This document shows, one piece after another, positions 1 to 64,000 of a DNA stretch of 64,000 nucleotides. Under the pieces are notes generated by a model, which made no database searches, was not told the DNA's origin, and saw only the letters and a list, made by a program, of their open reading frames with translations. Each line of letters opens with the position of its first letter. The first letter of the stretch is position 1. Position numbers and translations under genes: made by a program. The stretch lies in assembly GCF_006345805.1 (NCBI RefSeq), contig NC_043013.1, positions 46,376,001 through 46,440,000 of the forward strand. The letters run 5' to 3'. Source of the stretch: Octopus sinensis (taxonomy: Eukaryota).

Positions 1-98
1 ATATGGATTTTGTACAGAACCTGAAAGAAACGTGCAATACACCCTCTCTCTCTCTCCTCATCTCTCTATATATATAATATAATATATTATATATATAT

Positions 99-144
<46 letters not shown>

Positions 145-179
145 ATCATGTATATATATATATATATACATATATATAC

Positions 180-218
<39 letters not shown>

Positions 219-752
219 TATATATACAATATATTAATTAAGATATATATATATGTGTGTGAATGTTATTGTCCGTTTGTTGAGTGATAGTCATAAATGT
301 GTGCCATCACCATGCCACTGGTGACCTCCATTTCTAATCTTGTAAGCAAATGTGTCTGGTCACGGGTATATATCACTCCAAATCAGTTGAGTGTTGGCTA
401 CATGAAGGGCATCTGGCCATAGGAAATTTTGAAAAAACTTTCATGACCTATAAGAGCTTCGAAGCATGGATCGAACAGGAGGATGATATATTACATACAC
501 ATAAGTATATTTGTATATGTGTGTGTGTGTATATACAAATACACATAAGAATATATATACATGTATGTATGAAACTACCAATCTCCAGATCCACTCACAA
601 GCTGTTGTTCAGCCTGGGGCTGAATTCAATTGCTGAATGTATTCGTTTGCTAGAACTGAACCTGAGGGTATGTGATCATAAAATAAGCTCTCTAACCATA
701 CACACAGACCAGTGAGTGTGTATGTGTGAGTGTGTGTTTGCATGCAAGCATG

Positions 753-808
<56 letters not shown>

Positions 809-972
809 GGCATGGGTAGGTGCATGCTTTATTGAAGTTTGCTTCCCATCCACATGGTGTTACCTTACCCAAGCGTCTTTCACAAGACCAAAGCTTTGTG
901 ACTGGAAATTGTGGGAAGCTCATATACATACATACATACATACATACACACATACATACACACAATATATAT

Positions 973-1004
<32 letters not shown>

Positions 1005-1062
1005 ATATACATCATATAAATATATATATATATACATACATATATATATAAAAATATATATT

Positions 1063-1103
<41 letters not shown>

Positions 1104-1271
1104 GATAGATATATTTATGTATAATAACAAATGGTAAAATTAATTAATTAAGAAGTAATCAGTAATTTCACCAAGTAGAATTCGGCATGAAAAAGACCAT
1201 TTCATGGTAAGCTTAAGTAATACTTTATAATCAAGCAAATCTTTGCTGAACCCTGATTATAAAGATATATT

Positions 1272-1305
<34 letters not shown>

Positions 1306-1559
1306 TATATGTAGGTATATGTATACATGTGTGTGTGCATGTTTGTGTCCCCTTGTCGTGATATTGTGTGACAGTTTTAATCAGTATCACTGTGATAGAG
1401 GTAGTGCTACCCATTTATAATTCAGTGAAAACATGTTGGTGACAGTAAGGGTATCAAGGTGTAGAAAATTTGACACATGCATGCAAAAACTATGTGGGCG
1501 TGTGTGTGTATATATATATATATATGTGTGTGTGTGCGTGTGTGTGTATACATATAAAT

Positions 1560-1632
1560 AGATAGAAAGACAGATTATATAGATGGATAGAGAGATAGAT
1601 AGAGAGATAGATAGATAGATAGATAGATAGAG

Positions 1633-1663
<31 letters not shown>

Positions 1664-1696
1664 CAGACAGATAGATAGATAGACAGATAGACAGAC

Positions 1697-1747
<51 letters not shown>

Positions 1748-1784
1748 CAGACAGATAGATAGATAGATAGACAGACAGATAGAC

Positions 1785-1843
<59 letters not shown>

Positions 1844-1852
1844 TAGATAGAC

Positions 1853-1931
<79 letters not shown>

Positions 1932-1977
1932 CAGATAGATAGATAGACAGATAGATAGATAGATAGACAGATAGATA
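1560..1977. repeat. (GATA)n/(GACA)n tetranucleotide microsatellite
   Basis: About 400 bp of agat units interspersed with agac; source of the spurious LSIY ORFs. Confidence 0.97.
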
Positions 1978-2332
1978 CTCATACATTCATACACAGATAT
2001 GGATTTACATATGTATAAATGCATGCATGTGTAAATACATGTATACATGAATCGTATATATACACACACACAGACATGCACATATACAAGGTATATTACA
2101 AACACATTAATATGTAAGTTTATACACATACATACATACATATATACACAGACAAACATAGACAGAAATATACACACATGCATATAGATTACAAACACAT
2201 TAATATGTAAGTTTATACACACATATATATAAACATAAATACATACATACACACACAAACCTACATATATATATATACATGGAAGAGACGTATAAATGTA
2301 TACACACACACATGTATACATACAAGCAATTG

Positions 2333-2391
2333 TGATAATAATAATAATAATAATAACAATAATAATAATAATAATAACAGTAATAATAATA

Positions 2392-2440
<49 letters not shown>

Positions 2441-2449
2441 TGATGATGA
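2333..2449. repeat. (ATA)n/(ATG)n trinucleotide microsatellite
   Basis: Direct inspection; gives the poly-I/poly-L pseudo-ORFs. Confidence 0.95.
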
Positions 2450-3147
2450 CTTTTTTTTGTTGTTGGTCACACGGAGCCAAGACATTGAGGACCACATCAA
2501 AAAGATAAAATACAACATGGAAAGGGGTGGGGTTTATATTGATCAAAAGCCGAAACAGGGAAAATAAGGAAAAATGACATTTCATCCTCATATCGCTCTC
2601 CCCCCAACCCAGCCAACTCCTTCCTTCATTGTCTCACCTTCTCCCACTCCTCTTCATTTGCTAACTATTATCATGTATGAAGTATTTTTTTTTCTTTTTC
2701 TTTTTCAATTGATCCCCCATTACAATTTTCAATTTCCCATATTTTAATTTACAATATATTAGAACCCATAATATTTCCAGGGTATATAATTGTGTGTGGG
2801 TGTGTGTAGGTCTGTGTGTGTGTGTGTGTGTACTAATGGATATTGAAGCAGGAAATAAAAATACACCCAAGCGTATATACACACACACACACACACACAT
2901 ATATACATGTATATGCATAATAAACACACAAAGATTTATGGATGGAGAAACCATGCCAGAACCGGCAGCAGATTAAGAGGTGGTCCTTTAACTTGTCAGA
3001 TCCTGTCAAACTGTCCATCCCATTCCAGCAGCGAAAGATATAAAACAATTGTGCATATATATGTTAGTGTGTGTGTGTGTGTGTGTGTGTGTACATAGAT
3101 GTATGAATAAATATATATTTACACACATACACACAGACATATATATG

Positions 3148-3179
<32 letters not shown>

Positions 3180-3267
3180 GATGCATACATATATATGTGC
3201 ATATACATATGCAATGGGGCAGCTGATGATGTGTGTATATCTATACACATAAATGCATGTATATATA

Positions 3268-3311
<44 letters not shown>

Positions 3312-3526
3312 TATGCATATATATGCGTATATATATATATACATATATATGAATATATGTATATATATGCATATATAATATGCATATATATACATATATA
3401 TATGCATATATATGAATATATGTATATATATGCATATATGCATATACATATGCATATATATATGAATATATGTATATATATGCATATAATATATATAAAT
3501 ATATATACACACACATATGCTTATGC

Positions 3527-3571
<45 letters not shown>

Positions 3572-3578
3572 TTGCTTA

Positions 3579-3629
<51 letters not shown>

Positions 3630-3774
3630 CATATATTATATATATATATTATATATACATATTACATACATATGGATGTGTAATTATATATATATATATA
3701 TATTATCATCATTATTTAACATATAAATATAACTTTTGTCCTCTCCTTGTAGACTGTTATTCACATGAATCAAC

Positions 3775-4045
3775 CCCAGAACTCTTTATGAAACCCAGTT
3801 CTTATTCTATTGGTCTCTTTTGTTGAACAGCTAAGTGACGGGATGTAAACACCAAAACTGGTTGTCAAGCACAGAGATGGTGGGGGGGAGTAGCATAAAG
3901 ACACAAACACACACAGAACCATATACATATGTATGCATGTATGTATATGGTGTAACTATCAATTCTTGCCCAAGATAACATGCAGTGGGACAGAACCTGG
4001 AACCCTGTGGTTGGGAAGCAAACTTCTGAGCAAATAGCTATGCCT
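3775..4045 (-). mobile_element. Decayed partial copy of SINE family 1
   Basis: cttattctattggtctcttttgttgaacagctaagtgacgggatgtaaacacc and gcagtgggacagaacctggaaccctgtggttgg match the copy at 18304-18678. Confidence 0.75.
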
Positions 4046-4121
4046 ACACCATGTGTGTGTGTGTGTATAAGAATATACATATATATGTATACATATATAT
4101 GTGCACATATCTACACACAAC

Positions 4122-4199
<78 letters not shown>

Positions 4200-4827
4200 G
4201 ATAAAGGTATTTTGATATATACATACATAAAGAAATACATAAATGTGAATATAAAATATATATAATTGCGTACGTGTATATATGTGAGTATTTCTGTGCA
4301 TGCATTTATATTCATATACTTATATACAAACAAATATAAACATGTTTTACTTTATGCATATACATACCCATATAAAATTGTTAATTAATACTTAAATATA
4401 TATAAAACATGTAAAAATATATATAAATTTTACTTTATACACAATTTATACATAAATATATATACGTTATATTGAGACACACAACATATATACACTCCCC
4501 ATTACGCTTGGAATATAGGTGTGTATGCATGCATACACATGTACAGAAACAAATGTAGATATACAAAACCACACACATGTACACACATGCATTTTCACAT
4601 ATACATGTACCTCTCCTTGCTTGTGTGTTTGTGTATGTATGTGTATATATATATATATATATATACACATATATATACATATGCCTACATATTTATGAAT
4701 ATGGCTTCAGTCACAGATATGTAATATTATATACATATATATGTCTATCTATCTATCTATATATATATATATAATGTCTATCTATCTATCTATATATATA
4801 TATATATGTCTATCTATCTATCTATAT

Positions 4828-4858
<31 letters not shown>

Positions 4859-5272
4859 GTATGTCATGTACATCTAACTTTGTGAAACAATTTCTTCACT
4901 AGTTGTTAACCGAATCCAACACATCTGGTACCTTTTTAGCCTAGTGTTGCTGAGCAGAAATAATGCAAAGGTATCCAGGTTCATTTGGCTCTCACACCCT
5001 TACACTCCTTTTCTACCCATTGACTACATCAAACACAATTAGTACTCAAACACACACGAATACACATGTTAAAATATGGTAATCATCTTTAAAGCACTTT
5101 AAACATAAGGACAGAGCATTTACTGTTGATATAAGTCTATAGTGATAGTAGAGTTAAACTCATTGAGAAGGCCCAAGTGAACAAGGACCCACTGGCTTAT
5201 CCATGTGTATACACACACAACACACACATATACACAAACACAAATATAGACTCCCCCACCTCAAGATATCTA

Positions 5273-5332
<60 letters not shown>

Positions 5333-6719
5333 TGTATATACATACACACACGCACATATGTATATATATAATATATATATATATAATATATATATATGCA
5401 TACATGCATATACAAATATATATATATGTATGTATATATATATATATATTATATATATATGTATGTATATACATACACACACACATGTATATCTTTGTAC
5501 ATATATATATATATATATATACATACATACATACATACATATAGATATATATACATACATATACACACATACATGCATAGGTATACAAATCTACATCTCT
5601 TTACACACACACACACATACACATTCACACACACACACAAACACATGCATATATGGACATGTGTGCTTGCAGATGACAGACAGATAATATCATATTGATT
5701 GACTAACAGAGTTGTTAAATCATTGGACAGAGGTTGCGCAGTAAAGTGTTAGTGCTCGTTGCGTTGTGAGTCGAAATCTCACCAAGATCAACTTTGCCTT
5801 GCATGGATTACAAGTCACCCAGTGGGTCCAACTTTTTCAAATGCCCCTTGTCTTATTCTCTTAGAATCAGCTATATTGTACTAAGAGGGTTATATGGCCC
5901 ACTTTCTGTCCCTTGCCCCCACAAGAAACTGCGTAGTGTGAGAGCAAGGGACAAACAGACTCTTTCCACCTAGCATGCCGCGGAAATTTGACAGGACATG
6001 GTGCCAAGAATGGCCTAAAGTGTTAAATGGCAGGGAATGGATTGCAAGAATTATATACTGACATGTACACAGATATACACATATATGCATGCATACATAC
6101 ATATATATATATATAATATGCACACAGAAAGAGAGAGAGACACACACACATATTTATACATACAGAGAGATTAACTGATAGATTACTCACTGAAATATTA
6201 CGATAAAAAATTGCACACAAATTGACAAATCCTTAAAGTTGTGAGAAGGTTTACTGGGTTTATAAACCTAGCTTTATCAAGGATTGCTCAGTTTAATTGC
6301 TAGTGTTTATTTACTAGCTAACACAGGTGAAATTAAAGTTTAGCTAGTTCTTTAGTAGTTTAGTATTGATGGCGTCGGAGAACATCAAAGAAACTAACAC
6401 ATAGCTGCTATTTCTTTTATCTCAAACAATTCATGTATTCTGTGTGTGTGTGTGTGTGTGTGTATGAGGAGTGGGTATTGAAGAAACGAAGTCGCAGGTA
6501 ATAAAATGATTGTGTATATAAACATCAGTTAGAAAATTATTTAGATATTACTAACAATTAAAAGAAAAAAATTAATATATAAACAATAAACAAATAAAAT
6601 GTTCATCCAAAATTTTTCTAAATCAACTAAACAAACAACAAAATAAAATGTAAGATATCTCGAAACAAACTTTAAAATAAAAGAGAACTAGCATAATCCA
6701 ATGCTGGTAACAACATTAA

Positions 6720-7420
6720 TAAGGCATCGATTAAGTATTGAGATATAAACACTGAAAATGGGAAAGAATATGAGTAAATGTTTAAGGTGATGCTATAAAT
6801 AATTCTTCTAAGTGAGATGGAGAGGGAGATCTTTGAATGTAGCTTGCCAACAACAACCGTAAAGAATAAAAGAACCTATCTTTGAACAACTAAGTTCCAC
6901 AATGCACTCACATAGGCCGCTGCCTCCGAGAACCACTCTGTAGATAGTGATCCATAAGCTTTGGGGATCAGTTACAGGAAAAACAGATTCAAATTTCATC
7001 ATCAAAGTAAAATTCCTTCCATGAGAAAGCTCCAGTGGAGATCACAACTGTAGTTGACAGAGGTCTACCATTAATGGCAGCGCTTTTAAGGATTAATGGA
7101 TTAAATGAAGAGAGCTAGTCTGAAAGAGATTTGCAGGAGAGTAAAGCAATAGGCTGCTGCTAAGAATAGCAGAGAGAGACGGAGAGGGATAGAAAGGAGG
7201 AGATGCTGAAAGTTGGGACCTGTGACTTGCACTGATTGAGGAGGTATCTGTTCTGATACTAAAGAGGAGGAGCATGCTGTAGACGCGAGAGCAGGGAGGG
7301 AAATAACTAATATATGTTATGCACTGAAGGAATTGGCAATGCTAGTTCTGAGGAGAATATATCAGAGGAAAATTCTATTTATTTATTCAAAAGCAATTTA
7401 CATTGACTGGGTCAGCAGCT
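6720..7420 (-). mobile_element. Possible highly decayed LINE 3' fragment
   Basis: Non-microsatellite block of higher GC with coding-like composition but many stops; no diagnostic motif read. Confidence 0.25.
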
Positions 7421-8289
7421 ACTCTTTTGTGGACTCCTGGTGAAGGTGACAATTTGATGGATGGAAGCAGCATTAAAACTACATAATATTAGCACCGTTT
7501 ATCTATTTTCTGTTGTTTACTTAGAGGAATTCTTGCAAAGAAAAACATGATTTTCCTTCTGAAGATAGAGATAATGTTTTAAGAAACATTAAAAAAAAAA
7601 AAATAATCATTTTGAGTAAGATTTATTTATTTTATCCAATCTCAGAAAATCAAATCAATTATTTATCATTTTAGAATTTTGAGAAATATGATTAGAATTG
7701 TTTGGAAAAAGCAATTATTCTCCACCATCCATGCATGCACACACACACAAATACAAATACACACACACACAGCAATTATGGCTCCTCCCCAATTAACTTT
7801 GCAAATGAAGTAGAAACAAATTAAAATTATTAAAAGTATATATATATGAATTTTGCCTTTTTAACCATATTTGGAAAAATTGTGGCTCCATATAACATTC
7901 AACCGGTGTCTCCACATAAGTTTTTTTTTCTTTCTATAATTTACTTTATTTCCACAGTTGAGGCAACTTAGCCAAAATATCGATAAATATAGATAAAAAT
8001 TAAAAACGAAATTTTTAAATTAAAATTTTCAATAAACAGAGTAACAGAAATTTTGCAATATCAAATTTTGGACCAATTTTAAAGAAATTTTTATGCAAAA
8101 TACATAGAATAGATGAACCGGGTATAAAACATGAAGGACCTGATCCTTATATTGATAATTCAATCTTGGCACCCCAAAATTTTTCATAAAGCTGTAGGGT
8201 TTTCAGAATGATGACACAGACAAGCATACAAAATGACAAAACCAAGCTTGTTTTTGGAATAGAGTAAATTTTCTTAAATTTTCAATAAG

Positions 8290-8490
8290 GGTTGTTGTTA
8301 AGCCTTGTGCCAGCCTTAATCGAGCTGACCTTTGATCAGAGGCATTTGAGCCAAGGCCATCCCGTTTTGTTTTTTGGGACTACATTACCTACTGTATTTT
8401 CTTTTTTAAATGATAGGGTGTGGTGTAAAGGAGACATGTCTGTTGCTTCTAGCAAATCAAGTGGTAATACAGAGAGGGGCTTTCTCATTT
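8290..8490 (-). mobile_element. Old dispersed SINE-like repeat (family 5, CAA-type tail)
   Basis: Reverse complement contains gctagaagcaacagac...atgcctctgatcaaaggtcagctcgattaaggctgg...aacaac, homologous to the copies at 17150, 59030 and 62540. Confidence 0.7.
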
Positions 8491-10424
8491 AATGTTATTG
8501 TTTGTAAGAAAATAAATGTCTGTTTTACCTCAGTCTTGAGGAATATTACTAATGCTTCTGCTTTATAACTGAATAAAAATATACACTTCAAAACATCGGA
8601 ATGAAAAATAAATTCACACATTTAAAGATGTGTTAAATCTAAATGTGAAAAGAAATTGAATTATTTCCATTCCAAGTTTGGTAAGAATAACGATATTTAC
8701 AATCTGCTTCAAGTAAGCCAAACTGAAGAAATGAAAATTTTAAAATAAAATTCATTTTAAAAACTTATTTATTTTCTTTTCAATAAATAAATATCAGAAA
8801 TTGTAAAATAAATCTTATAAATTCGAAATATAAAATGATTTTAAAAATCTTATAAATAATAGTGTTAAAATGAGTTTTCGTTTCATTACGTTGCTGTTAA
8901 GCTCCACATCAAGCAGTTAGACATTCCAGCTGTGACCATCCAGTTTTCATCAGTCAAAAACTACCTCTCACCTATTACGTCTTTCTGTTTTTGTTAAGAC
9001 AGTAGACGGTGAGTTGACTTCTAGTATTAGGAAGGTTAAGTGACCACAAGTGGAAGTGTGTCCTCCTGCTACACGATGACATGGGTTGGAACAAGTTTGC
9101 CAAACTCTGTGTGTGTAGTCTCGCTTATCTACCTGAACGGACATTTTTAAAGCTCTCCATACAACGACCTCATCTCTCACGTGTGTCTTGGCCTACTACC
9201 AACTTCGCAATATTATTTTTTTTTTCCCCAATGCACCGAGGTTAGATGATATATCGTGTAAGAGATTATCTGCCCTGCTGCATACATTAATATGTGTTAG
9301 AGTCGTTAAATAATTAGCTTCCACCGAAATCCGAGACAATGAAATTCGTTGAGAAATGAACGGCTATAGAGAGACGGTAATACATATTGTGTATATCTGT
9401 TTAGTTTACAGCTGCTACAAGACAGGCAGGCTGGCACAACAAGCACGTGGTTGACACTTAGATGGGTGACCTTTCAGAAAAGAGTCAATCAGTCAGGTGT
9501 TGTAGCAGCTAACCTAGTTAGACGAATGTCCAGGCGCTAGTTTAAGCACAGAAGAACGGGAAACTGCGAGGCACAAATACATAGTTTGCTGGACAGCCAA
9601 ATGATGACTAGGACACGTTAGTTGACCCTAATTGTTGCCCTACCTCTGCAGTAGAGACCAGGATAACTTAACCTCCCAGTTACAGTTTTGATAAAATTAG
9701 TCGATATATGATTCCAACTATTCTCCGAATCTCGATCGATTCATCTGGCGGACCAAAAGCACTCTAAAATATATCTTATTGTAAACAAAATATTTTTGGT
9801 GGTCTATAATGATTACGTGAGGGTGTGAGGATGGGGTGGGTGGATGAGCAGAACAAAAACTGTAATTAATTAGAAAACTAATAATAGTTGTGTAAACAAT
9901 GAAAAAACAAGTGTGAATGAAGAGAATTGCGTTACGAAGAAGAAGGAGAAGAAGAAGAAAAAAAAAGAGGGGAGGATGTTAATGATTATAAAAAGGAGCA
10001 TGCGCTTTTCAAAAACATGTGGCTATAGAAAACAGATCAAGCTGTGAGGTAACAGCTGCTGAAGTAAACAGTAGCAGGCTGGTGGGAAGAAGAGATGAAG
10101 ACAGCTGAGGTGAAGAAGGTGGAGCAGGAATTGACTCAACAGTTGGTAGAATAAATATATATATTGGCACTGTTTTTTTTTTTTTCTTACAGTGGCTAGT
10201 GGCAAACTTGCTAATGTTTCTTTAAAACTCCAAGTGACTAATTTTACAAGAGAATAAACAGCAGCAAAAAAGAAAAAGAAAAAGTTTTTTGAACTTATGA
10301 ATTTATATAACTGGCAACAGAAATTGTACTAAGGGGACAATTGCAATCGCACGTAAGTAAGATGGTAGGGAGATAAAATAATAAAATATCCTTTCTAAAT
10401 TACATGAAAGAACAGAGGTAAATA

Positions 10425-10636
10425 AACCGGAATCGTTAACACGCCGGGCAATATGCTAAGCGGCATTTCGTCCGTCTTTACGTTCTGAGTTCAAATCCCG
10501 CCGAGGTCGACTTTGCCTGTCATACTTCTGGATTCGATAAAATAAATACCAGTCAAGCACTGGGGGATCGATGTAATCTACAAGCCCCCTCTCTCCCCCA
10601 AAATTTCAGGCCTTGTGCCCTATAGTAGAAAGGAAT
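10425..10636 (+). mobile_element. tRNA-derived SINE family 2 (variant tail)
   Basis: cgttaacacgccgggc...gagttcaaatcccgccgaggtcgactttgcct...gataaaataaataccagt; B-box-like gttcaaatcc; homologous to 37804-38038. Confidence 0.85.
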
Positions 10637-11943
10637 TGAAATAAATTGAAGAATTTTAATTTTCTTGTTACTAAATAATTTATATTATAAGGAAGACTAT
10701 TTAACAAGAATAAATATTCTTTTAATTTGAATTAAGGAGAAAAAAAAAACTACGAAAATTATTATTTGTAAAGATAACATGTTTTAAATCTTAACTTCAA
10801 GAAGAAATGACCCAGACCCCTTTTTTTGCTTCGATTAGATTTTAATAATTTATTCTATATTAAAACATTTGCTTTGTGTAGCAAGTATTAAGAGTATATT
10901 TAAAATCTGTTTGGTTTTGAAAGGTAGATTAGGTATAGTAAAACATCAGGCCACAGGGGATCTAATCTGATGACATAGAAAGAAAGCAAACGGTGCAACT
11001 TCTGTGCGGCCAGACGAGCAGCTAGAAATAGCAGACAAACCTCACTTAAATGAAATCCCATTGCTTTAAATAAAATATGATAGATTGGGCAATCGAATAG
11101 TTTCAGGTAAACAAAACGGGGTTCCATCTTTGATAATCAAGACTTGACTATCAAGGACGAAGTACCTTTGAAAATACGGACTTCTCGGTCAAGATTATAT
11201 GGGGTTCAGCAATACCAGATATGAACCAAGGTATGCTTTAAAATCAATCAAAATAGGATAAGTTAAAGAATTACAATATTGCAAGTGTAGCGAGATCGGC
11301 ATTTGCTAAGGCAGAGGTACACACAGGTGAAAAGTTGGAAGCGATGTACAGGTTAAAATCAAACCATATTTAAGAAGAAAAATACAAAATAACTGCAGGA
11401 CATGTAGGTGCTAGACTAAGGAAAGCTATCAGTTGTGGTGAAAATGAAGGTGATTAGTTGAGTGATGTTGAGGGCTACATGAAGTATGACTTGTCGTGTT
11501 GAGGCTGAAAAAGCCACATGGTTGGTCTAACTATCGATCTCAAGTTGAAAGAATAGGCTTAGTTTATACACAATTACCATAAGGTAAATAAAACTATATG
11601 CATCTATGGTGAGAGAGATTAAAATAGTTTAAGACTAGCATTTTTATATTCCGATTTTCTTCATTCTTAGATTAAATAAAGGTACCAGTAATTCAATAAT
11701 GCAGAGTAAAATGACCATGTTATAGATGTCACCCCTTACAACAAAGGTGTTTAAAAACGACATTTAAATGCTGCCAACTTATGGCTCTTTAAACATATCC
11801 AATCATTACATCCTCATAAATATCAGTTTATTTTTCTTTTGTGCAATAAAGTAATAGTATTTCACTATATTTACATAACTAATATTATTGGTGAAGGCAT
11901 GGATGGGAGTTACAAAATCTGTTTTTCTCCTAAAAGCAAAGGA

Positions 11944-12000
<57 letters not shown>

Positions 12001-13114
12001 AACATCAGGCTACGATGTCAAAATTCAACACCACCACATAGATCTACCACAGAACCGCATCTTCATGTGTTTATTGTATTTCACAGAAGGCCACATTCAG
12101 TAGCGAACGGAATTGCTCGAGTTGAATGTATTACCTTTTTTTATTTTCCTTGAAAGAATTATGAAGCTAAGTGTTAGAAGACAAGACATTCTTCGTATAA
12201 GTTCATGTTCAAACGGAACAGTTCGATATCACGGACAAAATCGATTAGTTCCATGCGGGGGACGCCACTTCTCATGGATCTCAAGGTAGCAGCAGTTTTT
12301 GGTCTGCCTTCAACTTGCCGACCTCTTCCTGGCGTCTTAGTTTGAAACTGTACCCACAGTTGGAAGTTCTTTCTAGTCGCTCAGTAAATTCGTTTCACAA
12401 ATATTCTGATATCGATAAACAAGCGAGTGGGGGAATAATGAGACACTGTGTGGCGTCCATTTATCTCAGGCGAAGTCAAGAGACACTACTACAACCAGGA
12501 GCCGAATGGCAGCGGGGTCGGGTAACTTTATATAAGTACAGCGCCCGCAAAAACGAGACCTTTAGAGAGGGGGGGGCTCGGTATATTAGGAACGGGTGAG
12601 AAGGGAGATCTTGGCTTTAATACCAAAACAAAAGAAAGATGAAGCAACCGAACAATCAAAACTGCAACACAGGAACCACTCCCCTGGGAACTAACTTCCT
12701 AAGTCAATGACACTTGCCAAATAATTAACATATAATATGGGAACAATAAGCTTCCTTTATGAAATATTTTAATAAACAAAGGCCACTTCCTCTTGTATGA
12801 TTTGTGCGCCTATGTGTATGTATATCCAAACACAATATTTGATCGAATGACTCCCAACCGTTTTGAGTAACCCTGGCAACATTTTCGGAATATGGCAGAG
12901 AACGGCAACAATAAAAACACCGTAAATGTATTGCATATGCATATATATACATACATATACACACATACGCACGCATATATGTGTGTATATATACATACAT
13001 ACATATATATTATAATGTAGTGGGAAGATTTCGGTGAGTTAACATGTTGCTCGAGAAGCACATGGTTAGATAAACCTAGTCAGGGTTTATAAATAAATTG
13101 CTTACGATCCGACG

Positions 13115-13290
13115 AGAAGAAACCTACGCAGTTGACTGACCAGATAAAAATAAATAGCAGCTAAATTGCCTTCAAATCACACCTTGTCTTAAACACAAAC
13201 AGAAAAGAAAAAGGGAAAAAAGGCGGTGCCTTTGATCATAGGTTTGCTCGGTCAGGGCTATGTGGTTGGTTGTGGCTAGGGTAATAACTA
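13115..13290 (+). mobile_element. Old dispersed SINE-like repeat (family 5)
   Basis: aaatagcagctaaattgccttcaaatcacacc...gcctttgatcataggtttgctcggtcagggct. Confidence 0.7.
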
Positions 13291-13403
13291 CACATTATAT
13301 ATAATATATATATAATATATATATATAGGTATATATATACACCGGAGTAAACACATAATGTGAAACACGGTGGAAAAAAGAGTACTCAAATACCAGTGGT
13401 AGA

Positions 13404-13458
<55 letters not shown>

Positions 13459-13899
13459 ATATATACCTATCTTGAGAAAAACTGTGGTGAGCTATGTCGT
13501 ATGACAGACTACTATGGAGAAAAACGTTTGACTGTCTATGCACACACGTATATACACATGTACATACGCATACACACACACATATATATCTATATATATA
13601 TAAATATACACGCGCGCGCACATCTTTAAATATGTATATATTTAAAGATAACTGATATCCCATAGCGGGTCACCCTCATAAGCCCTATCTTACTTAGTAC
13701 TATATATATATCATATGTGTGTGTGTATGTAGGTGAGTATATTGAGATCTATGGACAGGTAGGTAGGTAGGTATATATATGCGTATATAACGGACGACTT
13801 CACCATAACTTTCATACGAACAACACGAGATGCATCGGGGGTTTTTATTTAACTAACGCAGCTTTCTGGAAAGGACATTCGAATCCGATGCCACTGTTA

Positions 13900-14089
13900 C
13901 GCACACACACACACACACACACAAGATCATATATATACATATATACACACATAGATATATATATAATTACATACATACACATAGTGTAGACGAGCGCATA
14001 ATATATATATATATAACGCACACACACAAAGATCATATATATATATACATACATATATATATACACCACACACACACATATATATACAT

Positions 14090-14121
<32 letters not shown>

Positions 14122-14350
14122 TATAATTACATACATACACATAGTCTAGACAAGCGCATAATATATATATATAACGCACACACACAAAGATCATATCCAA
14201 TTCTATACATACATATATTATATACACACATACACATATATATGTATATATATATATATATCTATATATACACACATATATATATATAATTACATACATA
14301 CATACATACACATAGTGTAGACAAGCGCATAATATATATGTATAAAGCAC
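13900..14350. repeat. Three imperfect tandem units of about 150-180 bp built on (CA)/(TA) tracts
   Basis: ataattacatacatacacatagt(g/c)tagac(g/a)agcgcataatata occurs three times (about 13965, 14125, 14290-14330). Confidence 0.85.
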
Positions 14351-15574
14351 ACACGCATATTTATTCAACATCTTCAGACGTACACCCTAACATACATACA
14401 TACATACATGCATGCATGCCTATATATATATATATATATATACACTGCATTAGATGATGAGCTATTATATAGATAGATGCAAGAGGCAGCTATGGCATAT
14501 GTGTGTGCTGTGTGTATGTGTGTCTGTCTTGCTCAGCCAAGAAAAGATTTCGGTGTGAGATGATGGGGCGGATGTTTATTCACTGTGTAATCTCTGTTAT
14601 GAATGTGAACTGGAAAAACAAAAAAGCATGGAAAACTTGGAAATTTGGGATTTTTGGGGGATTTTTGGATTTTGGACACATTAATTTGTTGTTATTGTTG
14701 TATGTGTGTGTGTGTGTGTGTATATTTCTTCTTTTTTAGTTCTGTTGCGTATGTGTTTGTTACAAGAAAAATCATCATTATGTAGCTCTGTTATTGTTTG
14801 TAGTTGTTATCATTATTATTATTATTGTTGTTGTTATTGTTATTGTTATTATTGAAGAAGCAAGTTCATGGAGAGGAAACAAAACGACAAAATGAGAAAA
14901 ATAAGAGATGGTCAAAGATAAGCCATAAACGAATTGATGAGAGAGAAAGAGAAAAAGAGAAAGAGAAAGACACGTGTGTGTGTAGGAAAGAAAGAGAGGG
15001 ATATGTATGTATATATGTATGGATGTATGGGTGTATGTATGGATGGATGTATGTATGAGAAAGAGAGAGAGATGTGAGTGAGTAAGAGAGAGAGAGAGAA
15101 AGACGTGTGTGTGTGTGTATGAAAGAAAGAGAGGGATATGTGTGTAAAGATGTATGTGTGTGAGAAAGAGAGAGATATAGAGATAGATGTGAGTGAGAGA
15201 GAAAGTCGTGTGTGTGTGTGTGTAGGATATGAAGATATAGGTGTGTATGTGTGTGAGAGAGAGAGAGAGAGACTGATGTGTGTGGAGGATAAATATACAG
15301 GTAGATACAAGAGAGATAAAAGAAATCGATATATATACGTGAAACACTTGAGATTAATATACATATATGTATATACATAGATGAGTGTGAGAGCGATAGA
15401 TGCAAGAACGTGTGGAGAAAGGGAGGAGGGAGTTAGGAGAGTGTGATAGATTGATATAAGAGTGGAGAGAGAGAGAGAGAGAGAGACAGAAAGAGAGACA
15501 GAGACAGAAAGAGAGTGAAGGAGAGAGAGAGAGAGAGAGTGTGTGAAGGAGGGAGTGAAAGAGAGAGTGAGGGG

Positions 15575-15815
15575 GTGCCGCAGCACCATCGACAACACAC
15601 TACACACACACGTACCAGGAATTAAAATTCCAATTCTCAAAGTGATTGGAATATTGAGTGAAAAGTTTCCTCGCTGCAAATGACGTGTGGCGATCTGGTG
15701 ACGATTGCATCACAAGCCAGTTGAAGTAAGTTTACGATAGTTTTCTGCCATGAGAAGGAGAGCTGGATGAAGCGTCGTTTTTCTTCTCTAGTACTCCACT
15801 TGAGACACCAGCGTC
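15575..15815. promoter_or_regulatory. CpG-retaining regulatory island with C/EBP-ATF (AARE) and CRE-like sites
   Basis: ATTGG 15645-15649, TGACGT 15681-15686, TGACG 15699-15703, ATTGCATCA 15704-15712, then a donor-like GAA|GTAAGT at 15726; unique sequence between (GA)n and (CT)n tracts. Confidence 0.5.
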
Positions 15816-15994
15816 TCCCTCACTCACTCACACTCTCTCTTCTCTCTCTCTCTGTCTATCTCTTGCTCGCTCGTTCATTCGCTCTATACACCCTCCCTCT
15901 CTTTTTTCTCTTCCTCCAACACGCTATTCTCTCACTCTCTCTCTCTCTCTCTGTGTCTTTCCCTCCTGCCACGCCAGATCGAGGCTGCTTTGCA

Positions 15995-16545
15995 CAGCAC
16001 TCCCATCTCCGACTCCCCACGTTCTCCCTCTCTCTCTGTCTCCTATCTCTCTCTCTCTCTCTCCCGTCCTCCTCTCTTTCTTTCAGTTTCTCCCATCTCC
16101 GACTCCCCACGTTCTCTCTCTGTCTCCTATCTCTCTCTCTCTCTCTCCTCTGTCTCCTATCTATCTATCTCTCTCCTGTCCTCCTCTCTTTCAGTTTCTC
16201 CCATCTCCGACTCCCCACGTTCTCCCTCTCTCTCTGTCTCCTATCTCTCTCTCTCTCTCTCCCGTCCTCCTCTCTTTCTTTCAGTTTCTCCCATCTCCGA
16301 CTCCCCACGTTCTCTCTCTGTCTCCTATCTCTCTCTCTCTCTCTGTCTCCTATCTATCTATCTCTCTCCTGTCCTCCTCTCTTTCAGTTTCTCCCATCTC
16401 CGACTCCCCACGTTCTCTCTTTATCTCTCTCTCTCTCTCTCTCCTATCTCTCTCTCTCTCTCTCTCTCCTATCTCTCTCTCTCTCTGTCTCCTATCTATC
16501 CTTCTCTCCCGTCCTCCCCTCTTTCTTTCAGTCTCTCCCATCTTT
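15995..16545. repeat. Pyrimidine-rich tandem repeat, about 90-108 bp units, dimeric higher order
   Basis: cccatctccgactccccacgttctc at about 16002, 16092, 16200, 16290 and 16393. Confidence 0.92.
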
Positions 16546-17149
16546 CTCTCCATTCCCCCCGTTTCTCACTGTTTTTTTTCTTCTTCCTTTTCCTTCCTCC
16601 TCACCACCATCCCGCGCGTCACCTTGCACTACCACGCGCCCACCTCCACCACCACCACTGCACATCTGTGACTGTCCGTACCGTTACCATTAGTAACTAC
16701 CATCACCAGCGTTACTACGGTCAGAATGTAACATGACTACCATCATCATCATCATCATCAACAACAACAGCTCTATAACTTCTATATCACTACACTACCA
16801 CAACCACAATTATTATCATCATCATCATCAACATCGTCATCACCGCCACAACATCGCATCCCAACAAAACAAGCTCACTCAATAACGACCACAAACATCA
16901 CTATAGTATCCTTCCTTTCATCATCATCATCATCATCAACCATTACAACCAAATCTTTATGGGGGGGACCACTCGAAGTGCTAGAAATAGCAGCCAAATA
17001 TTCTTCGAATCACACCACAGCAAAAGACGCATATAGGATAAGGAAAATAAAATGTGATAATCACGGCTGGAATGGTTCTTGACCATATGTCCGGTTGAAA
17101 TGGTGGTAATGGTCAACACTACTACCATCATAACAGCCATGAGTCAAAA

Positions 17150-17365
17150 GGAGCCTCTGCATGATAATTTGATCTGCTAGAAATAACACTCAAAGTTCTC
17201 TCAAACATTGTATCCGCTTAAAAGAAACATAAAAGCATATTGGATAACGTTGTCAGATGTGCGTCAAGGTTAGAAAGAAAAAAAGAACAGGATGGTCACG
17301 GTTGGAATGCTTTAGATTAAAAATTTAACCGATTAGGGCTGATCTGGGGGTTAAACAATAACAAA
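17150..17365 (+). mobile_element. Old dispersed SINE-like repeat (family 5)
   Basis: ctgctagaaataacac...attggataacgttgtc...caggatggtcacggttggaatgc...agggctgatctgggggttaaacaataac. Confidence 0.75.
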
Positions 17366-17567
17366 AAAAAATCTATGATCGTCAGCAAACGCTTCCCCCA
17401 CCACTACAAAAACACCCACCTCCACATCTATCGGTAACATCACTTCCGCCTTCATCACCCATATCGCCGTTAGCACCACCTTCGTCGTTGCCATCACAAC
17501 AACCGTCATCGCAACCACCATTACAACCACTACTACTAATACTACTACTACCAGTAGGTGGTCAATG

Positions 17568-17628
<61 letters not shown>

Positions 17629-18011
17629 GAGTATTTGTGTTTGTGTGTTGGTTAATTCAGCTCAGCAGCGACTACAACAGCTGGCTCTGTGTGCAGCCAG
17701 CATCAGTGAACTCCTCCACACCAGGTGTGTGTGTGTGTGTGTGTGCATGTGTGTGCGCGCGCGTGCACCAGTGACAACTTCTCACAGTTAAGGTAGGACT
17801 TCTTTGATTTATCTCCTAACAAGACAACTAACCAAAAGTCGTTTAAAAACAGGCCAAAACAAGACATGGCAGAAATAACAGCAGAGTATTTCAGTTTAAA
17901 TTCACACAGTCTAACATCGACCCTCCAAGTTCACGTTTCACGGGTGTTGATTTTTGCTTATCAGCTATGAAGGGGTCATAAAAAAAAGTATCAATTAATT
18001 CGATATGCTAT

Positions 18012-18175
18012 ATATTTCTTTACTACCCACGAGGGGTTAAACACAGAGGGGACAAACAAGGACAGACAAACGGATTAAGTCGATTACATCGACCCCAGTG
18101 CATTACTGGTACTTAATTTATCAACCCCGAAAGGATGAAAGGCAAAGTCGACCTCGGCGGAATTTATAATTCAAT
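18012..18175 (-). mobile_element. SINE family 2, 3' half
   Basis: tatttctttactacccacgaggggttaaacacagaggggacaaacaaggacag...gtcgacctcggcggaattt is the reverse complement of about 37880-38038. Confidence 0.88.
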
Positions 18176-18232
18176 ATGCTATAATCACTGTGGGTAGCTA
18201 ACAGGCAGAGAACTGGACAGAGTGCTTGATGC

Positions 18233-18857
18233 CAGTGGTTCTCACCTGGGGTCCATATAGGAAGGGGAAAGTCTGGGGATCTACAGTAGTGTGTCAAGGG
18301 TCCTACTCTTTTACTTGTTTCAGTCGTTTGACTGTGGCCATGCTGGAGCACCGCCTTTAGTCGAGCAAATCGACCCCAGGACTTATTCTTTGTAAGCCTA
18401 GTACTTATTCTATTGGACTCTTTTTGCCGAATCGCTAAGTCACGGGGATGTAAACACACCAGCGATGTTGGGGAGACAAACACAGACACACAAACATATA
18501 TATATATATATATATACATATATACAACAGGCTTCTTTCTATCAAATCCGCTCACAAGGCTTTGGTCGGCCTGAGACTATAGCAGAAGACACTTGCCCAA
18601 GGTGCCACGCAGTGGGACTGAACCCAGAACTGTGTGGTTGGTAAGCAAGCTACTTACCACACAGCCACTCCTGCGCTTATGGAAAAATTTTGCAAAAAAC
18701 AGCTAGGTTTCTTTCTGTAACTGAAACATGTTCCCTCAGGGAGTCTCCACGAGTGAATGTGGCAAAACAAAATAGGGATTTTGAAAGAAGTCTTTTTAAA
18801 CATTGAATGTCTAGTAATCAAAGGGGTCCACAGGTAAATAATGGTTGATAACCATTA
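18233..18857. mobile_element. hAT/Charlie-like MITE interrupted by a SINE
   Basis: Left end cagtggttctcacctggggtcc and right end ggggtccac...ggttgataaccatta resemble CAGTGGTTCTCAACC-type TIRs; TSD not preserved. Confidence 0.6.
18304..18678 (-). mobile_element. tRNA-derived SINE family 1 with CORE-like domain (cf. octopus OR-type CORE-SINEs), near full length
   Basis: Minus strand reads gcgcaggagtggctgtgtggtaag (A box)...gggttcagtccc (B box)...ccttgggcaagtgtctt (CORE-like), internal (TA/CA) tract and A-rich tail; at least four other copies in the window. Confidence 0.88.
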
Positions 18858-19352
18858 CCTATGGTTATTCTTTCTCTCTGAACTCAATGTTGCTGATATT
18901 AAATTCATATTTTGGTTTTGATAAACCAGCAGTGGCATTGATTTTTTCCCTCTCCGGAACAAATTAGTTGTGACCAAACCTGAAAAGGGATGGGCTTTAG
19001 CAATTCAAAGGGTCCAACACACGCTACATGTATATAAATAGATGGGGAGGCCCAAGGAAGGAAGGAACCATTTTGCATGGTTCTGAGCCAGTATATGGAA
19101 CCATTTGACATATAAACAAGAGTCAATCTTAGTGTCCACATCACCAATAGCAACCAAATCTCATTGAAATCAAATCCTATCTTTTAAAACAGGAAGGACA
19201 TATTGGATAATGTAGTCCTAAATATGCTTGGTAGTCTGAACAATAACATGAAAGTATCATGAGAGGAATGTCACTGAACAGACATGGGTCTAAACTACAC
19301 TTGTACCAACAACAATCAACTATGTAGTAGACACATGTACCCCTTTTTTTAA

Positions 19353-19570
19353 CCCTTTTGATACCAACTAGCCTGGGGAAACCCCGCTGAGCTCTATGAT
19401 ACAAATTCCTCATTCTTAAAGTGATGAACATTAAAAACCTTCCATTTAAAATTCCATGTTCCAAACACTAGCTTAATAACGACAAATTTGTTTTACTAAA
19501 TTCTTTCTTATTCCAAAAGTTTTTGAAACCAAGGCAATGCAATTTCAACAGAAATATGGTAACAAAAGGG
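19353..19570. mobile_element. piggyBac-like MITE
   Basis: TTAA|cccttttgatacca ... tggtaacaaaaggg|TTAA: CCC/GGG termini, 14-bp imperfect TIR, TTAA target on both sides. Confidence 0.85.
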
Positions 19571-19988
19571 TTAAAAGAACTGGGGAGAGGTGGCACAGGG
19601 TGGGAGCTAGTAGTGTGTTTTGGTTAGCAGCAACAAATAGGTGGGGTTTTTTTTTCCATGAAGTTAAAATAAAAAATGGAGGATTTTGAAGAAATCATCA
19701 GCAGTATGATGTAGTTTCACTTTCAAAAGTAGATACAATATTGACTGACAATATTGTCTCTTGAAGAATAATGTTCAAAATATTTTACCAAAAGGCACAC
19801 ACACACACACGACATGAGTGTACACACCTAAATACACATATACATTCACACACACTGAGAAATGAGCAAAAAAGTTGTATTTAGGGAATATATATATATA
19901 TGTATATATATATATATTTATTTATGTAGACATATCTATACATATATCCACATATATAAATACATATATGCATATACACATAAATAGG

Positions 19989-20021
<33 letters not shown>

Positions 20022-20346
20022 AAAGAAAAGAAAAGCTTTTGTAAATAACAATGAGCATTGGCTATGAACAGAGCCAGAATGTAAAAATACAATGAAGAGT
20101 TGAAGAATAGATAAATAAATAAATAAATAAATATCACAATAGCTAACAATTAATATAAAAAAACAGAAGTGCATGTGTATATATGTATGCACGTATATAT
20201 ACACACACACGCATGCACACATGCACATATACTCTGTATTTGTTTTATATTTATATAGAGGTATGCATATATATATATATTTATATTGTTTGTGCATGCA
20301 CATTATATATAATATAATATATATATATATTATATATATATATTAT

Positions 20347-20429
<83 letters not shown>

Positions 20430-20446
20430 ATATATATATATATATA

Positions 20447-20527
<81 letters not shown>

Positions 20528-20721
20528 CACTTATATTTTTGTTTATATTTATATTTCTGTGCGTATGTGTGTGCATACATACACATGCATATATGCTTAT
20601 ATGTGTAAATATATGTACATTCATCTACAAATGCATTAAATGTGTAGATATAAATACACACACACACATATATTATATACACACACATGCAAACATCTAT
20701 AAATAGATATAAATATATGTG

Positions 20722-20778
<57 letters not shown>

Positions 20779-21435
20779 TACTTAAATCTCAGTTCTTATA
20801 AGTATGCGCATGTGAAAGGAGAGTACAGCGAAAAAACAACTGGCAGATATATAATACTAACGGGAGGTTAAAAAAAAAACGTGAAAAGCCATGGAATCTT
20901 AGAATAAAGGTAAATAAGTTGAAAAAGAAGAAATTGGAAAAAAAAGATGGAGGTAAGGAAAGAAAAAAATGAAGACGGAAAGAAAGAAGGGAAAAAACGT
21001 GATTGCTAAAAGTCAGAAAGAGCATTTGAAAGTGGAAAAAAAAAACAAAAAAAAACGGTAGACAAGTGAATAAACATATAAATATATATATATTTGTATA
21101 TATGAATGAGTAAATATACAACTGTAAAAATATTGTGTGGAAGCAGAGAGTGAGTGTGAAATTGGAGAGTTGAGGAAGAATATCTGTAGTGTGTGTTGGA
21201 GAGAGATGATGTAAGGAATAAGTATAGAGACGAGGGAAATTGTATTTGTGGCAATAAGAATGAATTTGTTTTAAGTGTTAAAATGTGTTGAAAAGGCGGG
21301 GAAAAATAAGGAAGAGAGTTAGAGAGGAAAGTGAGACTTGTGTATTGAGGAGGGTAAGAGTTACAATGCTGCTGGTGGTGGTGGTGGCGGTGGTGGTGGT
21401 GGTGGTGCTGGGGGAACTGGTGTGTTGTAGAATCT

Positions 21436-21870
21436 TTTATCCACTGCTACTTGTTTCAGTCACTAGACTGCGGCCACGCTGGGGCGCACCACCAAAAAGG
21501 GGATTTATAGTCAAATGAATCAATCCTGGCATTTTTTTTCCTTGTTTCTTTTTTTTGAAGCCTGATACTTATTCTATCGATCTCTTTTGCTGAACGGCTA
21601 AGTTATGGGGGTGTTAACACACCAACATTGACTGTGAAGCATTAGTGGGAAACAAACATACACACACAAACATAGATGTATATATATATATATGTGTGTG
21701 TGTGTGTATTTATGATGGGCTTCTTTCAGTTTCTGTCTTCCAAATCCACTAACAAGACATGCATTGGCTCAAGGCTTTTGTAAAAGACACTTGCCTAAGG
21801 TGCCCTGCAGTGGGACTGAACCTAGAACCATGTGGTTTGGAAGCAAGCTTCTTACCACACAGCCACACCA
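21436..21870 (-). mobile_element. SINE family 1 copy (older, CpG-eroded)
   Basis: Collinear with 18304-18678 from acttgtttcagtca to cttaccacacagccac. Confidence 0.85.
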
Positions 21871-22172
21871 GCAGCTAGAAAGGAGAGATATTTTTCTTAC
21901 TTTATTTTTTAATTGCTGCACTGAGAGGAAGGAACAGGGGCTGTACCAGTACCCTTCACAAGCTCACAGAGACAGGATGTAGTATGGAATCAGGGAAGAG
22001 AATGGTTAGAAGGGCAAGAGTGAAGAAGAAACTTGTGTGTAGAGAAAGATTACAATATGTAGAGGTAAAAATTCTTGAGGAAGACCAAAATATGTAGAGA
22101 TAAGATGAGCTGAAAGACACCGAGATATATTGACATAAGGTGTACGTAAACATACAGAAAGAGGACCTAAAT

Positions 22173-22510
22173 ATCCTTTCTATTACAGGTACAAGGCTCG
22201 AATTTTGTGGGGAGGAGGGTAAGTCAATTAAATTGACCCCAGTGATTGACTAGTACTTAATTTATTGACCCCCGAAAGGATGAATGGCAAAGTCGACTGT
22301 AGCGGAATTTGAACTCAGAATGTAGGGACAGTTTGAAAGTGTGCTAATAGTTCTGCCAGTTCGCTGCCTTGACTAAATAATCCTTTCTACAATAGGCAGA
22401 AGGTCTGAAATTTGGCGGAAGGGGTTAGATGACTAGATCGACCCCCAGCGCTCCACTGGTACTTATTTCATTAACTCTGAAAGAATGAAAGGCAAAGTCA
22501 ACCTCAGCCA
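22173..22510 (-). mobile_element. Two adjacent SINE family 2 copies
   Basis: atcctttctattacagg...gaaaggatgaatggcaaagtcgac...gaactcagaa...ctgccagttcgctgcctt, then a second truncated copy from about 22378. Confidence 0.8.
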
Positions 22511-23668
22511 TGACTAAATAATAAGAGATGAGTTGTGCCTAGGGAAAGGGAGAGACAAAGAGGATGTGAAGAAACAAGGTGTGCCAAGGGAAAGAGAGGC
22601 AGTAAGGTGCACAGACAAGATGTTTGTAGGGGCTACAATCGGTAGATGTAATACATTTGTGGAGAGTCTACTTTGCATAGAATGGTTAAGTCTTCAGTTT
22701 GAGGATATCTTTGTCCCTCCTTCCCATAAGTCTCAGAGGCCCCTAAGAAGGTTCAAGGGCATCGGCTTGTCCCTCCTGACAGATTAAGAAAAAGAAGGAT
22801 TAATTGAAGAGATGGTGGTGTAGGTGCATGTATAGGGAAGGAACAGGGTGTTGTGGTGGCAAAGATAACTGTGTTGAGGGGTATTTTATAGTCAAGAAGT
22901 AAGGACGAGGGCAGTGCAGGAGAGGTAGCAATGCAGGGATTGGGTCAGGAGAGAGCTATGTAAACAAGGATTGCAGTGTATGGGGTAAAGAAGAAAGCGG
23001 TACAGGGTTTGGGTTGGGGTCTGCAGTGTAGAAGGTAAAAAAAGAGAACTGTGTAGATGGGGGATTGCCGTGTAGTAAGGAAAGCGAGCTGTGTGGGGAG
23101 TGACTGCAGACTCGAAGGTTAAGAAAGAAGGGTTCTTTAGTGAGGAAGTAGCCGGTAGAAGGAAGTGTACAGAGGCAAAGTTAATGAAGGAAGCGTGTAA
23201 AAAGGGGAAGAAGAAGAAATAGAAGTGGAGTGCATGATCATGTTGAAATAGGGGGAGAGGGTGTGTCAGCAAAGTGGTAGAGCAAAAGGGGAGAATAAAT
23301 ACGTGTGGGTGTGAATGTGTGATAATATAATATTTAGAAGGGGGGGAACAAGGTATGAAAAACAAAATTGGATGGGTGGGGTGGGTGATTGTATGTGTAT
23401 AGGGTGGAGAAGGGAGATGAGTGACTGCACTCATCTGTGTGTGCAAACACAATTTATACACATTTATAATGCGCGGCGAGCGCGCGCGCGCGTGTGTGTG
23501 TGTATATATGTATGTATATACTTAAATGCAGAAAAGTACGTATATTGTTTTTATTGAGAGGGTTTCTCTGCTGTGGAAAATTGTGTGCGTGTGGACATGC
23601 ACTGCTGTAAAAGGAGAAGCGTATGTACAAATAGACGGAAGTGTGTGTTTATTTGAAGAGAGGTTGTA

Positions 23669-23706
<38 letters not shown>

Positions 23707-23859
23707 TATTATTAAAGGGTTGTGAGTGAAGCAGGGAGGTGTGTATGTATGCGTGTTGAACATAAAAAGTGGATATACTTCGTGAATGTGTGCGGGGAGC
23801 GGGGGGGGGAGAGTCGCTAGTGTGCATGAATGAACATGCGGCTGAGAAGTGTGTGTGTG

Positions 23860-24790
23860 TGTATGAGAGACAGAGAAGATGTGTGTGTGCATGCGTGCGT
23901 GTGTGTGTGTGTATATGAGAGACAGAGAGGATGTGTGTGTGCATGCGTGCGTGTGTGTGTGTATGTGTATATGAAAGACAGAGAGGATGTGTGTGTGCAT
24001 GCGTGCGTGTGTGTGTGTGTATATGAGAGACAGAGAGGATGTGTGTGTGCATGCGTGCGTGTGTGTGTGTGTATGTGTATATGAAAGACAGAGAGGATGT
24101 GTGTGTGCATGCGTGCGTGTGTGTGTGTATGTGTATATGAAAGACAGAGAGGATGTGTGTGTGCATGCGTGCGTGTGTGTATGTGTATATGAAAGACAGA
24201 GGATGTGTGTGTGCATGCGTGCGTGTGTGTATGTGTATATGAAAGACAGAGGATGTGTGTGTGCATGCGTGCGTGTGTGTATGTGTATATGAAAGACAGA
24301 GGATGTGTGTGTGCATGCGTGCGTGTGTGTATGTGTATATGAAAGACAGAGGATGTGTGTGTGCATGCGTGCGTGTGTGTATGTGTATATGAGAGACAGA
24401 GAGGATGTGTGTGTGCATGCGTGCGTGTGTGTGTGTATGTGTATATGAAAGACAGAGAGGATGTGTGTGTGCATGCGTGCGTGTGTGTGTGTATGTGTAT
24501 ATGAGAGACAGAGAGGATGTGTGTGTGCATGCGTGCGTGCGTGTATGTGTATATGAGAGACAGAGAGGATGTGTGTGTGCATGCGTGCGTGTGTGTGTGT
24601 ATGTGTATATGAAAGACAGAGAGGATGTGTGTGTGCATGCGTGCGTGTGTGTATGTGTATATGAAAGACAGAGGATGTGTGTGTGCATGCGTGCGTGTGT
24701 TGTATGTGTATATGAAGACAGAGGATGTGTGTGTGCATGCGTGTGTGTGTGTGTATATGAGAGACAGAGGGGATGTGCGTGTGCGTGCGT
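23860..24790. repeat. Minisatellite, about 50-56 bp unit, roughly 17-18 copies
   Basis: Unit ga(a/g)agacaga(ga)ggatgtgtgtgtgcatgcgtgc(gt)n atgtgtatat; explains the 381-535 aa His/Thr-rich pseudo-ORFs. Confidence 0.97.
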
Positions 24791-26183
24791 GCGTGTATGT
24801 GTATGTAAACGCTTGGAAGGAGCCAAATACGTTACGAAAGTGAAAGTATAGATGCTGTGGGCACAAGAGAAAGGAATGAAGATGTGAGTGAGAGAGAGAG
24901 AGAAAGAAAGAGAGATGGGGGGGGAAGGAGAGAGACTGGAAGTGTAACGTATCCAACCGCACCCCGGCTTTTTTTCTATCATTCTTTCTTTCTTTTTTTT
25001 TCTTTTCAGAGAGTATGTTGCTGCAGTTAGTTCGTAATCGTATGATATGTGTGTATGTAGGAGTATTTTTAGTGAAAGAATTGGGGGGGGGGAAATTATA
25101 TCAACGTAGATAGATACAAGACTTAACACTAACAGTGCTGTTTATAGACATGCATGACAGACACAAGAAGGGAGGGGAAAAAAATACGGGTCGTCATAAG
25201 AAATAAATAAGACAGGTTATACGACAGGTATTACAACATTTTTTTTTTTTTTTGTAATGTTTATGTGTTGTTATAAATGCTTGTATTTTAATCTGTGCAA
25301 CTGGCATTAAAACCTGGGCAAATACGGTTACACCAAGACAGCAGACACTAGCTAAACATAAGCATCCACAATTATATATATATATATATATATACACATA
25401 CATACAAACACACATACACGTACATATAAACACAAGCATATTTTCATACATATTCTTAACTATACACATACAAACACGATACACAACAAATATCTCGCAT
25501 ATATATATATAATATATATATATATAATATATATATAGGTATATATATATATATATATAGGTATATATATATAGGTATATATATATAGGTATATATATGG
25601 TTGCATATAATCGACACATGGACACACATGCAGGTTGATATTACATATACATACATAAATGCGTGCACGTATCATTATCAAATATTTATACAGGTACAAA
25701 TATGCACATACACATATAATCAAAGACACATACGCACACAAACAAATATATAAACATACATACATACAGCAACATATATATATGTATATATACATATATA
25801 CGTAAACATACATACTAAGACATATATACACCTGGTGCCAAGTGGATAAAATCTCCGTCGTCCAGGAATCAGACGCAAAAATAAGTAAGTATATACTATG
25901 AGGATGTTTATAATAGTTAGATGAGAAGGTACCTTCTATGTACCTGGAACTTCTCTACAGTAACAAACACGAGTTAGGAAGATTTTGGAATATCGGCCAA
26001 CTAAAAACTATACATCAAAATGCCTGGGAAAACTCAAGACAGGACATGCAAACCAACAATCTAATAGTAACATCTCTTCCACGTGCACCAAAAAAAAAAC
26101 CCATTTATGAGAGAGAGAGAGTGAGAGAGAGAGAGGGGGGGTTGCGTGTTTCGTTGCGTGTATGCGGTGGCGGTGGTGGGTCA

Positions 26184-26299
26184 TTTATTGCAAGCGAAAA
26201 ATAAAACCGCAAAATGTTACTCCGAGCTTCACATTATTATCCGATCCGGCGAAAATCGGGATGTGAAGCAATTTGAGAAAGTTTTCGGCTTGCAATAAA
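26184..26299. other. Nested stem-loop in CpG-retaining unique sequence
   Basis: tttattgcaagc/gcttgcaataaa, gcttcacat/atgtgaagc and ccgat/atcgg pair in nested order. Confidence 0.6.
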
Positions 26300-27043
26300 A
26301 TCTGATACACTATATATTACACTCTATTTTAGTATTGAGTACTGTTTTCTTTTTTTATTCTACTCATACGCATTTATATGTTTGATACATACACACACAT
26401 TTCAATACATATACGTGTGTGTGTATACATATATACATATATATATACTTATACATACATATATATATGCAATATAGATGTGTGAGTGCACACGGGTGTA
26501 TTTCTAATTATACATGCACACGATACTTATAAGCATACAAACATACTTATATGTGAATTTACATAAAGAGTAGATATTTCAACACATAAACTTACACACA
26601 CACACACACACATACATAAAAACACACAAACACGCAATAAAAATGAAGGTTATCTGAGGTGTTTTTGCTAGTTGAAAATCATTACCCTTAACCACCTGAT
26701 ATGGCTGGCCTTGTGCCAAAATTTGAAATAATTATTAATATTATTATTATTATTATTATTATTATATTATTATTATTATTGAAAGTGGCTTGGATGTTCT
26801 GCTAAAGGCCGGCTTTCCGAGCCCTCTCAAAGTTGGAAAATCTAGCCCTTCCTTTGTGAGAACTGGAAGTAAATTTTTTTTCAAAATGAATATTCTACTC
26901 CACAATTTTACAACAATTCTTGTATTTACATCTAGCGTTTGCATCCTTTTTAAAATAAACACACCACACCAAACCAAACCATACCACACATACATACATG
27001 AATGTAAAAACAAAGACATCACTGGATGCAATACTATATACAG

Positions 27044-27076
<33 letters not shown>

Positions 27077-28079
27077 TACATACATACATACGGACACACA
27101 CACACGCACAGACACATAGAAACATATGTAGACAGGTGCACGCACCTATGTCGCCCATACATCTTTTCAGCATATCTTGAATCTGTGTCTTTAGAGTCTC
27201 TTCTGGCAAAAATCCTTTCTCTTTTTTTAACCCCTTTCTGATCAGTGGCCTTCATGGCCTTGTTTCGATGATTTCTAATGGAAAAAAACAAATGGAAACA
27301 AAAAGAAAACCATTGGCAGTTGCAAAATTATTGTTTTCTTTTCGTATATGGTTATATATTAAATTAAGTATATACATATATATATGCGTATATATATATA
27401 TATATATATATATGGATAAATAGATATATAGATAATATTCATATATATATATATATATATATATCTGTATATTATGTTCATATATTATATACACACACAC
27501 ATATAAATATAATATTTGTATATATATCTGTATATTATGCTTATATATATTATACATATATATATTTGTAATATATATATGTCCATATATATATTTATTC
27601 ATATGATCATGTATATTTATATGTATATAATGAGCATATATGTATATGTACTTATATATATATCATGTGTACATACATACATATATATGTATATGTTTGT
27701 GTGTGTCTGCATGTGCAAATGTTATTACATAAAACATGTTTATCATCATTATTATCAGCATCATCATCATTATTATTATCATTATTATTATTATTACTGT
27801 AAACATATATGTGTGTGCATTTACCTATCATCTCATAACAAGAATACAGTTTTTCTTCTCTTTTTACTGTAGGGGTTTGATCAAGATATGGATATGTGAT
27901 TGCCAAGAAAGCAGCATTCTTATAAAGTGGTCTTTCAACAATGTCATTGGAATGAGGCAAAATATTTTAATCTTATACAACATATATATATAGTAACTGG
28001 TCAGCCTGTCACATGATTTACCTAATAACATTAACATACAATAAATGTGAGTACCTGAACGTCTGTGTCTCTGTATCTA

Positions 28080-28112
<33 letters not shown>

Positions 28113-28240
28113 CACACACACAGATGTACATATTCACATATATATATTTACATACTTATATTACATATACACACCTGACTTGCATACATGAGCATATATA
28201 TATATATATATATATAAATATATATATATATGTATGTGTA

Positions 28241-28636
28241 CTAGCAGTATAGCCCGGCGTTGCTTGGGTTTGTTTCGATCCTTTAGAATTGGAATTCTTG
28301 AAAAGTAAAAATTTTGCATTATGTAGCTTGCTATACTCTTTAAGTGAACATTTTCCTGGTTGAAATACACTGAAAAATGGCGACACAGCAGTAAAAAAAT
28401 CGTTAAAAAATAAGGATTTTCATAGAAAAAAAAGCATCTTTTTGATGTAAATAATTTTTGGTCTTAACATGGTCCGATTTGAATTTTATCTTCTACAGAA
28501 TGAAGAGCAAGCCTTTTTCTATCATACTCTCAAATTTGGTCAACTTGCACCGCAAGGTCTCGGAGCAAATAGTCTTAGTTGAAGGATACCAAACCTGCCA
28601 CACACACACAGACAACTTCAGCTTTATATATATAGA
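28241..28636 (-). mobile_element. Non-autonomous Helitron
   Basis: Minus strand starts TCTATATATATAAAG and ends cccaagcaacgccggg (subterminal hairpin) ctatactgCTAG; sits between A and T with no TSD. Confidence 0.85.
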
Positions 28637-28974
28637 TGTATGTATATATGCTCAGGCACTCAACTGTGAGCCCACAGTGTCTTATAGCAGAAACAGCTAT
28701 AAGCTAATGAAGTTCATATGATAAATGTTTATTCCTTTATCACCTCAATTTCATATGTACACACACACAGACACATTTGTGCACCTAAGTGTGTATAAAG
28801 ACATGTATACATATGGAATTATGTTTATTTTAAGATTTTATTCTAAAGGAAGTTGAAGAATAATATACACACACAAACACACACGCGTGTATTTGTAGGT
28901 GTGTATTTATATTCGTTCCGTGTTATTATTAAGTGGAGTATGTGTAACACGAAGCAAATATAAATACACACAAA

Positions 28975-29176
28975 TGGCACAAAACCAGCTATTTCAGGGG
29001 GAGGCACAGGTCACTTACATCAACCCAAATACTAAGCAGGTACTTATTTTATTGACCCCAAAAGGATGAAAAGCTAAGTCGGCCTCAATGGAATTTTAAC
29101 TCAGAATGTAAAGAAGGACGAAATGCTGCTAAGCAATTTTCCTGGCATGCTAAGGGTGCAGCCAACTTGCCAGCTC
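28975..29176 (-). mobile_element. SINE family 2 copy (decayed)
   Basis: gtacttattttattgaccccaaaaggatgaaaagctaagtcggcctc...aactcagaatgtaaagaaggacgaaatgc. Confidence 0.75.
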
Positions 29177-29504
29177 TGTGTGTGTATTTATGTTGAAAGC
29201 ATGACTTAGATTAGAGTGTTGACATCGTGATCATAATTTCTTCAGTGTCGTTCACAGACCAGGCAGCCCATTGTGTCACAGAGCAAGGAACTTCATTTCA
29301 TGTTCACCAGTCTATTCATAAAAAAATGAGAATTGGCAGCAGCAAGGAGTTAAACTGACAAGAGACTAGCATCCCAGCCAGGGGTAATGACTTATTCATT
29401 TTTGCTTAAAGCCTTAGATACCGTGAAAAATCCTGAACTTGTGAAGTGTTGAGACAAACCAGACGCATACAGACATATACGCATATGTAGACACACACAC
29501 ACAC

Positions 29505-29787
29505 AAACATGATCAACCACACATAGTCAAAGTATTCGATTGGCTTGTTTGCCAGTAGGCTGAGATTTTAGTGTGGTGAGGACAACTCCCTCAAAGTGCT
29601 GGATGTTAAAACCCCCGAAAGTCACAAACAGGTGAGACAACTCACCCCAAATCCCATCACCTGTCTATGACTTTCAGGTGTACTAACATCCAACACATTG
29701 AGGGAGTCGTTCCTACCATGCTAAATTGCAGGCCTTCTAATGAACAGGCGAAGCACAGACATTGTGTATATATGGTTGATAATGTTT
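29505..29787. repeat. Long ungapped imperfect inverted repeat (131-nt arms, 21-nt spacer)
   Basis: 29505-29635 aligns without gaps to the reverse complement of 29657-29787; about 36 mismatches by hand count. Confidence 0.9.
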
Positions 29788-29833
29788 ACAACATCACCAC
29801 TGCATCAAATTCATATTTGAATATATATATATA

Positions 29834-30085
29834 CTAGCTTAAGTTGACCCGCTCTACGCGCGGGTAAGGGCGTGGTTGTTACTTTCTGTTGCTTCGGGAT
29901 TTTTTGCCCAAGTAACCACAGCTTTTGAGATAGGGATTTCTAATCTAGCCCACTCACATCCTCACCTCATTTTACATGTCCCCGTAAATTTTGGAGTCAA
30001 TCCGACGCGATCTAGTGGCCTTTAATCCGTTCTCTATGCCAAAACCAGACAAACAAACTTTTCGCATTTCAGAATTATAATATAG

Positions 30086-30086
<1 letters not shown>
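29834..30086 (-). mobile_element. Non-autonomous Helitron (second family)
   Basis: Minus strand starts TCTATATTATAA and ends acccgcgcgtagagcgggt (hairpin) caacttaagCTAG; A|T target. Confidence 0.85.
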
Positions 30087-30128
<42 letters not shown>

Positions 30129-31023
30129 TATATATATACACATATATACACACACACATATATATATATACATATATATATATACATACATACATACATA
30201 CATACACTGAAATTGGTTAAAAAGTGATGATGGTCAATGGCTAGAAGAATACTGAGTGAAGCCTAGTAACCAGTTGATCTAGCAAGTGGGGCCTCTTCTC
30301 AATGAAGAGTTCACTGCACTTTAATGTGGTTGATCCCATAAGCTGCTTGTGTCTAGTCTGTGGTGCATTCAGCTAGTAGCTCTTGTATCTTCAAGTTGTT
30401 TGCAAATAATATATACACACACACACACACACACCACATATATATATATATTTATTCACACACACACACGTGTACACACAAACGTTTGTATGGACACACA
30501 CATGCTAATGCTGGTTGGCAATATTTCAGATCAGGAGATTCTTTGAACACCTGGAGATGTCGGAGCATACACCAATTTGGGTTTGTATATATATATATTA
30601 AATATATATTTTATATATATATATATATATATAATTTTTATATTCACAGCTGGGCTTTCTCTCATTTGTATCAGCTAAGTCAACATTTGCTGCCTGTCTT
30701 GTCTACCTGAAACCCTCCCATCTCTCTCTATCAACCCTTTCTCTTCGCTGTGCCATGCCACCTGTGAAATGAGAAAAATCGTTAGATAAGTTCATACCCT
30801 CTTCTTTACCATTAACCTGTATTCAACTGCTTCTCCCTCCCTCCTTCCTTTGACGATGCTTTAGAAAACAAATAATTGCATCAGATCTTCTCCTCTTACT
30901 CCGAAGCACTGCAACTCAACTCTCCCCTTTCTCCCTTTTCTTATACCTTTATTGACATCAACCACCTTACCTTCTGTACATACATACATACATATTATAT
31001 AAACATATATATATATTTTATTG

Positions 31024-31350
31024 TGGAGGCGCAATGGCCCAGTGGTTAGGGCAGCGGACTCGCGGTCGTAGGATCGCGGTTTCGATCCCCAGACCGGGGC
31101 GTTGTGAGTGTTTATTGAGCGAAAACACCTAAAAAGCTCCACGACGCTCTGGCAGGGGGTGGTGGTGATCCCTGCTGTACTCTTTCACCACTCTTCTCCA
31201 CCTCTTTCTTTTTCCTTCTCGCTATTCTTTTTGGCCTACTCGCTTAGCCAGCGGGGTGGCGCCATTCAAAGGCTAAAACAATGCGAACGCATTGTGACCA
31301 GCGATGTGTAAAAAACATCTGATGGTCTGGTCGGTCACGTGGTCACGTGA
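31024..31350 (+). mobile_element. tRNA-derived SINE family 3 (young, CpG intact)
   Basis: ggcgcaatggcccagtggttag (A box)...ggtttcgatccc (B box); ends in gtcacgtggtcacgtga; a decayed minus-strand 3' piece lies at about 34540-34690. Confidence 0.85.
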
Positions 31351-31997
31351 TATATTTTATTACTTCCATTACTGGTTTCCACTAGAGTATGTGGCCTTGC
31401 TGGAGCACTGCCACAAAAATAGATGCAAAGCAATTTTCTGAAGCTCTAACTATTCTGCCACCTCGCTACCTTAAAAGTGAAATGATGCATATATGTACAT
31501 GTATATCATATATCCAAAATCATACAAATATACACACATTTAGATATGTACACACAAAAACACACACATAGCTACATACACATACATACATAGCTACACA
31601 CAGACACACATAATTTTAATATTATACAGCCTGAAAGTAATCATATTTAACAATTTGTAGGCTCTCTAGAGAGCACATCCCTAATATAGATCAGCTGCAT
31701 ATAAAGCAGTCATGACTAAGGCTACCACTGTGGTGGCTAACCTAATTTGCATAGTTGCACTTTTTTGAAGGCTTGTCATTAATTAAAACAATATCTATTT
31801 ATGCACAATACAGTATAAATTAGATGCAGTGAATAAAATTTAAATTTAGTAAAACCTTACTGTGGTTTAATAAGACATCAAACATCCGTTTTATACACCT
31901 GTTGTGTAGAAGAGAGGAGTCCCCTGACAGACAGTTTTATGGTCTGTTGACCCCTCATCAGACATATATTGGCCCCTCAATAAATAGCATAGAGTTG

Positions 31998-32032
<35 letters not shown>

Positions 32033-32036
<4 letters not shown>

Positions 32037-32185
32037 GAGAGTTTACGAAAAAAACAAGACGAAGACAGGTGGTGTACAAAACAAACAGATGTATTAGTAT
32101 AACGCTCAGGAATAGAAAAAGTCTTTTACGTTTCAAGCCTACGCTCTTCTACAGAAAGGGACACAGAAAAAACAAGGAGAGACGG
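32033..32185 (-). mobile_element. (TA)n-embedded Penelope/retrozyme-like repeat, family B, with hammerhead-like motif
   Basis: Nearly identical to 41235-41357; minus strand 32158-32123 reads CUUU CUGUAGA A GAGC GUAG GCUU GAAAC GUA AAAG. Confidence 0.6.
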
Positions 32186-32739
32186 TAAATGAAAGATGGA
32201 AGATGGGGTATATGAGAATTTATTAATCACAATTGTTTTGACACATCTAGCATTGATCCCTAGCTGAGGAGCATATATATATAGGTAAAGATAAATATGG
32301 TAGGTCTATGGGGTTACCCTGGGTTTCATATCCCTAAAGCACATCTTTACAGCATTTCTTCAGACTCTAGGCCTATGACCTCTCTAGGAAATGGAGGAAG
32401 AAAATACTTTGTGACTCTATGTCAACAATGGAACATTGTCTCCTATTGGCCGCTACTCATAATTGAACCTACTATTGTGTGGATCCCAGGACACCAACAG
32501 GCATTTCCTGAAGTACAAGCAAGGTCCAAAGACTTCTGTCCTGGAGTTAAGGATATTCTTTGGGTTGAGGGAGTGCTTTAATATCCTTTAATATATAAAT
32601 GCATGCATACATACATAGAACCATACAGACACACATACAAGTAGAGGTATGCACATACATATGCATACACTCACATATGTTGATATGATGAAAAATTCTG
32701 GTTTGATTGTTGTTAGTCCATAATTATGAAAGAACTTAA

Positions 32740-32958
32740 CCCTTTAGTGTTCAGATTATTCAATCAAACATAATGCTTATTGATTCCCATTGATTTGAAT
32801 TAATCATGCATTATCTCATATCTTCAAGATCTTGATGGTGTAATTACTTAATGTAGAATAACATTGTAGGGTAGGTGTGAGAGCCTGGATCTGGTCAGTT
32901 TGAACATAAAACAGATTAAATATTTTGGCCAGATATGGCCAGTTTAAATACTAAAGGG
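32740..32958 (+). mobile_element. piggyBac-like MITE (second family)
   Basis: TTAA|ccctttagtgtt ... aatactaaaggg|TTAA; opposite-orientation copy at 44354-44570. Confidence 0.85.
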
Positions 32959-33663
32959 TTAATGCTGAATACAGAATATTTCATAAACGGGTCTATTTGT
33001 GTTCTTGCAGCATGGTCCCTGTTGTTTCAGTAAAGTAACAGTTTATTAAGCTTCATCAGAGAAGTTGCCATTTCAGTAGCTGTGAAACTGCATCAATTCA
33101 TATTGTTTTTGTTATAGAAGAAGGAGCTGGGGAGGAAATGATACAAAAGTGTGTTGATGGAATGAAACAGCAAAGAAGAAAGTGAGTGGTAAATAAGGAA
33201 GAGAGGGAGGGAAGTTGAGGAGTGAGTGGGGAAGGAAATAAGAATGAATAAGAAGGAGCTAAAGATAGGGTAGCTGGAGCAGTTGGGTGGAGAGCAAAAG
33301 AAGCGACAGGGTGGAGAAGGGCAGGAGAAGTGGGGTGGCTATGGAGGCAAAGTCTGGATGGAATACAAAGGTCAACATTTTGATAAATAAAGCTAAGAGT
33401 AAGGAGTGACTAGTAACGAAGAAGTACTACAGTGAAATTTGACCCAAATATAACTTAGTTATATGCAGAATGTAAACTAGTCAGAATTACTCAAGAGATG
33501 ATGATGGTGGTGGTGGTAATTATATTCTTAGGAACAATATACATTTTTACATACCTTATACAGTGATCAGAGACATATGCTAACATATTTATATATAAGG
33601 GAATTCAAAATTATGGAATGTCTTTATAATGTACATATATATATAATTATCTATATACATGTC

Positions 33664-33713
<50 letters not shown>

Positions 33714-33714
33714 G

Positions 33715-33915
33715 TTAATCCAAACAAGAAAACAAAAAGACAACAACGCAAGGACGTGGAACAAATAAAGTATTATTGGACGCTCAGGAAAGAAGGGAAG
33801 AAGGAAGGTTTGACGTTTCGAGCGGAGCTCTTCGTCGGAAACATAGGAGAAGAATAGATCCCGAGAAGGGAAGACAGGGGAAAAAAATCGCTAGTGATAC
33901 AGACGAGGTCACATA
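33715..33915 (-). mobile_element. (TA)n-embedded Penelope/retrozyme-like repeat, family A
   Basis: Collinear with 46720-46920 (gttaatccaaac...gtattattggacgctcaggaa...gtttcgagcggagctcttc...gaggtcacat); flanked by (TA)n. Confidence 0.65.
33808..33842 (-). ncRNA. Minimal type I hammerhead ribozyme-like motif (U4C variant)
   Basis: GUUU CCGACGA A GAGC UCC GCUC GAAAC GUC AAAC: stem I GUUU/AAAC, stem II GAGC/GCUC, loopless palindromic ACGU stem III, GUC triplet. Confidence 0.6.
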
Positions 33916-34016
33916 TATATATGTATAATTATTATTTGAGGGAATAAAATCCAGACTTACAAGGAAAAAGAATTCAATTTAGAAATGCTAAATCAAATTC
34001 CATACAATATAATATA

Positions 34017-34154
34017 TATAAAATATTAGAAAAAAAACCACCTTTTATCAATTCAAAATGAATAATTACACCATCTATTATATGTAATTTTCTAGATGGT
34101 GTAATTTGATTATTCATTTTGAATTGATAAAAGGTGGGTTTTTTTCTAATATTT

Positions 34155-34158
<4 letters not shown>
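34017..34158. repeat. Near-perfect fold-back, about 60-65 bp arms
   Basis: tataaaatattagaaaaaaaaccaccttttatcaattcaaaatgaataattacaccatcta pairs with tagatggtgtaatttgattattcattttgaattgataaaaggtgggttttttctaatattttata (one short indel). Confidence 0.9.
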
Positions 34159-34193
<35 letters not shown>

Positions 34194-34688
34194 GGCCGTA
34201 GGTCTTAATCACTTTTACCTTTACATCCATTTTCCCAAGCCAGGATGGGTTAGACAAATATATTATTGAGACAATACTTAACAGCTGGATATCCTCCCCA
34301 TTGCTAATCCTTAAAAGTTTGTCAAAAAAGAGTATATTTTATTCTGCAAGTCTCTAGACAGTACAAAACAGTCTGACGGTCTGTTGACAAGGCACAAGGC
34401 AAATGACTGCAATGTCACAGCTTGTAACTGAGTAGGTTTAGGAAAAGCATATATGTAATATGTATGTATTTTGGGAGGATCATTATGCTAATGAAAACAT
34501 ATATACACCCGCCCATATATATATATATATATCATGATATTGGTATCATGTGATCCACCGGACTATCGGATAAGGTTATACATTGCTAGTCACAATGTGC
34601 TTTGCAGTGCTTTTGAACGATGCTGTCATACTGGCTAGATGACCAGGTCACCAACGTTCCTCTGATCAGAAGGATATGCTGTCACAAG

Positions 34689-34732
<44 letters not shown>

Positions 34733-34770
34733 GGTATGTGTGTATGTATGTAAATATAAATGTTTGTGGC

Positions 34771-34922
34771 TGGCTGTGTGGTACAAAGTTTACTGCCCAA
34801 CCAAATGGCTCCAGGTTCAGTCCTGCTGCGTAGCACCTTGGGCAAATGTCTTCTACTGTACCTGTGGGCCAACAAAAAGCCTTGTGAGTGGATCAGGTAG
34901 ATGGAAACTGAAAGAAGCCCGT

Positions 34923-34957
<35 letters not shown>

Positions 34958-35154
34958 GTCTGTTTGTCCCCCCACCATCACTTAACAACCAATGTTGGTG
35001 TGTTCATGTCCCCGTACCTTAGCGGTTCAGCAATAGAGACCGATAAAATAAGTACTAGGCTTACAAAGAATAAGTCCTGGGATTGATTTGTTCGACTAAA
35101 GGCAGTGCTCCAGCATGACCACAGTCAAATGACTGAAACAAATAAAAGAATAAA
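34771..35154 (+). mobile_element. SINE family 1 copy
   Basis: tggctgtgtggtac...ggttcagtcc...ccttgggcaaatgtcttctac...gactgaaacaaataaaagaataaaa. Confidence 0.87.
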
Positions 35155-35159
35155 ATATA

Positions 35160-35303
35160 TAGGAAGGGCATCCAGCTGTAAGAAACTTTGCCAGATCACA
35201 TTGGAGCCTGGTGCAGCCTTCTGGCCCGCCAGCCCTCAGTCAAACTGTCCAACCCATGCCAGCATGGAAAGCGGACGTTAAACGATGATGATGATAATGA
35301 TGA
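35160..35303 (+). mobile_element. RTE-type 3' tail/SINE tail ending in (GAT)n
   Basis: taggaagggcatccagctgta...ccaacccatgccagcatggaaagcggacgttaaacgatgatgat; related pieces at about 330-490, 2940-3045, 39520-39700 and 48762-48810 (minus). Confidence 0.7.
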
Positions 35304-35756
35304 TATATATATATATTTATATATGTCAGTCCAACCAATGTCTTATGAATAAACAGTGAGTGCTTTCACAATCACATGATTTCGATGCTGATCTTCTGAC
35401 GAAGCACTGAACATCTGGTGCCTTTCCTTCGTCCGACCGTTTTGGCTACCTCTAACATCACACAGGAATGTGGTATACCCATCCCAAAACTGAAATACAA
35501 ACGGTAAGTATAAACATGCATATTTGTGTGCATTAATACATTTATTCAGATTGGTATTCTCTGTATGCTGCAACATGGGCAGTGTCTCAGGCTGTTGAGA
35601 ATGTTATATTTGGTAGAGCAATTCCTTGGTCTTTGAGTCAACAAAACATGACAGACCTCTGATTTTTTTTTTTTTTTTCCTGTCCCTGGCCATAAAGAAG
35701 TACATGTGTTGGGTAAGCTTTCTCTCTTCTAATCTTTATCATAAATTCCCTTGTAA

Positions 35757-36033
35757 CAGTAGTTCCGAACATTTTCAGGCTGCCGCCCCCTTGGCACCCA
35801 GGCCACATTCCTAGCGCCCCATTACCCTACCCACCACAAATATGGACCACTTTCTGCAGCAAATTCAAAACAACTGTATTTCACAAATAAAACATAAAAC
35901 TCATTAACCTATTAGTGTTTTTATTTTACATCACCCCATTTTAGCCACCCTGTTTTCATCCCACTTTTCTTCAACCCCCCCCCCCCACACCACACACACA
36001 AAGGGGCAGTACTGCCCACTTTGGGAACTATTG
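35757..36033. mobile_element. hAT/Charlie-like MITE (decayed)
   Basis: Termini cagtagttccgaac / tttgggaactattg; flanks ccttgtaa vs ctttagaa only partly match. Confidence 0.6.
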
Positions 36034-36226
36034 CTTTAGAATACTATCATGTGGGATGAGTTTCATCCTTGGCAACACTGCACTGGATAAGCAGTATTTC
36101 CTCAAAAGTAAGTGGCTTCATTTCAGCAACTGTATGCAGGTACCTCGGGTCAAAGCCATGCGTGTGTTTCGTCTGTTGCAATGCATTATACTTGATGCAA
36201 TATTGTCAAGGAAAAAGCAACACAGC

Positions 36227-36490
36227 CAGGGCTGTGGAGTTGGGGTCGGAAACAATTAAAAGGAAGCTGGAATCAGAGTCGGTAAAACTATACCGACTCC
36301 GACTCACAATATCTTTGTTCTTTAATATAAACCAGTTATAAAATACAGGCTTAGTCAAAGTACAGGTGTGTTCATAGGCTTTATGAGATATGTAGACCAC
36401 AATCATTTAATTACATAAAGAGTCGGAGTCAGAGGTGCCAATAGTACAGGAGGTGGAGTCAAAGATTTTTGTTTTGACTCCACAGTCCTG
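36227..36490. mobile_element. hAT-like MITE with GGAGTC subterminal repeats
   Basis: TIR cagggctgtggagt / actccacagtcctg; 8-bp TSD aacacagc vs aacacaac (7/8). Confidence 0.85.
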
Positions 36491-36559
36491 AACACAACTT
36501 GGCATGATATTCATTAAAGAATGTTATGATATTCGTGTGTGCTTTGGTGGACTTAATCA

Positions 36560-37000
36560 GCTGTGAGAGAAAATGCACAATAGCCAGAATAAGGGCAGGC
36601 AGGAAAAGCTAGCAACGAGAGAATACTCTCTTTGAGTGAATGGAAGAGTATGAAGTGCACTGTTGCATAGCTGTGGAATAGGGACACATAATGCACAGCA
36701 TGTGTGAAGTTTATGAAGGAATGAAGCAAGCTTGCTGGGCTGCATGTGTGTAAAGTTAGCAAGTGTCGAGGACACGGGACTGATGAGCCAAGAGAGAAGA
36801 CTTAAGTAGCTGAAGAGTCATAATGTGCAACGACAAAGGATGAGTTGGTGTGGATGTGTGATGCACATGGAGGATGATTGAAGTGCCAGGATGACCAAGT
36901 GGAAGGAAAATATGATGGAGGAAGAGGAAGACATGGACAGAAGTGATAAAAGCTGTTTTCATGATGTTTAAACTTCACCAAAAAGACAGTAAAAGAATAC
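36560..37000 (+). mobile_element. Decayed RTE-clade LINE 3' ORF fragment
   Basis: Broken translation gives ARIRAG, ALLHSCG, ERNEASLLGCMC and RMSWCGCVMHMEDD, resembling the RTE C-terminal RLRWxGHVxRM region. Confidence 0.7.
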
Positions 37001-37049
37001 AACAAACATAATATAAAATGAAATTTTATTTATACATAAGGTAAAGGAT

Positions 37050-37373
37050 AAGATCCCTCCCCCTTTGATTGCACCTAGAAAGTTCTCCTCTGAGGCAAAA
37101 GTCCGGGTAAGGTTGTTTATGGAAGGCCAGCAGTCACCCCTGCACACCAGCAGTATCTTTCCATGCCACCGATTTTATCCAAAGGAAAAGCAAAGGGGCC
37201 GATACAACTTGGCACCAGTGACATCGCAACTCATTTCTGCAGCTGAGTGAACTGGAGCCACGTGAAATAAAGTGTCTTGCTCAAGAACACAACATACAAC
37301 CCAGTCTAGTAATTGAACTCACGACCTCTTGATTGTGAGCCCGACACTCTAACTGCTGAGCCATGTACCTTCA
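37050..37373 (-). mobile_element. tRNA-derived SINE family 4
   Basis: Minus strand gtgaaggtacatggctcagcagttagag (A box)...gagttcaatt (B box)...gttcttgagcaagacactttatttcac; decayed plus-strand copy at about 29195-29390. Confidence 0.75.
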
Positions 37374-37803
37374 CACATACACACACATATATATATATAT
37401 ACATATACACACAAACACATACTTTACATACATTTTTTTTCATTGGTTGTTGATACCTTGGAAAGATTACCTTAGCCGTAGCTGCCCCAAGCACAATTTC
37501 AAAGTAAACAATTCTCACTAGAAAACTATGCACAAAACAGAAGCTGATATGTAACCTGATACCACCAGACCATTTATACCTCAGCATGTGGAACAGCTTT
37601 TTCCCTTTCACCTCCAGTACCTGATGTCACAAAAAAAAATTTCAAACTTTACAGGTCAACAACCACCAGACACCACCACCAAACTGTCTCTGCTAACACA
37701 TGGAAACATGCATAGAATTATCTGGTTGCTATTTTAACAAACTATTCACATGGTTACAACAGACCATTGAAGGCCCCCCTCGACACTGTTGATATGTATA
37801 TTT

Positions 37804-38038
37804 AAGGCGGTGAGCTGGCAGAAATGTTAGCACACCGGGCGAAATGTGTATCTGTATTTCGTCTACCGTTATGTTCTGAGTTCAAATTCCGCTGCGGTCG
37901 ACTTTGCCTCTCATCCTTTTGGAGTCGATTAAATAAGTACCAGTTATGCACTGGGGTCGATATAATCGACTTAATCCGTTTGTCTGTCCTTGTTTGTCCT
38001 CTCTGTGTTTAGCCCCTTGTGGTTAGTAAAGAAATAGG
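37804..38038 (+). mobile_element. SINE family 2, full length
   Basis: aaggcggtgagctggcagaa...gagttcaaattcc...gtcgactttgcct...agtaaagaaata; reverse complement of 49883-50119. Confidence 0.9.
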
Positions 38039-38528
38039 TATGTATATTTATATGCCCATCTGCCATCGAAATTTATCTTCCCCAGTACAAAATTTTAAGT
38101 CATATGAAACGAGACAACTACATGTGTTGGATGCTGCTTTCTTTCATTTATTCACCTCCCAGTATAAATAGATGTTTGCAAAACGTGTGAGTGTGTGTGT
38201 GTGTGTTCAAATTAATGGTGAGAACAACAACAAAGAAGACACAGTGAAAACAAGGAGAGAGGAGTTTAGCACTGAATGAGAGATCAGGAATACAGATAAG
38301 TCTCTGAAATTTCAAGCTCAAGCCTCTTAAATTTAGTTAGAAGGAAAGAATTGGAGAAAGAAAAGAAAATGTGAATGGAAAGAGAGATATGAATTGTTCT
38401 ACATTGTTATATTTAAAATTGCAGAGTTTTAAGAACCAAGAGTGACGCAGAAGGAAAGAGGTTCCTTTATACATGGACAACAGAGGAAGTAACTGCAGAA
38501 ATTAAGCATGTTTGAATGCGCATGTATA

Positions 38529-39427
38529 TATTGGGTCATCTTATAAATAGTGAGGTTTTTTAATACTTCTTTTATTTTACAAAATTAAGATAAACAAAGT
38601 TCTTTTTTTTATCTAAAATATAGTCTCCTTCATTTTCTACTATACTCTTCTATCTATCTGCAAGGTCCCTCTTCTAAAATTCACTTGCCTGTGATGAAAA
38701 ACACTCCACCAGTACTGTTCTGACTCTGTCTACAGAATTTGTATTTTTTCTGCCCAAATAATTTTGAAGACTACGGAATAAATGATAATCAGATGGGGCA
38801 ATGTCCAGCAAATATGATGGGTGGGGCATCGTTTCCCATTCAAACTACTCCAGCCTTTGGAATATCATCCTTACTGTATGTGGCTGAGCATTATCCTGAT
38901 AGAAAAACACCTTTTGTCTTCAAACCAAAGGTGGTTGTTTTTCTCCTAGCGCAGGTGTCGATAAATGGTTGAATGACCAAATTTGAGCTTCTCTGCTAGT
39001 TCCTCAACAGTTACAATGGGATTTTGTTCCACCAGGATGTCCTCATCGAGCTCTACAGATCATCTAGGACAGGCTCGTCTTTTAGGCAGCAGTTTCCCAC
39101 TCGGAATTTCTGGAACCACTGTTGACATTGGCTTAAGCTTATTGTTTAATCCGCATATACTGCATTAATATTCCTCACACTTTCCGGTGCGTCGTTGCTT
39201 TTATTGAACTCATAATCAAAATATGCTGAATATGCTCCTTTGTCACTTCCATTATAGCTTTGAAAAAATAACTGTTAAAATGGAACTGCACTCTTCAAAA
39301 CTTGCACTAAGAATAAGGACAAGATAAAATTACTACCTGCTTTTGATGTAGGTAGTTTATCCCATCTCTCTCTGACTTTTAGTTCATGCAATTGAAAAAG
39401 CTGCATTATTTATGGGATGACTCAATA
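38529..39427 (-). mobile_element. Internally deleted, decayed mariner (Tc1/mariner, D,D34D-type) transposon
   Basis: TIRs tattgggtcatcttataaatagtg / cattatttatgggatgactcaata with TA ends; minus strand encodes QQWFQKFR...EELAEKLKFGHSTIYRHLR (HTH region) joined to QDNAQPHT...HPPSYLLDIAPSDYHLFRSLQN, with stops and frameshifts. Confidence 0.92.
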
Positions 39428-39736
39428 CATGTGTAAGTGGGGTTTTTTTATCATGTTAGTAATTACTAATGTTTAGTTGTGGGTATAGTTATTACAATGT
39501 GTGTACAAATACATATTATGCCAGCGTCATGTAAAAAGCACCCAGTACACTCTGTAAAATAGCTGGCACTAGGAGGGGCATCCAACCATTGAAACCATGC
39601 CAAAACTGACAACTGGAGCCTAAACAGCTGTCTGGTTGGTCAGCTGCTATCAAACCACCAACCCATGCATGCATGGAAAATGGACATTAAATGATGATTC
39701 ACAAAATAAGCAATAAAATGCATCTATCTATCTATA

Positions 39737-39802
<66 letters not shown>

Positions 39803-41234
39803 GTATATGCATGTTTGTGCACATGAGCATGTATGTGTTAGTTGTGTTCAGAAAGCTAGGGTGTAGCTATATGTGTATAACATTCATATTGTATGCAATT
39901 ATCTGTGTTATATTTTGAGTATATATGTGTACTGTGATTGTTTAGTTTGTGGATGGGAGTGATATTGAATGTGTGAGTCTCATTGTGTGAGAGTAGAAAG
40001 AGTGGTACTGTGTGTGTATATAGTTGGTCAAATGTCTATGCATATCAAGGTCTATGTTTGACTGGATGTATATGTATGTGAGTGTGCAGTGATAGGGTTT
40101 GTGCTAAAGGAAATATAGCTGGGCACATTAGGGATGAAAGTTTGAAGACTGAAAGTGAGTTCTTGTTCATGTTGGTGAAAAACTCTGGGGAATTAGTGTA
40201 GGGCTACACATGTACAGTCAAGATAGATATCATGTAGATATTTGGTAATGTGGTTAGACAAGTGTTATTCAGTCTGTCTTCAGCATGTTGGAAGTTGCAG
40301 AGGGAGGATTTTATGCAGCAAATGAGATTGGTACAGGTGCAGATGAATGAGTTGGTTATACAGAATGGTGGTTAGATCCAATGAGAAGCATGATGTAGGA
40401 AAAGAAGGGTAGGTGTTACAATAGGGAGGGTAGGGCAAAAAAGGGATCCTATTTGGGTGTGGGAGGTAGAAAATGAGCTAGGGATGAGTAGGTTATATAT
40501 GTATATAAAGGAGAAGAGAAATGTCTTTGGGATGATGTCAGAAGTGGTATTGGTATATGTTTGGAAGATACAGAATATGCATAGAATAACATTGGAGGGA
40601 ATATTGTATATGTGTGGTAGGAGAGAGAGAAAGACAGTTGATAGTTTTTATATATATGTGTGTATGTGTTAGTAAAATCTTAGATATTTTGATATAGTGT
40701 GAATAAAAAGTGCATATAATATATAACCAGTATATAGAATTTCGTGTATGCGGTTACATTACAAAAGAAAAATCTGTGAAGAAAACGTATCTTCTTTCAT
40801 CAAACTTTCTTGTTACTGGTCTCCATAGATACAAAAGCCACAGAGTAAACATCAAAAAAAAAAATAAAAACCCAAGACAGGAGAGTTACTTCTGAAATTA
40901 TATAAGTAATTATAAAAATAACTCTCCAGTCTTGTTTTTACTATATTAAAATTTGTCATGGGAAAGAATGACAAAGATTGAAGTTTAGACTTACTTTGCT
41001 TTTGCACAGTCTGACAAAGGTAAGCAAGCCAAAACTTCAAAGGTACTGTCAACTCTTTCTTTGTAGACATTTTATGGACATGTACTGTACAAAAAGTAAT
41101 CCTTAAGTTTGATGGTAAATTGTTATATATAAGTTGACATAAAAACAATACAGACACATCACTCCATGATTTATAGATATATGCACATATATTTATATAC
41201 ATACTTATATACACACACACACACATATATATAT

Positions 41235-41357
41235 AGAGAGAGTTTACGAAAAGACGAAGACAGGTGGTGTACAAAACAAACAGATGTATTAGTATAATGC
41301 TCAGGAATAGAAAAAGTCTTTTACATTTCGAGCCTATGCTCTTCTACAGAAGGAGAC
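41235..41357 (-). mobile_element. Penelope/retrozyme-like repeat family B, second copy
   Basis: gagagtttacgaaaagacgaagacaggtggtgtacaaaacaaacagatgtattagt...; minus strand 41353-41318 reads CCUU CUGUAGA A GAGC AUAG GCUC GAAAU GUA AAAG. Confidence 0.6.
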
Positions 41358-43167
41358 ACACACACACACACACATAATTATAAACATATTCTCACACACA
41401 CATGAATGAGCTGACTGTGCCTTAAGAAAAACCATGGAGCAGGTTTATGAGAAAGCCAGCCAAATACCAGGAGCCAGTTGATCAGTGCATAAGCTGAGGC
41501 TTGTGGGCATGCAGCAGCCAATTAAAGTAGGCTGCAAAGCTCTGACGGCACTGGAATTACTAGTGCAGCAAGGAGTGGCCATACATTCCATTGCAGAAGC
41601 TGCAAGTATTTCTACTATTAGAGCTGGGTAGAGAGAGTAGGTCCGTACGTTACTGCTGGGATCCAAGCCGGTACTTGATCAGCCTTGACTGTGTTAACTA
41701 AACAAGGGGATCTGATATTGAAAGACCCGGGATGGAATCCCTTAAGGCATCAGGAACATCAGCGGTGATCCATGTCACAGCATCTATGAAAAATATAAGG
41801 GTTGTCCTGATAGTAATACAAAATGGAGAATTCCTCACCATCATGTGTGAGTCGACTGATTCAGGTCTTAATATAAAATTTGTACCTGTATTCACATTAC
41901 TTTCGGGATATAATCAAGAGACAGGTGCAGCCATTGCTGATGATGTAGCCAACATCTTCATGGTAGGGTGGAATAAAGTATTCAAACAGTACCAAACAGA
42001 GAAATCCATACCTATAGAGATGTACACTTATATAGAAAAGATCCAGCATATAGCAATGTCCATCGATGAATGCCTTAAAGCTACCATTAATTACCGATCC
42101 AAACACCCCAACAAAAGGTTACCAGTTCTAGATAAGGATCTTTAGCTAGAAATTATATAGTGGCAAGAAACAGCTTGTCCACCCATATTATATGAAACTT
42201 ATGGCAAATAAACAGCTGGCACTCCAGAGCTCTGTTTTGTCAACAAATGCAAAAATAAACATCTTGACAGTGGACCAAGGAAAGATTATGGGAAACATAT
42301 TTCATGTATATGTACAGAATTTCAGCTATCACATACATCTCCCTGGATACAACCAATTAGATCAGATCAGGGTAGACAAATTGCTAGAGAAATGTTTGAA
42401 ACTATCATCAGCATTCTAATGGAGTGTGCCCCATGTACTGGAGAAAATTCTGGAACAGATTCAAAAGGGAAAAGCTGGGCAAGGAAAATTCCTGGTATGA
42501 CAAAAACAAATTCCAAGATGTGATGTTCATTGGTGCTAGACCCAGAGGTGAACGAACCTGTAAATTTAGGAAAAGCACTATGTGGCAGAAAACTTAAAAT
42601 CAAACACAATGGCCCAATGCAAAATGCTGGAAGCAAGAATTCTTTTCTGATACCCAAAAGACCCAACCTAATGCTCGATAACAGACGCTATACAAGCATA
42701 AGATGCAAACTTAGCCATGAAGAATAAGTTGAAATGCCTACCACAACAAGAACAATACTTGAATAACATAATTCCAAAAGCAACTATAAACAACCAAAAC
42801 ACACACACACAGATGTTCGGAAGTAATTAAACGAAAACATCGTTAGCTCTCGTTAGATGTAACAAGAGAAAAATCAGTTGAAAACTAAAAAGACCAAGCA
42901 TTTAAAGGCAAACTGTATACTAGACTTGTGTTATAAAAGATACCTTGAGGACAGAGGAAAACATTGACTGCTTTGAGAAAAGAAAGAAAATGAAATATAG
43001 TCAAACAACAACTGATGAATACGTTTATAGGCTTTATTAATTTTGACTCTCTCCAAATATATCAATATATATATATATATAATAACAAATTAATAAATAA
43101 AACATATGCATATATACATACATATATGTACGTACCTACATCTACATGTATATATACATGCATATAT

Positions 43168-43485
43168 GGGTACAGGACACCAAACGTCGAACACAATGAG
43201 AAACGAAAACATAAACACAAAACCAAGGAAATGGACATTTTTCTTAAACAACGAAAAAATAGAGTACAGGACATACAACACAAGGAAAATTCCCCTTCTT
43301 CAGTCGCATCTGTTTCATCTACTCCGCGTATCGAAGGTAAAGGCGAGACACGACTTTGTTGAAACATTCCTTCCCACAAAGGGCAAATTAAATAAAATTT
43401 GAGATTTTTTCGCGGAGGGGTAAAAATGGTTACAAAACCAGGACAATAAAGACAGTACAAAATATAAACAGTAAAAGACAGGACA
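43168..43485. mobile_element. Unclassified CpG-retaining repeat inserted in a TA-rich tract within the LINE
   Basis: Sharp compositional contrast with its flanks; internal gtacaggaca duplication; (TA)-rich flanks. Confidence 0.45.
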
Positions 43486-44353
43486 TATATATAAATGATG
43501 TTATAATGAAAACTTTAAGTCTTGTGAAATACAGCTACCCAGATTTTTGGGACCAAAACTTTAATTTATTTCACCATTTTCTATTTGTTGAAGCCTTACC
43601 ACATAGCTATCTATCTATATATATAATCGTCACTGTTTTTAACATCCACTTTTCAATAAATATGCTTAGGTCAGGTGGAATTCATTTTCTACAGCTGAAT
43701 GCCCTTCCTGTCGACAACACTCACTTGTTTCTGAGCAAAGTAATATTTCCATATGACTGGACATGTTTGCATAGATAACTGGAAACAGATTACTGCTTAT
43801 ATGATAATGACACTCTACCATGTAATATCAAGAAAAGGGGGCACAAACAGAAAAGCATGTGTGTGTGCACACAAACACACGTGTGTGCATGTACAAGAGG
43901 CTGTTTTCTGTTTCTACCAACCAAATTCTCTAACACTGAATGACCTGAATATCAAATTCTCTTGGGAATGTCATTGCATGAACAAAAACAAACAGATCTA
44001 CCTGAACTCTCTAACATGTTGTTCATGGAACAAATTATGTTTCAGCCCACCAGGAGCAAATACATGCACAGTCTCTGCTTCATAAAGAACATGGAACTCA
44101 CCTATAATGCGACAATCTTCTTGATCCACAACCTAATAGAACTTACAATGTATGGTCCAAGGGAAACCACAAATATACACTCAGTTATCCAGCCAAAACA
44201 TTCACAAAACTGATTGGAAATCAGTCCAGAAGAGGTCCTTGTTTAAGGACTGGCAAGAAATTTCTTGATGCAATGCAATGAAACAATGCTTGAATTATTC
44301 GTGTCAATGACACAAGTTCTTATGGGAGAGAACAAAGTTGACATATCACTTAA

Positions 44354-44570
44354 CCCTTTAGCATTGAAACTGACCATATCCAGCCAGGTATTTCACTTGT
44401 TTTGTGTTCAAACCTGCCAGATTTGGCCTCTCACACATATTCTACAATGCCATTCTAGAAATAAACAATGACAATCATCGAAAGTTTGAAACTGTGAGAT
44501 AATGCACAGTTAATTCAAAACAATGTAAATAAATAAGTTCTACATGTGGCAAGGAAATCTGAATACTTAG
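44354..44570 (-). mobile_element. piggyBac-like MITE, inverted copy of 32740-32958
   Basis: TTAA|ccctttagca...gttcaaacctgccagatttggcctctcacac...gagataatgca...aatctgaatact; far end eroded. Confidence 0.75.
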
Positions 44571-45218
44571 TATTCAGACAATAAACAAACAACAAGCAAT
44601 CTGACAATATAAAGAAGAAAATCAGGCACTGTCATGAAAGGGTGATATCAGAGAAACTCGGCTATAGAAAATATATACAAACAACACATTTGTTAAAGAA
44701 ATGGCCAGTGTGCATCACAAAATATGGCCATTATTCCAAAAAGACAACTCGTTAAGAGCAAACACCAAAAGGATAAGTGAAATACTGAATGAGCAGTTAA
44801 AAAGTTGTTTACACTTTCCCACAGGACATGTGCAAGTAAATAAACCAGAAGAGATCTTTGATACAACAACTCTTCATTGGAAGATGCCAACCATTGTTAC
44901 ATGACATAAATGAGGTAGATATAATATCAACCAGAGATAAAATGAGCTTAAACTGGGCCCTGGTGGATTCCCAGCAATCCTCCTAAAAGTGGTATATAAA
45001 CAAATTTTAGCTAAACCACACTAGAAACTTCCCCAAAGCTTCTTGGTAATTAAGAAATCTCTGAAAAAGATGAAGGAAGGTACAATATGTCCTACTCTGA
45101 CTTCATATCACCAAAGTAATAGAGTCAAACACTCAGCAAAGCCCAGAAAGAAGCTGCCTTACTCAAACCCTGCAGCACTATGACTGGATATTGAAAGAGC
45201 TGTTTAATCATTCATTAT

Positions 45219-45608
45219 ATCTTTTATTTGTTCCAGTCATTAGACTGTGGCCATGTCGGAGCACTACCTTGAGGAATTTTAGTTGAATGTATCAACTCCT
45301 AGATTTATTTCTTTTAAAAACCTAGTACTTATTCTATTGGTTTCTTTTGCAGAACTCCTAAGTTATGGGGATGTAAGCACACCGGCACCAGTTGTCAAGT
45401 ATTGGTGGGGGGACAAACACAAACATAAAGACACATAAACACATATATATATGACAGGCTTCTTTCAGTTTCCATTTATCAAATCCACCGACAAGGCTTT
45501 GGCCAGCCCAAGGCTATAGTAGAAGACATTTGCCCAAGGTGCCATGCAGTGGGACTGAACCCCGAACCATGTCGTTGGTAAGCAAGCTACTTACCACACA
45601 GCCACCCT
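45219..45608 (-). mobile_element. SINE family 1 copy inserted in the LINE RT region
   Basis: Collinear with 18304-18678. Confidence 0.87.
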
Positions 45609-46139
45609 GTGGTTTTTGCAAAGAACAATAATGGTGTGTAGGATGCTGGGACTTCCAATTAGTTCAGAAATTAAGAGAGTGGTTATGTAATGTTTTAAGA
45701 AGCACACAAGTCAGAGGGTGGCAGCAAATGGTGCCTTTCCAACGGAAATGCTGATTTTGAGTCGAGTTCCTCTCGAACCCTTTTTGGGACCAATGCTACT
45801 AATGGGTGCTCTGTCAGACACACGGTCAGGTATATGTACAAGTAATCCCAGTAGCAATATTGATGAGGCAATTCAGAACACTGATGATGATGCTGTACAT
45901 TAACAGCATGATCTTAATGCAGTCTACAAGAGGGCGGAAGAAAATAATATGCAATTTCATAACAAAGAATTCTGAGGTCTGAAGAACTAGAATTCATAGA
46001 GAGAGAGAAAGAGAGAGATTGCAATTCCAGATTTGCAGTCAGCACAGACCCATACACATATATTTCTGCATGTACACACACACACTCATGCACGTTATAT
46101 CTATATCTATGTAACATCGTCCATTTTTCCGTCCTTGTT

Positions 46140-46346
46140 TAGTATACATTCAAAGCTTTTTTCCAAGGAATCTAATGCTCTCAGCTTAGTTTTTCCTTGG
46201 GGCTGGCCAGATTGGAGCAATCTCGAGTATAACCAGCCGAAATTGCAAGGATGATCCGGTTCTTGACTGAAGATTGAAGGCTTCAAATGACCAGTCTGTG
46301 TTTTTTGTATCGTCTTCTGAATGTTTTGCGTTCTTGTCCCATTTTG

Positions 46347-46350
<4 letters not shown>
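46140..46350. mobile_element. Unclassified repeat abutting (TA)n/(GATA)n
   Basis: CpG-retaining block with internal pairings ccttg/caagg and ggctgg/ccagcc, ending at a (TA)n tract. Confidence 0.4.
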
Positions 46351-46382
<32 letters not shown>

Positions 46383-46719
46383 TAGATAGATAGATAGATA
46401 GATAGATCCAACGTATGCAGAATGAACAGAAAAAGTACTCCATCCAATGAGAGATAAGTTTTAATTTAATACACGTACTGAAAGAGCTACTATAAGTTTC
46501 ATGCTTTTATGATACTTGTAATAGGCGTATTTATAAAATACACCATGTATCTTCCAAATAATCTTTCAGACTCTGTATATACATTAGATATATTGTAAAA
46601 ACAAGGATGTTGGAGAGTGAGAAAAATAAGAAAAAACTAGAAGAAAAAATCTGCATACATGTGTATGTATGTATATATATATACATTTATACAGATGTGT
46701 GTATGTATGTATATATATA

Positions 46720-46920
46720 TAGTTAATGCAAACATGAAAACACAACAACGTGAGGATGTGGAACAAGTATGGTGTTATTGGATGCTCAGGAAAGAAGGAA
46801 ATAAGGAGGGTTTAATGTTTCGAGCGGAGCTCTTCATCAGAAACATAGGTAAAGGAAAGATCCAAAGAAGGGAAGACGGAGGAAAAAAAATCGCCAACGG
46901 TACACACGAGGTCACATTTT
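46720..46920 (-). mobile_element. Penelope/retrozyme-like repeat family A, second copy
   Basis: Homologous to 33715-33915; (TA)n flanks. Confidence 0.65.
46810..46844 (-). ncRNA. Minimal type I hammerhead ribozyme-like motif (canonical CUGAUGA core)
   Basis: GUUU CUGAUGA A GAGC UCC GCUC GAAAC AUU AAAC; stem III carries a G-to-A change relative to the 33808 copy. Confidence 0.6.
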
Positions 46921-47091
46921 GAATATATATATATATATATATATGAATATATACATTATTTTCATGTGTGTGTGTAAATATATATATTTATTTGTTTATG
47001 TGTTTAGATATGTACACACACACACACACACACTTATAGATGTATATTTTTCAATAACCACGAAGGTGTTTAAGTTCACGATCATAATATC

Positions 47092-47296
47092 ATGGACCAG
47101 ACGGTGCATCACATTATTCCTCAAGGTACTTCATTTCAAGTGGCTTCAATCAACGCACCCGACAACAAACAGAAGCCTGGTGCTGGTGAAGCCTTGTCGC
47201 TCTCCACCTATACAATATCTTCAATGTTACTACAGCTGAAAGGAGACAGAGCAGAGAGGACCGAGACTGTTTCCACATCTCCCTGCAACTACACAG
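47092..47296 (+). CDS. Candidate coding exon of an unidentified gene
   Basis: Unique, CpG-retaining island between microsatellites; ATG-initiated open frame MDQTVHHIIPQGTSFQVASINAP...STSPCNYT ending at CAG|GTATGT (phase 1); no recognisable homology. Confidence 0.3.
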
Positions 47297-49882
47297 GTAT
47301 GTACGGCAATTAATGATAGCATGGTGCATGTGAGCAATTAACACTTGCTGGCAAGTGATGGCTATAGGCTCAAGCATAAAATACACACAAACACACACAT
47401 ATATATATATATATATATACATTTACACAGATGTGTGTATGTATGTATGTATATATAATATAATATATATATATATATATATATACATTTACACAGATGT
47501 ATATATGTGTGTATGTATGTATATATGATATAATATATATATATATACAAACACACACATTTATACCTGCACTTGTGTATGTATGTATATATATATATTA
47601 GATACATATATATATACATGTGTGTATAGGTATAAATCCTTATAAATATGTATATATAAATCATTATACATGTGTGTTCATATATATATATATATATACC
47701 AGCAGTATATTGGATAACTGATATTCCATAGTGGGTTACCTTCATAATCCCTATCTTACTTTGTACTATATATATATATATATATACCGGAGTAAGCACA
47801 TAAATGTATATTATATACATATATATAATATTTTGATATACATCTTTATATATATACATGTACACATGTACCATATACCTACACACAGATAAATGTATAT
47901 CCTTGGGCTGACTAAAGCCTTAAGAGCAGAAAAAGGAGATGAGATCTAAATAAAATAACCATCATATACATGTGAGTGTATATGTGTATATGTGTATATA
48001 TGTGTGTGTACATACACGTGCATGTGTTTGTGTCTGTGTGTTGGTTCATGTGTGTGTGACACTTCGAAAACTGCTAAGCCACAACAGATGACGTCACCCT
48101 CCCTATAATTAAAACTTCCTTTTCAAACCATGTGGTTTGAGTTCAGTCCTTTCGGCAAGTATTTTACCTTCGACTGGAGACTGAGGCCGAGTTAAGATTT
48201 CATGTGTGGATTTCATGGACATATATAAATAAAAGGTTATCATCCGTGTGTGTGTGCATGTGTGTGTGTGTGTCCATATCTCTATGTGTTGACATTGTTT
48301 GGTAACTGTAAACAAATGTCTTTGCTATAGATTAAGATGAAATTTCTATGTATAACAATGCATATGCATGTATCTGTGTATAAATATATACATCAATATG
48401 CATATAAATATATATAGGCTTGATAAAAAAAAAAACTACATGTGTGTATAAATATATATATATACATATATATGTATATAGCTCTTCAATCACTTCTGGT
48501 GATTAAAAATTAAAACATATATATATGCACAAACATATAAATTTCACTGTGTATATATATATATCATCATCATCATCATCATTTAACATACATATATATA
48601 TATATATACACACACACATATATATATACACACATATATATATATATATACACACATATATATATATATATACACATACATAAATACATATGTATGAACA
48701 TATGTGTATACACACAAACATAAACACATATCTGCTAAATGTCTCAACATTCCACATATATATCATCATCATCGTTTAACGTCTGCTTTCCATGCTAGCA
48801 TGGGTTGGACTGTGTGTGTATACATACATATATATATATATATATATGTCTGGAGTTGAGACAGAGAGCATGAAAGAGAGAGAATGAGACCTAATACAAA
48901 TATGTTCTAATATAAACACACATGCACAATTTATATACATGCATATATTCATATTCATACACACACACATATATGTATGTATAACGTGTGTCTACAGAGA
49001 TTGTTGAACCTCTGCCAGGTTCTTTGTCTTACATTGGCTTTATCCCTTTCCAAAAACAAGAACAAAAATTTATAAGTAAACTAAACAAAAAGGAAAAAAA
49101 TCAATCAGTCGATCAATCAATGCCACGTATCCGAGGATTAAATTATCAAAACTAAAATTTCTCTACATTGATGAACCCAATAAACATTGTAAATATTTCC
49201 AAATAAATGTAAAAGATTCTGTTTTTACTCTACTTAAATACTTTGTGATTGCTTACCATTTCTTGAGATTTGCGAGCAGTGAGAATTCTTATGTATATTT
49301 GTGTGTGTTTAAGTGAGTGTACATGCTTGTGTGTATGTATAAGCACAATGAGTGTGTGTTTGGAGAGCATGTGGCCATTGAAAATATACCTGAATGAACT
49401 CCATCCGACCCACACATGCATAGTAAGAAGGACTTTAAAATGATGATGATGCTATACATACGTACACACATATATATTACAGACACACAAGCATATCTAT
49501 ATATACATACATATACACATATATGTAATTTATATAAACAAATATCATCATCATCGTGCTAGCCTGCAATGAGCATACACATACATACATAAATGCAAAT
49601 GTTTATATATATTTTATATTACATATACAGACATACGTCGTGTATTAGTGTGTTTGTGTGTGCTTTCATGTAAAATAACGGTGATTTCACAAGAATGAAT
49701 GATACAGGAATAGATAGATACTGTGAGGAAGCTGTATAAGACAGACTGGGAAGAGGAGAGAAAAGAAGAGAAAGAAATTCTAATAAAAAAAGTGAGGTCA
49801 CAAGAGTAAAAGAAGGAGATTGGTAAAAAGCGACGCCAGTGACCAGTTCGACTATGGTAACCAGTGTAAAAATTTCAATATA

Positions 49883-50119
49883 TATTTCTTTACTACCCAC
49901 AAGGGGCTAAACACAGTGGGGATAAACAAGGACAGAAAAACGGATTAAGTCGATTATATCGATCCCCAGTGTGTAATTGGTACTGAATTTATCGACCCCC
50001 CCGAAATGATGAAAGGCAAAGTGGAACTCGGCGGAATTTGAACTCAGAACGTAACGGCAGACGAAATACGGCTATGCATTTCGCCCGGCGTGCTAACGTT
50101 TCTGCCAGCTCGCCGCCTT
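49883..50119 (-). mobile_element. SINE family 2, full length, young
   Basis: Reverse complement of 37804-38038 with most CpGs retained. Confidence 0.9.
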
Positions 50120-50555
50120 TAAAACTTCAATATAGCTGCAATCATTATTATTCATGCAGCTTTCGGTTGTAACACTTCGGGATTGTCTTAGTGACCGAGT
50201 CAGGTAACCAGTGCTTGCACTTCATCAGGAAGTTGCAGTTGTCTTTGTAAAGTAAGTCCAGATCTAGCATGATCAAAGACATTCCAGCTGTGACCATACT
50301 GTTTTTTTATTAACTGTTTTTTCTTTTCTTTACGTCTCAAGAATGTAACTTTTTTCACGACAGGGTAGGTGGCCCCTTCCAGGTTTGTTATATTTTCCAT
50401 CCATAATTTTTTAGCCTTTTTTTTAGCCATTGTTCACAAGTGATAATTACAGAGCAGCAGGCAGTGAAGTCATGTGTGTGTGTTCTAGCAAGGTCTGTGA
50501 CTTAGTCATATTTCTTATGTTGGCTCGATAGTGACCAATCTCAGTTAATGCAAAC

Positions 50556-50981
50556 GGATCTTTTCGGTTTGAACGGCAGTTTTTAACATAATGTCTAGGT
50601 AACTAAAAAATTTTAAACTTCGTATACTGGTAGAATGTGTTTATAAAAAACATCTTTTTCTCTTGGCTTTATTGAGAAAATTCTATAGTTTGTAAGATAT
50701 TTGTTGTTGTTTTTTTTCTTCAATTTCTGCAATTTCAACCAATCAATGATGTCTATTGAGGTAAAAAAAAACATTCTGTGATGTATGAATATGTCCATCG
50801 TTTAAGAAACAGATTGGGTTTATTTACATTTGTGAAGAAAAAAAGATACCCTCCCCCCACCCCTCACCCTAACCCTAAAACAGATTGAAATGCAATAAGA
50901 TCGATACTAGGGTCATAATTATGGGTGACAATTTCATATGACGCCGCTAGAAAAAAACTGCCGTTCAAACCGAAAAGATCC
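50556..50981. mobile_element. Non-autonomous DNA transposon with perfect TIRs and 8-bp TSD (Merlin-like)
   Basis: ATGCAAAC|ggatcttttcggtttgaacggcagttttt ... aaaaactgccgttcaaaccgaaaagatcc|ATGCAAAC; GG termini; internal ccctcaccctaaccctaa. Superfamily assignment is inference. Confidence 0.9.
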
Positions 50982-51676
50982 ATGCAAACAAATATATTTA
51001 TCTATGCACGTTGCAATTTTATATCATAATAATTCCTCTCTTACATTGGGCCTTCACCAATCTCTACTAAACTGAAAGTGTGATTATCGCAATACACATT
51101 ATTATCACTTGGTGTAAACAAGAAAGAGATGGCTGTTTGGTTGAAGTGTGTTATAACAATCAATTTGCAAGCAGAAAGGCTAAGAAGTCGTCTTCTGTTG
51201 ATTAAATCAGCTCTTTAGTTTTTACTATTTTGACTATGGCTTTTTGTAAAGAACAAGCATAAAACTTCAGCATATGGTTTATCTAACAACCCATCTCTTC
51301 AACCTCACGAATGAAGGACACAACCTGGTCAAGATATCAATGTTTTATATTTAGGGACTAGCTAACAGGCATTATCTCACAAACAGACACGCACACACTG
51401 TAAATGTTGATCACACAGAGAAAATAGTTTTGTATCTCGTCTATTTGTTAAACCTGCCTTGTCCTATAACACAAACCTTTGTGTTTTGAGAGGAACAACA
51501 TTAACTAAACTTAACACTACATATATATATATATATTTTTCATTTTCATTTTCATCTAGTTTCAGCTCATGAGCTGTGGCCATGCTGGGGCACCGCCATT
51601 CAATCCCCATATACATATAGAAATCTATTTATAGATACACACACACACATATATATATATACATATGCATATTGTA

Positions 51677-51736
<60 letters not shown>

Positions 51737-52753
51737 TTTACACACACACACACACACAGTATCACTATAATCATCATCAATTTTATAATTTTACATTATA
51801 TCTACAAGCTAACATCACTCATGTCTTTGTGCTTCTCTCTCTCTCACCCCACCCACCACTAATTGGCAACTGGTATCAGTTTAAGTACCAAACTTAAAAT
51901 AAGTACTGTGGTAGGTTTCCTCAACTAAACCCAACAAGACAGTGTTCCAGCATGGCCACAGTCCAAAGACTGAAACTGGCAAAAAAGTACACACACACAC
52001 ACACACAGATATATATACATATATATATTGCTTGCACAGGCTTGAATCTTCAAGTCCTATTAGATCTATATAGGTGATGTTAAGAAATGGAGAGTGTCTT
52101 GTGATATTTACAGCTAGCACAAAGCCTGACCAAAGCTACTTTATTTGAATGAGAGAGAGAGAGAGAGAGAGAGATGGAAGGAGTAGAAAAGACCCCAGGA
52201 CATGAAAAGGCAAAATTGATGTTGCCAGGATCTAAACACAGAACACAATGAACCAAATCCAATTCCACAAAGAAATCTATGTGAATTATTAACAGCTCTG
52301 CAAATTTGTGATAAACATACATATGTTTAAATCTATATTCCAGTAGACACCTGGTAGTATGTTGTTTAAAGTTTGTTCATAAGATTTGGCTACCTGATGT
52401 CGACAACAATTTGGAGGTATTTGCCGATGGATTTACTTCAAAATTTCCTTTCTGTGTGAGTTCATTATGGAGATGGATTGACTACTACACTAACTAAAAT
52501 GTATTGTTATACAAATAAGTGAAAAGGCAAGTAAAAAGACAAAGTACTTTTTTCAGGAGACACATCTGCACCTATAATGCATGACGATTGTACAGCATCT
52601 CACCTGCAAGCTATGGGTCCATGAGTTGAAACGGTTGTAGTGGTTCTCCATAAAGAGTTTTGTGAATTCCATTCATTTATTCAGATATATGTATGTGTTT
52701 AAATATGCAGATATATATACACATATATGTACATACAAATACGTTCATGTATG

Positions 52754-52811
<58 letters not shown>

Positions 52812-53419
52812 TTGTATGTGTGTATGTATGTATACACACAAACAATGAAAGCAGCTCTCTGGCACCATTCTGAAGCACAACCTATCAGATATTAACAGCT
52901 AGCTGATAACATTAAACAGAGGACATAACAATATCCAAAATCTAATTCTGAACCTGCTAATTTTAATAACAAATAACCCTCTGATAACATTATATATGAT
53001 TATAATAAGCAGCTTCCCTTGTATGTGTGTTGCCGTGTGCAATGTTTGCTCATAAGAACGGCTTATATTTGAAGTCTATCTACATAGAAATATATACTCT
53101 TTTTTGTATATTATCCAAATTGTTTTACTTCCGCCTCTAAAACAGTGGTCTTAAAGAAACCATGCTTTATTGTAGGAATTGAGACAACAGCTACGGCCAA
53201 GTTATATGCTGAATTTTAGAAAAGTCTCAAAATTTTATTGTTTCATTCCTAGATTTTATATGCAAACAGTTTGTGTCGGTCACTTCATCTGTCTGAAAAG
53301 GCCGCGGTTTTTAAGATTAGCATATAGTAAATAGAGGGAAGTACCCCAATAATTTTATGAACAAATGTAAAATTAATGATCACGTGAAGCAGTTGTTTAT
53401 GGTTGTATAAGCTATATTT

Positions 53420-53488
53420 GCCCAAGACGCGAAGGGATCGAACCTGCGACCCCATGGTTGCAACGTAAAATTCTTAACCATTCGACAT
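53420..53488 (-). mobile_element. Isolated tRNA-like SINE head
   Basis: Minus strand gaatggttaag (A box)...ggttcgatccc (B box)...cttgggc; no complete cloverleaf. Confidence 0.5.
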
Positions 53489-55919
53489 ATGTTTCGGAGC
53501 GCATACTCTCACATACACTATCCATATTGCTACTTCTTGTTTTTACACTTCAACACCATCTAAGAAGAGTAAGAAAACCAGGAACAAGGAAGTTCGTAAA
53601 GTTGTAATATAACCCGTAGAAAATTGTTTAAGGGGTCATAGCAAGCGTTTTTAAATAGGACCCCTACCCCTCCCGCATACAATGCATCAACTAACCTTTA
53701 GTATATTACTGATATTTTATTACATTGGACGGAAAGCTAAGAGAATGGAGGAAACTCTTCCTCTTTCTTAAAGGCACACCCACCAACATTGCATACCCCC
53801 AACTGTAGTCTTCAGAACAAACACATACGGGTATCGACCCGTACATATGTAGTGGTGTGTGTATAATTAGCCACTGTATAAAAGCAGCAAGAAATAAAAA
53901 AATAAAAATATAGGAATTTATTTTTTTTTTAAATTATCATATCATGTGCTTAATTATTTGGTCTCATAAAATACCAGTATAAACATACACTCACTTCTCC
54001 ATGGAGCACGAATTCATACAAATTTTTTTCCTCCCCGCAGATAGTGACTATCATTTAGTTCAGAGGAAACAACATCCTCACAACCTAAGCACCCTTTTGC
54101 AAACAACCACACAAAAACTACCGAAGTGTTGGCTCTGAGATCGAACACCGGACGACCGAAGCAGACTTTATAATTTTTTTTTTTCTGTTCCCCATCAGAA
54201 CTAATCACAAGTTATGTATATAGATATTTCTAGTTCCAAATAAAGGAATTAACACATTTTATCGTTGACATGAGGTCAGAGTAATTAACTAAGAGAGAAG
54301 TGCGTTGCCGGACTTACAACAATTACTCGGTGACTTCCTGCCGATAGTTCCTCCAATCAAACTTGTTCCAGACATAATCAGTGTTCACTCGGACAATACC
54401 ATATGAATCTCAGACGATTACGACGACCTTCGATTACTAAGATTTACTGTTACTATTAATTTTTAGTCCTTATAATCAATGGTATTCTAGCGGTGACTAT
54501 CTTTATGTTTTTTTCCGAAGCATAGTGTCCGATATACCTCTAAAGACAGGGTGTGACTTGAGAGATTTGGCTGTTATTTCTGATAGGTCGATCGACCAAT
54601 TAGAAGCAAAAGATGAACGAAATTTTGTGTCAATAGGTGAAGGTTTTGTGTGTGTGTGTGTGTGTGTGTGTGTATGAGAGAGAGAGCGAGAGAGAATGTG
54701 AAAGTTCTGATCGAAGGATTGGTTCTGAATATTACAACAGTTGTAAATAAATAGAGGAATACGACATGTTGAGTAGAGAGCCATTCAAAAAAAAAGTTAT
54801 GTTCTAAGATAAATAAATCAAAATTTACGAGTTGGATTGTCCTAGGTGCTTTTGCCGTTCTTATTTAGCCCCAGGTCGACTGTGATCAAACAGACCAAGG
54901 AAAAATACGTAAATTCCACGGCCTTCGCTTCACAACAATGTGATACCGGATTCGATTCCACTGCGTGGAACTTCGGGTAAGTGTGTTCTAACATAACCTC
55001 GGACTGACATCATTGTGCTTGGAATTTGGTAGAAAGAAACGGAGAAAGTCCATCGCTCCGCTTAATATTGGCGAGGAAAAACCGGGAAAAAAAACGGTGT
55101 TTAACGAACGAAGTTCCTTGCAACGGGTTATGCACTCAACTTCGCCATGAACCATTGATTGGCACGTTGGAAACTCGTAACTAACGACGCTTATGGCTCA
55201 AAATTACGATATAAAATAAAAATTAAAGAGATATAGAAATGTGTTATCTAAAGTGCCCTTTCTTGATTTAAGGTGATAATGGTGTCATATGAACTACATT
55301 TAGTTGTTGGAGCCGGTCGAGCGACCACATGAGGTTCTTGGTTAATTTAGTTGATGTCGTCCAAGACCACTCGGCTAGAACAGATCTTAATCATCGGCGG
55401 CATTTCAGCTGTAGCCATCTCGTCTTTTATTCTTTTTTCCTTAATGGAAAAGGGGTAGGATATGTAAGACCGCATTATCTAATGTGTCTTTTTTATAATT
55501 TTATTCTGTAAGTGTGTGATCTTAAGTAGATTAAGGTTCTACTTCTAGCAGGCCGAGAATTAGAGACTCCCCCCATAGTTCGTTCTTAATCATGTTTTAC
55601 TAGATAGCGACAACCATTGAGAATAATAATAATAATAACAATAATAATAATAATAATTCATTGTGTTGAATGCCTGCGCATTTAAAAAAATAGGGAAAAA
55701 GTAACAGCTAAGGACATGCACCCATTCCTTGATTTGTTATGTTTTAATATATCGAGAATGAATGAATCTAATCTGTAGCTTGTGTGTTGCTTGGAAATTG
55801 TTTCCGTACGGTTAAATGTTGCCATATTGTTGTTATTTCCGATGCAAAACGAAAAAAATATGGTTCTTACTGATAAAAAAACAAACACCGACAATCATTT
55901 ATTTATCTATTTTGTGCGC

Positions 55920-55953
<34 letters not shown>

Positions 55954-56372
55954 CACGTCTGTGTGTATTTATGTATGTACGCATGTGTATATGTACACTC
56001 ACGCAACACAAACGTAAATCTCATACGCACCCCTCCGTGTGTATAAATATATCCGTTAACATAACTAGAGGAAGGTTCGAAATATTTCCCACTTTTGCTA
56101 CATAAATGTGTCTATAATATAACACAAACATACGCAAATTAGACGGCTAATGGTGGATCCATTTTAATGACTAAGAACCCATTTGCTCGAAATCCCTATA
56201 CGCCTACATATTCAAATGCACACATCACATACACACGCGCACTGACAGAGAGAGAGAGGGGGAGAGAGGTTTAACTTACTTGTTTTCATTAAAATTTTAG
56301 TCAAAAATGGATTTTTATGTACAATGAGTTTGGTGTCCAACTCAGCTGACTAACGGAGGAGTGTAAAGGTGT

Positions 56373-56376
<4 letters not shown>

Positions 56377-56434
<58 letters not shown>

Positions 56435-56529
56435 AAGACAGATAGATAGATAGATAGAAAGACAGATGATAGATAGATAGATAGATAGATAGAAAGACAG
56501 ATAGATAGATAGATAGATAGAAGACAGAT

Positions 56530-56588
<59 letters not shown>
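56377..56588. repeat. (GATA)n microsatellite
   Basis: Direct inspection. Confidence 0.97.
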
Positions 56589-56589
<1 letters not shown>

Positions 56590-56639
56590 TGGAGAGAGGC
56601 GGACATGCAGTGTTGAAAGAGTAAAAGAAAAATGCAAGA

Positions 56640-57109
56640 CTGGTCAGCAGTCAACACAGACGGAAGAATGGTTGAATGCAGGGTATCAAGAACGGGTAGA
56701 TGGAGGTAGATTTTGATAGATAAGTGGAGTGAAGAAACGAAATAATAGGTAGAATAAAAGGATAGATATATATATATGGATAAAAGAAGAAACGGAAGGG
56801 AGATTGCATGAATAGAAAGACAGAGCAGAGACGCGTGAATGTTTAGAGACGTCTCTCCTCACCCTGTAGACGGAGTGGAAGGGAAACACACGAGGGACTT
56901 GGTACATGGAACAGAAATAGAGAGTGACTGGAAGAATAAGGAGGGACAGAATGATGAGTAGAGTGAAGTGGTTAGAGAGAGAGAGTTGAGAGAAAGAAGA
57001 GGGGAGAAATATTAACTAGAAAGAAGAGTTAGTAAACAACTTCACTAGTGAGTAGACACGGTGTGTAAAGATAGATGAGATTGTAAGGTGACGAAAGGTT
57101 GGTGAGGGT

Positions 57110-57148
<39 letters not shown>

Positions 57149-57830
57149 GAGATATGGTTGGTGAATGAAAGAATGAGAGAGAGAGAGAGAGAGAGAGAGA
57201 GGGTCAAAGTAGATGATGTGAGGAGAAACAAGTTGAAACAGACACAGACGAAAAGACAAATGAAAGGGTGACAATGAGCTCTTAAAGAAATGAAAGGATA
57301 AGAGAGATAAATCAACTAGGGGGGGGGGGAATAGAGAGAAAAGGATAGATAGATGGTAATGTGGATGAGCTGCGAGAGGTGTGAATTGAGAATGAAGAAT
57401 GGTTAATGAGGTAGAGAAAGGCGGAGTGAAGGTGAATGAGGGAGAGAGGGAGAAAGAGAAGAGTAAAAGTAGAGAGAGAGAGGGGGAGCAATAGACTGTG
57501 ATAAAGTGGAGAGAGGAAGAGATAAAGAATAGGGATAGATAAGGAAAGGTGAAGCGGAGAGGGAGAGAAAGGTTGATAGAGAGAAAAAAAAGAGAAAGGG
57601 AAACGGGGATAGGAGAGCAATGAGAATAATGGAGACGCGAGAGAAAAGAAGTGAAGACTGAAGAAAGTTGAGGAGAGGAAGAAGGGAGAAAGAATAAAAA
57701 GGAAGAGAGAAGAGAGAGAGATGGAAATAAGTGAAGATGAACGAGTGATAAGGACAGAAATAGTGGGTAAAAAGTGATCGGAGATGTGACTGTGTGTTCG
57801 TTCCATTGTTGAAAGTGGCATGGATAGTTC
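56640..57830 (+). repeat. Polypurine (GA-rich) low-complexity tract
   Basis: About 1.2 kb dominated by A and G, with (GA)n runs. Confidence 0.85.
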
Positions 57831-59029
57831 CTATATCGACATTGATCGGGACTTGCAGAGAGAGAGAGAGAGGTTTACATAGCAGATCGTTGTCGTTTTT
57901 CTTCATCTACTTCTAAATAAACAGATCAACCACACAGCCACACACACGCATAAATACATTGTATACAAGCATGTCTTCTATACGTATGACTACACCTTTC
58001 AAGAGCCGCACATAAATACACATCTACATAAACAATGGTATTATTACAAGGGGAAATATATATGGAGAGTGCAAAGATATACGAAGCTAATTACATGAAC
58101 ACAATCATATATATTGTCACATAAACATACAAATATGCACACACAGACCTCCTTAGACCAGCAGCCGCAACAACACCAACAGGCAAATTTTAGTTTCAAA
58201 TGTCTGTACACATGGTGACTGTCGGTGTGTTAATAGAGAAAGTGTGTAGACATCTAGCCATTGTCTGTATTAAGACAATTCAATAAACATGATGATGGAT
58301 GATATATGTATATATATGTGTGTGGTCGCTAAGTAAGAAGTCTAGTTGTTTTTACGGGCGGCATAGGAAATATTTAAGAGATTAAAACCAAACAAACACA
58401 ACCTTTCATTTATTCGAAGCATATACTAAATGTAATGAATGAGTAATTGCCAAGCTAATCGAATAATAATTATAATTAAACAAATGATTGATATTCAGAA
58501 AAAATTCCTAAAGGTACTGAAAGAGATACAATCTGTGGTTTACTAAACTCAATCACTAGAAATATAAATCGTATCTTTTTTCTTTTTTTTATATACTAAA
58601 ACCTTAAGGAGTAGTTTCTCAAGTCGTATGTTTGATAGTAATAAATATCAGAAAGGAAATCTATATTTTTTACGTATTTATTAAAAAAAAGAAAGAAATA
58701 TGTGATAGCGAAGGGAGCTCAGTTTAACAGGTATCATGGTTCGGTGGTGGCCAGTAGGGAAAAAGAAAAAAATCTCATCAATGCTAATTTCAGTCATCAG
58801 ACTTTACCAACACAAAACTATATGGAAGTTAACTAAGTATTTATTTCAGTCGTATTAGTGAACGAGTCATGACATGGAAATAAATACAGGCCTGTTTTAA
58901 GTAGGTAATTAGGCGTCAGTGTGACTATAAAGGTATGTCAGTCATTAGTACCATAGAAAAAGGGTGTGTTAAGCGGGCGGCCATAGCGCTGCTTATGGTC
59001 GCTAGTAGCTACCACTAGCTCTTCTTCAA

Positions 59030-59250
59030 CGAGGGAGCCTCCTCTACGTAGTTGCTCGACCGGCTAGAAATAACAGCCAAACATTCCCTCAAATCACACT
59101 CTCCTTTCATAAGAAAAAAAAAATGAAGAACGCATTGGGTTATGTAGTTATATATATGTAAATATACACAAACGGGTTGGTCATAGCTTAAATACCTTTG
59201 ATCATATGTCAGCTCAGTCAGGGCTTACTTGGGGGTTTAAATAACAACAT
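59030..59250 (+). mobile_element. Old dispersed SINE-like repeat (family 5)
   Basis: gttgctcgaccggctagaaataacagccaaacattccctcaaatcacac...cctttgatcatatg...cagggcttacttgggggtttaaataacaac. Confidence 0.75.
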
Positions 59251-61128
59251 CCCATAAGAACGAATTTTTCCGACATCACTTTTAATAGCTTGTACCTTAG
59301 CTTTATACATACATGCATGCATGCATACACAGATATATGTGCGTGTGTACGCGATGCAGTTGTGCAAAAGCATATATGTGTAAGTATGTAGTCTGCATAC
59401 GTGTGTGTATGCATAGAAAGAAGAAAAAAAATACTGAAATCTGAATGAACACATGGAAGGAATAAACAAGTTAAATCGATCATCCTCGGTTATCCGACTT
59501 TATCTCTCTTATTAACACAAAAATGTAGCTTTCACAACTTCTATTAAGACTGGATCAGGATTTCTTTTTATAACCCCGGGGCCACACCAATATGGGGAAA
59601 AAAAAGTAACTAGTTGAAGAGATGGTTGTGCTGGACAGCTAAAAGTGATTACCGCAAAACCTCGCAATAATTTTGTCAGTCATTTGAACACATATAAAGA
59701 AATATTATTAACCAGTGGTTATAATTTCTATATCTTAATTGGCCACCGATTTTGTTTTTGTTTAGGAAACTTTTCTATCTATGCAGATATATAGTTTTTT
59801 TACATTTATCAAGCACGTGATGTTACTGCTTCCATCCATTGCTCTATCACCAACTCTAGTGAAATAAGTCATCATTGACGACCAACAAAATAAATAAATA
59901 TTTCTCTACTCCTGTCTGCGTTTATGGTTTCTTTCATTCGTAATCGATATAGAAGCTACAATAGTAAGGACAAGCCATATCTCTCTCCAAACGACAAACC
60001 ATATCAACGTGATGAAATACGATCTAATTAACGAAAAATTAATTTAAAAAATAATAACTGAATCTATTTTAAAAATGCATTCTAATATAAATATATAAAA
60101 TATATATAGCTATTTATTTATATCAGAAAAGAAAACAGAAGACTGCAATTTTCCTCGCTGAAAGCAAACAGATTAACAAGATGGAAAGAAAGGGTCAGTG
60201 GTGGTCAGTGGCAACAACTCATGATGACTGGTCACTACTAAAAGATAGCCTGGTCATTGCTTTCAAGAAAATCTAGTTTCTACCGACATTCAGGCGTTTG
60301 TTTTATTTTATGTGGCTTATTTTGCGTAGTTCTTTTTCATCTGAAAGGAGGTCCTCATACAGTAAAGAATATTTCGGATGATGAAAAAAGCTAAAAGGTT
60401 TTTAACCAGATAACAAAGCCTTTATATATATATACATATATATATAAATATGAGAACAGATCCCACTACAATATCAATAAAATCCAACCAATATCTCTAA
60501 TCACTTTGAAGTTATTTTCTAATCGAAGAGACACATTGTATGAAAGAAAAGACTTCGATGCATGCTAATCACGATATAGTCACACACACGCATTTGGAAA
60601 ACATAGCGGATATATCATTTTTTAAAGAATCGGCCAGTGTCAACACAATATACAATACATATATCAACGAAGATATATTTCATTAGAATCTTTAAATGTT
60701 TGCAGATATAAAAATTTGCCTAATTCGTTTTCTTTAAGGAAGACAATAGCAGAAGTGAAAAAGCGAAACAAGCAACAGTGTATTGAGTGGAACTATGCAG
60801 CCGACGTCTCTAGGCGAGAAGGCGAAGAGTCGAGCTGATTTGAAGTAAAAATTAGAAGAACCAGAAAAATTAACCCTAAAGAAGATGCCTTTTAGTACGA
60901 ATTGCTGTTTGAATAAGGTTTATAATCAATGTAGGAAGTAAAGAAGCGGTTTGCTCACTTTTACGCTGTTTTCTTTCTCCATACAATGTAAAATGACAGG
61001 ACCAGGTGAGTATGCAAAGAGATACACGGTCGTATTTTTCTCTCTCGTCCTTTTTATTATTATTAAAGCGAAGCATCAAAGAGCAAAGTATTTTTCTAAA
61101 ATAGAAAAAGGATGTGTGAATAACTCAC

Positions 61129-61480
61129 CAGAAATTCTGGTACTCAGGTACCCTCCGTGCGAGCTCAGTCGGTCGTTTTGTAAGGTGGGAGAGAAAAAGT
61201 AGCTTTGGTGGCAAATCCCGTCCCTAGCAGTAGTCGGTGCGCGCTGGGTGCGGGCGGTGGAGGTGGGAACAGGGGGTGCCGTGCGCGTCGGGGTAGGATC
61301 TCCATATAAGGTATGCTGATTATGTACGTCACGCCAGCCTGATGCCCCTGCCCTGATTGGGCAGCCGACCCCCACGTGAATATTATTTGTCGTGGGTAGG
61401 CACAGTGTGGCAATGACGTAGTTCCCCCTCGAGGGCGTGGGGATTTCGTTCGTGTCACAACTTCATAAATAACAAAAGCC
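61129..61480. promoter_or_regulatory. CpG-rich promoter with SRE (Ets-like + CArG), CRE-like, CCAAT, E-box and GC-box motifs
   Basis: AGGATCT-CCATATAAGG (CArG 61302-61311), TACGTCA 61325-61331, CTGATTGG (CCAAT, 61356-61360), CACGTG 61373-61378, TGACGTA 61414-61420, GGGCGTGGGG 61433-61442, CATAAATA 61464-61471; minus-strand donor CTG|GTGAGT at 61128. Confidence 0.7.
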
Positions 61481-62539
61481 ACTAAGCTTCTACTCTATCT
61501 CTATCTCTCCCTCTCTTACTCTCCCATATTTTCACTCTCTCTCCAAATTTTCTTATATATCTATAACTGTTATATGTATGTGTCTGTGTGTACGTGTGTG
61601 TGTATGCGTGTATGTATGTATGTGTGCGTGCGTGTGTGTGTATGTGCGAGTATGTATGTGCGTTTAGTTTCGTTTCTCTTTTTGTAGTGTTTGTAGTCGA
61701 TTAGATTTTAGTTTTCGTTATTAGATGATAGTTTACACACTCAACTGATTAGCTGTGTATTACTATCTCTCTTTCTCTCTCCCCACCTCTTTATCTCTTC
61801 TTTCTTTCTCTCTTTCTATCCCTCTCTCATTCCCCCTCTCTCTCTCTTACTTTCTCTTTCTCTTTCTCTTTTCTCCGTGTTTGTTACACCTCTTTCACTT
61901 TCTCGCCCCTTTTTCTCTTACTCTCTGCCTTTCTCTCCCTCTTTCACACTGTCTTCTGTGTCTCAGCTAATCTAATTATGCTTAGCTGGAGAGAGTCGAG
62001 CTCTAACTTGGCTTTGTCGTGTTTATAGTTACTACTGCAACCAGCTGCAACGACCGTCTAATTCACTTCCATGTCAGTAAATTACAGAAGGGAAAACACC
62101 GAAAAGTCGAAGGTAAAAAAAAAGAAAAATCACAGGAATGAACACGAATGAAGAAGAAAAAAAATATATCAATAAACACCTAGAAACAAACCACTGTATT
62201 ATGTCATAATAGCAAGGCGTTTGATCGGAGCTGGTTATATCTTCGTAGTTTAAACATACTTTAACATTACAGCCGATCCGATCACTACGTGGCATTCAGA
62301 TATCTCTTCTTGTATACAACTTCATGTGTGCGTTCAGACATCATCACTATCAACTTATTAAGTATCATCGTTATCATCTACACGATTATTATATACAGAT
62401 TTTTTTTTTCCTCTGGAAATATATCTCGAGACTAAACTTTTATTTCTCGTTGTTCTACTAACCATAGTTGGGCACCGAACTGACACACCCTTGCTTGCAC
62501 AACAACCAGGGCTTAAGACTCGATCTACATACATAGTGC

Positions 62540-62745
62540 TCGACATGCTAGAAAAAAGAAAGAAAAAAAACGAAACGAAAAGAAATAGCAGCCAAATATT
62601 ACCCTCAAAATTATTACTACCGTTTTCAATAAAGAAGGATACACTAGACAATGTAGTTCTTGCTATACAAAAAAGGGGTTGTATAGTCACGGCTGGAACG
62701 CCTTTGATCAAAAAGTGTTCTCGATCAGGGGTTAAACAACATCAT
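62540..62745 (+). mobile_element. Old dispersed SINE-like repeat (family 5)
   Basis: agaaatagcagccaaatattaccctcaaa...gtcacggctggaacgcctttgatca...ctcgatcaggggttaaacaac. Confidence 0.75.
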
Positions 62746-62929
62746 CATCAGCATCATCATCAACAGCAACAACAGTTCTGGTTACTCGTGAATTATGGCT
62801 GATCCTCGGAGTTATAACTTCCCACTTATTCAGTTTTCACAGACATTCAAGTAAACGATTTTATTTTCATTAAAATTACCGCAATAAATTTTTGTTACGT
62901 AGAAGTTCGGAGTGAGACGAGAGCGAAAC

Positions 62930-62930
<1 letters not shown>

Positions 62931-63009
<79 letters not shown>

Positions 63010-63010
63010 A

Positions 63011-63072
<62 letters not shown>
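62931..63072. repeat. (TATC)n microsatellite
   Basis: Direct inspection. Confidence 0.97.
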
Positions 63073-63073
<1 letters not shown>

Positions 63074-63693
63074 GTCAGTCTGTCATCTGCTTGGCTTGAC
63101 TATGTATCGATTGATCGATCTATCTATATACGTGCTCATACATAATAAATATATATATATGCATGTATATGCATACATACATGCACACACACGCACACAC
63201 GCACGCACTTAACTACCATGGATATATATATATATATATAGTATATATATATATATATTATATATATATATATATATATTCACACATAAACACGATCAAA
63301 CTTGATGTTTACTCGACTACACTCATATTTTAGTTAATATAATATAATATAATATATAATATAATATAATGTAATACACAGATGTATAAGTGTGTATGGG
63401 TATATACACTTACACATACACACACATCTGTCGGACTAGTGATTATGGATTAAACATCTTACACACACAAACATGCATGCACACATACATACATACACAC
63501 ACATATACATACATACATGCATGCATACATACATACAGAGGGCAGTTTAGTCATAACTTATAATTCATAGATTCACACACACACACGCAAGTAGTCACAA
63601 AAACCCGTCCGTGTGTGCGCGTGTGTGCCCCTGTGCTCATGTTCTACCAGTGTGTCTGAGACACGGAAGGAAGAATGGGAGAGAGAAAAAGAG

Positions 63694-63728
<35 letters not shown>

Positions 63729-64000
63729 GAGGGTGGAGATAAGAGTTCACAGAAGTACAATAAATATTTACAAGAAAATATTTGTTAGTCTTGCAGAGAA
63801 TTGTAATGAGAGGGAGGGAGGGAGGGGGTGAAAGAAAGAAGGGAAAAACAAAATGAAATTAAAGAGGGTTTGATAGGTCGATGGCGGAGTGGGGGGTGGG
63901 GGAATTTGAGAGTTTTTTCTGGAGTTACTCCCTTGCTGAATTCCCTTACAGAAGAAGGATGGTCTCACCCTCTACCCTCAGTCTCTCTCTCTCTCTCTCT

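What the first reader, a model, noticed from the sequence alone, without database searches (positions are those of the whole stretch)
32123..46844. Four minimal hammerhead-like ribozyme motifs in two sister repeat families, with covarying stem I and non-canonical cores
Seen, all on the minus strand: 33842-33808 GUUU-CCGACGA-A-GAGC-UCC-GCUC-GAAAC-GUC-AAAC; 46844-46810 GUUU-CUGAUGA-A-GAGC-UCC-GCUC-GAAAC-AUU-AAAC; 32158-32123 CUUU-CUGUAGA-A-GAGC-GUAG-GCUU-GAAAC-GUA-AAAG; 41353-41318 CCUU-CUGUAGA-A-GAGC-AUAG-GCUC-GAAAU-GUA-AAAG. Stem I covaries between families (GUUU/AAAC vs CUUU/AAAG), the stem II loop changes while the stem is kept, the triplet stays NUH, and both families share a downstream UUCCUGAGC(G/A)U motif. 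All four lie in short ORF-less repeats next to (TA)n. Established: Penelope-like elements and retrozymes carry minimal type I hammerheads whose short palindromic stem III works as a dimer, and an extra A between A9 and G10.1 is a known tolerated variant. Inference: these are non-autonomous, microsatellite-associated, ribozyme-bearing retroelements. The CUGUAGA core (A6U), present in both family B copies, would be an unusual variant or a shared dead state. No single copy here is fully canonical.
Basis: partly seen in the sequence, partly recalled or inferred. Interest (0 to 1): 0.75.

Follow-up and report, generated by a model that had tools for sequence, protein, structure and literature searches.

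The report
Penelope hammerheads with lineage-fixed core changes
The four motifs are hammerhead-ribozyme sequences in the cut-short tail ends of two very abundant, protein-coding Penelope-like jumping-gene families whose spreading lineages each carry a different changed letter in the normally invariant catalytic core, likely because a slowed ribozyme suits elements that are likely copied from uncut RNA; cutting itself is untested.

Summary
All four motifs are present as described. They are not non-autonomous retrozymes. They are 120-200 bp 3' stubs of two sister Penelope-like retrotransposons (reverse transcriptase, zinc-finger linker, GIY-YIG; Neptune type), about 95,000 copies genome-wide. 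The odd cores are inherited, not decay. Family B has U at core position 6 in 96.6% of 13,954 matches, and in 20 of 20 young long-ORF copies. Along its lineage the flanks diverged about 30%, while the motif changed only at position 6 and at the two free positions, N7 and H17. Family A went from a canonical core to U4C (4,563 versus 2,241 matches). Three of the four window copies also carry CpG decay. Six of seven full-length copies run past an intact upstream motif. Cut-site footprints were inconclusive. Best reading: a weakened but still selected ribozyme. The kind is known (Cervera 2014); I found no family-wide A6U core in print, but the most relevant paper (Lünse 2017) was not held. This scan noted the A6U core before, in this genome and in another.

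The parts
33714..33914 (-). Family A stub, 201 bp, between (TA)n runs; youngest A subfamily (C4 core, GUC triplet)
   Evidence: 40 of 40 scored genome matches at 95-100% identity
33808..33842 (-). Minimal hammerhead, core CCGACGA (U4C), undamaged relative to its subfamily; predicted cut after 33812
46722..46917 (-). Family A stub, about 196 bp, middle-aged subfamily
46810..46844 (-). Minimal hammerhead, core CUGAUGA, stem III palindrome broken by CpG decay (ACGU to ACAU); self-duplex no longer favourable
32035..32182 (-). Family B stub, 148 bp, A7 grade, ending at (TA)n
32123..32158 (-). Minimal hammerhead, core CUGUAGA (A6U, family-wide), one CpG decay to G-U in stem II; predicted cut after 32127
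41236..41358 (-). Family B stub, about 123 bp, beginning just 5' of the motif
41318..41353 (-). Minimal hammerhead, core CUGUAGA, with a stem I mismatch and two CpG decays (loop II, stem III); most worn of the four

Best explanation
The four motifs are minimal hammerhead sequences in 5'-truncated 3' ends of two autonomous Penelope-like retrotransposon families whose spreading lineages carry A6U (family B) or U4C (family A) in the core, and these changes likely slow the ribozyme without abolishing it, so that most RNA would stay whole long enough to be copied. Shown: the element anatomy, the fixed cores and the constraint on the rest of the motif. Inferred: the element protein nicks (TA)n; reverse transcription starts at a fixed TA-rich site about 105 nt downstream of the predicted cut (all copies end there) and usually stops early, leaving stubs that contain the intact motif. 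Inferred from published PLE work: any cleavage needs two motifs paired through the ACGU palindrome, or help from the element protein, and trims or circularises a minority of tandem transcripts. The window copies themselves are solitary, partly decayed and likely inert.
For: Identity: family B full-length partial tandems with RT and GIY-YIG and a motif at both ends 4.5 kb apart; family A ORF contiguous with the tail in L187-L189, endonuclease 58.5% identical to B. Fixed cores: U6 in 13,474 of 13,954; with 11 core places left free, 100 of the first 100 listed of 15,039 have U6 and 82 an otherwise intact core; 20 of 20 longest-ORF copies carry CUGUUGA; in contigs of four public runs under three organism codes position 6 shows C at 1.7% or less and A is not among the rows shown. 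Constraint: N7 takes all four letters (U53, A20, C14, G13 of the first 100 listed) and H17 only A or U; six age grades differ up to 35% in the tail but only at 6, 7 and 17 in the motif. Weakening: U4C lowers activity in vitro yet supports viroid infection, and A6C is slow but active (PMC3088659; PMC7151607); CUGA-turn mutants show low activity (PMC9901934). Uncut template: 6 of 7 full-length copies extend 563-1,360 nt beyond one unit through an intact motif; in an anole PLE, hammerhead mutants do not impair insertion in vitro and cleavage needs the protein (PMC11167929).
Against: No cleavage was measured, and I found no rate for A6U itself. In the one deep scan I read, all CUGA-turn single mutants had low activity, which also fits 'dead'. 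Genomic cut footprints are inconclusive: family A 16 junctions at or after the cut versus 8 at the three A of GAAA (P=0.15), window subfamily of B 10 versus 8 (P=0.81); only the U17-rich B set is skewed (22 versus 6, P=0.004) and there a TA microhomology coincides with the cut. The constraint test is partly circular because most copies were collected by motif patterns; only searches are freer of this. A fold kept for protein binding would leave N7 free as well. Folding puts the hammerhead-type monomer fold at under 10% in all six motifs tested.
Confidence: 0.55

Rival explanations
1. Catalytically dead but still needed: the motif is kept as a fold or sequence that the element protein or the pLTR promoter uses, so positions that serve only catalysis drift.
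For: Two independent core changes in two successful sister families; position 6 shows A, C and U across B grades; no clear cut footprints; insertion does not need cleavage in vitro (PMC11167929); Naiad PLEs were reported to spread without a canonical motif (bioRxiv 2021.04.23.441226).
Against: The catalytic G8 and G12, the GAAA, the NUH triplet and the dimer palindrome stay fixed; no G17 among the first 100 listed; both changes fall at positions where natural slow variants are on record.
Confidence: 0.25
2. Compensated and efficient: in the dimer, with the element protein or with other metal ions, the variant cores cut well; unit RNA is re-ligated to a circle, which restores the motif and is copied round more than once.
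For: More-than-unit copies with a seamless tail-to-5'UTR joint in 6 of 7 full-length copies; one full-length copy starts two bases after the predicted cut (L107); 8 tail-only copies start one base after it; A6C is rescued by Mn2+ (PMC7151607); circle model proposed in PMC4209133.
Against: Tandem master loci explain the same copies without circles; cut-site starts are well under 1% of copies and not above neighbouring A positions in family A; no RNA ends at the cut were found for the anole PLE.
Confidence: 0.15
3. One reading: short non-autonomous, microsatellite-associated retrozyme-like elements, with cores that are simply decayed.
For: Most copies are 120-250 bp and ORF-less, with clustered 5' ends, so some short masters cannot be excluded.
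Against: The same ends continue into RT and GIY-YIG ORFs; no short tandem arrays at the four sites; the variant cores are in near-identical young copies.
Confidence: 0.05

Closest known systems
Minimal type I hammerheads (min-HHR) in pLTRs of metazoan Penelope-like elements (Cervera and de la Pena 2014, PMC4209133; read: parts 1-2 of 4 of the main text, part 2 of 3 of supplement 2, term search of the supplement)
   Same: 4-5 bp stem I, extra base between 9 and 10.1, G10.1-C11.1, loop-less palindromic stem III, location in pLTRs, mostly solitary truncated copies, tandem pairs a few kb apart around an RT-EN ORF.
   Different: All rows of the alignment part I saw have U4 and A6 (the only core variants are at the 3-8 pair); here U6 and C4 are fixed in thousands of copies. 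Stem II is short (4 bp).
Neptune/Nematis-type EN+ Penelope-like elements (definitions from Craig et al. 2021, bioRxiv 2021.04.23.441226; read: passages)
   Same: RT followed by a CX2-5CxxC zinc linker and C-terminal GIY-YIG, 5' truncation, partial tandems, microsatellite insertion bias.
   Different: Neptune versus Nematis was not settled by a tree; family A has an unusually long (about 2.4 kb) CA-rich 3' UTR.
Poseidon element of Anolis (Frangieh et al. 2024, PMC11167929; read: parts 1-2 of 4)
   Same: Fixed internal 3' end downstream of the hammerhead, AT-rich targets, insertion from RNA that holds the intact motif.
   Different: Other clade; its motif overlaps the ORF start, whereas here the start lies about 700 nt downstream; its core is canonical.
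Natural core variants U4C (viroid) and A6C (phage Bcep176) (PMC3088659, section 8 and passages; PMC7151607, part 1 of 4)
   Same: Same two core positions; low but detectable activity.
   Different: Single examples in full-size hammerheads; A6U does not occur in that main text (0 hits).
Non-LTR retrozymes (PMC7229834, passages; bioRxiv 10.64898/2026.07.22.740005, part 1 of 5)
   Same: Type I hammerheads in short animal repeats, related to PLE pLTRs.
   Different: Retrozymes are 150-450 bp tandem non-coding arrays with canonical motifs; these are dispersed stubs of coding elements.

Membership tests
EN+ Penelope-like element | One ORF with RT followed by C-terminal GIY-YIG endonuclease | tested here: met
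   B: RVT_1 E=9.5e-8 and GIY-YIG E=0.006 (below Pfam cut-off) in one 835-aa frame; frames up to 1,009 aa. A: RT and GIY-YIG in L187-L189. None of the 20 copies had an unbroken frame from the presumed start Met.
EN+ Penelope-like element | Partial tandems forming pLTRs, frequent 5' truncation | tested here: met
   5 of 20 long-ORF copies plus L109 are partial tandems; unit 4,508 nt. Shown for B; for A only a non-coding 2.4-kb tandem (L185) was seen.
Neptune/Nematis clades | CX2-5CxxC zinc-finger linker between RT and EN | tested here: met
   C-x4-C-xx-C in both families.
Neptune/Nematis clades | Placement in an RT tree with named references | not tested
   The homolog search gave unnamed or uncharacterised proteins only; 'Neptune' rests on the linker, the microsatellite bias and recall.
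Minimal type I hammerhead (min-HHR) | Core C3U4G5A6N7G8A9 | tested here: not met
   B: U6 in 96.6%. A: C4 in 67% of exact matches; met in older A subfamilies.
Minimal type I hammerhead (min-HHR) | G12A13A14A15.1, NUH triplet, G10.1-C11.1, extra base 9.1, stems I and II | tested here: met
Minimal type I hammerhead (min-HHR) | Palindromic loop-less stem III for dimer formation | tested here: met
   ACGU at family level, self-duplex -3.1 to -3.7 kcal/mol; broken in 2 of the 4 window copies.
Minimal type I hammerhead (min-HHR) | Self-cleavage after H17 | not testable with these tools
   Indirect genomic footprint inconclusive.
Rfam hammerhead families | Covariance-model match | tested here: not met
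   No hammerhead family among the 150 shown of 477 matches in the window, nor in 4 loci or around 46.8 kb; expected for motifs without loops 1 and 3.
Non-LTR retrozyme | Short non-coding tandem repeats with a hammerhead in each unit | tested here: not met
   Solitary stubs that continue into coding elements.

The most novel reading that the evidence does not exclude
A6U and U4C are working, deliberately slow hammerhead cores: two sister retrotransposon lineages independently tuned down their ribozyme (B through A to C to U at position 6) because they need mostly uncut RNA yet still need rare, probably protein-assisted cleavage or circularisation. A6U would be a new natural catalytic core, present in over 13,000 copies of a recently active element.
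Probability: 0.35. Interest if true: 0.65.

Novelty: new variant of a known kind. Interest (0 to 1): 0.42.

Why it matters
What PLE hammerheads do in vivo is open. Here one genome offers a dated natural series (A6, C6, U6; U4, C4) in elements that kept amplifying, with young near-identical copies, so the question whether cleavage is needed, tuned or dispensable can be tested directly. It also shows that searches demanding CUGANGA miss the larger part of these families. The four window copies themselves are ordinary debris.

Tried and rejected
Rfam: no hammerhead match; the list was swamped by microsatellite hits. The repeat finder was swamped likewise. RNA evidence: no RNA holder listed; contigs of four guessed-RNA runs cannot show ends. 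Cut-site footprint: tried in three sequence sets, inconclusive; counts are by hand from the first 100 listed rows, collapsed to 41, 33 and 46 loci, and only 20 loci of the first set were fetched (2 proved chance matches). Tree of 80 B tails (112 columns): many forks open; the CUGAGGA copies (11 of the first 100 non-U6) do not form one clade, so a minor canonical subfamily or reversion in the G7 grade is unresolved. Order A6 to C6 to U6 is suggested by grade ages, not shown by a rooted test. Host gene context: ten window ORFs had no Pfam match. Literature: searches for hammerhead+A6U, U4C, core strings, octopus+hammerhead gave no report of a family-wide A6U core by listing or abstract. Lünse et al. 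2017 is not held and may describe such variants; file 1 of the Cervera supplements and bioRxiv supplements were not seen. PMC13282606 (octopus repeats; passages) has no 'ribozyme' in its text. One script had a slicing error that flooded its output; the hit rows were still readable, one of the 14 hits lay at a stretch edge.
Full report
Observation. The four strings are at the stated places on the minus strand. A type I descriptor allowing one core mismatch finds three of them and nothing else in 64 kb; the strict rule finds nothing in 12 shuffles. The fourth has a stem I mismatch and is recovered by a second scan. The window lies in G000, 2.72 Gb. From its size and microsatellite load I take it to be octopus-like; that label is recalled and comes from no call of mine.

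Copy number. DNA searches gave 2,185 and 2,897 candidates, 40 scored each, at 95-100% identity over the stub. In 40 stretches of 10 kb placed at round coordinates, tail-only profiles found 8 family A and 6 family B copies: about 95,000 copies (52,000-160,000), 2.2 expected per 64 kb. Four in one window is unremarkable.

What the repeats are. Copies share a fixed 3' end at a TA run about 105 nt after the predicted cut and have variable 5' ends. Longer B copies continue through a pyrimidine-rich UTR into a GIY-YIG domain and an RT. L109 is a partial tandem with the motif at both ends. The endonuclease finds at least 150 copies at 97-100% identity, with open frames up to 1,009 aa. Of the 20 with the longest frames, all carry CUGUUGA at the 3' end, 5 are partial tandems and 17 hold the YIDD motif in the frame found; none was unbroken from the presumed start. 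The unit is 4,508 nt. Family A reaches its own RT and GIY-YIG about 2.4 kb upstream in L187-L189, 58.5% identical to B in the endonuclease. Both have the CX2-5CxxC linker that marks Neptune and Nematis elements. The window repeats are therefore 5'-truncated ends of two sister autonomous Penelope-like elements.

The cores. Family A: 2,241 exact matches with U4 and 4,563 with C4, reversed controls 0. One subfamily with a G-U closing pair has U4 in 8 of 8 (collected by a U4 pattern), a middle group is mixed, and the least diverged group, to which the 33.8-kb copy belongs, has C4 and GUC in 39 of 39. Some U4 copies of the middle group may be CpG decay of C4; this includes the 46.8-kb copy. Family B: 13,954 matches with positions 6 and 7 free, 480 of them not U6. 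Among the first 100 listed, N7 is U53, A20, C14, G13 and H17 is A or U. With 11 core places free there are 15,039 matches; of the first 100, all have U6, 82 are otherwise intact and 18 carry scattered changes. Contigs of four public runs under three organism codes agree: variation in the motif sits at N7, H17 and CpG sites, C6 at 1.7% or less (three rows not shown; depth is no copy number).

History of B. Tails of 80 copies fall into grades of rising similarity: 15.6% and 15.4% from their majority sequence in the two oldest, 9.4% (G7), 7.3% (A7, the window copies), 7.8% (C7/U7) and 1.4% (U7, U17). I enriched the sample for non-U6 copies on purpose. The oldest supported group holds only C6, A6 and one G6, including one A6 copy from the unselected stretches, so the canonical A6 is likely ancestral. 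Tail majorities differ by up to 35%, about 0.59 changes per site along the ladder, against no change at the 30 other motif positions where 17.7 would be expected. This figure is inflated by how copies were collected and by T-runs, but searches point the same way. N7 changed repeatedly on a U6 background, so the motif stayed under constraint after the change.

Structure. Only the closing pair of stem I changes on both sides, once, between families. The ACGU palindrome gives a weak self-duplex; CpG decay breaks it at 46.8 and 41.3 kb. No Rfam hammerhead model matches.

Is the RNA cut? Any copy that contains the motif came from RNA that was whole at that site, either never cut or cut and rejoined. 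Six of 7 full-length B copies run 563-1,360 nt beyond one unit through an intact upstream motif; the seventh starts two bases after the predicted cut. Tail-only copies exist: 8 verified independent loci start one base after the cut, one of them possibly a local duplicate. But junctions at the three A after the cut do not exceed those at the three A of GAAA in that set (10 versus 8) or clearly in family A (16 versus 8); the skew in the U17-rich set (22 versus 6) coincides with a TA microhomology. The test is inconclusive, and such copies are under 1% of the family.

Mechanism. Most likely (0.55) the variants slow a ribozyme that is still needed now and then. U4C and A6C are on record as slow natural variants, CUGA-turn mutants have low activity, and an anole PLE inserts from unprocessed RNA while its hammerhead cuts only with protein. 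Rivals: a dead fold kept for another job (0.25), and a compensated ribozyme feeding a circular template (0.15).

Comparison and novelty. Minimal hammerheads in PLE pLTRs are described; the alignment rows I saw there all have U4 and A6. Four searches found no family-wide A6U core, but Lünse et al. 2017 on PLE hammerhead variants could not be read. Earlier notes of this scan report the same A6U family in this genome and an A6U core in another genome; these are unchecked notes, and my counts were made independently. Verdict: new variant of a known kind, interest 0.42.

Noticed in passing
window 40294-40593 (-): Decayed remnant of another Penelope-like ORF, 36% identical to the family B protein just after the RT core.
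   Followed up: no
L161 near 4840 (+), L118, L020: Other hammerhead families with a U3-A8 core (UUGAAAA) and 6-nt palindromic stem III; two near-identical copies in different loci.
   Followed up: no
L107 4380-4570: Fold-back repeat of another family directly upstream of the full-length B copy; it also seems to hold a CCGACGA-like or related core.
   Followed up: no
L185 4647-9554: Tandem of a 2.4-kb non-coding family A unit at 98% identity, a possible internally deleted non-autonomous derivative.
   Followed up: no
L203: Family B copy in which the whole motif between the two stem I strands is missing.
   Followed up: no
G000 C2:131812462 and C5:60782211: Tail-only B copies whose first ten or so bases after the predicted cut are duplicated, possibly template jumping at an RNA end.
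   Followed up: no
window 41702-42724 (+) and 47074-47310 (+): Coding-looking frames of 67-147 aa without a Pfam match; host exons or old transposon.
   Followed up: partly
window 23849-24807: Minisatellite of about 18 units of 50-56 bp.
   Followed up: no
L108 7413-9901 (+), L092, L178: Further, more distant Penelope-like families with zinc linkers; their hammerheads were not examined.
   Followed up: no
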